Below the pieces are notes generated by a model that was not told the DNA's origin, searched no databases, and worked only from the letters and a program-made list of their open reading frames with translations. A stretch of DNA of 64,000 bases, taken from positions 768,001-832,000 of the forward strand of contig CAVSGI010000010.1 in NCBI GenBank assembly GCA_963727445.1, given 5' to 3'. The stretch comes from an uncultured delta proteobacterium. Its GTDB lineage: Bacteria > Myxococcota_A > Polyangia > Polyangiales > B10-G4. Of the stretch, positions 1-64,000 are shown piece by piece. Positions within the stretch are counted from its first letter, which is position 1, and each line of letters begins with the position of its first letter. A program made the translations under genes and the position numbers.

Positions 1-128
1 ATGTCCGAAATGCACTCCGTGTCCGACGAGCACGACTCGCCGAACACCTTGGTCGGTTCGGGATCCGAGCCACACGACACCAGGACCATCGAATAGGTCA
101 TCACGATCACAGCAATGGTTCTCTTCAT
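1..128 (-). CDS. 5' part of a Cys-rich lipoprotein, runs off window start
   Basis: Manual translation MKRTIAVIVMTYSMVLVSCGSDPEPTKVFGESCSSDTECISD; signal peptide with lipobox LVSC; GAGGG RBS-like sequence upstream. Confidence 0.65.
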   Translation of the reverse strand, partial: MKRTIAVIVMTYSMVLVSCGSDPEPTKVFGESCSSDTECISD

Positions 129-374
129 GTTCATCCCTCAGTCGATGTCGGGAGGAGCTTGCGCAACGACGCCGCCAGAAGTGAGCAGCACGACGACGAA
201 TGCGGCCCGGGCCGCGGGCCTCGCATGCGCGAATTCCGCCGCTTTCGCGACACGCGCGCCTCTTCTCCCACCCATGGGAGCAGCATTGCGTTCAGGGCCC
301 CGCTCCTGGTCGATCGATATCACCCACCCGGAAGATTGAGCCACCTGGCCCAATCTCACCCGTGCATCAGGAAT

Positions 375-1193
375 TCACTTGACGCCGCGATCCGGGCGCG
401 CCCTCAGCAATCCCCAGAGGCTCAGGTCGCTCGCGCCTTCGACGAGGCTGAGGATCTCCCAGACGTCGGCGATGGTCTCGATGTCGAGGGCGTCGAGGAG
501 GGGCTTCTGTAGACGCTTGCGGGTGCCGCGGGAGACGCCGAGGCGTTCGTCGAGGGACTCGTTGCCGAAGAAGAGGTACTGCTGCACCAGGACCTTGTGC
601 CAGTCGGTGAGGCGGTGGTCGGGGTCGGGGTCAGATTGAAAGTACGCGATGATCTTGTCGAGGCTCTGCTGATACGAAGGCCACTTCGCGACCATCCGGA
701 AGTAACGGCGCAGCTCCGTTCCTTCGCCGGGCTTCGAGCGGAAGATCGCGCCCAGACGACAAGGGGCGACGATGAGCTGGTCGTCGGTGAGCCCCGACAG
801 GACGAGCGCGGCGGTGAAGCTCACCAGGTCCTCGCGCGCGCGCCGCAGGAAGTCGAGACCGTCGCCGCCCTCGCCCAGGTTGACGTCGATGAGCATGCCG
901 GCGACGTCGTTCGACTCCAAGAAAGCGAGCGCGCCGTCGGCGGTGGTCTCGACGTGGGTACGTGCGCCCATCCGCCGCGCCGCGCGCCCGTGCGAGCTCG
1001 CGACGACCGGCATGTCCTCGACGATCAGAAGCAGACCGGACTCCGAACGGACCGCGGCATGGCGCATGCCGCTGCCGCGTTGTCGCTTGGACTCGTCGAC
1101 CCCTTCAGTCGGCTCGTCGCCCGACTGCCCCATGTCCCTCAGTATGGACCATTCGCCTCCGCCGGAGAAGGTGCGACTCGACGGCACACTCAT
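375..1193 (-). CDS. Response regulator (receiver domain plus probable degenerate C-terminal HTH)
   Basis: LLIVED acidic pocket, MLIDVNL phospho-Asp, VLSG, SKP; C-terminal LDERLGVSRGTRKRL is HTH-like; ATGA overlap with upstream gene; true start could be 1133 or 1067. Confidence 0.75.
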   Translation of the reverse strand: MSVPSSRTFSGGGEWSILRDMGQSGDEPTEGVDESKRQRGSGMRHAAVRSESGLLLIVEDMPVVASSHGRAARRMGARTHVETTADGALAFLESNDVAGMLIDVNLGEGGDGLDFLRRAREDLVSFTAALVLSGLTDDQLIVAPCRLGAIFRSKPGEGTELRRYFRMVAKWPSYQQSLDKIIAYFQSDPDPDHRLTDWHKVLVQQYLFFGNESLDERLGVSRGTRKRLQKPLLDALDIETIADVWEILSLVEGASDLSLWGLLRARPDRGVK

Positions 1194-2956
1194 TCGCAGG
1201 TGACGGGGCGCTCTCCGGGAAAGCTGACGCGCGGATGGCGGGGATCGAGCTCGTCGCGCGCGCGCACGCGGCCGAGCTCGCTCAATCGCTCGGCGAGACG
1301 ATCCCGCATGAGGTCGCCGCCGAGGATCTCGGCCCGTCCGTCGCGCCAGGCGGCGGTGAGCGTGTCGTTGCCGCCGGTGACGAGGAAGTCGCTCGCGACC
1401 ACCAGGAGCTCGTCGTCGGGGCGGACGCGCCGCCCGTCGTCACGGCGGATCTCGATCTGGAGCGCCCCGTCACGACAGGTCGCGCGCACGCGGACGCCCG
1501 CGTAGCTGTCGAAGGTTCCGGTGGTGGTCAGGTCGTGCCGGATCATCGCCTCGACCTCCGCCCCCGTGAGACGCGCGGTGGCGAGGAGGTTGTCGAAGGG
1601 GAAGACGCCGTGCAGCCCGCCGTAGGTGAGCTCGCCTTCGGGGAGGGACCCGCGGATGCCGCCGCCGTTCATGATCGCCATGTCCGCACCGTCCACGGTG
1701 CTCTCGATCAGATCCGCCAGGAGATTGCCGAGGGCGGACTCCTTCTCGATCTCGTCCGGGAACGCGCCTTGAACGCGCACGCCGAGCTCACGCGCTTCCA
1801 CCGCCGAAGCCCGCTCGAGGTAGGGCGTGATCACGGTCGTCATCGCATCGACGCGCCGGACCGGCGCGCCCTCGTACTCGCCCGCCTCGCAGGTCTCGAA
1901 GGCCGCGTCGTGCTCCTCGCAGAGGAAGCGCGGCGGATAGATCGTCCGCTCGAGGACCTCGCCGTCGCTCGGGCGCACCACCATGTCGACCCGTCCGAAA
2001 GCGATCCCGTAGGCATAGGACTCGATGATCGCGATGCCGTTGACCTCGTGGGCGACGCCGCGATGCGTGTGACCCGCCACGATCAGGTCGACGTAGCCCT
2101 CCGGCAGCGCGCGCGCCACCTCGAAGATCTCCTGGTCGTCCTCGCAGGTGGAGGCGTCGGTCGGATCGGTGCAGTCCTGGCACTTACCGCCGGCGTGCGC
2201 GGAGACGACGACCACGTCCGCTCCCTGTGCCCGCAGGGACTCGGTGTACTCCGTGATGGTCTCGACCAGCGGCCGCATGGCGAGGTCGCGCACGTTGCCC
2301 GACGCCGTCGTGCGCAGCGTCTCGAAGGTGCTGATCCCGATGATGCCGACCTGCACGCCGTCCACGTCGACCATCATCGCTGGCGGCATGTTGTCGTCCC
2401 ACGCGACGCGCTCGCCGGTCTCCGCGACCAGGATGTTCGCCGTCATGATCGGGAATTCCGCCTCGCGGGCGCGCGCGATCAGCGCGCCGCGCGGGTCGTC
2501 TCCATCCCCGGTCGGCGTGGCCGAGTCGCCCACCGGGCCGTAGTCGAACTCGTGGTTGCCCACGGCGGCGGCGGTGTAGTCGAGCGCGTTCATCCCGGCG
2601 ATCACCGATGCGCCCTCGACCAGGTTCGACTCCAGGGTGCCCTGGAACATGTCGCCAGCGTCGATCAACAGCATCGCACCGCCGTCGCGCTCGCGGGCGC
2701 GGCGGAGGTTTTCGAGGTAGCCGGCGAGGAGCGGCAGCGCGCGGATGTGGCCGTGCAGGTCGTTGGTGCCGACGAAAGAGAGGGTGACCGGTGCCGCCGC
2801 TACCTCTTCACCGCCCGCGCCGTTTCCGTTGTCGTGCTCGATGCCGTCGCCGACATCGGTCGCGCCCGAACCGCATCCCATCGCCAGCGCGAAGAGGATC
2901 AGGGCAAGCGAGGCGACGGGAGCATTCTCGAGATGTGCTCTAGCCCTAGCCATCAC
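1190..2956 (-). CDS. Bifunctional 5'-nucleotidase / UDP-sugar hydrolase family metallophosphoesterase lipoprotein
   Basis: NDLHG, DAGD, GNHEFD, AGHTH metallophosphoesterase motifs; NGGGIR and FPFDN in the C-terminal domain; lipobox AMGC. Confidence 0.9.
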   Translation of the reverse strand: MMARARAHLENAPVASLALILFALAMGCGSGATDVGDGIEHDNGNGAGGEEVAAAPVTLSFVGTNDLHGHIRALPLLAGYLENLRRARERDGGAMLLIDAGDMFQGTLESNLVEGASVIAGMNALDYTAAAVGNHEFDYGPVGDSATPTGDGDDPRGALIARAREAEFPIMTANILVAETGERVAWDDNMPPAMMVDVDGVQVGIIGISTFETLRTTASGNVRDLAMRPLVETITEYTESLRAQGADVVVVSAHAGGKCQDCTDPTDASTCEDDQEIFEVARALPEGYVDLIVAGHTHRGVAHEVNGIAIIESYAYGIAFGRVDMVVRPSDGEVLERTIYPPRFLCEEHDAAFETCEAGEYEGAPVRRVDAMTTVITPYLERASAVEARELGVRVQGAFPDEIEKESALGNLLADLIESTVDGADMAIMNGGGIRGSLPEGELTYGGLHGVFPFDNLLATARLTGAEVEAMIRHDLTTTGTFDSYAGVRVRATCRDGALQIEIRRDDGRRVRPDDELLVVASDFLVTGGNDTLTAAWRDGRAEILGGDLMRDRLAERLSELGRVRARDELDPRHPRVSFPGERPVTCE

Positions 2957-2965
2957 CCGCGCACT

Positions 2966-3769
2966 CTACTCCGCGAGGAGCGCCGCGAACAACGGCTCGG
3001 CGTCGCCCTCGGCGAGGGTGCGCACGGTCATCCCGTTGGCGCAGATCGTCTCGCCGCGCATCACGCGATGCTTGCAGACCAGCGCGCCTTCGGCGGTGCG
3101 GCCCACGGGGGTCGTCTCCACCACGGCCTGCTCCCCCGCCCCGAGACCGGCGCGGAAGGTGAGCGTCTCCGCCACCGGCGAGAGGGCCACCGGCGAAAGC
3201 CCCGCCGCCACCATGCGCCGGCTGATCGCCTCGTCGCAGAAGTCGAGGTAACCGGGGTGGTTCACGTGATCGAGCGGATCCATCGTCGTGTACCAGGGCG
3301 CGAAGGCGAAGCGATGCGTGGGACCCTCGATGGCCTCGTACTCCGGCATCTGAACCGATGGGTCCTCGTCGTGCAGCGGAAAGGCCTCCAGCAGCTCCGA
3401 CCCTGCGCGCGTCGGCTCGAGGGTGGCGCTGGTGTAGACCCACTCCTGGGTCGCTGCCGCCACCGGCCCCCGGTCGCCGAAGAGGCGCACCTCGCGCGTC
3501 GAGAACATCTGCCGGCGAAATCGCGAGACCCAGGTGCGCGCCCGCGTGCCCTCGCCGTACTCGGCCTCGCGGAAATGACGCACGGTCATCGAGCGCACGA
3601 TGAAGGCGGTCTCGGTCTGCCGGTAGCGCATGGGCGGCCAGCCGGCGCGCGTCGACGCCTCGACGGCGGCTTCCTGGATGCAGCGCCACACGTCGGCGGC
3701 GCGCGCCGCGTCACGCGCGGAGAAGGCGTGCCGCGGAAGACGCAGCGGAAATTCCCAGACCGCTTCCAC
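2966..3769 (-). CDS. Acyl-ACP/acyl-CoA thioesterase (double hotdog fold)
   Basis: IQEAA and RTWV in first hotdog; MDPLDHVNHPGY matches the D..GHVNN..Y thioesterase motif. Confidence 0.8.
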   Translation of the reverse strand: MEAVWEFPLRLPRHAFSARDAARAADVWRCIQEAAVEASTRAGWPPMRYRQTETAFIVRSMTVRHFREAEYGEGTRARTWVSRFRRQMFSTREVRLFGDRGPVAAATQEWVYTSATLEPTRAGSELLEAFPLHDEDPSVQMPEYEAIEGPTHRFAFAPWYTTMDPLDHVNHPGYLDFCDEAISRRMVAAGLSPVALSPVAETLTFRAGLGAGEQAVVETTPVGRTAEGALVCKHRVMRGETICANGMTVRTLAEGDAEPLFAALLAE

Positions 3770-3777
3770 GTCGCGGC

Positions 3778-4194
3778 TCAGTGCGTGCGCAGGTTCCAGG
3801 TGCGGGTGACCCGCCCCGAGGTGTCGAAGCCGACGATCAGGACCGGCACGGCGCCGGTGCGACCCTCGCCCATCTGGCCGACGGTGTAGAACCAGTCGTC
3901 GTCCGAGAAGCCGTTCTCGGCGCAGCGCGGATGACGCGAGCAGGGATCGCCGCGGCCGATCGCCTCTTCGAGGTCGTGGCGGAACATCTCGTTCAGCACG
4001 CCGTCGTCGAGGATCTTCTCGACGAGGCGGCTGTTCTCCGCGGCTTCGTCGGGCGTGCTCAGGTTCTTCTGGATGGCCGTGCGGAGCTTCGGCAGCGCCT
4101 CGTCACGCGACATCGGCACCGCGCCGCATGCGGCGAGGAGGACGGTCGCGAGGAGGGAAAGGGCTGTGAGGACGGCGAAGGCATTTGTTCGCAT
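3778..4194 (-). CDS. Hypothetical lipoprotein
   Basis: Signal peptide with lipobox LAAC; globular composition; co-directional with flanking genes. Confidence 0.7.
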   Translation of the reverse strand: MRTNAFAVLTALSLLATVLLAACGAVPMSRDEALPKLRTAIQKNLSTPDEAAENSRLVEKILDDGVLNEMFRHDLEEAIGRGDPCSRHPRCAENGFSDDDWFYTVGQMGEGRTGAVPVLIVGFDTSGRVTRTWNLRTH

Positions 4195-4220
4195 GACGCG
4201 GGAGAATACGGGCACGTGTA

Positions 4221-4319
4221 TGGGGACGCTAGATTGACAATTGACTTACGCCCAACCAAACCTCCCCTGTCCTCCCCAGCGGCCCCTGGCGTAAGTCAAT
4301 TGTCAATCTAGCGTCCCCA
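4221..4319. repeat. REP/MITE-like element copy 1, perfect 32-bp terminal inverted repeats
   Basis: TGGGGACGCTAGATTGACAATTGACTTACGCC at 4221-4252; exact reverse complement at 4288-4319. Confidence 0.85.
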
Positions 4320-4371
4320 CAGGGACTTCGCGGCCGATGCCGTGGGGGAGGATCCAGAAGGGGCACGTGTA

Positions 4372-4471
4372 TGGGGACGCTAGATTGACAATTGACTTAC
4401 GCCCAACCAAACCTCCCCTGTCCTCCCCAGCGGCCCCCTGGCGTAAGTCAATTGTCAATCTAGCGTCCCCA
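4372..4471. repeat. REP/MITE-like element copy 2
   Basis: Same 32-bp inverted repeats (4372-4403 and 4440-4471); right arm supplies the last codons (LGTLD) and TGA stop of the MBL gene. Confidence 0.85.
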
Positions 4472-5486
4472 GAGGGACTTCGCGGCCGATGCCGTGGGGG
4501 AGGATCCAGAAGTGCTCGGCTTCGTCCCAGCGGAAGGCGGCGCGAAAGTCGGCGACGGCCTGGCCGTAGGCTTCGTCGGTCTGCTGGAAGGTGCCGTAGT
4601 GACAGGGCACGGCCGTTCGGGCGCCGAGGATGCGGCTGGCGAGGACGGCCTCGTGCGGCGCGAGGTGGAAGGGCGCCATCAAGGTACGCGGCAGGTACGC
4701 GCCGATCGGCATGATCGCGAGCCGCGTCGGACCGAAGCGTTGGCGCACCTCGTAGAACTGCGGACCGAAGGCGGTGTCACCCGCGTAGAAGATCGGCCCG
4801 CCCGGCCCCTCGAAGAGGTAGCTCACCCAAAGCGTGCGATCGAAATCGCTGAGCCCGCGTCCCGAGAAGTGCTGCGCGGGCGTCGCGCTCACGCGAACGC
4901 CGGGCGCGAGGTCGAGCGCGTCCCACCAATCGAGCGCCACTCCGCCGCCGATCCCCTCCTCCTCGAGGAGCAGGTCCACCCCGAGACCCACGACGATGCG
5001 CGGCGAATGCTCCTCGGCGAGACGGCGCAGCGTCGGCACGTCCATGTGGTCGTAGTGGTTGTGGCTGATCAGCACCACGTCGATGGGCGGTAGGTCGCGA
5101 AAGCGGATCGCCGGCGCGCGCTTGCGCCGCGGACCGGTGCCTTCGAAGGGACCGACGGTCTCGGACCACACCGGATCGGTGAGCACGTTGAGACCCGCCG
5201 TCTGAAAGAGGACCGTCGAATGACCGATGAAGGTGACGCGAAGGGCGTCGCCTTCCACGCGATCGGGCGGCGCTGGCCCCGGCTCCTGCGGGATCACCTC
5301 CGGCCACTCCGGCGGGTCGCGGGTGATCGCCCAACGCATGAAGTCGCCCATGCGGCGCGGCGGGTTCGGCACCTGGTTTTCGAAGAAGTAGCCGCTGAAG
5401 TGGTCGGACTCGGGCCCGCGGTAGCGCGGCGCGGCGACGCAGCTCAAGAGCGGAAACACCGCGAGGGCGACGAGGACGCGGGTCAT
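4455..5486 (-). CDS. MBL-fold metallo-hydrolase (NAPE-PLD/RomA-like), lipoprotein
   Basis: GHST, TDPVWS, SHNHYDH, PAQHFSGR, AGDT, PIGAY, HYGTF motifs; signal MTRVLVALAVFPLLSC. Confidence 0.9.
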   Translation of the reverse strand: MTRVLVALAVFPLLSCVAAPRYRGPESDHFSGYFFENQVPNPPRRMGDFMRWAITRDPPEWPEVIPQEPGPAPPDRVEGDALRVTFIGHSTVLFQTAGLNVLTDPVWSETVGPFEGTGPRRKRAPAIRFRDLPPIDVVLISHNHYDHMDVPTLRRLAEEHSPRIVVGLGVDLLLEEEGIGGGVALDWWDALDLAPGVRVSATPAQHFSGRGLSDFDRTLWVSYLFEGPGGPIFYAGDTAFGPQFYEVRQRFGPTRLAIMPIGAYLPRTLMAPFHLAPHEAVLASRILGARTAVPCHYGTFQQTDEAYGQAVADFRAAFRWDEAEHFWILPHGIGREVPLGTLD

Positions 5487-5496
5487 CGAAGGGGGA

Positions 5497-6264
5497 TCAG
5501 TGGGGGCCTGTGCCCTCTTCCGCAAGCGACGATTCTTCCGAGGGCTCCGGTCCGTCCTCTTCGGACCCCGCCGGCCCCAACGCGTCCCGCGCCTCACAAG
5601 CCGACTCGAGGCCTTCGTCGCAAGCCATCCCGTAGAGCTCGCGCGCACGGTCGACATCCTCTTCGATGCCGCGCCCCTCCGCCATCAGGAAGGCGAGGTT
5701 GTTGCAGCCCTCCGGGCTTCCTCGGCTGCACGCCTTCTCGTAGAGCTCCGCGGCACGCCCGTCGTCCGCCGCCACGCCGTCGCCCAGCCGATAGCGGTTG
5801 CCGAGGTTGAAGCATCCGTCGCCGTGGTTGCCGTCGCAGGCCTGCTCGAAGAGCGACACCGCACGCGCGAGATCCTCCGGGACACCCTCACCACGCTGAT
5901 AGAGGAGCGCGAGGTTGTTGCAGCCCGCAGGCTCGCCGCCCTCGCACGCTTCGTTGTAGTAGCTGGCGGCGCGCACCGGATCCCGCGCCAGCCCCGTTCC
6001 CTCCTCGTAGGCGAGACCGAGAAACGCACAACCGTAGGGGACTCTGTGCTCACACGCCCAGGTCGCTCGGTCGAGGGCTTCGCTCCGCCGGCCCGAGGTC
6101 CAGGCCGCGAAGATCTCTGCTTCACAGCGCTCGGGCTCACAAGCGAGACGCTCTTCGTCGCCGTCGTCCACGCGCCGGACAGGCGCCGGCGGATGCGGGC
6201 TGGCTGTGGCGCAACCGGCGAGGCCGGTGAGGAAGGCCACGAGGACGAGCACACGAGGGGTCAC
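5497..6264 (-). CDS. Sel1-like repeat lipoprotein
   Basis: Repeats of GC.NL...Y..G.GV..D..RA..LY..AC; lipobox LAGC; GTG start inferred. Confidence 0.85.
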   Translation of the reverse strand: MTPRVLVLVAFLTGLAGCATASPHPPAPVRRVDDGDEERLACEPERCEAEIFAAWTSGRRSEALDRATWACEHRVPYGCAFLGLAYEEGTGLARDPVRAASYYNEACEGGEPAGCNNLALLYQRGEGVPEDLARAVSLFEQACDGNHGDGCFNLGNRYRLGDGVAADDGRAAELYEKACSRGSPEGCNNLAFLMAEGRGIEEDVDRARELYGMACDEGLESACEARDALGPAGSEEDGPEPSEESSLAEEGTGPH

Positions 6265-6355
6265 GCCGCGGAGGGTATCGGGTGTATTCTGCGCGTCCAG
6301 CCGGGGGCCCACGATTTCCGAAGACCAAAAAGAGTCACGATTCGCCACCACGCGC

Positions 6356-7198
6356 ATGTGCGACGGCGCGTTCCTCGAGCGCTTCGAGCCGACCACGCGG
6401 GACAGCGACGTCTTCGTCGCGACGGCGGCCAAGTCGGGCCAGACCTGGCTCCTCGCTCTGCTCTTTCATCTGAAGACGCGCGGCCTCGAGCCCGACTATC
6501 GCGGGACGGGCCTCCTGCGCCAGACCCCGTGGCTCGAGCTCCCCTTCGACATCGTCACCGACGAGAAGTGGGATCACGACACGAAGCTCGCGACGCTCGA
6601 AGCCCTCGACGACCCTCGCATCTTCAAGATGCACGTGACCTATCCGGAGATCCCGCGACCGGCCGGATCGAAGGCGCGGATCATGACCGTGACACGCGAC
6701 CCGCGGGACCTTCCCTACTCGATGTTCCGCCACCTCGCCGGCCTCAAGGGCGACTGGCCGGGCAAGCCGCCGACGGACGACTTCGACAGCTACTTCGAGC
6801 ACTGGTTCGAGTATGGCTACGTCTACACCTTCCTGCAGTCCTTCTGGCCACACCGCGACGACGAGGACGTGCTCTGGCTCCGCTTCGAGGACATGAAAGA
6901 GGATCTCGTCCGCGAGGCGACGAAGATCGTGGCCTTTCTCGGCTGGGAGGTCGACGGCGAGGCCATCGCGCGCTCCGTGGCCAACGTCGACTTCGCCCGG
7001 ATGCAACAGAACGAAAAGCGCGAAGTCATGCACACCGGCAAAGAGCGCTGGGAAAAGGACGCGCAATTCTTCCGCGAGGGCGCCGTGGGGAAAAATCGCG
7101 CCCGACTGAACGAAGACCAGGAAGCGCGCATCATCGAGCGCGCCAAAGAGACGCTTTCACCGGAGTGCGTCGAATTCGTCTTCGCCCAGGGGCTCTGA
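6356..7198 (+). CDS. PAPS-dependent sulfotransferase
   Basis: TAAKSGQTW (5'-PSB loop), KMH, RDPRD..YS (3'-PB), RFEDMK, FFREG.VG; start uncertain. Confidence 0.88.
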   Translation: MCDGAFLERFEPTTRDSDVFVATAAKSGQTWLLALLFHLKTRGLEPDYRGTGLLRQTPWLELPFDIVTDEKWDHDTKLATLEALDDPRIFKMHVTYPEIPRPAGSKARIMTVTRDPRDLPYSMFRHLAGLKGDWPGKPPTDDFDSYFEHWFEYGYVYTFLQSFWPHRDDEDVLWLRFEDMKEDLVREATKIVAFLGWEVDGEAIARSVANVDFARMQQNEKREVMHTGKERWEKDAQFFREGAVGKNRARLNEDQEARIIERAKETLSPECVEFVFAQGL

Positions 7199-7226
7199 GC
7201 AGGCGGAAGCGCGTTATGATCGCCGG

Positions 7227-9248
7227 GTGAGAGTTCCTCTCTCGGCGTGGATGGGGAGCGCGCTCGTGGCTCTGGCCGCGTGCTCCGACGACGCGGGGGT
7301 GATCGACGCGAGCGGTGACACCGCGGTCGACGTGCCCGAGGACGTGATGGAGAGGGTTCCCGACCCGATGCCTCCTGCGCCACCGGCCCTCCCCGCCCTC
7401 ACCCCATGCCCCGATGGTTGGCAGGAGGTCGCGGTCGGGCCCACCCGCGCGTGCGAGCCGTGGCCCGAAGGGACCGAGGGATGCACCTTCCCCGAGGTCC
7501 GATTCGTCGGCGAGGACGCATGCGCGCCGCTCGGCCCCGCCTGTCCGATGACGGGGGACTGGCCCGCGGAGCTCGCCGACGACGGCGCGGTGATCTTCGT
7601 TCGCGAGGGAGCGATGGGCGGCGACGGATCCATGGGCGCGCCCTTCGGGACGCTCGCCGACGCGGTCACGGCGGTGACCGCTGGACAGACGATCGCGCTC
7701 GCCATCGGGACCTACGACGGCGACATCGAGGTGCCCGAGGACGTGACGGTGCGCGGGGCGTGCGTCGCGGGCACCGAGGTCGTCGGCTCGCCGGGCGACA
7801 TTCCCCTGGCGACGTTCTCACTGCAGCCCGGCTCGGCGGTGCGCGACCTGCGCATCAGCGGCGGGCGAAGCGGCATCTTGTTGAACTCCGGGGGTGCCGC
7901 GTCGGTCGCGAATCTCTGGATCGGAGGCGCTGGGCTCGGCCTCGGTGTGAGCAACACCGGCACGGTCCTCGACGCCGAGAACATCGTCATCGAAGATCTG
8001 GTGAGGTCGGACGACGGGCCGATCGGCGTCTTCGTCGTCAACGACTCGGAGGCCACCGTCCGGCGCCTCTACGTGCAGGGGCTCGAGGGAACGCCCGTGG
8101 GCGCGAATGGGGGCGGACACGTCACGGTCGAAGACGCGGCGCTCCTCGACACCACCGCCCCACCGAGCACCGCCCTCGGCATCGGGGCGTCGGCGCTCAA
8201 TCGGGGCTTCATGGAGCTGCGGCGCGTCCTGGTCGATGGCACGAACTCTGCCGGCGTATTCGTCGCCATGAACGGCAACGCGACACTCACCGACGTGGTG
8301 GTGCGCAACGTCCAGCTCACGGAAGGACGGGGCGCCGGCTCCTTCGGCATCGGCGTGACGAACGGCTCGACAGCGAGCGTGGAACGAATCTTCGTCTCTC
8401 ACTCCGAGGCATCTCCAATCCTGGTCCTGGGCTTTCGCTCTCAGATGACGGGAACCGACGTGGTCGCGGCCTCGCCTCTGCCCGCGACCGTGGAAGAGCT
8501 GACGGCGACCGGGATCCTGGTCGACACCGGTCAGGTCGATCTCGAGCGCGTGCTCGTCCACGACGTCCGAAACGCAGGAGTGACCATCACCCGCATGCAG
8601 AGCAGCGGGACCTTCCGCGACCTCACGGTCGAAGGCACCCGCCCGGAGACGGTCGGTGAGGCGGCGCTCGGCATCGACGTCAACATGAGCGGCGTCGCCA
8701 GCATCGAACGGGCCGCACTGAGCGACAACGTCGCAGGCGGCGTCGTGGTGTCGGGGGCGAGTAGCAGCATCACGCTGCGCGACATCCTCATCTCCGGAAC
8801 GCTCCCCACCGAGAGCGGCCGATTCGGCCGGGGGCTCGCCGTGCAGGGTGGGGCGGCGCTCAGCGCCGAGCGCATCTCGGTCGTCGACAACGTCGAGGTC
8901 GGCGTCTTCGTTCACGGCGAGGGACCGCTGGCCATGCTGCGCGACGTCTCCATCGAGCGCACCCTCCTGAGCGACGACTCGGGGGCGGGAAACGGCCTCG
9001 CCGCCGTGGAGTCGGCCCAGGTCGACGTCGATGGCTTCCGCATCGCCGACAACGCCCTCGCGGGGATCCAGATCGCCACCGGTGCGCGGGTGATCGCGCA
9101 CGCGGGCGTGGTCAGCGGCAGCCCCATCGGGGTGAACATTCAGATGAGCGACGTCGATCCGAGCGATTTCTCGGACCGCGTCGTCTACGTCGACAACCAG
9201 CAGAACCTCGACGCGAGCGAGCTGCCGGTCCCCTCACCTACCCAGTGA
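7227..9248 (+). CDS. Lipoprotein with right-handed parallel beta-helix repeats
   Basis: Lipobox LAAC; GDGS...PFGTL.DA...GTY motif; many PbH1-like repeats (G.G..V.......L.DV.V..T). Confidence 0.8.
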   Translation: MRVPLSAWMGSALVALAACSDDAGVIDASGDTAVDVPEDVMERVPDPMPPAPPALPALTPCPDGWQEVAVGPTRACEPWPEGTEGCTFPEVRFVGEDACAPLGPACPMTGDWPAELADDGAVIFVREGAMGGDGSMGAPFGTLADAVTAVTAGQTIALAIGTYDGDIEVPEDVTVRGACVAGTEVVGSPGDIPLATFSLQPGSAVRDLRISGGRSGILLNSGGAASVANLWIGGAGLGLGVSNTGTVLDAENIVIEDLVRSDDGPIGVFVVNDSEATVRRLYVQGLEGTPVGANGGGHVTVEDAALLDTTAPPSTALGIGASALNRGFMELRRVLVDGTNSAGVFVAMNGNATLTDVVVRNVQLTEGRGAGSFGIGVTNGSTASVERIFVSHSEASPILVLGFRSQMTGTDVVAASPLPATVEELTATGILVDTGQVDLERVLVHDVRNAGVTITRMQSSGTFRDLTVEGTRPETVGEAALGIDVNMSGVASIERAALSDNVAGGVVVSGASSSITLRDILISGTLPTESGRFGRGLAVQGGAALSAERISVVDNVEVGVFVHGEGPLAMLRDVSIERTLLSDDSGAGNGLAAVESAQVDVDGFRIADNALAGIQIATGARVIAHAGVVSGSPIGVNIQMSDVDPSDFSDRVVYVDNQQNLDASELPVPSPTQ

Positions 9249-9269
9249 GTGTTGAGATGGGCTCTGGTC

Positions 9270-10025
9270 TCAGGGCGTCTTTTCGCCGACGACCACGTAC
9301 TGGTAGGGCAGATCCTCTTCGAGAACGCGGGGCGTGAGCGAAGGGCGCATCTCGTCGGCCACGACCTCGGGGCGAATGCGCGCGTGAGCCGGCGGACCGT
9401 GGGGGCTGTCCTCGGTGAAGTCGACGACGTAGAGGCGGCCGGCCGCCTCGCCCTGGGCGGTGAGGGCGCGCGCGAGCTTCGCCGTGTAGGCGCCGCGGTC
9501 ACCGATGTGATGCCAGGTGTCCACGATGAGGATGCGATTCACGGAGTCGGGCGCGAGGCCGGGATCGTCGGGAGCGACCTCGCGCACCTCCACGTTGTCG
9601 AGGCCTTCGTCCTGAATGCGCTGGCGCATGTGCGCGACCATGTTGGGCTCGACGTCGAGCGCCAGCACGTGGCCCTCGGGTCCCACCGCGCGAGACAGAT
9701 ACGACAGGAAGTAGCCGGTCCCCGCACCGAGATCGACCACCGTCATCCCGGGCGCGATCTCCATCAGCGACACCACCTCTTCCGGCTTCTGCCAGGCATC
9801 GCGCTCCGGATCGTCGAAACGCGCCGCGAAGTGCTCCGCGTTGCTGAAGTCGTGATGATATCCGGCCTCCTCCCCATGCCCGTGCCCGTGCCCGTGCCCC
9901 CCCGACGTCGCCCGCCCTTCCCCGCTCCCAGCCGTCTCCCCGTTCGACGCCGCGCTCCCCCCGCACGCGCCGCCAAACGCCAGTAGCCACGCGACGACGA
10001 GCGTCGCCCCGCACGCCCCCCTCAT
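9270..10025 (-). CDS. Class I SAM-dependent methyltransferase, lipoprotein with GH repeat
   Basis: RDAWQKP, VVDLGAGTGYF, VDTWHH; signal with GGAC; GHGHGHGH linker; ATGA overlap with upstream gene. Confidence 0.88.
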   Translation of the reverse strand: MRGACGATLVVAWLLAFGGACGGSAASNGETAGSGEGRATSGGHGHGHGHGEEAGYHHDFSNAEHFAARFDDPERDAWQKPEEVVSLMEIAPGMTVVDLGAGTGYFLSYLSRAVGPEGHVLALDVEPNMVAHMRQRIQDEGLDNVEVREVAPDDPGLAPDSVNRILIVDTWHHIGDRGAYTAKLARALTAQGEAAGRLYVVDFTEDSPHGPPAHARIRPEVVADEMRPSLTPRVLEEDLPYQYVVVGEKTP

Positions 10026-12155
10026 CGACACACCGTCCGAACGTCGCTGCGCCCGAAGCGCGAGGTCTCGATACAGATCTGACCGTCGAGGCACATCGCG
10101 TCGGCCGTATCGCATTGCGCGACGCAGCCGCCGCGCGAGCCGAGATCGATGCAGAAGGTAGCGGCGTTGCCGGTGCGGTCCGGGCAGTAGGGGCTGTCGA
10201 GGCTGCAGGGCAGCGAGCAGAAGCTGGTGCCGCCCGAGGGCGTCTCGCACACGCCGCCGTCGTAATCGCAGTCCGCGTCGGTGGTGCACGGCCCGCCGAT
10301 CCAGCCCTCGTTGAAGGCGGGCGTGACCTCGGGGAGCGCCGTGATGAAAGCCGCGATCGTCGCGACGGCGGCCTCACCCTCGGTGATGGAGGGCCAGGCG
10401 CGATCGACGGGCGGCATGCCCGCGGTGCCGACCGGCGTGAGCCGCTCGTAGAGCGCGCTGGTCTCGGGCGAACCGGGATTCGAGCCATCCGCCGAGCGCC
10501 AGCAGGTAGCGCAGCTCCGGATACGCGGAGTCGTCGCCGACGAAGCGGAAGTCGTCGTGACAACCGCTGCACGAATCCGAGCGGAGCACCTGGGCGACCA
10601 TGTCGTCGTAGAGCCCCCGCAGCGTGTCGTCGGAGTCGAGGAGGCGCTTGTACGCCGGGTAGAGGTCGACGCGCGTCGTTGGGGGCAGCGCGCCGGTGGC
10701 GCGGCCGAGAACGATGATCGACCGGTTCTTGTCGTCGGCGATCCAGATGGTTCCATCGGCGGCGACGTAGGGGGTGACGGGCGCGCCCTTGGGACGGACT
10801 CCCTGCACCTCGAACCACGCCTCGATCAGATAGTTCGCCTGCGACGCGTAGAGCTCACCGGCGGTGGTCGGGAACTCCTCGGTGACGGAGATGCCCGCGC
10901 CGGTGGGATCCGCGAGGTAGGTCGCGCCTTCGGCGCGGATCGGCAGGCCGTCCGGATCGACGTCGATAGCCATGAGACGATGGCCGGCCGGGCGATAGCC
11001 GTGCAGAGGCACGAGGAGCTGCCCTTCGAGCTCCGAGAACATGTCGCCGTGATAATAGGTGAGGCCGAGCGGCGCGCCGTGGGGCGGCAACAGGATGTGC
11101 GGCGGGCTGTAGTTCGGGTTGTCCAGGCTACAGGGGAAGACGCTGTAGTCCGCCCACTCGTCGCTGGTCCCCTCGATGTCGTAGCAGTAGGGCCAGCCGT
11201 AATGCTTCGGCATCTCTTCGCCGTCGAGCACCGCCTTGGGGATCACGTTCAGCTCCTCGAAGGGCCGGCTCGACTCGCGGAAGTCGCGGGAGTTCTCGAC
11301 CTGGAGCAGATCGCCGGCCGGCGAAAAGGCGAGGCCCATGGAGTTGCGCAGGCCGAAGGCCACGGTGCGGAACGCCGGGTCCCAGCCCTCGGCGACGCTG
11401 CCACGGAAGGCGTAACGGCGGATCACCGCCCCTTCCTGCTCGGGCCCCGTCGCGGCGGGACCGCCGCCGAGATAGCCGTCGGCTTCGAGACACGGACCGC
11501 CCGCGAAGTCGGCGCAGTGATCGGAGAAGGCGCCGACGTTGAGGTAGAGGTTGCCCGCGTCGTCGAAGACGAAGTTCGACAGGGGGTGGAAGCTGTTGCG
11601 CGAGCCGTTGCGATCCATCGGCGGCAGCCCGTCGAGGATGGTGAAGATGGCGGACTCGTCGATCGCGCCGTCCGCGCCGATGGCGCTCGCGGGGAACGCG
11701 AAGATGCGCGTGTCCTCGCCGACGAAGAGGTAATCCTCGGGGCCGACGGTGACGAGGTGCGGCACGGAGAGGTGGTCGAGGACACGGGTGAGGCGTGCGT
11801 TCGGCGGCGTGCGCGCGTCGAGATACCACAGGCCTCCGTTGCCCGGGGTCCAGCCGCCGAGGTCGGTGACGAGCATCTCGTAGGGACGGCCGGGGATCTC
11901 GACGAGGGTGCGCGGCGAGAAGGTCGTGTCGTCGTCGCCGGCGACGAGCCCCGCACAGACGAACTCGGCGGTGTCGATGGCTACGCGCGGCCAGCCGCCG
12001 CAGCTGACGCCGGTCTGTGCGTAGTCGTCGGCCTTGCCGGTGGGCAGGGGTGGCAGGTCGTCGCGGCGGGCGTCGCTGCCGCTGCAAGAAAGGGCGAGGG
12101 CGAGGGCGAAAGCCGCCGTCGACCAGGGGAAAGCTCGGGTCACGGCGCCCAGCAT
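10022..12155 (-). CDS. PQQ-dependent glucose/sorbosone dehydrogenase-like beta-propeller fused to a c-type cytochrome and Cys-rich tail; +1 frameshift at ~10477-10481
   Basis: GLRNSMGL, EELN, HYGWPYC, PHGAPLGL; CSGCH heme motif; second frame continues PGSPETSALYERL..MPP; lipobox LSC. Confidence 0.8.
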
Positions 12156-12264
12156 TGCACGACAATTCCCCCGTCGCGACGTCCGGACGACAAATCCGGT
12201 CACGAATCTGGGCCTCGACGCCACGTGAGAGGCAGAGGGCGGAAGCAGACGTGGGAAGGACAGC

Positions 12265-13341
12265 GTGACTCGGCGGATCTCATTTGCTTTTTTGGCTCTC
12301 GCGCTGGCGGCTCCCCTGGTGCTCATCAGCGGCGGGCCGACCGCCGCCCAGGTGGGGCAGCGCAGGGTGGTTCAGCGCCCGCATGTCCGGCCTCCGCCTC
12401 CGCCTCCGCCTCCACCGCCCCCGCCGCCGCCTCCCCAACTGCAAGCCGGACAGCTCATCGCGCACGAATGGGGCGTGTGGGTCGTCGAGAACGGACGGCC
12501 CACGCATCTGCGAGAGCTCGCAGCGGAGCTGCCACCGTTCGTCCAGCGCATGGCGGACGCCGCGGCGATGACGGCGCCGCTGCCGCAGCCTCATCCCCAG
12601 CCACATCCGCATCCCATCCATCCGCCGCCCCCGCACGGCCACCCGCCGGGCACGGTCGCGCGCAAGCCCGTCCTCTTCCTCTACGCAGAGCAGCCGACGC
12701 AGGTACACGTCGAGGTCGGCTTCACCGGCGGTGAGCCCTGGATGGTGTACCCGAATGCGCAACGCGTCCCGAACCTCACAGGGGCCGGATCGCCCGGCCT
12801 CGCATGGGACCTGACGGTCGCACCGACTCGTGCCCCCGCGTTTCACTCCATCCATCCCGGGCATTGGTGGAAAGACCTCCGCCTCGTCGGTGCGAGCGCG
12901 GTGGTCACCGCCGATGGGCACAGCGAGGGCTTCCTCTTCTACGACGGGCCGGTCGCCTTCGAGCGCTCCTTCGTTCTGAGCCACGAGCAGGGCGGCGCAG
13001 CGGTCTCACCCGCCTCGAACGAGACGATGCTCTTCCTGGCCAACGGTCAGTCGTACGTCGAAGCCGAGGTGGATCCTCGGACCCGCTCCTCGACCCAGCG
13101 CGCCGCGGGAGACATGACGCAACTTCGGGCGCGGCTGCTCACGGTGTTGCAAGAGCGCGGCCTGAGCGCCCCCGAAGCGCGCTCGCTCCTCGAGACCTGG
13201 CGCGACGATCTCTTCCGCGATCAGCGTGCACGCGCCATCTACTTCGTGCCCCGCGACGCGTACGACCGCATGCTCCCCTTGCGCATCACCCCCGCGCCCA
13301 CCGACCTGGTTCGCGTCGGCCTGGTGATCGATCGCGGCTGA
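12265..13341 (+). CDS. Secreted hypothetical protein with poly-Pro linkers
   Basis: Signal peptide; poly-P; AHEWG and RKPVLFLY motifs; C-terminal LPL.I.P.P..LVRV. Confidence 0.75.
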   Translation: MTRRISFAFLALALAAPLVLISGGPTAAQVGQRRVVQRPHVRPPPPPPPPPPPPPPPQLQAGQLIAHEWGVWVVENGRPTHLRELAAELPPFVQRMADAAAMTAPLPQPHPQPHPHPIHPPPPHGHPPGTVARKPVLFLYAEQPTQVHVEVGFTGGEPWMVYPNAQRVPNLTGAGSPGLAWDLTVAPTRAPAFHSIHPGHWWKDLRLVGASAVVTADGHSEGFLFYDGPVAFERSFVLSHEQGGAAVSPASNETMLFLANGQSYVEAEVDPRTRSSTQRAAGDMTQLRARLLTVLQERGLSAPEARSLLETWRDDLFRDQRARAIYFVPRDAYDRMLPLRITPAPTDLVRVGLVIDRG

Positions 13342-13364
13342 CGGCCTCCGCCGTCGTCGAGACC

Positions 13365-14357
13365 TCAGCCGGGAATGGTGCTGACGCGGTTGCGGCCCGA
13401 GCGCTTGGCCTCGTAGAGGGCGTCGTCGGCGCGGGCGACGAAGGCGTCGGCGGGAACGTGTCCGTCCCAGCTCGCGACGCCGATGCTGACCGATTGGGAG
13501 AGCCGGACGCCGTCGTCCAGGAGGATGGGCAGCTCGGAGACGGCGGCGCGGATGCGTTCGGCGACGTGGGACGCGTGCTCGCCGTCGGTGTCCGGCATGA
13601 CCAGGACGAACTCCTCGCCGCCCCATCGCACGAGGGCATCCTGGACGCGGGTGGCGGCGCGCACCCGGTCGGCGAACTCGCGCAGGACGAGGTCTCCGGC
13701 AGCGTGGCCGTGGTCGTCGTTGACCCGCTTGAAGTGGTCGAGGTCCATCATCAACACGCTGAGCGCCGTCTTCTGACGCTTCGCGCGCGCCATCTCCTCT
13801 TCGAGGCGCGGCACCAGGTATCGGCGGTTGAACGCGCGGGTGTGCGCGTCGGTGGTCGCCAGACGCTCGAGGCGTGAGCGCTCGATGGCCGGGACCGCGC
13901 AGTTCGCGAGCAGCCGCGCCAGCAGCTCGTCCCGATCGCCGAAGTGGCGCTGGTCGCCGTGGCTGACCGAGAGCACGCCGATGACCCTGCCCGCGGACCA
14001 CAGGGGCACCGCCATCATCGACCCGACGTCGAACCCCTGATTGTCCCGCTGCTCGAAGCGCGGGTCGGCGGCTACCTCGGGCAGGTGGGCGATGCTGCCG
14101 TGCTCGACCACCCAGCCCGCGATGCCTTCGTTCGGCTTGAAGGTCAACGGCGCCCGGTCGGTGCCGAGCCCCGAGCGCGCTCCGCACAAGAGGGCGCTCC
14201 GGGCGTCGTCGAGGAGTCGGATCGATGCGTGGTCCGCGTCGACGAGAGCGAGCGCCGAGTCGGTGACCGCCTGAAGCGAATGCTCGAGTGTCTCCTCCGA
14301 CGCCAGATGTCGCGTCAGGTCGAGTAGCACCACGATGGGATCCACGCGTTCGGCCAC
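13365..14357 (-). CDS. GAF-GGDEF diguanylate cyclase
   Basis: GAF (GIAGWV, DPRF, VPL); DLDHFKRVND..GH, RWGGEEF, ADDALYEAK; RVQD I-site. Confidence 0.93.
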   Translation of the reverse strand: MAERVDPIVVLLDLTRHLASEETLEHSLQAVTDSALALVDADHASIRLLDDARSALLCGARSGLGTDRAPLTFKPNEGIAGWVVEHGSIAHLPEVAADPRFEQRDNQGFDVGSMMAVPLWSAGRVIGVLSVSHGDQRHFGDRDELLARLLANCAVPAIERSRLERLATTDAHTRAFNRRYLVPRLEEEMARAKRQKTALSVLMMDLDHFKRVNDDHGHAAGDLVLREFADRVRAATRVQDALVRWGGEEFVLVMPDTDGEHASHVAERIRAAVSELPILLDDGVRLSQSVSIGVASWDGHVPADAFVARADDALYEAKRSGRNRVSTIPG

Positions 14358-14359
14358 CT

Positions 14360-17300
14360 CTACCTCGTCCCCAGTAGAGTAACGAGCGCGTCGATTTCAT
14401 GCTCGTCCGTCACGTCGTCCCGCGCGCGATTGGCCTCGCCCACCACCCGCGCGGCGAGGATGGCAATCGCGGCGGCCGCCCGTGGGTCTCCCGAATCCAT
14501 GGCGTTCTGGACTGCCTGCACCACCGGATTGCGGCTCGTGAGCTCGTAGCTCTCGTCGTCGCCGCGCCGGAGGATCGCTCGCCGCCGGCTCGGGGTCACC
14601 GACACCGAGACCTTCACCTTCGTCTCGAAGAGGCGAGCGAATACCTCCTGTCCCACGCCCGGCGAAGGCGGTTTCGGTGCCGTCAGCGGTGCGGTGGAAG
14701 CGAGAGTTGGCGTCTCGACCACCTCGTCGAAGCTGACCGCCGGCCACTCGAAGTCGTCCGTGTCGTCGTCGTCCCCTGCGTCCGCGACAATCAGCGCCTT
14801 CGTCACAGGCGCCGGCATCAGCGCGGACCTCGCCTCGGGCGGCCACCGTCGCGCGCGCCAATCGAGGTGCATCAGGATGGCCCGCGCCGCGAGCAATCCA
14901 TCGTCGATGAGCCAGGGATCCTCCGCGGTCGGCCCCCCTTCGTTCGACTCGAAGGTGTCGCGCACCGCCTCCACCTGCGCGGGGCTGACGAACCAGACGA
15001 TGCCCCCCTTCCCCGTGAGCCACCGCTCCACGGTGGCGGGATCGAATCGGCCGCCCCACGCCGAGCGGCCATTCGTGCTCGCCCGGAAGGTCCTCGGCCT
15101 TCACCAGCTTCGCCGCGATCCCCTGAACGATGTGGGCGGCCTTCACCGGATCCCACTCGTTCGCCACGCGCCGCGAGAGGCTGCTGAGCATGCGGGTGTA
15201 GACGACCTTCGCGACCCGCTCCGCCGCGTCGACGTGCGGAAGCCCGTCGACGAAGAGACGCCCTTCGATGGGAAGAGACGCGGATCCTGCCCCGCGCAGG
15301 ACGCGACTTCCCCCGCGATCGACGACCGTCACCGGCTCGGGTGGGACGCCGCCGCTTCGCGCCCACAAGGCGCCGCGCACCGGAATCTCCACACCCGCGC
15401 GCCGCGCATCGGCCACGCTCACGCGCCGCGGCTCGAGGGCGTCGTGCGGGATCTTCACCAGCGAGCTCAGCGCGCGCTCCGAGGCGCGGCGCACCTCACG
15501 CTTCAGCGTTTCGAAAGCGTCGCCCTCCTCCAAGGCGCCCGACCAGGTGCGGTTGGGCTCGACCTGTGGCGCATCCACCACCGCGCGCGTCGGCCACTCG
15601 CACGGGTCCCGATGCTCTCCCAGCGGATGGCGTTCGCGACTCAGCCGCATCCCGCGATGCGCATCGAGACCTGGCCGGAGAGGCGCCACCACACCTTCGA
15701 TCCGGTGCTCGCCCTTGGCCTTCAAGATCTCCCAGGCCATGGCGGCGCTGTCCTCGCCGTATTCGAGGGTCAGGCTCTCCACCGGCCGACGGTTGCGGTT
15801 GCGCCGAGCCTCCGCATCCTGGCGCAGCTCCTCCGTGGCGTCGGTGAGGATCAACAGCTCGCCCAGGAGGTTCGTCGCCTCGTCACCGGAAAGCCGAAAC
15901 GCGTGGCGCTCGGGGTCGAGCGGGACCTCCGCGCACCCGAAGTCTGTCACGTACCACACCACGCCGAAGCGCTCCGACTGCTCGCGAATCGCGTCTTTGG
16001 TGAGCCAGATGCCCTCGGTGGTCTCGAAGAGCGGCAGCGCGTCCCCCTCCTCGTCGCCGGCGAGGACGCGGCCATCGAGCATGGCGCTTCGAATCCGCCG
16101 TTTCTCCTCCGTCGTGAGGAGCGCGACGCCGTCTTCGACGAGCCGTCGAACCAGCAGCGCTGTGAGCTGCTGGAGCCGCTCCGCGAGTGGGGCGTGCCCG
16201 GCGATCTTCGTCGGGTCACGGGGCACGTCGGGCGACTCGAGGGTCGCGACGATCGCTGGAAACACCGACACCGACACCACGTCGAGCGCGCGACCGCCGC
16301 GGCGAATGTAGACGCGGCTCGACCCCGAGTCGCTGAGGCCGATCTCTCCGGGACCGAGCGCCGCGCGGAGTCGGCGGTCTTTGCCGACCAGGGTGCTGAC
16401 GTCGTGCACGTGCGAGGCGTCCTCGACACCATGCAGCGTCGGCTTGGGCACCAGACCCTGGGCGACGCGCCTGCGCGACTGCAGCTGCTCACAGGCCTTG
16501 GTGACGTCGGCGACGTCACAGCCGGTGATGGCGCTGATCAACGCCAGCTGTCGCCTACGCTCCTGCCCTTCGGCGACGCGGAGCACGGGGCGGTCGAGGC
16601 TGTGTGGTGCTTCGCCATCGTCCGGGCCGAGCCACATCCCCACGTAGGTCGCCACGTAGACCTTCGAGCGCCGGAGGGCTGCGCGCGCGCCCACTCGATC
16701 CCCTTGAACCGAATCGAAGAGCGGCGCCTCCCCGAGGGTCTCGAGGGCCTTCGCGATGCGTCGTGCGCCCGGCCCATCTTCCACCGGATGGTCGATCCAC
16801 CAGTCGAGGAGGCGACGGGCGGCGTGGTCGACGCGCAGCGCGTCGGGATCGCGCGCAGCGAGCCCGGCCAACAGCGACGGGACCTGTTCGATCACCATCG
16901 CCTCGATCGCTTCGCGCGCCTTGTCGGAGACCTCGACGAAATCCTCGTCCGCTGCCATCGCGGTCGCCCGAACGGTGGCGGCGACCGGCGGGCCACCAAT
17001 CCAGGTCTTGGAGGAGAAGGACCGGTCCTCGATCAGGATCTCGAGGCTGCTCGACTCCATCGTCAGGCCCACCCGGAGCTTCCGCACGAGCGGCGACGAT
17101 GGCTCGACGTCGACGGCTCGAGCGTCGTCAGCGGAGGGAGGGATTTCGATCTTCGGCCGCTCGCGATGCACCTCGAGGCGCGCCGACCTGAGCGCCTTCT
17201 TGCGGCGCCGCTCGAGCTCCTTGTCGGCGTTCCTCGCCTGCTTGCCGAGCATCGCCGCCACGGCCCGTGCCAGGCGTTCGGGCGCGCGCAGGGGGTGAAA

Positions 17301-20027
17301 GCCATCGAGCTCGAAGTCTGCAGCGCGGTCGGGAGCGACGTAGCGGAGCGTGCCCGGGTGGAGCTTCTCGATCTCGTCGAGGCTGTGCGCGGCCTCGAGC
17401 CCGAGAACGAAAAAGAGCGGCAACGCGCGAAGACTCTGGCGAAGCGCTCTGGGTAGGACGGTCTCGAGCCCGACCTCGCCGAGCCGTTCCAGGAGCATCG
17501 GCACCACCTGCCGCTCGAAGATCTCGTCCGCTACGAAGAGACCCGGTGCGTCGTTGCCCACCAGGTGGGCCGCACACCTGCGCATCAGCATGCTCTCTTC
17601 GACCGAGAAGAGCGCCGGAACGAAGCCGCCCGTGACGCTTTGCCATTGCTCGTCCGGCACCAGCGCAGTCCCCTCGTAGAGAACCCACGCCGGAAAGCGC
17701 GTGTCGATCTCGTTGCCTTTGAAGAGCGTCTGACCGCAGTGACGGATGTCGACGATGGGCACCGTCACCGTCATGCCGATGGCGCCGAAACCCGCGTCGC
17801 GATCGAAGCTCATCGCGGCCCCGGTGACCGTGGCGAGCTCCCGCGCCAGGCTGTCCCCGTCGCGCGCGACCGAGAGCTCGCCGCGGTCGTAGTGTACGAA
17901 GCTCGCCGGCTCCGGCAGGAGCGCACGCAGGTATGCGCGATCGTCGGTACCGCCGGCGATCACCAGCCGCTTCGGCGGCAACCCCGGGCACGCACGCGAC
18001 GCGGCGCTCGCATCGGCGGTGAAGTACGTCCCGTGCTCGGCGCTCTTCGCGATCGTCTCCAGAGAGGCCCATCGCGCTTCGCCGTCGGTCGTCAGCGCCG
18101 GGAACACCTCTGCGCTGCGCAACGGTCCCGGAAAGTCGCGCCGGTCGAAGAGCTGGTGATGAGCGTAGATCGCCCCGCGCAGAGCGGCGCGCACCTCTTT
18201 CGACGCCGCCAGCTTCTTCGCGGAGCGGACCCAACGCTGCCGCGGCTCGCCTTCGGTCGTCGTGTCCCCCGCGAGCCGCGACGCCAGGAGCTCGGCCGCC
18301 CAGATGGCCGCCCCGATCAGCGCGCTGTCGACGGCGGCTGCGCCCTCGTCGTCCCGGAGCGCCGAGAACGTCTCGTTCGGGGTCAACAGCGGTGACCAGA
18401 CCACCGCCTCGAAGGGCACCCGCGACTCGATGCGTCGCTTCGCGAGCAGGCGCCCGTCGTAGAGGTAGCTGACGGTCGCGTGCGCGCCCGACGACGTGAG
18501 GCAGAGCTCGCCTTCGAGGGCGGGCATGGTGAAGAAGTGCGGCGACAGCGCGCTCCCATCCGTGACGCGCTCCGGCAGGTCCGCGAGCGGGATGGAGAGC
18601 AGCTGCCCCTCGGCCTCGCGCACCACGCCTTCGTGAACCGGGTACCGCAGGTATCTCAGGCGCGCGAGGCGGCTCCGCTCTGCAGTGGCGATGCGGGGCG
18701 CGACGTCTTCGAGCTCCGTGTGGGCGAGGAGGATCTCCACCGCATCGCCCGGCCGCACCCAGATCAGGTCGAAGAGCCACTCCGCCAGGCGCTCGTCGAG
18801 GGGCTCCTCGCCGCGATAGACGAAGGCCGAGTGGTGCGCCGCTGCGGCGACCTCCGACAGCGTGCGCGGGTTACCGAACGCATCTCGCAGGAGTGGAAGC
18901 TCGAGGAGCGGAGCGAGTGGACCCGAGACGAGCCCGCCCACGTGCGCGCGAAAATCGGTGACGCCCACCGCGGAAGCGAGGAGGGCGAAGGCGCTCCGTT
19001 CGAGCTCCGCCCGCCCGTGCGCGGACCACTCGAGCGTCGGCTCGGGTCCCAGCTCGCCGGCGATTTTTTCGACCAGCTCCGCGAACACCTCGGAGGCGCG
19101 GGCCTCTGCCTGCGCGATCGGCGCGTCGTCTCGCCGCACTTCGGAGCGCGAGGCGTTGGTCGGCAGGCGGTCCGCGTCGACCGAAACGCGGATCGGAACC
19201 GCCTGGTAGACGGAGATACCGAGCTCGATGGGATGGCGCGCGAGGAGCACCCCGCGCTCGCAGGCCTCGAAGATCGCGGGCCGGGCCCAGTCGGGCCGCG
19301 TGGCGGCGTGCATCAAGGCCATGAACCCGTCGATGTCGGGCCCGAGCGGGATGCGGAGCACGTCGCGGTCGGAGCGCGCTCGCTCGAGCACGCCGTCGCC
19401 GATGGCGATCGGCACCCGCGTGTCGTCGCAGCTCTCGCGGACCAGGCGCAGCTCCGGGGGCTCGCGTCCGGAGACGAAGGTCGTCAACACGCCGAGGTCG
19501 GGGAAGCGACGCAGATGCACCAGCACCCCCTTCGCCGGCGCAGCGAGGGGCTTCGCCACGTCCTCGGCGACCAGGTGGCGCAGCTTGGATGCGCCGGCGA
19601 GCGGATCGTCCTCGTCGACCTCCAGGATCGAAGGCGTGTAGCGCACGCGCTTCGTGCCCGCATCGGCGACGACGTAGATGTCGACGTACCGCGGCCGGAG
19701 GCCAAGGGCGGTGTTGATGGCCGTCGCCATCAGGCGCAGGTGGCGGCGCGCGGGATCGGCCACCGGATTGACGAGCTCGTCCAGGAGCGTCGTCAGGTCG
19801 TCGAGCTGGGGCGCCCTTCCCTCCCAGCTCACGCGCACGTCGTCCGAGTCGCCGGTGACGCGCAGCGAATCGGCGCCGAGGGTCACGCCCGCCCGGAGCA
19901 GCTCCAGGATCCACATCTCGGGCTCCGGCAGCTGATAGTCGCGGAGCTTCATCACCGCGCGCGCGGCATCGACGCGCAGGCTCCCCACACTGACCTGCCG
20001 TCCGGGCGCTGGGCGGCGCGCGGTCAA
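14360..20027 (-). CDS. Giant (~1,890 aa) Hsp90/GHKL-related protein with degenerate ATPase N-box and repeated middle-domain-like units; +1 frameshift at ~15044-15048
   Basis: N-terminal WILELLRAG (N-box-like, no Asn); LPTNASRSEVRRD; long ORF with coding-like composition joined to 14360-15031; TTGA overlap with upstream gene. Confidence 0.65.
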
Positions 20028-21655
20028 GAGAGGCTCCCCAGGATTCGCTCGACCGCGTCGCGGGTGAGCGCCTCGTCGGCGCTGGCGTCGAGACGGTCCG
20101 TGGTCAGGAGGATCGCGCGGGTCAGAAAGGTCGCCGCGACCTCGGGCTCCGCGCTCATCGCCGCGCGGGCGGCGCGGACGATCGGCGCGCGGACGTTGAG
20201 GACGAGTGGGCGCCGGCCGAGCAGGCGCATGGGGTCGGTGTCGATCTGGTCGCCGACCAGCCAGGGCGAGTCGATCTCCCCGCTCGCGATCCAGATGCGC
20301 CGCTCGCCCGCCCCCGAGAGCTCTCCGAGATGAATCGACGCCGGCGCGCGCGCATGTGCCTCGAGGAGCTCGCCGACCATGGAGAGCAGCGCATCGTCGG
20401 AGGGCCGACGCTCGACCGGCCGAACCAGCGTGTAGACGGCGCTCGCCGCGCGGCACCTTCGCCTTCGCGTCACCGAGGAGACCAACGCGAGCAGAGACTC
20501 CAGCTCGGAGGCGTCGAGACCGCGGGCGTCGAGGACCGCCACCCCCCGTTCGGCCAGGGCGCGCGTCAGCTCGTTCGCTTCGAGCGCATAGAGCTCCGGG
20601 GGGTGCTCACCCGTCGCGACCGACTTTCCAGCGATCGGCGCGAGCAGCGGAAAGGTCCAGCGCGACAGGGGCACGTCGATGCTGGACGGATCCATCACCG
20701 TGAGCAGCGCCCGGTGCCGCTCGACGTCCGACGCCGCCGCATCCGCCAGCGCATCGATCATCGCCCGCCCCAACTGATGCGACACCGCGTCCTGCACCAC
20801 GCGGATCGCGCGGTCGAAGGCCGCATCGCGCCGGACGTTGTCGCGGCTGAGCGTGTGCTCGAGGTGCGGGTCCTGAACCTTGAAGCTCACCGTCCCCACC
20901 AGGGGAGCGTCCGTCTCCCACAGCGTGAGCCCGCCGTTGAAGAACCCCGCGTAGGTTCCGTTCAGGCGCTTGCCAACGACCGCATGGGTGTCACCGCTTT
21001 GCACACTCACCGAGACCAGCGCGTCCTCGAGCTCCAGCGGGCGGTCGATGCGAGCCTCGCGCACGAGCTCGCCGCTCGCATCGAGCGCGACGAGCTGGAT
21101 CGGGATTCGCGCGTGCTTGCACCAGCGCACCAGCGCGACCTCGGAATCCACGATGAGCTTGCCGTAGGCCTCGGAGGCCATCGGCACGTGCAGCGTCACC
21201 GTCGTGCCGCTTTCGCTTCCCTGCACTTCGAAGAGCTCCCAGCTCTGGTCCGATCGCAGGTGCACGACGTGACCCACACCATCGCCCGTCGCCGTTCGCA
21301 CCTCCACTAGCTCCGGCGACATGGCCAGCACCGAAACGAAGCCGACGCCGAACTTCCCGATGGCGTCCTCCCGATCCTCCTTGCCGGATCGGAACAGAAC
21401 GAGGAGCTCCTCCTCGATCACCTCGCGGCTCATCCCGGTGCCGGCGTCGCGCACGGAGATCTGCGCCGCCCCCTCGTCCCATACGATCCGCACGGTGATC
21501 GATCGGCTGCCTGCGTCGATGGCGTTCTGGACGAGCTCGCGATAGAAGGCGAGTGGATCGGCGAACTGCTCGATCAGATCCGCGACGAGGCCCGTCTCCT
21601 CCGGCGCGGTCGATGCGCGCGCGTTCGGACCTCCGCGGTAGGGCGCTCCGGCCAT
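20024..21655 (-). CDS. GHKL (Hsp90/HtpG-like) ATPase
   Basis: RELVQNAIDA (N-box), DAGTGMS (G1), IGKFGVGF (G2), GTTVTL; TLSRDNV middle-domain Arg motif. Confidence 0.88.
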   Translation of the reverse strand: MAGAPYRGGPNARASTAPEETGLVADLIEQFADPLAFYRELVQNAIDAGSRSITVRIVWDEGAAQISVRDAGTGMSREVIEEELLVLFRSGKEDREDAIGKFGVGFVSVLAMSPELVEVRTATGDGVGHVVHLRSDQSWELFEVQGSESGTTVTLHVPMASEAYGKLIVDSEVALVRWCKHARIPIQLVALDASGELVREARIDRPLELEDALVSVSVQSGDTHAVVGKRLNGTYAGFFNGGLTLWETDAPLVGTVSFKVQDPHLEHTLSRDNVRRDAAFDRAIRVVQDAVSHQLGRAMIDALADAAASDVERHRALLTVMDPSSIDVPLSRWTFPLLAPIAGKSVATGEHPPELYALEANELTRALAERGVAVLDARGLDASELESLLALVSSVTRRRRCRAASAVYTLVRPVERRPSDDALLSMVGELLEAHARAPASIHLGELSGAGERRIWIASGEIDSPWLVGDQIDTDPMRLLGRRPLVLNVRAPIVRAARAAMSAEPEVAATFLTRAILLTTDRLDASADEALTRDAVERILGSLS

Positions 21656-21742
21656 GGCGAGGAAGCATAATCCCTCGCCGCCATCGGTCGTAGGGCGCTC
21701 TGCTTGCCCTCCGCGCTCGGGCACCCCACACTCCGCCCTCCC

Positions 21743-22402
21743 GTGGAGCGCATTACCGAACCCGAGCTGATGGATGACAGCAATCAGGCGGCGGCGTACG
21801 CCGGCGCCGACTTCGACGAGCCGAATCGGCAGTTCGTCGAAGAGCTGAGGTCCCGCATCCCCGACGTGCCGACGATGATGAGGGTCGTGGATCTCGGCTG
21901 CGGGCCCGCCGCCATCCCCATCGACCTGGTCGCGCGCCACACCACCATGCGCATCGATGCCGTCGACGGCGCGGAGGCGATGATCGAGGTGGCGCGGGAA
22001 GCGGCCGAGGATGCCCCCGGCGCTGATCGGCTGCGACTGATCCACGGACTCCTGCCGGGCGCCGGGCTGGAGAGTGCGGCCTACGATCTCGTGCTGAGCA
22101 ACAGCCTGCTACATCACTTCGAGGACGCGTCGGTCTTCTGGAGCGAGGTGCGACGGCTGTCCTCCCCGGGTGGCAGCATCTTCGTCGTCGACCTCCGGCG
22201 TCCGCCCAGCCGCGGAGACGTGGCGGCGCTGGTCGACCGGTACTCGGGTGAAGAGCCGGAGATCCTGCAGCGCGATTTCTATCGCTCGCTCTGCGCCGCC
22301 TTCACGCCGGCCGAGGTGCGCAAGCAGGTCATCGCCGCGGGGCTCTCGCTCTCGGTGCAGAGCCTCGGCGACCGCCACCTCGTGGTCTGGGGCCGCGCTT
22401 AG
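21743..22402 (+). CDS. Class I SAM-dependent methyltransferase
   Basis: ERITEPELMDD..Q..AYAGADF; VDLGCGPA; SNSLLHH; DLRRP. Confidence 0.88.
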   Translation: MERITEPELMDDSNQAAAYAGADFDEPNRQFVEELRSRIPDVPTMMRVVDLGCGPAAIPIDLVARHTTMRIDAVDGAEAMIEVAREAAEDAPGADRLRLIHGLLPGAGLESAAYDLVLSNSLLHHFEDASVFWSEVRRLSSPGGSIFVVDLRRPPSRGDVAALVDRYSGEEPEILQRDFYRSLCAAFTPAEVRKQVIAAGLSLSVQSLGDRHLVVWGRA

Positions 22403-23229
22403 AGGCCTGTCGCCTTCGGGCAATCGCTTCGGCACCACTCGCTCCACGAGCCCACGTAGAGCTGCGCGCCCTCGATCCCCGCGTGCGCGAGGGCGAGGAG
22501 CGTGTGGCAAGCTGTGACGCCCGAGCCGCAGCTGACAATCAGGTGCTCGGGCGGCCGTCCGTCGAGGAGCGCACGGTATTTCTCGCCGAGCGCTCGGGGA
22601 TCGAGGAAACGACCGTCGGGCCCCAGGTTGTCCTCGAAGAAGAGGTTGTCGGAGCCGGGGATGTGGCCCGCCACCGGATCGAGCGGCTCGATCTCGCCGC
22701 GATAGCGTTCGGCGGCGCGCACGTCGAGGACCTTCCACGACGGGTCGTCGACGCGTGCGGCGACCTCTTCCACCACGGCGGTGGGCGAGAGCCAATCTTC
22801 GGGCACGGGATAGTCGGGCGCGGGCTCGGGCGCGCGCGTCTCCTTCTCCGTGGGGAACCCTTGCGCCAGGGCCGCGGCCCATCCGCCATCGAGCACCCGC
22901 ACTCGCGAGTGGCCGACAGCGCGAAGCATCCACCACAGGCGCGCCGCGGCGTTGGCGCCGCCCTTGTCGTCGTAGACCACCACGTCGGAGTCGGGCGTGA
23001 TGCCCAGCCGGCCGAGGGTGTGAGCGAACGTGGACAGAGATGGCAGTGGGTGGCGTCCGCCGACGGAAGGGTCGGCATGATCGCCAGAGAGATCGGTGTC
23101 GAGCTCCACGTGCTGCGCGCCGCTCAAGTGCCCGTTGGCGTAGGCCGCCGCGCCGGCCGGCCCCGAGCGCGCATCGATCAGAACCATGCCGGGCTCGAGC
23201 GCCGAGGCGCCGATCAGCGGGGAGACCAT
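22399..23229 (-). CDS. sseA: Thiosulfate/3-mercaptopyruvate sulfurtransferase (tandem rhodanese)
   Basis: GRHPLP, AARLWW, LDGG, GHIPG, active site CGSGVTAC, YVGSWSEW. Confidence 0.92.
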   Translation of the reverse strand: MVSPLIGASALEPGMVLIDARSGPAGAAAYANGHLSGAQHVELDTDLSGDHADPSVGGRHPLPSLSTFAHTLGRLGITPDSDVVVYDDKGGANAAARLWWMLRAVGHSRVRVLDGGWAAALAQGFPTEKETRAPEPAPDYPVPEDWLSPTAVVEEVAARVDDPSWKVLDVRAAERYRGEIEPLDPVAGHIPGSDNLFFEDNLGPDGRFLDPRALGEKYRALLDGRPPEHLIVSCGSGVTACHTLLALAHAGIEGAQLYVGSWSEWCRSDCPKATGL

Positions 23230-23286
23230 GCGCTGAGCGTCTCAAGGAAACCCTGTATTCTCAACCACCTGAACGTTCGGGTCCGA

Positions 23287-23315
23287 CAAAGTGTAAAGTG
23301 TTACTTGACACTTTG
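23287..23315. promoter_or_regulatory. Palindromic operator overlapping a TTGACA -35 element
   Basis: CAAAGTGTAAAGT-GTT-ACTTGACACTTTG, 13-bp arms with 1 mismatch; TTGACA at 23305-23310; GAGACT 17 bp downstream at 23328-23333; AT-rich patch in GC-rich DNA. Confidence 0.75.
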
Positions 23316-23340
23316 CGGCGTGCGCCCGAGACTCGGGGTC

Positions 23341-24558
23341 ATGGCCGCTGCCATGAGTCGACGACGTTCGCCGCTGGTCGCCCTCCTGCCCCGCCGGCTT
23401 CGCCAGCGGATCGAGGGCGCGCGCCACGACCTGCGCATGCTGCGCGGCAGCCTCCGTGGTGAAGCGCCGCCCTACCTCGTGCCTCGGCGCGGGAAGAAGC
23501 CCGAGACGAGCCCACCGCGCCGATCCGTGATCGCGTGGCGACACTTCACCGCGACGGAGGTGATCCGCGAGACGCCGGACGCCGTCACCCTCGTCCTGTC
23601 GCCGTCGGACGGGCGCCCGATCGTCTTCGAGGCCGGGCAGTTCTTGACCGTCGAGGTGGAGCTCGACGGCCAGCCGCTGCGGCGCGCCTATTCGATCTCC
23701 AGCGCGCCGAGCGACGGCCGAATCTCGATCACCGTCAAGCGCATCCGCGACGGCCGCGTCAGCAACCACCTGAACGACCACGCGGTCGTGGGCTCGCGGC
23801 TGAAGGTGCGTGGACCGTCGGGCAGCTTCGGCGCACCAAGGGACGCGCGCGAGCTCGTCATGATCGCGGGCGGGAGCGGGATCACGCCTCTCTTCGCCAT
23901 CGCGCGCGAGGTCCTCGCGGGCGAGCCGGAAGCGCGCGTCACCCTGATCTACGGCAACCGAGCGCCCGAGGACGTCATCTTCGACGCGGCGCTCGCGGCG
24001 ATGGCGGAGAGCCACCGACGTTTCGTCCTCGATCGCGTGTACTCGGATCCGCCCGCGGGCCACGAGGGCCCGCGCGGGCTCCTCGACCGCGCGATGGTCG
24101 AGGCGCGCCTCGATGGCCTCGGCGTCGACCCTGCGCGCGCGGTCTTCCTCGTCTGCGGACCGGAGCCGATGCGCCACGCCACGCGCGCGGCCCTCGAGGC
24201 GCGCGGCGTGTCGGCGGCACGGATCCGCGAAGAGGTCTTCGTGCGACCGGAGCTGCGCGACGATGGCGCGCCGCTGCCGAAGGAGAAGGTCTCGGTGAAG
24301 ATCCTGGGCCAAGGCGACGCCCGCGAGGTGGTCGTCGCCCCAGGCCGGACGCTCCTCGAAGCCGGGCTCTCCGCAGGCGCAGCCCTGCCCTTCTCCTGCA
24401 CCATGGGCGGCTGCGCTGCGTGCAGGGTCCGCCTGACCTCGGGCGAGGTGCGCATGGAGGAGCCGAACTGCCTGACCGCGAGCGAGCGCGAAGCGGGCTA
24501 CATCCTCACCTGCGTCAGCCGGCCCCTCGGCCCCTGCACCGTGAAGGTCGAGTCGTGA
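23341..24558 (+). CDS. FAD/NAD(P)H ferredoxin reductase with C-terminal 2Fe-2S domain (PaaE/KshB-like)
   Basis: RAYSISS, GRVS, AGGSGITP, YGNR, CGP, FSCTMGGCAAC and ILTC. Confidence 0.92.
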   Translation: MAAAMSRRRSPLVALLPRRLRQRIEGARHDLRMLRGSLRGEAPPYLVPRRGKKPETSPPRRSVIAWRHFTATEVIRETPDAVTLVLSPSDGRPIVFEAGQFLTVEVELDGQPLRRAYSISSAPSDGRISITVKRIRDGRVSNHLNDHAVVGSRLKVRGPSGSFGAPRDARELVMIAGGSGITPLFAIAREVLAGEPEARVTLIYGNRAPEDVIFDAALAAMAESHRRFVLDRVYSDPPAGHEGPRGLLDRAMVEARLDGLGVDPARAVFLVCGPEPMRHATRAALEARGVSAARIREEVFVRPELRDDGAPLPKEKVSVKILGQGDAREVVVAPGRTLLEAGLSAGAALPFSCTMGGCAACRVRLTSGEVRMEEPNCLTASEREAGYILTCVSRPLGPCTVKVES

Positions 24559-25286
24559 GCGCGGCAGCGGAGGTTCGGGAGCGCTACCCGTACAAGATGA
24601 AGGACCTCTGCGAGCAGACCGGCCTCGCGCGCCAGGCGATCCACTTCTACATTCGCGAAGGGCTGGTCCCCGCCGGACACAAGACCGGTCACAACATGGC
24701 GTTCTACGGCCCCGAGCATCTCGAGCGCCTGTCGCTGATCAAGCGCCTTCAGCACGAACGCTTCCTGCCGCTCAAGGCGATCAAGGCGATGCTCGACGGC
24801 CGGCAGGGTCACTTCAGCGACGAGCAGCAGCGCTTCCTCGAGGCGGTGCGCGCCGAGCTCGAAGCCATGCGCTCCGCCGGTTCGGAAGCACCGCGACTGG
24901 TGGACCCGGCGCCGCTCATGGAAGCGCACGGCGTCACGGAAGAGGAGCTCGCGCAGCTCGTCGATCTGGGGATCGTCGGCGCGGCCGAAGGCGAGGACGG
25001 GTCCCTCTCGGTCGCGGCCGAGGACGCCTGGGTCTTCGACATCGTCGGCCGCATGCGCGCGGCGGGCTTCACCGAGGAGCGTGGCTTCGACGCCAGCCAC
25101 CTGGCCATCTACGCCGAAGCGGTGGATCGCATCCTCGAACGCGACATCGAGCTCTTGAGCGAAAAGCTCCCGGGCCTGCCCCCCGGCGTCGCGGCGCGCA
25201 TGCTCGAAGCGGGCATGCCGCTGGTCCACGAGTTCCTCGCGCGCCGTCACGCGCGCCGCACCAACGACTATCTCTCGAGCGTCTGA
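24555..25286 (+). CDS. MerR-family transcriptional regulator
   Basis: MKDLCEQTGLARQAIHFYIREGLVP...YGPEHLERL.LIK.LQ..FLPLKAIK; GTGA overlap with reductase. Confidence 0.88.
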   Translation: MSAAAEVRERYPYKMKDLCEQTGLARQAIHFYIREGLVPAGHKTGHNMAFYGPEHLERLSLIKRLQHERFLPLKAIKAMLDGRQGHFSDEQQRFLEAVRAELEAMRSAGSEAPRLVDPAPLMEAHGVTEEELAQLVDLGIVGAAEGEDGSLSVAAEDAWVFDIVGRMRAAGFTEERGFDASHLAIYAEAVDRILERDIELLSEKLPGLPPGVAARMLEAGMPLVHEFLARRHARRTNDYLSSV

Positions 25287-25300
25287 CAGGGAGCACCATC

Positions 25301-26554
<1,254 letters not shown>

Positions 26555-26588
26555 CCACCTCGCGGGGGCTGTCGTACCCTCCCGCTCC

Positions 26589-27131
26589 ATGAAGAAGAAG
26601 ATCGCGTTGGGGGTGGGCGTGGTGCTCCTCCTCCTGATCATGGGCCCGGTCATCGCCGCCGCCATGCGACCGGACGAGTACCGTGTAGAGCGCACCCGCG
26701 TGATGAGCGCGACGCCGAATCTGATCGTCCCCCAGCTCGAGAACCTCGAGAAGTGGACCGAGTGGAACCCGTGGATGGATCTCGATCCGCACGCGCGCAT
26801 CGAATACTCCGATCCGTCGTCGGGCGTCGGCGCCTGGTACACCTGGGAAGGCAACGACGACCTCGGCAAGGGCAAGATGACGATCACCTCGGCCAGCGCC
26901 GAGGAGGTCACCTACGACCTCGAGTTCATCGAGCCCTTCCCCTCCACCGCCGACGTCGGCATCACCCTCGAGGAGCAGGGGGATGGCACGAAGGTCACCT
27001 GGTGGATGGAGGGAAGGAACGACTTCATGGGCAAGCTCTTCGACCTCTTCGTGGGCATGGACTCGATGATTGGCGCGGACTTCGAGCGCGGCCTCGAAAA
27101 GCTCGAGCACGCCGCGACCGACGGCGGATGA
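26589..27131 (+). CDS. SRPBCC (START-like) family protein with N-terminal TM
   Basis: YRVERT, W.EWNPW, GVGAWYTWEGN, G.G.M, TKVTW.M, G.DFE.GL.KL. Confidence 0.88.
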   Translation: MKKKIALGVGVVLLLLIMGPVIAAAMRPDEYRVERTRVMSATPNLIVPQLENLEKWTEWNPWMDLDPHARIEYSDPSSGVGAWYTWEGNDDLGKGKMTITSASAEEVTYDLEFIEPFPSTADVGITLEEQGDGTKVTWWMEGRNDFMGKLFDLFVGMDSMIGADFERGLEKLEHAATDGG

Positions 27132-29715
27132 CCGACCGGCTCCTCATCGTCCACGCGACGCATCTTCTGTCGCGCGGGTATCTGAGCGTCTCCGACGACC
27201 GGCAGACGCCGGAGGGAGATCCCGCCGGCGCGCTCTTCGCCGCGACCAGCGCGCTGCGGCGGGCCCTGGCCTTCAAGGAGCCGGAGATGGCGGTGGCCAT
27301 CTTCGATGCGGACGCCGACACCTCGAGCTGGTCGTCCTCGCTCGCCTCGCAGCAGGAACGCTTCCCGGATTTGCTGCGTGCTCAGGGGATCACCGTGACG
27401 ACGGCCTCCTCGGCCGCCGACGTCGTCGCGTCCTACACGAAAGCCGCCCGCGAAACCGGTCACGACGTCGTCATCGTCGGCAGCGACAAGCGCCTCGCCC
27501 AGCTCGTGGGCCACGGCGTGTGGTGGTACGACGCCTACAAGGACGTTCGCTACACGCCAGAGCTCGTGAAGAAGCGCTTCGAGGTGGGGCCGGCGAACGT
27601 GGCGGAGTGGCTCTCGATGGTGGGCGACGACGACACGCTCCCCGGCGTGAAGGGCCTCGGCAAGAAGGGGGCGACGCAGATCATCGAGGCTTTCGGGTCC
27701 CTCGACGCGGCGATGGAGAGGGCGGACGAGGTCGAAGGCCGCCCGGGCAAAGCGCTCCGCGCATCGCTCGACGACGCGAAGCGCGAGCTCGCGCGCGCCC
27801 GCCTCGATCAGAGCGTCGCCCTCCCCCTCCCACTCGACGCGCTCGCCTTCGAGCCGCCCGAGGCTTCTGCGCTCGGTGCCCTCTTCGCGGAGCTCGGCTT
27901 CTTCCAGCTGCTGGAAGCACGAGAGGGGCGCCTCGACGACGTAGATGTCACCGTCTGCGCGGACGCGGGGTCGCTCGCCGATGCGCTCTCCGCGCTCGAA
28001 GGCGCGCCGGTGTCGATCCACGCGCTCATCGACGGCCCCACGCCCTTCGCCGGGCGCCTCGCCGGGCTCGCGCTCGTGAAGAGCGAAGGCCCGGCGTTCT
28101 ATGTGCCCTTCGCGGGACGTGGCGCGGTGTTCGACGACGTGCCCGAAGCACTCGCCACGTTCCTGGCCGACCCCGCGCGCCCGAAGGTGGGGCACGACAT
28201 CAAGCGCGCAGTCGTGGCCTTCGCGCGGCGCGGCGCCGCCGTGACGGGCATCTCTGGCGACGCGGGCTTCGCGTCACACCTCCACCAGCCCAGCAACTGG
28301 GCCCCGCACGATTCTCGACATCCTGGCCAAGCAGGTCCTTCACCGCCCGCTGGTCGAGGAAGAGACGGTGCGCGGCGTCGGCCGCTCCCAGAAGCCGTGG
28401 GCCGAGCTCGAGACGGAGGTCGCGGCCGCCTACGCCGCGCACCTCGCGCGGGCGGCGGACGAGGTGTGGCGAGAGCTCGCTCCGACGACCGACGAGGCGC
28501 TGTTGGCCGAGTACCAGGCCCTTCGTGAGACTTGCGAACGCATGGAGCGGTCGGGTATCGCAGTGGACGGCGCGGACCTCGCCACCGCAGGGGACGACTT
28601 CGACCGGATCCGCGAAGAGCTCGAGAAAGAGATCTACGCGCTCGCCGACAAGACCTTCAACCTCGGCTCCACCAAGCAGCTCGGCTCGGTGCTCTACGAG
28701 GACCTCGGGCTGCCGATCGTGAAGCGCACCAAGACCGGCTGGAGCACGGCGACCGAAGCGCTCGAGCGCATCGAGAACGCGCACCCCATCGTGCCGCTGG
28801 TGATTCGCTGGCGCACCCTCCGGCGGCTGAAGGACACCTGGGTCACGGCGCTGATGGCGAGCATCGCGGACGACGGGCGCGTACACTCGATGTTTCATCC
28901 GGCGCGTTCTTTCAGCGGACGCCTGGTCAACTCGGAGCCGGACCTGGGCCGCGTGCCCGGCGCCACGCCCGAGATGGCGCGGAATCCGCCACGCCTTCGT
29001 CGCGCCGCCGGGGCGCGTCCTGCTCTCAGTGGACTACGAGCAGCTCGGTCTCTTCGTGCTGGCGCATCTGACGAAGGACCCGGCGCTGGTCGAGCCACTC
29101 GCAAACGAAGACGACCTGCACACGCTCACGGCGGCCGCCGTCCTCGACCTCGATCCGGCGAAGGTGGGCAAGAAGGAGCGCCAGATCGGCAAGGTCGTGA
29201 ACTTCGCCACCTTCGCCGGCCAGGGCGCGAGCGCGCTGGCGCTCCAGCTCGGCGTCGACGCCGCTGAGGCGAAGGAGATCATCGCCCGTTTCGATCGGCG
29301 CTATGCGGTGGTGCGGGCGTTCCAGGACGAACAGCTCGCGCTGGTGCAGAAGCGCGGCTTCATCGAGACGGTCGCCGGGAGGCGCTGGCCCATCGGAGGT
29401 CTCACTTCGAAAGACCAGCAGGCGCGCGCCTACGCGGAGCGTCTCGCCCGGCGCGCCACCCACGAAGGCTCGGTGGCGGACGTGTCCCGCCGCGGCCTCC
29501 TGCATGCAGACCAGGCGCTTCGCGCCCGCGGTCTTCGCGCCGAGCCTCTGCTGCAGGTGCACGACGAGGTGCTCTTCGAGGTGGACGGGGATCAGCTCGA
29601 GGAGGCCGCCGAAACCGCGGCAGATGCGATGCGAAAGGCCTTCGCGCTCGAAGTCCCCTTGCGGGTGGGGAAGAAGGCGGGACCGAACTGGGCGGAGCTG
29701 CGACCTCTCGGGTAG
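27128..29715 (+). CDS. Divergent DNA polymerase I-like protein; +1 frameshifts at ~28310-28314 and ~28982-28986
   Basis: PGVKGLGKKGA (H3TH), FNLGSTKQL..VLY, KTGWST, SGRL, IRHAFVAP..SVDYEQLGL..LAHL (motif A), RQIGKVVNF (motif B), LQVHDE (motif C); spread over three frames; ATGA overlap with SRPBCC gene. Confidence 0.88.
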
Positions 29716-29724
29716 AGTTCGGCC

Positions 29725-30375
29725 ATGCGCACGTTCGTCTCCCTCGCACTGGCGCTCGCCGCCCTCTCGACCGCCGCCTCAGCCCAGGCACAGAGCGGAG
29801 AAGACCGCCCTCCCTTTCGGGACGGTGTTCGCGTCGGAGGCGGCATGGTGACGGGCTTCGCCGGACAGCTCCACCTCGACTACGAAAACCTGCCCGACAC
29901 GGACGACGATCTCCTCGCCACGGTCGGCTTCGACGTCTTCGCCGAGTACGCGTTCATGCGCTACCTGGCGCTCGGTGCGCGGTCGAGCCTCGTCTGGTGG
30001 AACGCCGAGACCTTCGACAACGCGGGGAACGGACGCAGCTTCCTGTGGACGCTCGACATCCAACCGAAGGTTCGCTTCCCCTTCGCCCTCGCGGATTTCG
30101 GGGCGGAGGTGTTCCTCGCACTCCCGCTCGGCCTCACCGTCAGCGTGCCCAATCGGGACATCCTGGGCGATCCGAACGTAGCGCCCGGTTTCAATCTCGC
30201 GATCATGGGCGGGTTCGCGCTGTGGTTCACCGAGCAGATCGGCGCCTACACCCAGGTCGGCTGGCAATGGCATTGGGCCCGCCACCAGTTCACCAGCGGT
30301 CTGGCGTCCGGGGTCGACGTCAACGCGCGCATCAGCCAGCTCCGCTGGACCTTCGGCCTGACCGTCGCCCTCTGA
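29725..30375 (+). CDS. Outer-membrane beta-barrel protein
   Basis: Signal peptide AQA; about 8 amphipathic beta-strands; terminal strand LRWTFGLTVAL. Confidence 0.75.
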   Translation: MRTFVSLALALAALSTAASAQAQSGEDRPPFRDGVRVGGGMVTGFAGQLHLDYENLPDTDDDLLATVGFDVFAEYAFMRYLALGARSSLVWWNAETFDNAGNGRSFLWTLDIQPKVRFPFALADFGAEVFLALPLGLTVSVPNRDILGDPNVAPGFNLAIMGGFALWFTEQIGAYTQVGWQWHWARHQFTSGLASGVDVNARISQLRWTFGLTVAL

Positions 30376-30388
30376 CCACAGCGTTGGC

Positions 30389-31324
30389 TCAATCACAGCT
30401 TCGGAGGGTCAGCACGCCGAACAGGCTCGGATCCTTCGTGGCGCCGATACCCGACGTCCACTCGATGAATCCCTGCGACTCGCCCGGGCCGTCCATCTCG
30501 TTCACGAGCCAGGAGATCCCGAAGCGATCCATGACCGCGAAGGAAGAGAGCTCGAGGTCAGCCGCCGATAGCCTCACCTCGTAGATGGTGGTGCTGCCGC
30601 TGCGCATGATGACCACCTCGTCCGTCGGCGTCGCCGCACCGCTGGGCGCCACCCAACGGTAGCGTTCCGTTGCCGAAGAGGTGCGTGCCCATCCATATTC
30701 GAAGTCGTCGGTGTCGTCGTAGGGTGAGCCGCCGTTCCTTGCGACGTCGAAAGCCGCCTGGATGCTGTCGCCGCGCCAGAGGTACTCACCCGTATCGTCG
30801 TTGAAGTGCGTGTCGTCGGTCACTTCGAAGGCGAGGTAGAGGTCGGTTTCGGTCCACAGGGCGGCCGCGCGAGCGGAGAGATCGTCGGCGGAGGTGACCG
30901 CCGGACCGGCACGGTCCCGCCATCGCGAAGGTGTGACCGATACGAAGATGGCCCAGCTCCAATCGCTCAGATCCCCGTCGAGTGCGATGGTGGGCGGCGC
31001 GGGAAGCGCGACCATCTCGTCGACCCCCGGCGGCGCGGTGGTGCAGCTCCCGGACGCATCGGCATCGGTGGTGGCGTCGGGCGGCACGAGCGAGTCCGTT
31101 CCGATGTCCGCCGGGGCCCCATCCGCCGTCGCGTCGCGTCCCCCGGAGTCCGTTGCGGCATCCATCGCGGAGGAATCGACGGCGGAGGTGTCCGCCGCGC
31201 CCGAGTCGGGCATGGGCGTCGCGGAGTCCGCCTCGAGCGCCGACGAATCGACACTGCACGCGACGACCAGCGCCAACGAGGAGAGCGGGACCGTGAACCT
31301 CCAGTCCAAGGCGCCAGTATACAT
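30389..31324 (-). CDS. Lipoprotein with CBM9/DOMON-like sugar-binding domain
   Basis: Lipobox VVAC; D/A-rich linker; LDGDLSDW, LW...LYLAFEVTDD, GDSIQ..FD, YEVR. Confidence 0.8.
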   Translation of the reverse strand: MYTGALDWRFTVPLSSLALVVACSVDSSALEADSATPMPDSGAADTSAVDSSAMDAATDSGGRDATADGAPADIGTDSLVPPDATTDADASGSCTTAPPGVDEMVALPAPPTIALDGDLSDWSWAIFVSVTPSRWRDRAGPAVTSADDLSARAAALWTETDLYLAFEVTDDTHFNDDTGEYLWRGDSIQAAFDVARNGGSPYDDTDDFEYGWARTSSATERYRWVAPSGAATPTDEVVIMRSGSTTIYEVRLSAADLELSSFAVMDRFGISWLVNEMDGPGESQGFIEWTSGIGATKDPSLFGVLTLRSCD

Positions 31325-31372
31325 CGCCTTTGCCGTCGCTCGGGCTTCGCGAGGTCTGGTAAAACGTCCCCG

Positions 31373-32761
31373 ATGAAATACGTCGCTACGAAACGCAAGG
31401 ACTCGATCCCCATCTACGCCGTGGAGAAGAAGAAGCTCGCGAGCTTTCTGAGCCGCCAGTCACCGCTGATGCGCAACTGGGTGGCAGCCACCGGCTTCGA
31501 TGGCGGCACCGGCAAGCACCTCCTGGTGCCTTCGCGCAGCGGCAAGCTCGACGCGGTGCTGGTGGGCGTCGGCGGACGCGGACCGTGGGACTGGGCCGCG
31601 CTGCCGAAGGCCCTGCCGGAGGGCGACTATCATCTCGCGGGACGGCGGAGCCCCGGCGAGGGCGAGGACGCCACCCTCGGCTGGGCGCTCGGAACCTACA
31701 AGTACGCCCGCTACAAGTCCGACGAGACCAAGTACGCCACCCTCGGCTGGCCACGCGGCGTCGACCGCGACGAGGTGACGCGCCTCTTCGACGGGATCTG
31801 CCTGACGCGCGATCTGATCACCACGCCTGCCAACGACATGGGCCCGTCTCATCTCGCGGAGGCGGCGACCGAGATGGCCGAGGCGCAGGGCGCGTCGGTT
31901 CGGGTGATCGTGGGGGACGATCTCCTCGAAGAGGGCTTTCCCGCGATCCATGCGGTGGGCCGCGCCGCGGAAAACGCCCCGCGCTTGATCGACATCACCT
32001 GGGGTGACGCGAACAAGCCGAAGCTCACCTTGGTGGGCAAGGGCGTGTGCTTCGACACCGGTGGCCTCGACCTCAAGAGCGCCGGGAACATGAAGCTCAT
32101 GAAGAAGGACATGGGCGGCGGAGCGCTGGTGCTCGGCCTCGCCCACGCCGTGATGGACGCCGGGCTCCCCGTGCGCCTCCGCGTCCTGGTCCCCGCGGTG
32201 GAGAACAGCGTCGCCGGCAACGCCTATCGGCCTCTCGACGTGATCGAGACGCGCAAAGGCAAGACCGTGGAGGTCGGCAACACCGACGCCGAGGGCCGAA
32301 TCATCCTCTGCGACGCCCTGGCCCTCGCGGAAGAGGACAAGCCCGACCTCATCATCGACGCCGCGACCCTCACCGGCGCGGCACGGGTGGCGCTCGGCAT
32401 CAAGCTGCCGGCGCTCTTCAGCACCGACGACGACGCGGCGCAGGCGCTGCTCGAAGCGGGCGAGGCCGTGGGCGACCCGCTGTGGCGGATGCCCCTTCAC
32501 CAGCCGTATCGCAAGGGCCTCGACAGCCGCGTCGCCGACATCAGCAACATCGCCAACACCGGCTACGGCGGCGCCATCACCGCGGCGCTCTTCCTTCGAG
32601 AGTTCGTAGGCAAGAAGCGTAGTTGGATGCACATCGACACGATGGGCTACAACACGTCGAGCGAGCCGGGGCGGCCGGCGGGCGGCGAGGCCCTCGCGCT
32701 CCGCGCTCTCTACGCGATGCTCGAGAAGCGCTACTCCGGACGGCGGCGGCGCAAGAGGTAG
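31373..32761 (+). CDS. M17 leucyl aminopeptidase
   Basis: VGKGVCFDTGGLDLK, MKKDMGG, NTDAEGR, ATLTGA. Confidence 0.95.
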   Translation: MKYVATKRKDSIPIYAVEKKKLASFLSRQSPLMRNWVAATGFDGGTGKHLLVPSRSGKLDAVLVGVGGRGPWDWAALPKALPEGDYHLAGRRSPGEGEDATLGWALGTYKYARYKSDETKYATLGWPRGVDRDEVTRLFDGICLTRDLITTPANDMGPSHLAEAATEMAEAQGASVRVIVGDDLLEEGFPAIHAVGRAAENAPRLIDITWGDANKPKLTLVGKGVCFDTGGLDLKSAGNMKLMKKDMGGGALVLGLAHAVMDAGLPVRLRVLVPAVENSVAGNAYRPLDVIETRKGKTVEVGNTDAEGRIILCDALALAEEDKPDLIIDAATLTGAARVALGIKLPALFSTDDDAAQALLEAGEAVGDPLWRMPLHQPYRKGLDSRVADISNIANTGYGGAITAALFLREFVGKKRSWMHIDTMGYNTSSEPGRPAGGEALALRALYAMLEKRYSGRRRRKR

Positions 32762-32772
32762 TGCGCTAGACT

Positions 32773-32849
32773 GGAGAAGCTCGACGAGTTCGGTCACCCA
32801 TGCGCCTCGCGGAGAAGTTCGACAAGCTCGGTCCGTCACCCATGCGTCT
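32773..32849 (+). repeat. Imperfect tandem duplication of the translation-start region
   Basis: GGAGAAGCTCGACGAGTTCGGTCACCCATGCGCCT (32773-32807) vs GGAGAAGTTCGACAAGCTCGGTCCGTCACCCATGCGTCT (32811-32849). Confidence 0.7.
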
Positions 32850-33843
32850 GCTTTATCGGGCGCAGCACGACGGGATGCTGCTCGGGCTCAAGACGGCGCA
32901 TCAGGTCGTTCGTTTCCTGGTGAACGAGCGGCTGAAGCGCGATCCCGCGCTCGAGGAGGAGCACCAGAGGAGATACCGAAAGCTCCTCCGCGACGATCTC
33001 GCGAACGTCGAAGCCGGCTACTACCCGCGGAGCCTCCTCCTCGGCTTCCCGTACCGCGAGTACTTGAAGAACGCACCGAAGTTGCTCGCCGACATTCCCC
33101 GCACGGTCCTCCGCAAGAAGCGACGCGACCACGAGGATCTCCCCCGCGGCATCGACCTCTCACGCTACCCCACCTATTACCGGCGCAACTTCCACTGGCA
33201 GACCGGTGGCTACTTCACGATGGACTCCGCCATCCGCTACGACGTCGGCGTCGAGCTCCTCTTTCTGGGCACGGCGGACGTGATGCGGCGTATGGCGATC
33301 CCCCCGGTCAGCCGGCTGGTGGCCCAGCGCGGGACCGACCTGCGCGTCCTCGACGTCGCTTGCGGCACCGGCGGCTACCTCCGGCTGCTCGGCGGGGCGC
33401 TGCCCGAGCTCGACTACACCGGCCTCGATCTGAGCGACGCCTATCTGGCCTACGCGCGGGAGCGCTGCCGTGGCATCGCGCGACTCAACCTGGTCCAGGG
33501 CAACGCCGAGGAGATGCCCTTCCGAGACGGCTGGTTCGACGTGGTCACCAGCGTCTACCTCTTCCACGAGCTGCCCAGGAACGTGCGCCGGAACGCGATG
33601 CGCGAGATGTTCCGCGTGCTCGCACCGGGCGGTCTTCTCGTCATCGAAGACTCCGCGCAGCTCAGCGACAGCGGCGAGCTCGCCCGGGTCCTCGCCAACT
33701 TCTCCAACGACTTCCACGAGCCCTACTACAAGGGCTACGTCCGCGACGATCTGGCCGAAGCCCTCGAAGAGGTGGGCTTCGATGTCGAGGAGAGCGAGCC
33801 ACACCTGGTGGCGAAGGTGGTCGTGGCGCGGAAGCCCGTCTGA
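32800..33843 (+). CDS. Class I SAM-dependent methyltransferase
   Basis: YYRRNFHWQTGGY, LDVACGTG, GNAEEMPF, YLFHELP, FHEPYY; alternative start 32842. Confidence 0.88.
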   Translation: MRLAEKFDKLGPSPMRLLYRAQHDGMLLGLKTAHQVVRFLVNERLKRDPALEEEHQRRYRKLLRDDLANVEAGYYPRSLLLGFPYREYLKNAPKLLADIPRTVLRKKRRDHEDLPRGIDLSRYPTYYRRNFHWQTGGYFTMDSAIRYDVGVELLFLGTADVMRRMAIPPVSRLVAQRGTDLRVLDVACGTGGYLRLLGGALPELDYTGLDLSDAYLAYARERCRGIARLNLVQGNAEEMPFRDGWFDVVTSVYLFHELPRNVRRNAMREMFRVLAPGGLLVIEDSAQLSDSGELARVLANFSNDFHEPYYKGYVRDDLAEALEEVGFDVEESEPHLVAKVVVARKPV

Positions 33844-34800
33844 TCACGGACAGGCGATGCCGCACACCTGCACTTCGCCCGGACAGCTCATCACGCTCTC
33901 CCGACAGTCCGAGATCTGACAATCGGCGCTCCCCGCGCACTGAAGCGTGCATTCCGCGGTGTTGGTGCAGGCGACGACACAATGGGAGGCGTCACGACAA
34001 TCGACGATGCACATGGCGTTGTCGCCGCAAGAGATCTGCGCGTCGGTGGCCATCCGGGCATCGACCTCGCACCGGGCGGTGTTCGCGCATTGCAGGGTGA
34101 ACGTGCTGGCGCTTCCGACGCTCGTGGTGCAGGTGGAGTTGTTCTGGCAGCTCGCGGTGCAGGCTTCCGCGCCGCAGACGAAGTCGCAGCTGCGATTCGA
34201 GCTGCAACCGCAACCGTCGCTGCTGCAGTTGGGCATCGCTCCATCGGCGGTGGCGTCGGGACCGCCCGCGTCGAGGAGCTCGCCGCCGGGCAGCACCTCC
34301 TGCAGGCTCCCCGGTTCGAGCACGGCGGAGACGCAACCCTGCTCGGTGCACGTCTGGTTCGGCTCCGTGCAGGTGATGCCCTCACATCCCTTCGCCAGGA
34401 ACATGGGCAGGAGCAGGGTGCGCTGCGAAACGAAGCCGGTGATGGCGAGCCGTGTCAGTCGTACCTCCCGCGTCGGGCTCAGGCCATCGACGGAGACCAC
34501 GATGCGCCGGCTCGCGTCGTCGTCGACGGGGACCACCCCGAAGGAAAGAGGCAGGGTGAAGCGGGTGGGGTCCGCGGGGTCCACCACATCGGTGAGCGTG
34601 AACTCGTTCATACTGATCTCGTTGCCGTCGAGATCGGTGATGCGAACGACGACGAAGGCGAGCTCGGTCGGGACCTGATAGTCGGTGTTGACCAGGACCA
34701 CGAGCTGGGTCGCGTCCTTCTGGCAGCCAACCGCCCAAAACCCCGCCCACAGGGCGAGGCCGAGGACTGAAAGGCTTGGAAATAGACGCTTTCCTCTCAC
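33844..34800 (-). CDS. Cys-rich lipoprotein, variable-tip family member 1
   Basis: Lipobox AVGC; TQLVVLVNTD domain; C-terminal C.....C...C repeats; GTG start inferred. Confidence 0.75.
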   Translation of the reverse strand: MRGKRLFPSLSVLGLALWAGFWAVGCQKDATQLVVLVNTDYQVPTELAFVVVRITDLDGNEISMNEFTLTDVVDPADPTRFTLPLSFGVVPVDDDASRRIVVSVDGLSPTREVRLTRLAITGFVSQRTLLLPMFLAKGCEGITCTEPNQTCTEQGCVSAVLEPGSLQEVLPGGELLDAGGPDATADGAMPNCSSDGCGCSSNRSCDFVCGAEACTASCQNNSTCTTSVGSASTFTLQCANTARCEVDARMATDAQISCGDNAMCIVDCRDASHCVVACTNTAECTLQCAGSADCQISDCRESVMSCPGEVQVCGIACP

Positions 34801-34896
34801 GGTCGGGGTTGCGGGCAGCTTGACCACCCAACACTGCCACCTTAGCGTGTTTTGAACCCCCGAGTGGTGATCTGAGCGCTCGGAGGACGCCCCCAC

Positions 34897-36264
34897 ATGC
34901 CCATTCTGACGGAGCAGGAGCGGATCGGGACCTTGTTGGCCGGCCGCTATCAGCTCGATGCCATTCTCGGCAGGGGCGGGACGGGTGTCGTCTTCGAGGC
35001 GACCCACAATTGGACCGGCCGCAAGGTCGCGGTGAAGCTCCTCAAGCCGGAGTACTCCCGGGATCTTTCGCTGACGCGTCGCTTCCTCCAGGAGGCGCGG
35101 GCTGCCGCAGGCCTGAGCCACCCGAACGTCGTCCAGGTCCTCGACATGGGCAACGAGAAGGACGGCACCGTCCATCTGGTGTTGGAGCGCCTCGAGGGGC
35201 GGTCGCTCGGCGCACACCTCGAAGAAAACGTGACCCTCTCCCCCGAGGAGACGCTCAACGTCCTGGTGCCGATCATGGACGCGCTGGTCCTCGCGCACCA
35301 GCAGGGGATCATCCATCGCGACCTCAAGCCCGACAACATCTACCTCCACAAGGACGGCGCCGGGCGTCCCTCGCCGAAGCTCCTCGATTTCGGGATGTCG
35401 AAGATGGTCGACGCCGCCTGGGGCACCGCGACCTCCTCCGGCACCCTGGTCGGCACGCCGTTCTACATGTCGCCCGAACAGGCGGAGGGGCGAAAGGATC
35501 AGGGGCCGCAGACCGACGTCTGGTCGATGGGGGTGATCTTCTATCGCTGCCTCACCGGCGCCCTGCCCTTCTGGGCTGACACGCCGACGAAGCTCTTGAT
35601 GGAGATCGTCCAGGCCCACCCCAAGCCGGTGACCGAGCGTGCTCCCGACGTACCAGCTGCATTCGCCGAGGTCGTGGACCGCTGCCTCGAAGAGGACCTG
35701 GACAAGCGCTGGAAGAGCATGGGGGCGCTCCTCGAAGCCCTGAAGTCGGCGGCGGAGGCCTCGGACATCCCCTTCCCCAAGCTCCCCGATCCCGAGTCCA
35801 TGGCCGAGCCGGAGAAGTTCGATCCGGGCCCGCGCCGGGACAAGGATGCGGAGTCGAGCCGCGCGATGGGTCCGAAGATCGCCGGCGCGCTGCTCGCCGC
35901 AGCCGTCGTGATCGGCGGCATTCTGTGGGCGACCCACGATCAGGAGGCGGTCGCCGACGCGGGGACCGAGAGTGCAGCGGAAGCGGAGACGGGAGCGGAG
36001 GCGGAGACGGAGGCGGAGACGGAGACGGTGACCTCGACGGAGACCGCGAGGGAGACGGAGACGGAGACCGGGGCGGAGACGGAGACCGCGGCGGAGACGG
36101 TCTCGGAAACGGAGACGGAGACGGCGGCGAGGTCGGGCATGGGGATGGGCACGCGGCCCCGAAACGGAAGCGATCACGGTGGTATGATCCCGCCATCGAC
36201 CACGATGGAGACATCCGCAGGCGCGCCCGACATGCGCCTCCCCGATGTCGCCGAGGAGTGGTGA
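34897..36264 (+). CDS. Membrane Ser/Thr protein kinase
   Basis: LGRGGTG, VAVK, HRDLKPDN, DFG, GTPFYMSPE, DVWSMG; TM helix then E/T/A-rich linker. Confidence 0.95.
   Translation: MPILTEQERIGTLLAGRYQLDAILGRGGTGVVFEATHNWTGRKVAVKLLKPEYSRDLSLTRRFLQEARAAAGLSHPNVVQVLDMGNEKDGTVHLVLERLEGRSLGAHLEENVTLSPEETLNVLVPIMDALVLAHQQGIIHRDLKPDNIYLHKDGAGRPSPKLLDFGMSKMVDAAWGTATSSGTLVGTPFYMSPEQAEGRKDQGPQTDVWSMGVIFYRCLTGALPFWADTPTKLLMEIVQAHPKPVTERAPDVPAAFAEVVDRCLEEDLDKRWKSMGALLEALKSAAEASDIPFPKLPDPESMAEPEKFDPGPRRDKDAESSRAMGPKIAGALLAAAVVIGGILWATHDQEAVADAGTESAAEAETGAEAETEAETETVTSTETARETETETGAETETAAETVSETETETAARSGMGMGTRPRNGSDHGGMIPPSTTMETSAGAPDMRLPDVAEEW
35964..36126 (+). repeat. Low-complexity GAGACG/GCGGAG repeats encoding an (ET/EA)n linker
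   Basis: Tandem 6-bp units visible inside the kinase C-terminal region. Confidence 0.75.
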
Positions 36265-37262
36265 GGGCGCGCCTCGCCTTCCTCGCGCTTCTCCTTCTTC
36301 CCGACCTCGCGCTCGCGCAGGACCTGGACGGAGGCGTGGCATCTCCGGATGCCGGCGCGTCCGACGGCGGTGCACGGAGCGCCGATGGCGGCGAAGATGC
36401 GACCCCGGAGGTCGAGGCCCGCGCGCTCTTCCGTCGCGGCATCACGCTGACCCGTCAGGAGCGCTGGGGTGAGGCCCTCGAGTACTTCCGCCGCTCGCGG
36501 GCGCTGGTCGAGCGGCCATCCACCACCTTCAACATCGCACTCGCTCTACTCCGCCTCGGACGTCCGACCGAAGCGCGCGCCGCGCTCACCGAGTACATTT
36601 CGCAGTCCGAGGGCAACCCGCGCGAAGAGCAGCGACGCCGCCAGGCGGGCGAGCTCCTGAGCCTCGCCATGAGCTCCATCGCGGAGCTCGTGCTCACACT
36701 CACCCCGGCCACCGCCGACGTTCGGGTCGACGGTGTGCTGCGCGAAGGCCAAGGCGCCGAGCGGATCATCGCCCTCGATCCCGGAACCCACTCTCTGGGC
36801 GTGACGCGCGAGGGTTACGTCCCGCAGACCCTCGAGCTCTCGGTGCTCGAAGGCGAGCACGTGAGCCGCGAGATCTCCCTCGAGGAACGAACCGATCCGG
36901 CGCGCGTTCAGGTGACCGCGAGCGTCGCGAGCGCGGTGATCTCCGTCGACGACGCCGAGGTCGGTACCGGCCGGTGGACCGGCGACCTGGAACCTGGACG
37001 ACACGTGATCGAGGTGCGCGCCGACGACCACGAGCCCTTCCGTCGCGTCATCGATGTCGAGGCCATGCAGCGCCTCGACGTCACCGCGTCACTGTCCCGG
37101 CGCGAGGCCTCGCTCTGGGCCAATCCGTGGCTCTGGGTCGCGGTGGGCGTCGTCGTTCTAGGCGCAGGTGTCGGCGTGGGCGTGGGCGTGGCCTCCTCGG
37201 GAACGGCGGAGCCCTACGGCGGCACGACGGGCGTCGTCCTGCAGGGTCTCAGCGGTCCCTGA
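36261..37262 (+). CDS. TPR + PEGA domain protein with C-terminal membrane segment
   Basis: Signal; ARALFRRG...EALEYFRRS...FNIA TPR; two PEGA-like units (V.VDG, L.PG.H); NPWLWVAVG Gly-rich TM; GTGA overlap with kinase. Confidence 0.85.
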   Translation: MRARLAFLALLLLPDLALAQDLDGGVASPDAGASDGGARSADGGEDATPEVEARALFRRGITLTRQERWGEALEYFRRSRALVERPSTTFNIALALLRLGRPTEARAALTEYISQSEGNPREEQRRRQAGELLSLAMSSIAELVLTLTPATADVRVDGVLREGQGAERIIALDPGTHSLGVTREGYVPQTLELSVLEGEHVSREISLEERTDPARVQVTASVASAVISVDDAEVGTGRWTGDLEPGRHVIEVRADDHEPFRRVIDVEAMQRLDVTASLSRREASLWANPWLWVAVGVVVLGAGVGVGVGVASSGTAEPYGGTTGVVLQGLSGP

Positions 37263-37273
37263 AGCTCGAGCGC

Positions 37274-37999
37274 TCAGCCGAACGCCGCATCGGTCCGATC
37301 GAAGAGATGCTCGATCAGGATCGCGAGGTCGGCGTGGTTCGCGGTGCTCGGGCAGGGGATCCAGTGGCGCGCCACGGGCATCTCCTTTTCGAGCGCGACG
37401 CGCTGCGCCTGGGTCGCGCCCCAGAGGATGACCGTGACCTCGTCGAGGTGGATCGGCAGCATCGACGCCAGGGTCATGGGATCGACCGCGGGCAGGGAAC
37501 AATCGATGATGATCGTCGGTCCGTCGTCGTAATGCTTCTCGACGGCGGAGATCAGATCGAAGACGTTGCCGACCTGTCGCACCTTCGCGCGCCCGTGAAG
37601 CTGTCGCGCGATGGACTGGATCGACGTGCGATCGAGCGAGGACACCAGGATGATGCGCTCGATGCGCGGGACGACGGCCGGGAACTTCGCCGGCGGCGTC
37701 TCCGCCTCGTCTTCGCGCACGCGAACGTGCGAGCCCGCCATCTGCAGGATGGGCTCGAGACGCTCGAGGACGATCTCGGTGTCGCTCTCGTCCGCGTGCT
37801 GCTCGAGCGCGCTGAGCAGCCCCCCGTAGACGAAGGAGCGCGCGCGGTCGGCCTCTTCCGGAACGACGACACGCTGGGCCATCATCAGCGCCTGGCTCAG
37901 GACCATCTCCGCCTTCGCGTCTGCGAAGACGAGCGACAGCGCCTCGCGGACACTGCGCGCGATCGGCCCCTCTCTCTTCTTGAACTGCGGTGCAGACAT
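37274..37999 (-). CDS. Hypothetical protein, possible C-terminal pseudo-receiver domain
   Basis: Coding-like composition; IILVSS, IIIDC, VILWG alpha/beta pattern. Confidence 0.6.
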   Translation of the reverse strand: MSAPQFKKREGPIARSVREALSLVFADAKAEMVLSQALMMAQRVVVPEEADRARSFVYGGLLSALEQHADESDTEIVLERLEPILQMAGSHVRVREDEAETPPAKFPAVVPRIERIILVSSLDRTSIQSIARQLHGRAKVRQVGNVFDLISAVEKHYDDGPTIIIDCSLPAVDPMTLASMLPIHLDEVTVILWGATQAQRVALEKEMPVARHWIPCPSTANHADLAILIEHLFDRTDAAFG

Positions 38000-38104
38000 C
38001 GCCAGGTGGAACCGAAGCTCCAGGACCAAGCTAACGCCGTGTGGAAATCCACGCCAGGAAGCTCTGTAATTTTGGTGCGTATATGTAGGAAACGGCCCCA
38101 CGCA

Positions 38105-38863
38105 ATGAAACTCACATGGCTCCTCTCACTGGCCTTTTTTCTCGCCGCATCCTGCAGCGAGCCCCAGCCACACACCGATCGGTCAGCCGCCGAAGCCCAA
38201 GCGCCGGCCCCGCGATCCGAGCCCTCCGCCGGGGGGCAGAACGCCGCCCGAGAGCCCACGCCTTCTCCCGCCCCCGAGCCTGCTCCCGCGCGTGCCTTGG
38301 TGAAGGTGATCGTTCTCGGCGACTTCGACGAAGACGTGATCGACGCGGTGGAGCGCGAGCTTCGCGAGGTGCTCGCGGTCGATGTCGAGCGCATCGAAGG
38401 TGTCCCGCTTCCGGAGGCGGCATGGTATCCGCCGCGCCGTCGCTACCGCGCCGATCGTTTGCTCGAGTTCTTGCGCGGGCATCTGCAAGGCGAGCCCGAA
38501 ACCACACGCGTCATCGGTCTCACCTCGGTCGACATCTCGGTGACCAAGGGGCGCTACCCGGACTGGGGAGTCTTCGGCTACGGCGACCTCGGCGGCCGCG
38601 CGTGCGTCGTCTCCAGCTATCGCTTGAGCGAGCGCGGCCGGCGCCACGACGCGCTGGTCACGGAGCGCGTGGCGACGACCGCGGTTCACGAGGTCGGCCA
38701 CACGCTGGGTCTGCCGCATTGTCAGGACCCGCTCTGTGTGATGCGCGACGCAGAGGGCAGCATCCGCACCGTCGACACCAGCGACGGCCAGCTGGGGCCC
38801 GACTGCCGCGCGCTCATCGAGGAGACCGCTCCGCGCGTCGTCCCCTACCACGCCCCCCAATAG
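38105..38863 (+). CDS. Archaemetzincin-like Zn metalloprotease (M54), lipoprotein
   Basis: HEVGHTLGLPHC...CVM...C; RRRYRAD, GLTSVDI, WGVFG; lipobox AASC. Confidence 0.88.
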   Translation: MKLTWLLSLAFFLAASCSEPQPHTDRSAAEAQAPAPRSEPSAGGQNAAREPTPSPAPEPAPARALVKVIVLGDFDEDVIDAVERELREVLAVDVERIEGVPLPEAAWYPPRRRYRADRLLEFLRGHLQGEPETTRVIGLTSVDISVTKGRYPDWGVFGYGDLGGRACVVSSYRLSERGRRHDALVTERVATTAVHEVGHTLGLPHCQDPLCVMRDAEGSIRTVDTSDGQLGPDCRALIEETAPRVVPYHAPQ

Positions 38864-38864
38864 C

Positions 38865-39827
38865 TCAGGGGCAGGCGCCGTCGACGCAGACCACGTCGCC
38901 GAATCCCGGGTACTCGCAGCAGGTGAGGGAGCCGCCACAGGTGCCGCAAGGGCAGCTCGTGCATCCGACGCCGATCGTGAACGTCTGGCACATGCTGTTC
39001 ACGCACACCTGATTCGTCGCACACACCGTCCCGCAGGCGCCACAGTTGAGGATGTCGTTGCGGGTGCGGGTACAAGAGCTGTCGCACTGGGTTTCGGGGC
39101 CGCAGGAAGAGGCGCAGCTCCCGCCGCGGCAGACGTTGCCGCAGACGTTGCCGACGCTGCCGCAGTTCATCGCGTCGGTCTGGAGGTTCACGCAGCCCCC
39201 CGATCCGTCGGCGGTGAAGCCCGGCCGGCAGGCGCAGGTGCTGGAGACGCAGACCTGGGTGCTGGCGCAGGCGTTGTCGACGCTGCCGCAGTTCAGCGGG
39301 TCGCGGGTCAGGTCCAGGCCGCCGTCGCCATCCCCGGTGTCCGCAGGACCGGTGTCGGTCGGCACGCCTGCGTCGCCCAGCGCGGGGGGCGTGCCCGTCC
39401 AGTCCGCGAGCTCTCCCGGGTCGACCATCTCGCTGCGGCACCCGCCCTCGGCACAGGTCTCTCCGTCGGCGCAGGGGGTGGTCGCGCAGGCGGCGAGCAG
39501 GTTCATGGACAGCACCACGGTGCGCTCGGATTGAAAGGCCACCAACGCGCGTCGCTCGATCACGTCGGCGCCGCCGAGCTTGCCCACCACCCGCACCGTC
39601 ACCGGCGAGAGCGGGCCGGACTCGTGATAGAGCGCGAGATAGGCAGGCAGCGCCCCAACATCGACCTCGGCCGCTCTCGTGTCCCCTTCGGGTCCCATCA
39701 CCTCGATGGTGATGGCGTCGATCTCCGACGGGATCGCGAGGTCGGTATCCGTCGTCACCATGATCTGCGTGCGCGGGCTGGTGCACGCCGCGATCGAAAG
39801 TAGAAGCCACGGAAGCATGCACCGCAT
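38865..39827 (-). CDS. Cys-rich lipoprotein, variable-tip family member 2
   Basis: Lipobox IAAC; TQIMVTTDTD domain; repeated D..NCG.CG..C units. Confidence 0.8.
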   Translation of the reverse strand: MRCMLPWLLLSIAACTSPRTQIMVTTDTDLAIPSEIDAITIEVMGPEGDTRAAEVDVGALPAYLALYHESGPLSPVTVRVVGKLGGADVIERRALVAFQSERTVVLSMNLLAACATTPCADGETCAEGGCRSEMVDPGELADWTGTPPALGDAGVPTDTGPADTGDGDGGLDLTRDPLNCGSVDNACASTQVCVSSTCACRPGFTADGSGGCVNLQTDAMNCGSVGNVCGNVCRGGSCASSCGPETQCDSSCTRTRNDILNCGACGTVCATNQVCVNSMCQTFTIGVGCTSCPCGTCGGSLTCCEYPGFGDVVCVDGACP

Positions 39828-40567
39828 CAGAACCTCAACACCGTGGGGCTCGTATTTCCGTCGAGGGGACCTTCCGGACCGCTGGCCGCCGCGATCCCGA
39901 TCGCCACGCCGGCGCCCACCACCAACACCGCGCCGCCGACGATGGCCCAGAACCACCACTTGCCGAAGATGGATTCCGAGGGTGGAGGCGGCGGGGGCTC
40001 GTTCCCCGGCCAGGTCGAAGGGTCGAGGGTGACGTCGACGTTCTGCCCGGCCTCTGCTGTGACCTCCTGGCGCTCGAGGATCGTGCCCTGCCTTTCGGCG
40101 AGGACGACGTGGGCGCCGGGATCGACCTCGATCGACGTCCCGAGCGCCTCTTCGCCCAGCGTGCGGTCGTCGAGATGAACCTCGGCGTCGCCCCGAGGCC
40201 CGCTCAGGCTGATCCGCAGGTGCGCGGCGCGACCCGCGATCCGCTCCCTGAGGCCCGTCGCCAGCTGCCGGATGCCCTCGTCGGCCTCTTCGTCCGTTAG
40301 CACCGTCTCCACGAGCGCCGAGGCTTCGGTGATCTCACCCAGCTCCACGAGCGCGACCGCGAGGTTGTAGGCGATGTTCGGTGAGGGAACGAGGGCGTAG
40401 GCCTCGCGGAACCGAAGGGCGGCCTCGGAGAAGTTGCTCTCTTCCGCGAGGCCGATCCCCTCGGTGAAGAGCTCGCGGGCCCGCTCGGTGCCCATGTCGT
40501 CCTGGGCGTGGGCCCGGAGCGGCAGGGATGCGAGCAGGACGAGAGCCGCCAACGTCACCCGAAGCAT
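39827..40567 (-). CDS. TPR + PEGA protein with C-terminal membrane segment
   Basis: ARELFTEG...EAALRFREAY...YNLA; VDPGAH; KWWFWAIVGG TM. Confidence 0.85.
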   Translation of the reverse strand: MLRVTLAALVLLASLPLRAHAQDDMGTERARELFTEGIGLAEESNFSEAALRFREAYALVPSPNIAYNLAVALVELGEITEASALVETVLTDEEADEGIRQLATGLRERIAGRAAHLRISLSGPRGDAEVHLDDRTLGEEALGTSIEVDPGAHVVLAERQGTILERQEVTAEAGQNVDVTLDPSTWPGNEPPPPPPSESIFGKWWFWAIVGGAVLVVGAGVAIGIAAASGPEGPLDGNTSPTVLRF

Positions 40568-40624
40568 TGGGCGAGAGGATAGCCGATCGGGTTGTCGGAC
40601 GTGATTTTCTGGGAGGCAAGCCGC

Positions 40625-41734
40625 TCAGACGAGCATGGTGAGGCGCCTCTCGACGGGCTCGCCGGCGGTCTTCCGCGCACCGCGCTCGGCGTCCCGGAGC
40701 AGGCGCAGGATGTGGTTGCCCACCACGTCGATCTCGGTGGACATGTACTGCTCGCCACCGAAGCGCCGAATGGTGTCGGTCTGGCGCTGGAGCACCTCGG
40801 CGTCCTGGCCGAAGATGCGCAGGGCGATCGGGCGGAGGAATGGCACCACCACGAAGCCAGGGATCGGCAGCTTGAAGCTGATCACCGCGTAGAGCTCGGT
40901 GTGGAAGTCGCTCACCGGTGTGAGCGCCGCCGAGACCACGAAGTGGCTCTCGCCGAGGCCGTACTCGACCTGCACCACGCAGGGCATGATGAAGCGGTCG
41001 AAGTGCTTCACCACGCCCCCCTTGGGAGCGAGGATCTTGCCGACCAGCCCCGTGGGGCGTGGCTCGCCGATGTACTCCGCCTCCACCCGGTCGTGGTAGC
41101 GACGGACGATGACGTCGATGGGATTGCGCTCCTTGTCGTCGGTGCGGAAGAGCCCGCCGTGGAGAAAGGCCGTGTGCGGGACGTCGAGAGCGTTTTCGGC
41201 GGTGGCGTGAAGCGACGCCTCGGCGCTCACCCGCTCGGTCACCGTCGTATAGCCGGGCTTGCCCACGTAGGGCATGTGGAAGGGCTCGCGCTCGGGCGCG
41301 ACGTCGGGGGTCATGTAGACCCAGATCAGGCCGTCCTGCTCGCGGCAGGCAAAGGACTCGACCCGGCGCTCCTTCGCAGCGCCGTCTTCTTCGAGCCCCG
41401 GGATGTGCTGGCAGACGCCGCCGGTGTCGAACTGCCAGCCGTGATAGGCGCACTCCAGTCGTTCACCGCGCACACGTCCGAGCGAGAGCGGGACGTTGCG
41501 ATGCGGGCAGCGGTCGAGGAGGGCGCCGGCCTCCCCGCGATCGGTGCGGAAGAGCACCAGGGGCTCGCCCAGAATGGTCGCGCGCCGGGGCTTTTCGCCG
41601 AGCTCCGAGGCGAGGCAGGCCACGTACCAGTCGTCGGTGACGCGGGCCACCGAGGTATTCCCCTTGGTGCGGAGGGGGACCAGCCGTTCCTCGGGCTTCA
41701 CGCCACACATATGCCACGAATCACCTCGCGGCAC
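40625..41734 (-). CDS. Rieske non-heme iron oxygenase alpha subunit (VanA-like)
   Basis: DRCPHR...CAYHGW Rieske motif; ENALDVPHTAFLH mononuclear Fe motif; QD; start uncertain. Confidence 0.9.
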   Translation of the reverse strand: MPRGDSWHMCGVKPEERLVPLRTKGNTSVARVTDDWYVACLASELGEKPRRATILGEPLVLFRTDRGEAGALLDRCPHRNVPLSLGRVRGERLECAYHGWQFDTGGVCQHIPGLEEDGAAKERRVESFACREQDGLIWVYMTPDVAPEREPFHMPYVGKPGYTTVTERVSAEASLHATAENALDVPHTAFLHGGLFRTDDKERNPIDVIVRRYHDRVEAEYIGEPRPTGLVGKILAPKGGVVKHFDRFIMPCVVQVEYGLGESHFVVSAALTPVSDFHTELYAVISFKLPIPGFVVVPFLRPIALRIFGQDAEVLQRQTDTIRRFGGEQYMSTEIDVVGNHILRLLRDAERGARKTAGEPVERRLTMLV

Positions 41735-41940
41735 GCCCCTCGCAACGCAGCCTCACGCCCAGTGCCACACTGGGCCATCCGTGCGTCCGTGCCCGATGCT
41801 GGGGTAGGTGCCGCGTCCACACCGCGAAATCGTGAAGGAAACGCGTGGCATTCCCCTTGCTCATCACGGCCGCGAGCAGCGCGGGCCCTCCACCCGCGAG
41901 GGGGCGAGTTGCCCCCGGAACCGAGGGAGAAGGAATCGGA

Positions 41941-43635
41941 ATGAGAACACTCGCAATCGCCGCCACCCTGGCCATGGCCACGGCGGTCCTCCTCACACCC
42001 ACCGAGGCCGAAGCCTGTGGTGGGTTCTTCTGTGGTCAGCAGCCGGTCGACCAGCAGGCCGAGCGCGTCGTCTTCGCCATGAACGGCGACGGCACCGTGA
42101 CCATGATCTCGCAGATCAGCTACACCGGGGCGTCGGAAGACTTCGCCTGGGTCCTGCCGCTCTCGGCGGTCCCCGCGGTGGAGAGCCTGGAGACGTTTCC
42201 GCAGCTCGCCCTCACCGGGCTCGACGCGCAGACGGGCCCGCAGTTCGTGATGCCCACGGATTGCCCCGGGCTCTTCCTCGAGGATGCAGCCACGGGCGGC
42301 ACCGGCGGAGGCCCGTCCCGCTCCGGTGGTGGCGTCGAGGTGCACATCCGGGCCGAGGTCGGCCCCTACGACGTCGCGGTGATCGAGTCCACGGACCCGA
42401 TGGCGCTCTACGAATGGCTGCGCACCGAAGGCTATCGGGTCAGCTCGGCGATGGAGCCCTACATCCGCGTCTACACCGAGGAGGGGATGAAGTTCCTCGC
42501 CCTCAAGCTCCAGGACGACGCCGACACCAGCGACATCACCCCGTTCAAGTTCACCCTCCCGGGCGACGTCCCCTCGGTGCCGCTCCGCCTCACCGCGCTG
42601 GCGGCCGAGCCGGAGATGGGCATCGCCGTCTTCATCCTCGGTGACATGCGTTACGGCCCGGCCGGCACCTGGACCGAGGTGGACATCGACGACAGCGAGA
42701 TCGTCTGGCGCCCATACACCTACCCGATGGAGACCAACTGGGCCGCGCTCGTCGCGCGCGCGGTGGACGCCGTCGAAGGCCGCGGCTTCGTGACCGAGTA
42801 CGCCGGCTCCACCGCCGACTACCTCGATCTGCTGCGCAGCTCGGCGCCGAGCGACCCCGACCAGATCGCGGCCACCGAGGCGCTCCTCGACCTCATGGGC
42901 TCCCATCCCTACATGACGCGCCTCTACACGCGCCTGTCGCCCGGCGAGATGACGAGCGACCCGAGCTTCCGCCGCACGGCCGGCGGCGACGTGGACCGGC
43001 TGCGTCAGCTCGAGCGCTACGTCGACGGCCGCGACCTCTGCTCCATGGACGGCAGCACGGGCTATCCCACCGACAGCACCACCCCGTGCGACTTCGCCAG
43101 CTGCGGCGCGGGCGGCCTGTGCCGCGTGGTGGCGGGCTCCACCGCGACCGATCCCGGCGTCGCCGGCTGCGCGTGCGTGCCGGGCGCCACCGCCCGCACC
43201 ACCTTCGACCCCGCGGGCCGGCCCACCGTGTCCTGCATCGACCAGCGGCTCAGCTTCATGAACCCGGGCGACCGCGAGAGCGGCGACGTGCTGGCAGATC
43301 CCTGCGTCGGCTTCGACTGCGGCGCCGGCTCCTGCGTCTCGATGAACATGACCCCGACCTGCATCTGTGACCGCGGGATGGTCGCCGTCGGCTCCCTCGC
43401 CGAGGACGGCACCCGCCTCACCAACTGCGTCACGCCCACCGAAAGCATCCCGGGCGACTTCTACGAGTGGCGGCTGCCCGACCTGCCGGCGCAGCTCCCG
43501 GGTGGCCGTGAGGTCGTCGTGCCTCCGGCGCGCACCCTCGGCGGCGGCGGCTGCAGCAGCACGGGCTCGCCCGCGCCCGCTGCGCTCGCCTTCTTCGCCC
43601 TCGTCGGTCTCTTCGCCATCCGCCGCCGGAAGTGA
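41941..43635 (+). CDS. DUF2330-like protein with Cys-rich region and MYXO-CTERM-type tail
   Basis: AEACGGFFC, FAWVLP, VGPYD, LTRLYT-like motif; terminal GGGCS...hydrophobic...RRRK. Confidence 0.82.
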   Translation: MRTLAIAATLAMATAVLLTPTEAEACGGFFCGQQPVDQQAERVVFAMNGDGTVTMISQISYTGASEDFAWVLPLSAVPAVESLETFPQLALTGLDAQTGPQFVMPTDCPGLFLEDAATGGTGGGPSRSGGGVEVHIRAEVGPYDVAVIESTDPMALYEWLRTEGYRVSSAMEPYIRVYTEEGMKFLALKLQDDADTSDITPFKFTLPGDVPSVPLRLTALAAEPEMGIAVFILGDMRYGPAGTWTEVDIDDSEIVWRPYTYPMETNWAALVARAVDAVEGRGFVTEYAGSTADYLDLLRSSAPSDPDQIAATEALLDLMGSHPYMTRLYTRLSPGEMTSDPSFRRTAGGDVDRLRQLERYVDGRDLCSMDGSTGYPTDSTTPCDFASCGAGGLCRVVAGSTATDPGVAGCACVPGATARTTFDPAGRPTVSCIDQRLSFMNPGDRESGDVLADPCVGFDCGAGSCVSMNMTPTCICDRGMVAVGSLAEDGTRLTNCVTPTESIPGDFYEWRLPDLPAQLPGGREVVVPPARTLGGGGCSSTGSPAPAALAFFALVGLFAIRRRK

Positions 43636-44120
43636 ACGCCGCGAAGCACATCCTCGCGCAGGCCCTCGCCGCAGCGCTCCTCCTTCTGGGGGGCTGCGCT
43701 GCGGAGGTGGGCCAGGGCACGCTCGAGCTCGGCAGCGGCGAGTGGCAGTTCGAGGCCATCGACGACGGCACCGAGGTCGACATGATCCACGGCGCGCAGG
43801 GGGGCATCCACGTGTGGGTCTCGATGCGCGCCACGGGTCTCGATCCCGACCGCGTGCACATGGAGCTCGTCACCGAGAAGCTCGACGGCACCCTCGCCCC
43901 CGAGACGAGCGAAGTCGACATCCGTCTCGACACCTCCGACGAGGGCGGCGTGGTGACGGAAGAGATGCTCGGCTGGCCCGCGGTCCTCGCGGCGCCGGGG
44001 TGCGTGGTCGACTCCGAGCTGCTCATCACCGTGACCCTGACCGACGACAAGGGAACGGTCGCCACCGACCAACTCACCGTGCTACCCCGCGGCACCGACA
44101 TGCCCGCTTGCGATCTCTGA
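43632..44120 (+). CDS. Hypothetical lipoprotein
   Basis: Lipobox LGGC; LELGSG and GAQGGIHVW motifs; GTGA overlap. Confidence 0.75.
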   Translation: MNAAKHILAQALAAALLLLGGCAAEVGQGTLELGSGEWQFEAIDDGTEVDMIHGAQGGIHVWVSMRATGLDPDRVHMELVTEKLDGTLAPETSEVDIRLDTSDEGGVVTEEMLGWPAVLAAPGCVVDSELLITVTLTDDKGTVATDQLTVLPRGTDMPACDL

Positions 44121-44143
44121 AACCTCGACCCAGGAAATCAGCC

Positions 44144-44602
44144 ATGTCCGGACGCCTCCTGCCCTGCCCCGCCTGTGCGCGCCACGTGCGCATCATCGAG
44201 TCCTTCTGCCCCTTCTGCGGCAACACGCTGCCCCTCGCGTATCAATCCGCGGGGCCCGCGGTCCTGCCGAAGAGACGCCTGGGGCGCGCGGCGCTCGCCG
44301 CCTTCGGCGCGGCTGCGATCATGAGCGGCTGCGGCGGAGACGACACCAGCGCGACCGACTCCTCCATCACCGTGGACTCGTCGGCTGACTCGACCATGGC
44401 GGACTCGAGCACGCCCGACGCGACGGCGGACACGGGGATCGCGCCCGCCTACGGCGCTCCCGTCGACGCCGGGCCCGACGCGATGGCCGACGCCACCGCG
44501 GACACCTCGGTCGCGCCCGCGTACGGCGCGGCCGCCGACGCAGGGCCGCCCGACGCGACGACCGACGGCGCCCCAGCGGCGATGTACGGCGCGCCTCCCT
44601 GA
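44144..44602 (+). CDS. Small protein with N-terminal CxxC-CPFC and repeated A(Y)GA motifs
   Basis: LLPCPACARHVR...CPFCG; hydrophobic segment plus SGC; APAYGAP, APAYGAA, AAMYGAPP; AGGA RBS. Confidence 0.8.
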   Translation: MSGRLLPCPACARHVRIIESFCPFCGNTLPLAYQSAGPAVLPKRRLGRAALAAFGAAAIMSGCGGDDTSATDSSITVDSSADSTMADSSTPDATADTGIAPAYGAPVDAGPDAMADATADTSVAPAYGAAADAGPPDATTDGAPAAMYGAPP

Positions 44603-44629
44603 GCTCGCTCTCAAGCGTCGGAGCGAGCT
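44602..44629. terminator. Possible hairpin between convergent genes
   Basis: AGCTCGCTC-N10-GAGCGAGCT followed by GTTGATT; weak U-tract. Confidence 0.4.
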
Positions 44630-44650
44630 GTTGATTGCCGCTGCCGGTGA

Positions 44651-46583
44651 TCAACCCGCTGCGATCGAGATGCGCTGGACCACCTCGGAGGGTTTCGGCG
44701 CAGCCGAGGGGCGCAGTTCGGGTGGGGCGAGCGCCGCGGGTTGAGGCCGCGCGAGATAGAAGCCCTGGACGCGGTCACAGATCGGCGGGGCCTCGGTGGT
44801 GTGGTCGAGCGCCAGGAGAAAGGCGAGCTGCTCCGCGGTCTCGATTCCCTCGGCCACCACCTCGATTCCCAGGGCGTGGGCCATGGTGATCACCGCAGTG
44901 ACAATCGCCGCATTGCTTCGGTCGTCGACCATGTCTTTGATGAAGGATCTGTCGATCTTGAGGGTGTGGACGTGCAGGCTTCGGAGCCGGTTGAGGCTCG
45001 AGTATCCCGAGCCGAAATCGTCGATGACGATTCGCACCCCCAGCTCGACGAGGCGGTCGAGAACCTGCTTTGCGAGCTCGAAGTTCTCGAACGCCACGCT
45101 CTCCGTCAGCTCGATCTCCACGGTCTCGGCCGCGATGCCCGAGTCTTCGATCGCCGTCCGCACGGTCTCGAAGAAGTCGACGTCCCGGAGCTGTCGCACC
45201 GAGACGTTGACCGCGATTGAAAGATCGGGGCGCCCATTGTTCTGCCAGGCGGCCACCTGTTGGAAAGCGGTCCTCATGACCCAGGTTCCGAGCGGGACGA
45301 TGAGCCCGGAGCGCTCCGCTTCTGGGATGAACTCAGCGGGCGAGATCATGCCGCGCTCGGGATGCATCCAGCGGACGAGCGCCTCCACCCCGCACACCTG
45401 GCGGGTTCGGGGATCCACGAGCGGCTGGTAGTGGAGCGCGAGCTCGCCCTCCGCGATCGCTCGGGCGAGCTCCTCCCGCAGCGCGGCGCGCCGAACCGAG
45501 GAGGTGAGCATGTCGTCGGAGAAGTAGCTGTACCGAGCTCCGCCAGTCGCCTTGGAAGCGTACATCGCCAGATCCGCACACCTGAGGAGCGCCTCCGCGT
45601 CCGACCCATCGTCGGGACATACGGCGATGCCGATGCTGGGCGGGCAGTCGATTCTCGTGTCCGCGCAGACTCAACGGTGCCCCACACTCCTGCATCACTC
45701 GGAGCGCGACGCTCTCGATGTCGTCGATGGACTCCAGGTCGTCGAACACCACGACGAACTCGTCGCCACCCATCCGAGCGACCGTGTCACACCCGCGCAC
45801 TGCGCGGCGCAGTCGCTCGGCCACGATACGAAGGAGCTCGTCGCCGGCGGGGTGGCCGTACGAATCGTTGACGCCTTTGAAGTTGTCGAGATCCAGGAGC
45901 AGGAGCGCGGCGCGACGCCCGTAACGGCGGGAGCGAGCCACGGCGGTCGCGATCCGATCGTTCAACAAGACCCGGTTCGGGAGGTTCGTCAACGCGTCGT
46001 GAGTGGCCAGATGCTCGAGCTCACGGGTGCGGTCACGAACGTTCTGCTCGAGCACCGCCACCTGCCCCTCGATCTGCCGTGCGAGCAGCCACTTGTGGCC
46101 GAGGGAGTGCGCCAGCTGCACTACCTCGATGGAATCGAAGGGCTTCTTGAGCACCAGGAACCGGTCGCAAGAGCCCAGAGTCTGGGTCATTTCGCTCCAC
46201 GAGTGGTCACTGTGGGCGGTGCAGATCACGACCTGGAGGTTTGGATCGACCTCCCACATCCGAGCGACGGTGCTCACGCCGTCGAGCCCGGGCGGCATGC
46301 GAACGTCCACGAAGGCTACCGCGTAGGGGTCCCCAGCGGTCGCCGCACGCGCCACCTTCTCGATGCCCTCCAGGCCCTGGTAGGCGGAGTCGATTCGAAG
46401 CGGGAGCCGATCCTCCCCTGGCGTGCTCCTCGTCTCATCGGCGAAGAGCTCGGCTTCGAGGTCCGCGAGCTCGCTGTGACTGGGGCGCACGCACGAGAGG
46501 ACCTTTTCGAAGTCGTCGTGAATCGCCGGATTGTCGTCGACGATCAGGACGCGGACGGAGGGTCGTGTGTCTCCTGGACTCAT
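44651..46583 (-). CDS. REC-GGDEF-EAL c-di-GMP enzyme; +1 frameshift at ~45650-45654
   Basis: LIVDD, FVDVRMPPG, KPF; RMGGDEF; VEALVRW, ELTES, DDFGSGYSSL, EGIET, QGF. Confidence 0.9.
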
Positions 46584-46679
46584 TGCATCTCCTCGAGTGC
46601 CCTCGGATACGACCGAAACGCCGGCCAACTTGAGGAGTGCTCAAGGTCGAAGCGAATCGACCGTAGTAGGGAAGAGTCA

Positions 46680-48709
46680 ATGACGAAAAGAAGCCTCACT
46701 GCGCGGCTCTGCGCGATGTCCATTCGGCGGCGTTGGATCGGCACGATCGCCGCTCTCACGGCGGTCGGGAGCATCCTGACCATCGTGAGCAACTACGAGA
46801 TCGGAATGTGGGGGGCACAGATAGGGGCCGCGGATTGGCTCGAATCGAGTCACCGCCGAGTCCTTGCCCAGCACAACGCGGATCTCTTTCGACGTTTGGA
46901 GCTCCAAGCCGAGCGGCTACAAGACTCGCGGCGCGTGATCGACGCTCTAGGGAGAGGAGACAAGGCGTCGTTGAGCACCGCCATTGGCAAGCAATGCGAT
47001 GTGTGGTTGCTGCGAATGCCGGGAGGAAGGCTCGTGAGCAGCCTCCCGGAGTGCGAGACCAACGCGCCCGACCTCACCGGTGAGAGCACCCGTCGCTTCG
47101 TGACCTGCGGCGACGCGGCGCTGATGGTGGCGGCGAGCAGCTCTGCGGAAGCCGGATCTCCCAGCTCTTCGTGGGAAGGAAGATCGACGACTCCTTCGTC
47201 GACGCTCTCTCCGCTCTGACCCTGACCGAAGCCGTGGTCGTGGGGCCGCGAGGTCCTATCGCCACCAGCGCAGTCGACACCGCGGGTCATCGCGTGTTTC
47301 CTCGCTTTCCGCCGGAGGTCACCCGCGCGCTCTCGTCGGCCGAGTCGTTCTTCGGCCCGGCCGAGCTCGAGATCCCCAGCTATGCAGGCTATCGCCTGGG
47401 CCAGCGGCCGATCGGCACGGGACAGGACCGATTTCGAAGCTACCTCTTCGTCGGAAACATGGACGGCGACTCCGCGTCCCCCATTCACGTGGTGTCCTTC
47501 GTGCCGCGATTCCAGATTGATCAAGGCGCGCTCTACTCGACCCTCGGGCTGGCCGCGACCTCCCTCGTGGTCTTCGCCTTGCTCCTGTTCATCGGCTGGC
47601 GCCTCGTCGTCCGCTTCACCAAACCCTTGACCGCTCTGACCGCCGCGGCCGGCCGTGTGGGCCGAGGGGAGCTGAGCACGCGGGTGCCGGTCGACGATGC
47701 GGAGGAGCTCCAGGCGCTGGCCGTCGCGTTCAACGAGATGATCGAGCGCCTCGCAACGGCACGCCGCCTCGAGGAACGCCGGGCCCGAGAGCTCAAGGCC
47801 CGCTCCGAGGAGCTCGCCACTGCATACGGCGAGCTGAAGACGGCCCACGAGGACCTGCACGCTGCGCAGACGAAGCTCCTCGAGGCGTCGCGCCTCGCCG
47901 GCATGGCCGAGGTGGCTACCAACGTTCTGCACAACGTCGGCAACGTGCTCAACAGCGTCAACGTCGCAGCTGGCGTGCTCCAAGAGGTTCTCGGGAACTC
48001 GAAGGTCTCTTCCCTCCGCAGAATCGCCGCGCTCGTGCCGGAGGACCCCGAGGAGCGCCGTCGCTTCTTTGCGGAGGACCCGCGCGCCACGAAGGTCGGG
48101 GCGATGGTGAAGCTCGTCGCCTCCGCCATGGACGAGGAGCACGAGCGAATGGAGAGCGAGCTAGCGACGGTGAAGCAGAGCATCGATCACATCAAGGGGA
48201 TCGTGCGAAGCCAGCAAAGGATGGCGGCGTTCCGAGGCATCACGGAGCTGGCGTCGATGAGCGCGGTCCTCGACGCGGCGGTCTCCCTCCACGCCTGGGG
48301 ACGCGACGACGCGCAGATCGACAAGCAGTACTCGGAGGTGGAGCCGCTCCTCGTCGAGCGCCATCGGGTGATGCAGATCCTCATGAATCTCCTCTCCAAC
48401 GCCCGACACGCGGTGGAGTCGCTACCACCAAAGGAGCGGCGCGTGACTCTTCGCCTCTTCGAGGAGGCCGGCGTCGTGGTGGTCGAGGTGTCCGACAACG
48501 GCGTCGGCATCGATCCCGACGCTCTCTCCCGAGTCTTCCAGCACGGCTTCACGACCAAGGCAGATGGTCACGGCTTCGGGCTGCACAGCGCCGCCAACGC
48601 GGCGAGCGAGATGGGAGGGTCGCTGATGGTCGAGAGCGAAGGCCGCGGCAAGGGCGCGACGTTCCGCCTCCAACTGCCACGACGCGACGCGAGCGAGGCA
48701 GCGGCCTGA
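46680..48709 (+). CDS. Membrane sensor histidine kinase (HAMP); frameshift near 47130-47170
   Basis: N-terminal TM in frame 1; second TM, HAMP, VLHNVGNVLN H-box, NLLSNA, DNGVG, FTTK, GFGL in frame 2. Confidence 0.85.
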
Positions 48710-48721
48710 GCGCCTCTCTCC

Positions 48722-50215
48722 TCAGGGAAATACGATCCGCTCCTCCACCGTTTCGAGCAGGTTCACGTGCGGTCCGGGGGACGTGCTCTGCCGTCGATAG
48801 CGCATGCACGTGGGCGTGATGTGGCCGGAGAGGTCGCCGCTGCCGAAGGTGCCGTCGGCGGCGACCGGGTAAGTGGTTCCGCGTAGCTCGATCTCGAGGG
48901 TGGTTCCCAGGCTCTGCACGCGACCCGACGCGTAGTCCGAATCGCTGCGCCACTCCGTGCACCCGGTCTCGGGATGGCACTGGCGTGTCTGGTAGAGGTC
49001 GGCGAAACCGGAGAAGAGATGGCTCGAGCCGCCGGCGCCGAGCCAGCCGAGAGCGATGTCGGCGATCGGGTGCGCTTCGTACGGACACTCGTCACTCGCC
49101 AGGTCCGGCGCGGGCGGCGGAGTGCTGCGGAGCGGAGGCGGCTCGGTCCAGGTTCGGGTGAAGCCGTAGACGATTTCGATGGTTCCGTCAGGGGTGGGTT
49201 GGCTCTCGACGAGCGAGGTGATGGCGAAGCACCTGTCGGTGACCTGGACGAGGAAGCGGACGGGCTCGGGATCTGTCGAGAGGCCGGTGGTCGCGAGGGT
49301 GGCTGTGAAGCGACCGTTCGAGACCGGCAGGGCCATCTCGAGGGTGTCGCGGCGGTCGGATAGCTGCCAGAAGTGCAGGTCGCCGCCGTCGAGGTAGAAC
49401 CCGAGGTAGAAATCGCGGTAGCGCTCCCCGACGACGTAGGTCCAGGAGCCGCAGCCCGTGAGCGGGGTGCACTCACGGGTGTACCTCGTGATGCGCGTGG
49501 CGGTGAGGTCCGGACCGGTTCCGTCGCGGTGCGGCGTCCAGATTCCCCATCCAGTCGGGAAGTGGTCGACGATCTCGTCGCGCGTGAGCGGCGTGCCGCT
49601 GCAGGTGAAGGAAAGCTCGGCATCTTCGCTGAGGAGCTCGGCGTCATCCGGGTCCGGGTCGACGCACTCGGTGGTCTCCATCCAGGCGCCTTCGACGCAG
49701 AGCTCGCCGATCCGCCCGCGGTCGAGCAGGCCGCATGCCGTCGAGCCCGAGCGGGTGTCGCCGTCCGCGCACTCGCCCGCCCCGAGGCACGTCGAACGCC
49801 AGCGGCCTCTGTCACAGAGGCGCCCCAGCCTTCCCCGTCCGTCGGCGCCGCAAGGATCACCTGCCGGGTCCTCTTCGACGTCAGCGTCGGTGCACTCGTC
49901 CCGGTCGTCGCACTCGGATGTGCGGAGCCATTCGCCGGCCTCGCACCGCTCGAGGAATGCGCCGCGCCCGTTGAGTCCGCAGGCCGCTTCCGAGCGCCGC
50001 TCCTCGCCGTCTTCGCAGGGCCCGGTGCTCGTCGATGCGTCCTGTGACGACGCGTCCGCCCAGCCGGCGTCGTCGCCCATCGCGTCGGCCGCGACCGCGC
50101 TGTCGGAGCCCGGATTCCCGGCGTCTTCGAACGCCGGGGCTGGACGACTACCGCAGCCAACATCGAGGAGCAGGGGAATTGCAGACAGTATGACGAGTGC
50201 GGAGATCGATCTCAT
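48722..50215 (-). CDS. Cys-rich lipoprotein with internal repeats
   Basis: Lipobox DVGC; three CG..GRG....C..G.W...C repeats; two C-terminal R.C.P.TGC..W domains. Confidence 0.75.
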   Translation of the reverse strand: MRSISALVILSAIPLLLDVGCGSRPAPAFEDAGNPGSDSAVAADAMGDDAGWADASSQDASTSTGPCEDGEERRSEAACGLNGRGAFLERCEAGEWLRTSECDDRDECTDADVEEDPAGDPCGADGRGRLGRLCDRGRWRSTCLGAGECADGDTRSGSTACGLLDRGRIGELCVEGAWMETTECVDPDPDDAELLSEDAELSFTCSGTPLTRDEIVDHFPTGWGIWTPHRDGTGPDLTATRITRYTRECTPLTGCGSWTYVVGERYRDFYLGFYLDGGDLHFWQLSDRRDTLEMALPVSNGRFTATLATTGLSTDPEPVRFLVQVTDRCFAITSLVESQPTPDGTIEIVYGFTRTWTEPPPLRSTPPPAPDLASDECPYEAHPIADIALGWLGAGGSSHLFSGFADLYQTRQCHPETGCTEWRSDSDYASGRVQSLGTTLEIELRGTTYPVAADGTFGSGDLSGHITPTCMRYRRQSTSPGPHVNLLETVEERIVFP

Positions 50216-50305
50216 ACACGCCCTTACAGAAGCGGCGCGTGGCTCATTAACCGCTGCGCTCTCGGGCGCGGCTCGCACGTCTCCACCGATGCTATCCTCT
50301 CGTGC

Positions 50306-52080
50306 GTGCGCACGCTCGCAGTTCTTGCTGTGTTCTTGCTGTCGTGCTCGCCCGACTCGGCCGAGCTCGTCGTCGAGCTGCGAACGGATCTTCGCGCGGA
50401 CGACGAGTTCGACACGGTGCGTCTGGAGCTGCTGGAGGACTCGACGCCGGCCCCGACCGAGACACCGCTTCGCACGGTCGAGATGCACGCATCGCCCCTC
50501 GACGACTACTTCGAAGGGGTCGTGGTCGGAGAGATCGCTGACCTCACCACCGGAACCTACGCGCTGCGCGCCTACCTCTCGCTCCTGGGCGAAGAGGTGG
50601 CGTCGACCCAGTACGTCGTGCGGGTCGAGGGCCCGACCGGAGTCGTCATCCTGCTCACACGGGATTGCGCCGGCGTGTCATGTCCGACCGCCGGGGATTC
50701 ACCGACCAGCGTGCGATGTCTGGGCGGGACATGCGCGTCCTCCGACTGCACACCGGGAGAGCCGGGCTGCGGTCCGGGAGAATGCGCGTCGGCCGCCGAT
50801 TGCCCTGTCGTCGCTTCCTGCGCGACGGCGGCATGCATCGCGGGCGCTTGCTTCTACCGCGCCGACGACGGTGCATGCGCCAGCGGGGAGCGCTGTCACG
50901 TGGAGGACGGATGCACGCCACGACCGGCGTCGACTCGGGCGTGCCGGACAGCGGCATGCCGATGGACGCGGTCGGCGCAGATGCGGACGGCTCCGACTCG
51001 GGCGATGCCTCTTCGCCACCTGCCCCGCACGCGCCGATGACCGTAGTCGGCGGAACCAGCCAGGGCTTCACCTGCGCAATCTCCGGTGGAGACGCGTACT
51101 GTTGGGGAGCCAACTCCCGCGGTCAGCTCGGCGACGGCGCGGGGCCGGATCGCGCCACCCCGTCCCCCGTCCCGGGTTTGAGCGGCGTCGTGGAGCTCGC
51201 CGCGGGCTACGAGCACGCATGCGCGCTTCTGTCGACGGGCGGCGTTCATTGCTGGGGCGCCAATACCGACGGCGGTCTCGGCGACGGGACCCGCGTCGAT
51301 CGAACCATGCCGGTCACTGTGACCGCGCTTCCGTTCGCGGCTGTCGAGATCAGCGCTGGGCAGGGCTATACGTGCGCGCGCTCCTCAGCCGGCGAGGTGA
51401 GCTGCTGGGGCGTCAACGACGCTGGCCAACTCGGGAACGGCGTGATCGACCCGAGAAGCTTGACCCCGACCTCGGTCGTGGGGCTCTCCGACGCGGTCGA
51501 GATCGCGGCAGCCGGCTTTCACGCATGCGCGCGTCACGGGACCGGAGCCGTGTCGTGCTGGGGCCTCGCCGGACTGCTCGGCGACGGAACCAGCGAGCAC
51601 CGGCCGACGCCGGGACCGGTCGCGGGCCTCGACGACGCTGTGGCGCTCACCGCGGGGCGGTACCACGCCTGTGCGGTACGGCGCGCGGGCACGGTGGTCT
51701 GCTGGGGTGACAGCAGCACGGCGCCCCTCGGCGACGGGACGATGACGGGGGGCGCGACGCCGGTGGCCGTGATGGATCTGGCAGACATCGTGGAGATCGC
51801 CGCCGGCCGAGACCACACCTGCGCGCGGCGCGTCGACTCCACCGTTGCCTGCTGGGGTCGAAACACGGAGGGCGAGGTGGGCGATGGGACCACGATTCCC
51901 CGCCTCGTCCCGACCTCCGTCCCGATGCTCACGGGCGTCACCGACATCGGCCTCGGACGGGCGCATACCTGCGCTTGGCGAAGCTCGGGGCTCTCCTGCT
52001 GGGGTGCGAACGCGCAGGGCGAGCTCGGCAACGGTACGTTCGACGCCTCATCAGTTCCGGTGGACGTGAGCGGGCTCTGA
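50306..52080 (+). CDS. Lipoprotein with RCC1-like beta-propeller, variable-tip family member 3; -1 frameshift near 50917-50921
   Basis: Lipobox LLSC; ELVVELRTD domain; about 7 repeats of AG..H.CA....G.V.CWG.N..GQLGDG. Confidence 0.85.
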
Positions 52081-52138
52081 TCGCCGCACATCAGTCCGTA
52101 GTGCCAAAGCCGGGCCGGCAAGCTGGTATGATCGCGTC

Positions 52139-53725
52139 GTGGCCCGCACAGGCAGAGCGGCGTCGTGCGCGGTCGTCGCAGCGTTGGTGCTCGTCGCTGG
52201 CTGTTCTGGCGAGAGCGCCGTCTACGTGGTGATCGATGCGCAGGATCTCGGGCGCGTGCGCGCGAGCGTCTTGTCGGTCCGAGCCTTCGGGCCCGACGGA
52301 GAAGCGATGCTCGACGTGGCTCGCTTCTCCCTCGACGAAGAACCGCTGCCGCGAGTCATTCGGCTCGTCCCGTCGGCTGGAGACGCGTCACGCCGCTGGG
52401 CCGTCGTCGCGCAGCTCGAGCGAGAGGACGGGACGGTCGCGAACGAGAACCGCCTGGTCGGCGGATTCGTTCAGGGGGCGACGCGATACGCGCTCCTGTG
52501 TGTGGAGGACTCGTGCCTGGGCGCGGTGTGCAGTGGCGCTCCCGACGGGTGCGATCCGAGCGACCCCGGGGCGGACTGCCTGGGCTGTAGCGACGGGCTC
52601 TGTTCCTTGATCGAAGCGGAGCTCCTGCTGGACGGCGCCGGCATTCGCTGCCCGCCGCGGCCCCCACCCCCCGAAGCGATGTGCGGCGACGCGGTCGACA
52701 ACGACGCGGATGGGCTGACCGACTGTGACGACGACGACTGCGAGCGCCAGCCGTGTAGCCCGGAGGGCAACGCCTGCGTCGGCGGCGAGTGCGTCTGCCT
52801 CGACGAGCCGACTGAGACGAACTGCGGCGATGGCCTCGACGAAGACTGCAACGGCGCCATCGATTGCGCTGACACGCAGTGTGAAGGCATGCCCTGCGAC
52901 GACGGCCTCGCCTGCACGACGGGGGAGGTTTGCACGGATGGGGTCTGCGCTGGTTCGCCCACGGATTGCGACGACGGCATCGCCTGCACCGTGGACCGCT
53001 GCGACGACGACCGCGGCTGTGTCAACACGCCGAACGACGTGCTGTGCGACGACTCCCTCGACTGCACGACCGACGTGTGCAGCGCGACCGACGGCTGCGT
53101 GATCGCCCCGGACGCGAGTCGGTGCGACGACCACGTCGACTGCACTGTGGACGCGTGCATGCCGGGAATGGGGTGTGTTCAGACGCCCAACAACGGCCTC
53201 TGTGCCTCCGACCAGTGCAACGACGGCATCTGTTTCGCCACCGGCTGTCAGAAGGTCCCCCACGCCGGCACCTGTGAAGACGGCGACCCTTGCACCATCA
53301 ACGACCAATGCTCGGGTGGGAGCTGCGCCGGCTCCCCCAAGGACTGCAGCGATCCCGATCCCTGCACCGACGACTATTGCCTCGGCACTGGCGAGTGCCA
53401 GCACGCCCCCCGTCCAGAGGGGAGCTCGTGCGGTACCGAGCGAGTCTGCTGTGGCGGCAACTGCACGTGGATGGGAGACGACCAGAATTGCGGTGGCTGC
53501 CGGCAGGATTGCCGCGGCGGCCTTCCCTGCTTCCGAGTCCCAGGCGTCTCGGGGCGGTTTCACTGCAACTGTGACGGACCCACCGCCGACTGCCCCAATG
53601 GGCAGACGTGCATCATGCCCGGCGACGAAACGAGGTATCGCTGTGCCTGCTTGGACGACAGCGAGTGTCGTTACGGCACCTGCAACAGGAACCCGGGCAC
53701 CTTCAACTACTGCGAGTTCAACTGA
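52139..53725 (+). CDS. Cys-rich lipoprotein, variable-tip family member 4
   Basis: Lipobox VAGC; LP..IRLVP..GDASRR domain; CGD..DND.DG..DC and CDDG..CT.D.C repeats. Confidence 0.82.
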   Translation: MARTGRAASCAVVAALVLVAGCSGESAVYVVIDAQDLGRVRASVLSVRAFGPDGEAMLDVARFSLDEEPLPRVIRLVPSAGDASRRWAVVAQLEREDGTVANENRLVGGFVQGATRYALLCVEDSCLGAVCSGAPDGCDPSDPGADCLGCSDGLCSLIEAELLLDGAGIRCPPRPPPPEAMCGDAVDNDADGLTDCDDDDCERQPCSPEGNACVGGECVCLDEPTETNCGDGLDEDCNGAIDCADTQCEGMPCDDGLACTTGEVCTDGVCAGSPTDCDDGIACTVDRCDDDRGCVNTPNDVLCDDSLDCTTDVCSATDGCVIAPDASRCDDHVDCTVDACMPGMGCVQTPNNGLCASDQCNDGICFATGCQKVPHAGTCEDGDPCTINDQCSGGSCAGSPKDCSDPDPCTDDYCLGTGECQHAPRPEGSSCGTERVCCGGNCTWMGDDQNCGGCRQDCRGGLPCFRVPGVSGRFHCNCDGPTADCPNGQTCIMPGDETRYRCACLDDSECRYGTCNRNPGTFNYCEFN

Positions 53726-53726
53726 C

Positions 53727-55298
53727 TCATCGCCGCATGGACGAGGCGTTGTCGAAGAGGTCGAGCCCGGCGGCGCGGCCGGTGCGTACGCGAACCATGC
53801 CCGTCGAATCCATCGCCGGTGGTGCTTCTGCGGTTTCGGTCGTGCGCGTCATGCGTGCGCTGCCGCGTCGTTGACGCATCCCGGTCGCGGGCGCGGCTGG
53901 CTGGGCGATCGGTGGCGGGTCCTCGTTCTCGATCTCCGTCGTGCTCGCCACGTCTTCTTCGGGCGGCGCGGCCGCGACGACGGGCGCCGTCTCTGCGCTC
54001 TGCGAGGCGGTGGGCGGGGACTGTGCTGCGGGCATCGGTGCGGCCGGGGCGGCGGGTGGATCGTCCGGGCTCGCCGACAGGGACGCGGCGACGATCCCCA
54101 CCAGGGCGACTGTGACGATCGCCGCGGTGGCGACGACGACCCAACCCCGCCTCGGCGGCTTTGGTTCCTCCGTGGGGAGGACGCGCGCCTCGGTCTCGAC
54201 GTCGAGGATCATCGTCGGCACGTCCGCCTTGGGCTTGTCGGCGAAGGTGATGGCCATCGTGGGCAGCTGGGTGACATCGGGCTCCTCGAGCGACGGAGCC
54301 TCCACGTCGATGTCCGGAAGGGTGCGGATGTCGGGGCTCCCGACCGCTTCGCGAATTCTCGCCTCGAGCTGCACGATGCGCTCCGGCCGCAGCGCCTTCA
54401 CGTACCCCTCGACCTCGCCGAGCGCGCCAGTCCCGTACACGCCACGCAGCGCCTCGGCCATGTCCCGGGCCGTCTCGTAGCGTTCGTCCACCGGCCTCTT
54501 CAGCGCTCGGTCGATGGCCTTCGCCAGCGTGGGATCGATGTCCTCTCGAACCTGATCGAGCGACGGGATGGGCCCAGAGCGGACCGCGCCGATCGTGTTT
54601 ATCGGCGTGTCCCGCGCGAAGAGTCGACAGCCAGCGAGCATCTCCCAGCCCACGACGCCGAGGGCGAAGACGTCCGAGCGACGATCGAGGATCTCTCCCC
54701 TCGACTGCTCTGGGGAGAAGTAGGCGAACTTGCCTTTGACCTTGCCGTGCTCGGTCTCGGTCATCCGGGCCTGGGTCGCGTGGGCGATGCCGAAGTCGGT
54801 GAGGCGTGTGCGACCTTCAGCCCCGATCAGGAGGTTCTGGGGCGAGACGTCGCGGTGGACGAGGCCCAGGAGCTGACCGCCCGCCGTACGCGCCTCGTGC
54901 GCGTCGTGAAGCCCCTGCGCGGCCTGCGCCAGGATGTCGACGCACACCTCCGGCGGCATCGGAACTCTTCGCTTTCGAGCGACGGCGCGGAGCTCCGAGA
55001 GCGAGAGGCCGAGGACGAGGTCCATCACGATGAAGAGCGCGCCGTCCTCGGTTCGTCCGATGTCGAGGGTCGAGACGACGTGGGCGCTCGAGACGTTGGC
55101 AGCGACGCGCGCCTCGTCCAGGAACATCGAGACGAACTCGGGATCGTCCGCGAGGTGCGGAAGCATCCGCTTGATGGCTACGAGCTTCTCGAAGCCGCCC
55201 TCGCCGCGAACGCGCCCGGCGAAGACTTCGGCCATTCCTCCGGACGCGATGCGGAAGAGTGCTTCGTAACGCCCGAATTTTCGGGCCGATTCACCCAT
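53727..55298 (-). CDS. Membrane Ser/Thr protein kinase
   Basis: IASGGMAEV, VAIK, HRDVSPQN, DFG, KGKFAYFSPE, DVFALG; TM helix. Confidence 0.95.
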   Translation of the reverse strand: MGESARKFGRYEALFRIASGGMAEVFAGRVRGEGGFEKLVAIKRMLPHLADDPEFVSMFLDEARVAANVSSAHVVSTLDIGRTEDGALFIVMDLVLGLSLSELRAVARKRRVPMPPEVCVDILAQAAQGLHDAHEARTAGGQLLGLVHRDVSPQNLLIGAEGRTRLTDFGIAHATQARMTETEHGKVKGKFAYFSPEQSRGEILDRRSDVFALGVVGWEMLAGCRLFARDTPINTIGAVRSGPIPSLDQVREDIDPTLAKAIDRALKRPVDERYETARDMAEALRGVYGTGALGEVEGYVKALRPERIVQLEARIREAVGSPDIRTLPDIDVEAPSLEEPDVTQLPTMAITFADKPKADVPTMILDVETEARVLPTEEPKPPRRGWVVVATAAIVTVALVGIVAASLSASPDDPPAAPAAPMPAAQSPPTASQSAETAPVVAAAPPEEDVASTTEIENEDPPPIAQPAAPATGMRQRRGSARMTRTTETAEAPPAMDSTGMVRVRTGRAAGLDLFDNASSMRR

Positions 55299-55341
55299 GA
55301 CGTCCCCAGGAGGGTATCACGCGCCAGAGATCGATGTCCGC

Positions 55342-56556
55342 TCACCTGAGCCCGTACTTCTTGGCGAGTGCCAGGAGGTGGTGCCGAACGATGCCGGCCT
55401 CGCGGGCGGCCGCCGAGAGGTTGTCGTCGTGGCGCTCGAGGAGGTTTCGGAGGTACTCGCGCTCGAAGGCGGCCATCACCCGGTCCTTGGCGTCCTTGAA
55501 CGACGCCGCTTCCGTTGGAGCGGCGGGCGCGATGTACCGTGGCTCCCCGTCGTCCGGCATGCGGCTCGTCAGGATCGCCCCCTCGACGAGCGAGCGGAGC
55601 TCACGAACGTTGCCCGGGAGCTCGTGGGCACGGAGCCGCAGGGTCTCGGCGGCGCTCAGCGCGACGTCGCCGGCCTGGTGCACGCCCGCGGCGATCGCAC
55701 GCACGATCGCCGAGACGTCCTCTGGTCGCTCTCGGAGTGGCGGGATCACGATGCGCACTCCGGCGAGGTGGAAGAACAGCTCCCGTGGGAGCGCACCCCG
55801 TTCGAGGAGCATCCGGGTGTCGGTTCCGCTCGTGCTGAGCGTTCGGACGTCGCGACCGTCCCGTTCGGCGGCGTCGAGCGCCGCGAGGAGAGCGAGCGCC
55901 GCGTCGCGGTGGAGTAGATCGATGCGCTCGAGAAGGAGCGTTCCGCCGGAGGCTGTTTGCACGGCGCGGTCGATCGCGATCGGGTCGGGGGATGCGGCGA
56001 AGTCGAGGACCACGACCTCGGTATCGGAACGCGGCGACGCAGCGTGGATCGCCGCGGCCGCCGCCGTCTTGCCCACCCCGGGCTCACCTTCGATGAGGAC
56101 CGACACATCGGTCGGCGCGACCCGCGACATGAGCCCGAAGAGAGACCGCATGGCTCGACTCGTGCCGACCATGGCGCCGAATGCCTCCCGCTCCTCGCTC
56201 ACGGCGGGTGCGGGCAGGTCATCGGGCAGAATTTCGATCCGCGTTTCACCCATGCGGATGACCGCGGGCGGCTGGAGCACCGCCGCCGAGATCTGCGTCG
56301 TGCCGGCGTAGGTGCCGTTGGTCGAGCCGAGGTCGCGGACGCCGATCCCTCGCCGTGTCATGGCGAGCTCCACGTGAGCACGCGACACGCGACCATCGGT
56401 GAGGCGCAGGTCGGCGCCGGCGCCAGTGCCGATGAGGAGCGTGCCCTGGGCCAGGGACTGGGTAGCGCCGGCGTCAGGACCAGAGGCGACTCGGATCTGG
56501 ACGCGCTTCAGAACGAGGTTCCCCCCGGCGTCGGTGCCGTAGACCTCGGTGCCCAT
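55342..56556 (-). CDS. FHA + degenerate sigma54-type AAA+ + Fis HTH regulator
   Basis: FHA (IGT, VSRAH, DLGSTNGT); GEPGVGKT; PPLRERPED, PGNVRELR; NLSAAAREAGI HTH; no GAFTGA. Confidence 0.85.
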   Translation of the reverse strand: MGTEVYGTDAGGNLVLKRVQIRVASGPDAGATQSLAQGTLLIGTGAGADLRLTDGRVSRAHVELAMTRRGIGVRDLGSTNGTYAGTTQISAAVLQPPAVIRMGETRIEILPDDLPAPAVSEEREAFGAMVGTSRAMRSLFGLMSRVAPTDVSVLIEGEPGVGKTAAAAAIHAASPRSDTEVVVLDFAASPDPIAIDRAVQTASGGTLLLERIDLLHRDAALALLAALDAAERDGRDVRTLSTSGTDTRMLLERGALPRELFFHLAGVRIVIPPLRERPEDVSAIVRAIAAGVHQAGDVALSAAETLRLRAHELPGNVRELRSLVEGAILTSRMPDDGEPRYIAPAAPTEAASFKDAKDRVMAAFEREYLRNLLERHDDNLSAAAREAGIVRHHLLALAKKYGLR

Positions 56557-57287
56557 CAGATCTCGGCCGTCGCGTTGAAGGGCACGCTCTCCTGCGACGT
56601 GAGCACCACCACGAGGATCACCACGCCCACCGTGACGAGGGCACCGCCACCCGCGAAGACCCACCACGGTATGCCGCCCGAGTCGGCCTCGAGGGTGACG
56701 TCGAGGGAGAGATGCTGTCCGGGATAGAGCCGTCCCTCCCACGCGTAGCGTCCTTGGCTCTCGCTCTCGACGAGCACGCGACGCTGTCCCTCGTTGGCTT
56801 CGATGGTGTAGGGCGGGCCGGAGACGACGCCGCCACGGCCGTCGACGCGCACGGTGATCGGCGCGGCTGCCCTCGGGATGCCCGCCAGCTCGAGGACGGC
56901 GACCCGCGCAGCGACCTCACGGTGCATCTCCTCCGCCGCAGGGCGGAGGTCGTCGGGCAGCTCGTCACCATGCCGAGCCTCGAGCGCTTCGAACACGGCT
57001 TTGGCTTCGACGTTCTGCCCGAGCGCACGTAGCGAGAGCGCCACGTTGTAGAGCGCGACCGAGTTGCCGGTGAGCTCGTAGCATTCCCGGAACACGTCGA
57101 GTGCGTCGGCCCACCGCGCGTCTTCGATGTGCGACAGACCGGTCTCGAAGAGTGTCCGAGCGCGCTCGACGTCGGCGTCGCTCGGCGTCCCGGTCTGCAC
57201 GGTGGGGACCTGTGCGCGGCCGACCATGCTCGTCCCCGAGATGGCGAAGAGGATCGCCGAGCCCAGGAGCAGATGCGTGCACCGCAT
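56556..57287 (-). CDS. TPR + PEGA-like protein with C-terminal membrane segment
   Basis: ARTLFETG...DALDVFRECY...LYNVA; VRVDG; IPWWVF TM. Confidence 0.8.
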   Translation of the reverse strand: MRCTHLLLGSAILFAISGTSMVGRAQVPTVQTGTPSDADVERARTLFETGLSHIEDARWADALDVFRECYELTGNSVALYNVALSLRALGQNVEAKAVFEALEARHGDELPDDLRPAAEEMHREVAARVAVLELAGIPRAAAPITVRVDGRGGVVSGPPYTIEANEGQRRVLVESESQGRYAWEGRLYPGQHLSLDVTLEADSGGIPWWVFAGGGALVTVGVVILVVVLTSQESVPFNATAEI

Positions 57288-57306
57288 ACAGCCAGCATAC
57301 ACCTGG

Positions 57307-59619
57307 TCAGCTGCGACGGCGGCGTCGCATTCGGCCGAGGGACAGCAGGATGAGGGCGACCCAGGACGCGAGCGGGGCCTCGAGACGCTCGCCCGTCCCC
57401 ACGACGTCACACCCACCCGGCAGGTTGCGTGCGACGGGCGGCTCGCCGATGGCGCCGTCAGCGCGGCCCCCACCGTCGGCCGTCTCCGGCGGCGCTTCGC
57501 CGCTCGGCTCTGGGCCGACGATCTCCACGTCGTCGAAGAAGGCCGCGTCGTCGAGGGAGCCCAGACCCGCGCGCCCCTCGCTCAACACGTCGTCGTGCGC
57601 CGTCGCCACGACCGCCCCGTCCAGCGTCATCGTGAGCGCCTCACCTTCGCGGGCGAAACCTACCGCGTGAAACGCGTCGCCGACGGCGATGGCGCCGCTG
57701 GCGTTGGCGAGCAGCGTATCGCTTCCTCCAAGGACGCGGTGGATCCCGGCCACCGCTTCGTCCGCGGTGTAGGCCGCGTAATAGTAGCCTCCATCGCCGT
57801 AGCCGAGGACCAGTACGAAGTCGGCGTCGGGCGCGTCGCGGAAGGTGCGCGCAGCCGCGGTGATCGAACCGTCCGCCAGCGGTGCGGTGTCCGCCAGGCT
57901 CATCGCGCCGACCAGGCCGGGCGCCGTGCCCTGGTGAAGCTTCGTCGCGAGCCAATACCGCGCGTCGGCGTCGACGTCGACGACCGCCCAACGCTCGGGG
58001 TCGTCCTCCACGAAGCGCCCGCGGCTTCCGAAGGCCGTGGGCGCGAACTCGGCGCTCCGCGCCTCGATCGCGAGGCGCCTGTGAAGCTGCGCGCGATACA
58101 GGTTCGAAGGCGTGAGGGGGTCGACCGACTCGATCCATCGCCGCACCGGGCTGTCGCGTTCCTCGACGCCGTGCGCGAGCCGGCCGACGACGTTGGTCTG
58201 CACCTCGTCCCACGGCGGCGAATGGAGCGCATGGCCGAAGCCCCAGAACGTCCCGCGGGCGCCGGACTGAACGCCGCACGCGAGGCCCCCGCTCAGGTAG
58301 TCGTACGTCCCGGGGATGTCGGTGAACAGGTTTTCGAGTGGTGCGGCGTGGCCATGGTGATCGAGGGAGAGCCCATCGGGATCGGCGCTTCGGACGTTCG
58401 CGAAGACGCTCCCCACGGTCTCGTCAGTCGCGGTCAATTCGTGGATGAAGTCCGCGTCGATGTCCACGTTCTGAATGAGGCTGTCGACGCCGGCGGTGAT
58501 CCCGTGGTGACCGCTGTGGCGGTCCGCGGGGACGTAGCCGAAGGGCGGATCGGTCCAGATCACTTCGGAAGGCCCGAGTCGATCGCCGTGGATCCGTACC
58601 CCTTCGACCGTCACGTTCTTCGATTTGTTGAGGAAGATCCCGCTGTCCGCGTTCTCGATCCGCACGTCGCGGATCCAGGCGTCGACCACCAGGGGCTCCT
58701 CGCCGAAGTCGATGGCGTTGTAGCCGAGCTCGTGGTGGTGCCCTCCGTAGGGGCCGCTCTCGAACTCGATCGCCAGGTGCTCCACGCCGATCTCGCGAAT
58801 GGGCACCATCCGCAGGACGAGCGGCGACCACGCGCGACGGACGTCGAGGCGCAGCGGTTGATCGAGCACGATGCGGCGCTCCTCGACCGCGGCGATCCGT
58901 ACCGGCCACCAGAGGCTTCCTTCGCAGCGGCTCGCCGACGCCTGCTCCGCGTAGAGCGTGCTCGCGAGTGAATGCGCCCCGTCGTCGGAGAGCTTCAGGA
59001 CCACGAAGTCGCCGGGCGCGAGGCCCTCCGTCGTCTCGAGGGAGAGGACGCGGTCCCCCCGCGCCGCGCCGCTGGTTACCGGAATGCGTCCCATCTGCAT
59101 GCGGGTCTCGGCCGCGATGAAGCCACCCTTGTAGCTCCACTTGAGCGTGCCCGAATCGCTGTACTCGGCGCCGCGCACGTTTCGGAGGTTCGTGTCGATC
59201 GCGAGGATCGTTTCCCGCGGCCCCTCTCCACGGAGGACCACACCGTCGTGGGAGAAGCGAAGGACGTCGCGGACCCGGTAGGTCCCGGCCGGCAACAGGA
59301 CCGCTCCTCCGCCCATCTCACCCGCGGCCCTCATGGCGCGCTGAATCGCTCCGGTGTCGTCGTGCGAGCCGTCGCCACGCGCGCCGTAGGTACGCACGTC
59401 GACGACGACCGGCACCTCGGGGATGGGTAATCGGCCCGCGTGGTAGCCGGCATAGGAAAAGTCTGGGAGGCGCCCGCGCGGGTCCCAACGTTCGCCGGCG
59501 CGGCCCCAGAGCGCCGACTCGTCGGCAGCGGCAGGGACCGAGACGCTCGAGACGACCACGAGGACGAGGGCCAGGACGCCGAGCGCACCGCGGGGGAGCT
59601 TTTCGAGATGACAGGACAT
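57307..59619 (-). CDS. Secreted pectate-lyase-like beta-helix carbohydrate-active enzyme with MYXO-CTERM-type tail
   Basis: LPDFSYAGY, DVRTYGARGDG..DDT.AIQ, LPAGTY, LRGEG, PSNLYRAQL; terminal GGC..hydrophobic..RRRRR. Confidence 0.8.
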   Translation of the reverse strand: MSCHLEKLPRGALGVLALVLVVVSSVSVPAAADESALWGRAGERWDPRGRLPDFSYAGYHAGRLPIPEVPVVVDVRTYGARGDGSHDDTGAIQRAMRAAGEMGGGAVLLPAGTYRVRDVLRFSHDGVVLRGEGPRETILAIDTNLRNVRGAEYSDSGTLKWSYKGGFIAAETRMQMGRIPVTSGAARGDRVLSLETTEGLAPGDFVVLKLSDDGAHSLASTLYAEQASASRCEGSLWWPVRIAAVEERRIVLDQPLRLDVRRAWSPLVLRMVPIREIGVEHLAIEFESGPYGGHHHELGYNAIDFGEEPLVVDAWIRDVRIENADSGIFLNKSKNVTVEGVRIHGDRLGPSEVIWTDPPFGYVPADRHSGHHGITAGVDSLIQNVDIDADFIHELTATDETVGSVFANVRSADPDGLSLDHHGHAAPLENLFTDIPGTYDYLSGGLACGVQSGARGTFWGFGHALHSPPWDEVQTNVVGRLAHGVEERDSPVRRWIESVDPLTPSNLYRAQLHRRLAIEARSAEFAPTAFGSRGRFVEDDPERWAVVDVDADARYWLATKLHQGTAPGLVGAMSLADTAPLADGSITAAARTFRDAPDADFVLVLGYGDGGYYYAAYTADEAVAGIHRVLGGSDTLLANASGAIAVGDAFHAVGFAREGEALTMTLDGAVVATAHDDVLSEGRAGLGSLDDAAFFDDVEIVGPEPSGEAPPETADGGGRADGAIGEPPVARNLPGGCDVVGTGERLEAPLASWVALILLSLGRMRRRRRS

Positions 59620-59739
59620 GGGAGGGGCGGCTTGCAGGAAGCCCGCCAGCCATCCCGGGCAGATCCGTCACGGCGGCGCACACCACAGTGTTCGATCGCA
59701 CGACACAAACGCCCACTTCGGTCTGGAACGGTCCCTGCG

Positions 59740-61428
59740 ATGGGTCGGGGTATGCGCACGCTCTTGCACCCAACCCCCGTGCTCGAAGTCGTCCTCGGCG
59801 GCGCACTCCTCATCACGGGCTGCGTCGGAACGATCTCCGAGCCCGGCGTGGGTCCCGAGGACCCGCCTGCCCCAGGCACCCCGCCGAACCAGTACACCGA
59901 TGACGGAATCTGCGCCGCCGGCGTCCCTGCCCCCGGACTGACCCGTCTCACTCGCAGCGAGTACGCACGGGCGGTGGAGGATCTGGTCGGTGTGGCGCCG
60001 GACGTCTCCGGCTTCCCTGCCGACGAGGACCCGTCGGGCATCGGCTTCGGCGTGGCCGCGAGCCTGTCTCCTCTGATCCTCGAGCAGTACGCCCACGCGG
60101 CCGAGGGCGTCGCCGCGCTGGCCGTGGCCGACTCTCTCGAAGCGCTCATCGACTGTGACCCCCTGGCCGCCGGCGAGGACGCTTGCGCTGGCCAATTCGT
60201 GGACGACTTCGCCGGCCGTGCGTACCGGCGTCCCCTCGACGCCGAACAGCACGCGCGCCTCCTCGCCGTCTACCGCGCGACGCGAGACGCGGGCGGCAGC
60301 TTCGCCGACGGCATCCGGGTGACGCTCGAGGCGACGCTTCAGTCGCCGTCGTTTCTCTACCGCGTCGAAGGCGAGGCTCCCGGCGGCGCACGGATCGCAC
60401 CGCTCTCCGCCCACGAGCGAGCGACCCGCCTGAGCTTCACCCTCTGGGGAACCACCCCCGACGACGCGCTCCTCGAGGCCGCGGTGCGGGGGGATCTCGC
60501 CACGCCCGACGGAGTCGAGGCCGAGGCACGACGGATGCTCGACGACCCGCGCGGTCATGCTCAGCTGCGCGCGTTCGTGCTCGGCTGGCTCGGTCTGTCG
60601 GGCGCCACCGTCTCGAAGAACGAGGCCGCGTTCGGCGGCATCGATTGGGACGCGACGTGGCCCGAGATGAAGGCCGAGACCTCGCGCTTCGTCGAAGACG
60701 TCCTCTTCGAAGGTCCTGGCACGCTCGAGGCGCTCTTCACTGCGCCCTACACGATCGCGACGCCGCGCACCGCCGCCATCTACGGCGTCACCCAGACCGA
60801 CGACACGCCAGCGCGCCTCGAGCTGGACCCGAATCAGCGCGCTGGGCTGCTCACTCAACCCAGCATCCTCGCCCTCAGCTCCGCCGAGGAGGACACGTCG
60901 CCGGTCCTCCGCGGCAAGCTCGTTCGTGAGCGGCTGCTCTGCCAGGACATGCCGCCTCCGCCGCCGGGCGTGGAGGAGGCGTTTCCCGAGGTCGACCCCA
61001 CGCTCCCGGTGCGCGAGCGCTTCGCCCAGCACGAGGCCGACCCGGCCTGCGCCGGCTGCCATGCGTTGATGGACCCGCTCGGCTTCGCCTTCGAGCAGTA
61101 CGATGCCATCGGGCGGTTCCGCGAAAGAGCGCACGGCCAGGTCATCGACGCTTCGGGCGAGATCACCGGCACCGAAAGCTCGAACACCACCTTCGACGGA
61201 GTCGTCGACCTCGCGCGGATCCTCGGGACGAGCGAGGACGTCCGCCGCTGCGCGGGCACCCAGGCGTATCGCTTCGTGTTTCGCGAGGACGATCCTGGTG
61301 GCTGCGCCCTCGAAGAGGTCCGCGAGGCGTTCGCGTCCTCCGGCCACGACCTCCGCGAGCTCTTCGTCGCGATCGTTCGGTCCGACGCATTCCTGAGCCG
61401 CCAGATCGACGAAGGAGAAGCACCGTGA
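59740..61428 (+). CDS. DUF1592/DUF1588 (PSD/PSCyt) family lipoprotein
   Basis: RLTRSEY, RAYRRPL, LQSPSFLYR, RLSFTLW, RAGLLTQ, SPVLRG, CAGCH..MDPLGF.FE.YD..GR. Confidence 0.9.
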   Translation: MGRGMRTLLHPTPVLEVVLGGALLITGCVGTISEPGVGPEDPPAPGTPPNQYTDDGICAAGVPAPGLTRLTRSEYARAVEDLVGVAPDVSGFPADEDPSGIGFGVAASLSPLILEQYAHAAEGVAALAVADSLEALIDCDPLAAGEDACAGQFVDDFAGRAYRRPLDAEQHARLLAVYRATRDAGGSFADGIRVTLEATLQSPSFLYRVEGEAPGGARIAPLSAHERATRLSFTLWGTTPDDALLEAAVRGDLATPDGVEAEARRMLDDPRGHAQLRAFVLGWLGLSGATVSKNEAAFGGIDWDATWPEMKAETSRFVEDVLFEGPGTLEALFTAPYTIATPRTAAIYGVTQTDDTPARLELDPNQRAGLLTQPSILALSSAEEDTSPVLRGKLVRERLLCQDMPPPPPGVEEAFPEVDPTLPVRERFAQHEADPACAGCHALMDPLGFAFEQYDAIGRFRERAHGQVIDASGEITGTESSNTTFDGVVDLARILGTSEDVRRCAGTQAYRFVFREDDPGGCALEEVREAFASSGHDLRELFVAIVRSDAFLSRQIDEGEAP

Positions 61429-62780
61429 AGCGATTGACTCGACGCGCGTTCGTTCGCAGCCTGGGCGTCGCGAGCGCAGCCGCCGGCGCCGCGACTCTGC
61501 TCTCGCCCGGCGCGGTCCGCGGAGAGACCTGCTCCGCTCCCACGCCCGGCGCGGTGAAGCGCTTCATCGCATTCGTCACGCCCATCGGCTTCGTCAAGGA
61601 CCAGTGGGCTCGCTCCACCGGACCGACCCCGCAGGAGTTCGAGCTGATCGGCTCGCTCGCGCCCCTCGCAACGCATCGCGAGCGCCTGCTGCTCTTGAAA
61701 GGCCTCGACATGAGCGCGTCCTACGGCGGCTCCGCGGGCACCGGACATCCCCGTGGCATCGGTGCGCTGCTCACCGGTCGGCGCCTCAACCCGGGGAGCT
61801 TCGGGGACGGTGTCGGTTGGGCCTCCGGCCAGAGCATCGATCAGCGCATCGCTGACCACGTCGGTGGCATGACCCCGTTTCGGTCTCTCGAGCTGGGCGT
61901 CGGTCTCGGCGACCGCAGCAACGTCTTCAACCGCATCTCGTACCTCGGCTCCGACCGCCCGCTCGCGTCCATCGACGACCCACGTGTGGCGTTCGACCGA
62001 CTGTTCGGCGGCCTGGTGGGTGACGAGAGCGAGCAGCAGTTCCGGCGTTCCACGCGGCGGAGTGTTCTCGATTTCGTCGGCGCCGAGCTCACCGCGCTTC
62101 GTGGCCGCGCAGGAGCCAGCGCGAGGGCGGACATCGACGCGCACCTCGAGTCGCTCCGCGAGCTCGAGCGCCGCGTCGACGACATCGGTGCCGCGTGCGC
62201 GGCGCCGGACGCGCCCCTCGCGTTCGATCCGAACGACCGCCAGCAGTACCCGGAGATCGGCCGAGCCCAGATGGACCTCCTCGTGGAGGCGATGGGCTGC
62301 GACCTCACCCGGGTCGCGACGCTCCTGTGGTCCGGGTCGGTCAGCAGCCAGACCTTCCGTTTTCTGCCCACGCCGATCACGGAAGGCCACCACGCGCTCT
62401 CGCACCCCGGCGCCAACGGCTACGACCCCGCTGAAGCGCTCTCGAAGCAGACGCGGATCTACGCGTGGTACGCACGACAGTTCGCATATCTCCTCGACCG
62501 GCTCGCCTGCACACCGGAGCCGACGGGAGACGGCAGCCTCCTCGATCACACGGTGATCTTCTGGGGCAGCGAGCTGGCTCACGCGGAGACCCACGAGCGC
62601 AACAACATGCGCTTCGTCCTGGCCGGCGGCGACGCTTTCCTGAAGACCGGCCGCATGTCGAACGTCGACCGGAGTCACAACGACCTCCTGGTTTCTCTCG
62701 CTCAATCGGTCGGCGTCCCCATCGACACGTTCGGCGAACGCACGCACTGCGCTGGGCCGCTCACGGAGATCCACCAATGA
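61425..62780 (+). CDS. DUF1552 family protein (Tat signal)
   Basis: TRRAFVR Tat motif; GH, SIDQ, SLELG, P..AFDRLF, CDLTRVATL, HHALSH, LLDHT, SEL, H; GTGA overlap. Confidence 0.9.
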   Translation: MKRLTRRAFVRSLGVASAAAGAATLLSPGAVRGETCSAPTPGAVKRFIAFVTPIGFVKDQWARSTGPTPQEFELIGSLAPLATHRERLLLLKGLDMSASYGGSAGTGHPRGIGALLTGRRLNPGSFGDGVGWASGQSIDQRIADHVGGMTPFRSLELGVGLGDRSNVFNRISYLGSDRPLASIDDPRVAFDRLFGGLVGDESEQQFRRSTRRSVLDFVGAELTALRGRAGASARADIDAHLESLRELERRVDDIGAACAAPDAPLAFDPNDRQQYPEIGRAQMDLLVEAMGCDLTRVATLLWSGSVSSQTFRFLPTPITEGHHALSHPGANGYDPAEALSKQTRIYAWYARQFAYLLDRLACTPEPTGDGSLLDHTVIFWGSELAHAETHERNNMRFVLAGGDAFLKTGRMSNVDRSHNDLLVSLAQSVGVPIDTFGERTHCAGPLTEIHQ

Positions 62781-64000
62781 ACTGCCAGATCGTCTTCCTG
62801 CGCCTCGTCCTCCTCCTGCTCCTCCTGCCCGCAATTGGCTGCGCGATGGGGGCAGCGACCGACGACGACGTCTACGCCATCAACGAAGAGGCGCTGACGT
62901 CGCTCGACGCCCCTGGACCCGGCCATCCACTGGTCTTCGGAAGGGACATGTCGGAGGGGCTGAACGGCGTCCCGATTCACCGGGCCAGCCGAGACCGCGA
63001 CAACGTCGCGAGGACCCTCTACGTCGTGCGCGTCGACGATCTCGCGCGCGGCGAGCGGCTCAGGCTCCGGGGGCAGCTGATGCTTTCGTTCTGCGGACGG
63101 AAAGACATCGCTGGGGAGAGCAGCGACGCGTCGACCACGCCGTGCACCAGCCGTGCGATGCGGCATCACCCCTATCGCTACTCGCCGCACATCCATGCGG
63201 CGTTCGTACTCTCCGATCGCCGCGATGGTGGAGATGGCCACCGCATCTCCGACTGGTTCAACATGTCGTGCACTTCACGAAAGCACCACTGCGCGCTGTC
63301 GATTCCCGAGGTTCGAGTCGACGATCTCGCGCCGCATGCGCGGGGCTTCGTCAAACTGGTGGTGACCGCCAGCGGGCCGAACGACGAGGTGCGCGACGGG
63401 CACGTGATGGAGGTCGAGCGTGGACGTGGGGGGCTCTACGTGACCCGCGAGCTCCCCGAGCTCACCCATGGCGAGCAGTTCGTCGAGGACACGCCGCGAA
63501 TCGGACGCTGGGTGGGCGTCGACCAGACCGAGGACGAAGGCGACCACACCCTGGTGAGGCGGGTGATCTTCCGGGTGAAGCTGCGGAACCTCGAGGCCGG
63601 CGACGTCGTCTCGGCGGACGCACGGATGCGCGCCGAGATCCGCATGCACGACGGCGGGTGCGATCCGCTCATCAACACCGAGGTGATCCTCACGCGAGGG
63701 CGTACTCGCACCGCCCACGGCTCACCCGACACGAACATCGCGGCGAGGAACGGGATCAACTGCACCGACCACTCCGGCAGCTGTGTCTACGAAGCCTCGG
63801 GCGCCACCCACATCCGCCGGGACACGCCCTCGACGATGTATGCGAGCTTCGTCGCGTACGCGAAGCGCTCCTGCGCCCAGCCGAACGGGCGAGACACCTG
63901 GCGCGCGATGCGCCGAGGAAGCCGCTTCACCGTTCACGTGCGACACCCGACTCCCGACACTCACAGCGTCTTGTTCGTCGCGCCCGACATGGCGGACACC
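62777..64000 (+). CDS. Hypothetical lipoprotein, runs off window end
   Basis: Manual translation MNCQIVFLRLVLLLLLLPAIGC..., no stop seen to window end; ATGA overlap with DUF1552 gene; absent from ORF track because incomplete. Confidence 0.75.
   Translation, partial: MNCQIVFLRLVLLLLLLPAIGCAMGAATDDDVYAINEEALTSLDAPGPGHPLVFGRDMSEGLNGVPIHRASRDRDNVARTLYVVRVDDLARGERLRLRGQLMLSFCGRKDIAGESSDASTTPCTSRAMRHHPYRYSPHIHAAFVLSDRRDGGDGHRISDWFNMSCTSRKHHCALSIPEVRVDDLAPHARGFVKLVVTASGPNDEVRDGHVMEVERGRGGLYVTRELPELTHGEQFVEDTPRIGRWVGVDQTEDEGDHTLVRRVIFRVKLRNLEAGDVVSADARMRAEIRMHDGGCDPLINTEVILTRGRTRTAHGSPDTNIAARNGINCTDHSGSCVYEASGATHIRRDTPSTMYASFVAYAKRSCAQPNGRDTWRAMRRGSRFTVHVRHPTPDTHSVLFVAPDMADT

Follow-up and report, generated by a model that had tools for sequence, protein, structure and literature searches.

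We identified a clade of DNA polymerase I (Pol I) paralogues that is specific to Myxococcota and conserved under purifying selection, and in which the hallmark pair of polA, the steric-gate Glu (E710 in E. coli, E615 in Taq) and its partner Tyr (Y766/Y671), is absent, with Gly and Ala instead. The member described here comes from an uncultured delta proteobacterium, a soil myxobacterium (GCA_963727445.1, contig CAVSGI010000010.1), and lies in a stretch of 64,000 nucleotides, referred to as the window. Judged from its residues, the gene may be functional and encode a nuclease-dead auxiliary polymerase that selects sugars less strictly and copies less accurately, a tentative reading to which we give a probability of about 45%. 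As the nuclease sites are gone and both fidelity residues are replaced, it is possibly a natural ribonucleotide-tolerant polymerase.

The forward strand of the window encodes a single Pol I-like protein, about 861 aa long, that is split over three frames (Table 1). An earlier interpretation of this DNA from its letters alone (the sequence-only reading) had placed the polymerase at 28982-29715; this range is part of the gene, but only its final third, as the gene extends over 27128-29715 and its start ATG overlaps the TGA of an upstream SRPBCC gene (ATGA). The Pfam domain order PF02739, PF01367, PF22619 and PF00476 corresponds to FEN - exo(-like) - polymerase, as in polA, with the PF22619 match (26.7 bits) lying slightly below its 27-bit cut-off. 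The Pfam scores of frame 1 were low (55 and 54.6 bits). Frame 2 matched PF00476 positions 5-137 with 110.7 bits and frame 3 positions 141-381 with 211.9 bits, compared to a gathering cut-off of 34.3, which places the gene in the family A DNA polymerases (DNA_pol_A). Orthologues scored 312-336 bits against PF00476, in comparison to 497-528 bits for the canonical copies of the same genomes.

Table 1. Features of the Pol I-like gene, in positions of the window.
Feature	Positions	Strand	Remarks
Complete Pol I-like gene	27128..29715	+	About 861 codons plus stop; intact orthologues known
Frame 1: degenerate 5'-3' exonuclease (FEN) domain and beginning of exo-like domain	27128..28312	+	
Frameshift 1: one surplus T in TT	28312..28313	+	From comparison with orthologues, APHD/LDILAKQ vs APHDLTLLAKH
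Frame 2: remaining exo-like domain, thumb, N-terminal polymerase domain including SGRLVNSEPDLGRVP	28314..28982	+	
DLGRVP replacing NLQNIP	28941..28958	+	Taq N580->D, Q582->G, N583->R
Frameshift 2: one surplus A in AA	28983..28984	+	Short-read contig omits one letter at 28983
Frame 3: palm and fingers, motifs A, B and C	28984..29715	+	Stop TAG at 29713-29715
Motif A DYEQLG, inside VDYEQLGLFVLAHL	29032..29049	+	Asp GAC 29032-29034 kept; Gly GGT 29047-29049 at steric-gate Glu
Motif B RQIGKVVNFATFAG	29179..29220	+	R659, K663, F667 kept; Phe at L670; Ala GCC 29215-29217 at Y671/Y766 position
RLARRATHEG	29440..29469	+	R746 kept; N750->Arg 29452-54; Q754->Glu 29464-66
Motif C HDE	29560..29568	+	Asp and Glu invariant across clade; His variable

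The two frameshifts noted by the sequence-only reading are indeed present in the assembly, at 28312/28313 and 28983/28984, and both are most likely assembly indels. A 151-nt short-read contig (run X1) spanning 28909-29060 is missing the surplus base at 28983 and otherwise agrees with the assembly throughout, which shows the GGT codon and DLGRVP independently. Runs X2 and X3 gave just short pieces from other organisms, with less than 95% identity. Short reads cover 28909-29060, a small portion of the gene downstream of frameshift 1, so frameshift 1 is taken as an artefact by analogy with the second site and from the overall state of the assembly, in which the canonical polA, rpoB (at least three frames) and a dnaE-like gene (three frames) are likewise frame-broken. 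A strain-specific true pseudogene, with both frameshifts real in the cell, would account for two lesions within 2.6 kb, the first of them beyond read coverage, and for a second copy on another contig (C14), which is 91% identical and even more frame-broken. We nevertheless consider this highly improbable and rejected it based on the X1 contig, the broken essential genes, lesion-free frames and intact relatives. The three frames contain no stop codon and no further lesion and retain all clade hallmarks, and all listed carriers are free of internal stops; their open frames measure 686-1998 aa, except for two short fragments (166 and 201 aa) and the window gene itself, which probably looks broken only because of the assembly indels. 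The second copy is situated at a contig end, where the frames switch every 100-400 nt, flanks included. That the frameshifts most likely reflect the assembly rather than gene decay was a point missed by the earlier interpretation.

Residue equivalences were derived from a HMMER alignment of an intact orthologue (P0001) with Taq polymerase (PDB 1bgx/1tau), not by eye. Compared to Taq, this orthologue carries the changes E615->G, R617->Y, Y671->A, N750->R, Q754->E, N580->D, Q582->G and N583->R, and keeps D610, R573, H639, R659, K663, F667, R746, H784, D785 and E786. The motifs read earlier from the window agree with this: Gly at the E. coli E710 / Taq E615 position, with GGT two changes away from GAA or GAG, Ala at the Y766 position, Arg and Glu at the N845/Q849-type sites, DLGRVP for NLQNIP and an intact HDE in motif C. 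T7 RNA polymerase has Gly at the D+5 position. In the A family of polymerases, E710 and Y766 have been termed universally conserved, and the E710A and Y766A enzymes have been described as mutators (PMC3715850). The steric gate of family A is reported to be a Glu (PMC13492167), and SFM19 and AA40, two Taq variants described as taking 2'-modified NTPs, carry E615G (PMC9738464).

In all 120 of the nearest clade proteins listed, E615 is replaced by G, Y671 by A, L670 by F, N750 by R, Q754 by E, N580 by D and N583 by R, and because the residues are identical in 120 of 120 the substitution pattern is beyond chance. The three catalytic carboxylates D610, D785 and E786, present in the window as well, are kept by the same 120 proteins together with R659, K663, F667, H639 and R746; the H784 position is variable (H in 73, L in 40, V in 5 and A in 2 of the 120). 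At the R617 position the clade has Tyr, His or Phe. DYxQLG, NFATFAG and HEG, which the sequence-only reading had put forward (the first as DYEQLG) as possible signatures, are therefore hallmarks of a conserved clade, as shown by these 120 proteins and by the tree, where the clade is monophyletic (SH-aLRT 100) on a long stem and groups with Pol I itself. It comprises over 120 clusters of sequences (90% identity) and retains 78 of the 139 canonical-invariant columns. Its distribution in Myxococcota is patchy, with carriers in 41 of 401 genomes of the class sample, or about one tenth, and in 12 of 401 genomes of the phylum sample. The dN/dS was below 1 both for the palm/fingers piece (0.17-0.36), the most constrained portion of the gene, and for the N-terminal piece (0.33-0.58), values that are rough because dS is near saturation (0.7-1.2).

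The structure was modelled as a Pol I fold with AF2 (pLDDT 95.1, pTM 0.89), with all three domains folded, and the top structural matches were Pol I from M. smegmatis, Taq and Bst (TM up to 0.90). Apart from small indels, the polymerase domain can be aligned collinearly to canonical Pol I. In the window gene the FEN carboxylates are largely substituted (VHA for VDG, AADV for EADD, DKR for DKD); across the clade the first Asp is replaced by H, S or L, EADD is unconserved and Asp117 is Arg in all 108 of 108 proteins, and a 13-residue segment of the helical arch with the invariant R/Y/K/R is deleted clade-wide. These residues indicate a destroyed 5' nuclease site, and none of 108 clade proteins has the Exo I motif DxE of the 3'-5' exonuclease. 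The destruction of the FEN active site across the clade had not been part of the sequence-only reading.

A separate canonical polA, expected earlier, was found in the same genome on contig C6 (DYSQIELR, NYAVIYG, NTPIQG, HDE), and additional canonical copies were present in five of five further carriers tested. The clade gene is thus not the sole or principal Pol I of its genome, and the intact orthologue P0001 scored below the polA equivalog cut-offs of NCBIfam (562.4 compared to 720 for NF004397, and 471.9 compared to 600 for TIGR00593).

Among 24 orthologous loci, with 4 kb per side where the contig allowed, we found no conserved neighbours and no repair-gene context. The commonest neighbour family, a Ser/Thr kinase in the member scanned, occurred in 8 of the 24, and the next families (zinc ADH, dienelactone hydrolase and a histidine-kinase ATPase-domain protein) in five closely related loci. 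The neighbours in the window (MerR, AurF-like, SRPBCC and an OMP barrel) recur elsewhere in part, and beside the second copy in this genome the SRPBCC gene is partly and the OMP gene mostly present. Three LexA-box consensus patterns matched none of the 24 upstream regions of 300 nt, and SOS control was rejected on this basis; no 9-mer was shared by more than 7 of the 24 regions. A mobile origin was likewise rejected, as tblastn matches in phages (3546 records) and plasmids (117) were all below 60% identity, the best listed being about 28-31%. A defence-associated PolA (PADLOC RTasPolA, DRT) was rejected too, as the match (38 bits, E 2.3e-10) reflects generic family A likeness and conserved neighbours were absent. 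These negative results on neighbours, repair genes and LexA-like boxes weaken the case for the physiological role proposed below.

In the reading that we prefer, the protein would retain the three-domain body of Pol I with both nuclease sites dead, and its polymerase site would keep all that is needed for binding of Mg2+ and nucleoside triphosphate and for phosphodiester bond formation. Rebuilding appears to concern the minor-groove sensors and the floor of the pocket that takes the nascent base pair, in putative sets: Glu615->Gly with Arg617->Tyr/His/Phe, Tyr671->Ala with Leu670->Phe, Asn750->Arg with Gln754->Glu, and Asn580->Asp with Asn583->Arg, plus Gln582->Gly. Gln754->Glu places a negative charge at the template minor-groove reading site, which speaks against this reading. 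Such a protein would probably act as an auxiliary gap-filling polymerase that is primer- and template-dependent and capable neither of flap cutting nor of proofreading. Its discrimination against the 2'-OH would be weak, so that rNTPs or mixed pools may be accepted, and its copying fidelity would be below that of the canonical Pol I of the genome. By analogy alone, a possible role would be repair synthesis in stationary or resting cells short of dNTPs. The gene, the clade with its conservation and selection, the co-occurring polA, the fold and the lost nuclease motifs are shown; the enzyme's activity, its selection of sugars, its fidelity and its role in the cell are inferred. The acceptance of rNTPs and the low fidelity suggested by the sequence-only reading are an inference from the engineered E615G/E710A and Y766A enzymes. 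That interpretation held up for the clade, the separate polA, the dN/dS below 1 and the fold, but the proposed rewiring of template contacts is in part common to a neighbouring PolA type, and the template-independent synthesis that it considered is unsupported by the present results.

An ordinary dNTP-specific auxiliary DNA polymerase, with sugar selection and base-pair checking carried out by other residues, is the alternative that we regard as somewhat unlikely. The pocket would then be rebuilt by the Phe at L670 and the Tyr, His or Phe at R617, with the Arg/Glu and Asp/Arg pairs in place of the Asn/Gln contacts, and the main difference from Pol I would be the loss of the nuclease activities. 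The invariant Phe (Phe682 at the L670 position) and the aromatic residue or His at R617 could indeed fill the pocket again and so restore a steric gate. The changes form charge-neutral pairs and are invariant, as expected for a compensated and optimised site, the sugar-positioning F667 is retained in 120 of 120 proteins listed, and an aromatic gate is reported for other polymerase families (PMC13492167). However, Gly and Ala leave two positions lining the 2' side empty, E615G by itself is described as opening Taq to 2'-modified NTPs (PMC9738464), and position 670, which precedes 671 on the O helix, should face elsewhere. A further point against the preferred reading is that the single changes E710A or Y766A were reported to strongly weaken dNTP binding in Klenow (PMC3715850), and the enzyme with both Gly and Ala is therefore possibly just slow. 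A non-catalytic, Pol I-shaped DNA-binding protein that acts structurally or as a regulator at nicks and gaps appears very unlikely. It would agree with the two dead nuclease sites, the variable H784, the scores under the equivalog cut-offs and the absence of two residues regarded as universal among catalytically active members of family A (PMC3715850). However, R659, K663 and H639, which bind the triphosphate, and all three metal-binding carboxylates are invariant in the 120 proteins listed, although pseudo-enzymes typically lose precisely such residues, and the palm/fingers piece is the most constrained one.

It is unlikely that this chromosomal descendant of Pol I has naturally evolved into a primer-dependent polymerase that prefers or freely uses rNTPs, or that works on RNA/DNA hybrids. 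If so, the laboratory-evolved E615G 'DNA polymerase turned RNA polymerase' would have a natural counterpart, and family A would have found an independent path to RNA synthesis alongside the single-subunit RNA polymerases of phages and mitochondria. A dedicated ribonucleotide-polymerising or hybrid-duplex enzyme is less probable still; it would make RNA from a primer or act in repair by reverse transcription, and its longer Arg sensors would fit an A-form RNA/DNA duplex. The joint loss of the gate Glu and Tyr in all 120 proteins listed, the exchange of both minor-groove Asn/Gln sensors for Arg-containing pairs and the loss of both proofreading and flap cleavage point in this direction. On the other side, no residue was found for positive selection of the 2'-OH, Ala stands in place of the Tyr that reads the 2'-OH at the Y671-equivalent position of T7 RNA polymerase, and no supporting gene context was seen in the 24 loci compared.

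Literature searches outside subscription journals, together with the 2023 family A reclassification, gave no description of the clade, and neither 'Myxococc' nor 'Deltaproteobacteria' occurs in the main text of the latter (PMC10201439). In every listed member both residues called universal are replaced, with the catalytic machinery under purifying selection. If active, these proteins would provide a natural test of a family A active site without the gate, a possible rNTP-using repair route for large-genome soil bacteria and a ready scaffold for polymerases taking 2'-modified nucleotides. They also illustrate that genome annotation groups functionally divergent paralogues as 'DNA polymerase'.

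With canonical Pol I (polA; Taq, Klenow, Bst and M. smegmatis Pol1) the clade has the domain order, the fold and the catalytic D610/D785/E786 in common, as well as R659, K663, F667, H639 and R746. It differs in the Gly/Ala at the gate pair, the replaced minor-groove sensors and the lack of the FEN site and arch, and in that its gene is always additional to a canonical polA in the carriers tested. The nearest neighbour in the tree is a Pol I type with PDLQRTP, DWSQIELR and NFATIYG, found in the phylum sample (for example G022:C17, G035:C54 and P0128-P0140), which shares with the clade the Asp for N580, the Arg for N583 and the Ala (for Gly) in NFAT. Unlike the clade, this type keeps Glu615, Arg617, Tyr671, Asn750, Gln754 and all FEN carboxylates, and it passes the polA equivalog cut-offs (996.5 and 897.2 bits for P0131). 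The second chromosomal PolAs APEX and CHEAP (Czernecki et al. 2023) are described as not replacing Pol I, similar to the clade, and the 3'-5' exonuclease of APEX is dead likewise; APEX is described from actinobacteria, and CHEAPs essentially from proteobacteria plus some Methanomicrobia among the archaea, and CHEAPs conserve all exonuclease and polymerase motifs (PMC10201439). Our clade belongs to Myxococcota and groups with Pol I itself. The mycobacterial repair polymerases DinB2 and MsDpo4, naturally proficient with rNTPs, are reported as natural gate-lacking paralogues beside gate-bearing ones and thus form a precedent (PMC4176160, PMC6846668), although they belong to the Y family with another fold, and any likeness would be functional alone. 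The same Glu->Gly change at the gate is described for the Taq/Stoffel variants SFM19 (I614E, E615G) and AA40 (E602V, A608V, I614M, E615G), reported to accept 2'-modified and ribo-nucleotides and changed also at the neighbouring I614, where the clade has Leu (PMC9738464). These engineered enzymes keep Y671, N750 and Q754; in the clade, whose activity is putative, the change arose naturally, is ancient and comes together with at least six more substitutions that are invariant.

In the window (69% G+C), which lies on contig C10, one Pol I-like protein is encoded over three successive frames, and the motifs quoted in the sequence-only reading were all present at the codons assigned to them. Piece 1 scored 26.7 bits against the Pol I RNase H-like exonuclease domain model, slightly below the cut-off of 27 bits. 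The stop of the upstream SRPBCC gene overlaps the start codon of the paralogue (ATGA). The upstream gene arrangement was not found at 23 orthologous loci of other genomes, and no particular pathway was supported by the gene context or the upstream motifs of the paralogue loci.

Features of the window and of related loci on other contigs (C6, C8, C12, C14) of the same genome
Feature	Location	Strand	Observation
Pol I paralogue	window 27128-29715	+	three successive frames
Piece 1	window 27128-28312	+	two 5'-3' exonuclease Pfam domains, weak (55 and 54.6 bits)
Piece 2		+	matches PF00476 positions 5-137
Piece 3		+	matches PF00476 positions 141-381
Same-strand run adjoining the paralogue upstream	window 23371-27131	+	ferredoxin-reductase-like; MerR regulator; AurF/ribonucleotide-reductase-small-chain-like di-iron protein (weak matches); SRPBCC (Polyketide_cyc2) protein
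1650-residue open frame	window 15048-19997	-	coding-like codon bias; no Pfam match at E<=1e-4
Response-regulator/GGDEF/EAL gene	window 44663-46556	-	apparently frame-broken near 45686
Second copy of the paralogue	C14:3160-6976	-	3.85-kb segment matching window 26481-30332; part of SRPBCC gene, Pol I paralogue, most of OMP gene
Canonical polA (L001)	C6:701132-705256		split over two or more frames
rpoB	C12:245196-246889		frame-split
dnaE-like gene	C8:193772-194580		frame-split

The frame switches were placed at 28311/28312 and 28984/28985 with a codon-position G+C model, and compared to intact orthologues both consist of one surplus base in a two-base run (TT 28312/13 and AA 28983/84). A 151-nt contig from the public sequencing run X1, which may be the source sample, covers 28909-29060 at a depth of only 2 and equals the window sequence minus one letter at 28983. 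Within the three frames there was no stop and no further lesion, and the reading frames of the orthologues are unbroken. In the same assembly (27 contigs, 9.47 Mb) the canonical polA is also frame-broken, the Rpb2_6 domain of rpoB occupies three or more frames in a 1.7-kb stretch, and the dnaE-like gene lies in three frames within 0.8 kb; gyrA/parC are whole. The split rpoB, dnaE-like gene and polA fit widespread single-base indel errors and the 85.6% completeness of the assembly. Both frameshifts in the paralogue are most likely assembly errors; for the one at 28312/13 we infer this, because the reads do not reach that site. In the response-regulator gene, the GGDEF match ends at profile position 108 of 161 where one frame ends; the EAL domain comes next, in a different frame.

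Residue equivalences were obtained from a HMMER alignment of P0001, an intact 849-aa orthologue from genome G024 whose palm/fingers part is 76% identical to that in the window, with Taq polymerase (1bgx/1tau), which was gap-free over Taq 562-769. Compared to Taq, P0001 keeps D610, R573, H639, R659, K663, F667, R746, H784, D785 and E786, and carries the changes E615 to Gly, R617 to Tyr, L670 to Phe, Y671 to Ala, N750 to Arg, Q754 to Glu, N580 to Asp, Q582 to Gly and N583 to Arg. Of 8000 candidates scored in a search with P0001, 3830 proteins reached E<=0.001. The top 120 (65-74% identity, mostly 840-900 aa) came from Polyangiaceae, Kofleriaceae, Sandaracinaceae and Myxococcales MAGs, and those with a name bore the labels 'DNA polymerase', 'DNA polymerase I', 'polymerase' or 'hypothetical protein'. 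Taken unselected and each aligned to P0001, 120/120 carried the substitutions E615 to Gly, Y671 to Ala, L670 to Phe, N750 to Arg, Q754 to Glu, N580 to Asp and N583 to Arg, and all retained D610, D785, E786, R659, K663, F667, H639 and R746. Other positions varied: Q582 (G 110, S 6, A 2, D 1, E 1), R617 (Y 63, H 43, F 13, C 1), R573 (R 107, H 12, Q 1) and H784, P0001 position 798 (H 73, L 40, V 5, A 2). The motif C His is variable while the neighbouring Asp and Glu are invariant, the orthologue in genome G013 reading VDE. Another count, over 108 sequences, used a group defined by two of the scored residues and is circular for those two. Clade members number only about a dozen among the 50%-identity representatives; one of them (P0125) has Asn in place of Ala, and canonical-gate polymerases come next.

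The polymerase-domain tree (LG+G4, 78 rows) held 18 clade members (6 chosen, 12 random), all 10 'PDLQRTP' type proteins, 5 unclassified proteins and 45 of 118 canonical PolAs drawn at random, the rest being excluded. A branch with SH-aLRT 100 and a stem of about 0.57 changes per site separates the clade onto one side. The motifs do define a conserved, monophyletic group, a point that the sequence-only reading had put forward for testing. The expectation in that reading of a separate canonical polA was also borne out: at least one canonical-scoring PolA occurs in the same genome, in G022, G013 and G024, and in 5/5 further carriers tested.

Among the nearest relatives, 4/40 genomes matched at 69-76% identity (G024, G022, G013 and, partially, G027), and the same-genus genome G001 (86% complete) gave no match. 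In the class sample 41/401 genomes were carriers at E<=1e-60, counting the genome studied and the unpublished G360 (40/400 without the latter), with 37/67 in family f38; the phylum sample gave 12/401, with three families from beyond the class represented at 59-67% identity. Known phages and plasmids gave no match at >=60% identity, the best among the matches listed being about 28-31%. The second copy is 91.4% identical to the matching segment of the window with 59 gap positions, and retains DYGQLGL, NFATFAG, RRATHEG and HDE, yet has many frame changes. It lies within the first ~10 kb of its contig, where the flanks also switch frame every 100-400 nt. It could stem from a recent duplication, from a strain variant or from poor polishing at the contig end.

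When the pieces in the window were compared with three orthologues, Nei-Gojobori dN/dS was 0.17-0.58 overall (palm/fingers 0.17-0.36, middle piece 0.22-0.45, N-terminal piece 0.33-0.58) and 0.32-0.54 between orthologues, at dS of 0.7-1.2, close to saturation. AlphaFold2 with a 90-sequence alignment gave a confident model (mean pLDDT 95.1, pTM 0.89, no disordered segment), whose best Foldseek matches were Pol I enzymes, namely full-length M. smegmatis Pol1, Taq, and Bst and Klenow fragments (target TM-scores 0.83-0.90). Of 139 columns with at least 90% invariance across 118 canonical PolAs, the clade kept 78, and its polymerase domain differs from canonical Pol I by small indels only. In the FEN domain H/S/L stands in place of the first catalytic Asp, the EADD motif is unconserved, Asp117 is Arg in 108/108 members, and a 13-residue arch segment with invariant Arg, Tyr, Lys and Arg is deleted; this domain still has its helix-hairpin-helix glycines and two Asp. 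The Exo I motif DxE[TS] occurred in 0/108 clade members, 0/10 of the 'PDLQRTP' type and 39/118 canonical proteins.

Because the residues that bind the two metals and the triphosphate are kept and palm/fingers is the most constrained part, we regard the protein as a functional nucleotidyl transferase. The residues lost are ones reported to make up the pocket floor under the nascent base pair and to serve as steric gate. T7 RNA polymerase has Gly at the position equivalent to the gate. Our best reading, with a probability of about 0.45, is that of an auxiliary polymerase that fills gaps, is nuclease-dead, selects sugars less strictly and copies with lower fidelity. The family A gate is Glu (PMC13492167), Taq variants selected for 2'-modified nucleotide use carry E615G (PMC9738464), and E710 and Y766 are called 'universally conserved within A-family polymerases'; their alanine variants are mutators that close less well on correct dNTPs (PMC3715850).

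The substitutions fall in charge-neutral pairs (E to G with R to Y/H/F; N to R with Q to E; N to D with N to R), which looks like a re-optimised site rather than decay. A rebuilt gate with normal dNTP specificity is somewhat improbable, though the foremost of the alternatives. An enzyme dedicated to ribonucleotides or hybrid duplexes seems unlikely, a non-catalytic scaffold is quite improbable, and a real pseudogene in this strain is very improbable.

The nearest tree neighbours of the clade are the 'PDLQRTP / DWSQIELR / NFATIYG' polymerases, a distinct Pol I type seen at L022 (G022:C17), L023 (G035:C54) and in proteins P0128-P0140; G022 holds three family A polymerases, one of this type, a PNLQNIP-type PolA and the gate-less paralogue. 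Asp580, Arg583 and Ala668 are common to both groups, whereas only the 'PDLQRTP' type retains Glu615, Tyr671, Asn750 and Gln754. This type also scores above the NCBI polA equivalog cut-offs; P0001 stays below both (562 vs 720; 472 vs 600). The clade is a family A member and a Pol I descendant, not a polA equivalog. The 2023 reclassification describes 19 family A clusters, including canonical Pol I and the auxiliary bacterial APEX and CHEAP groups, and 'Myxococc' and 'Deltaproteobacteria' are absent from its main text (PMC10201439). Our full-text literature searches found no description of a myxobacterial gate-less Pol I paralogue. Use under dNTP scarcity is suggested purely by analogy with the mycobacterial gate-less Y-family polymerases (PMC4176160, PMC6846668).
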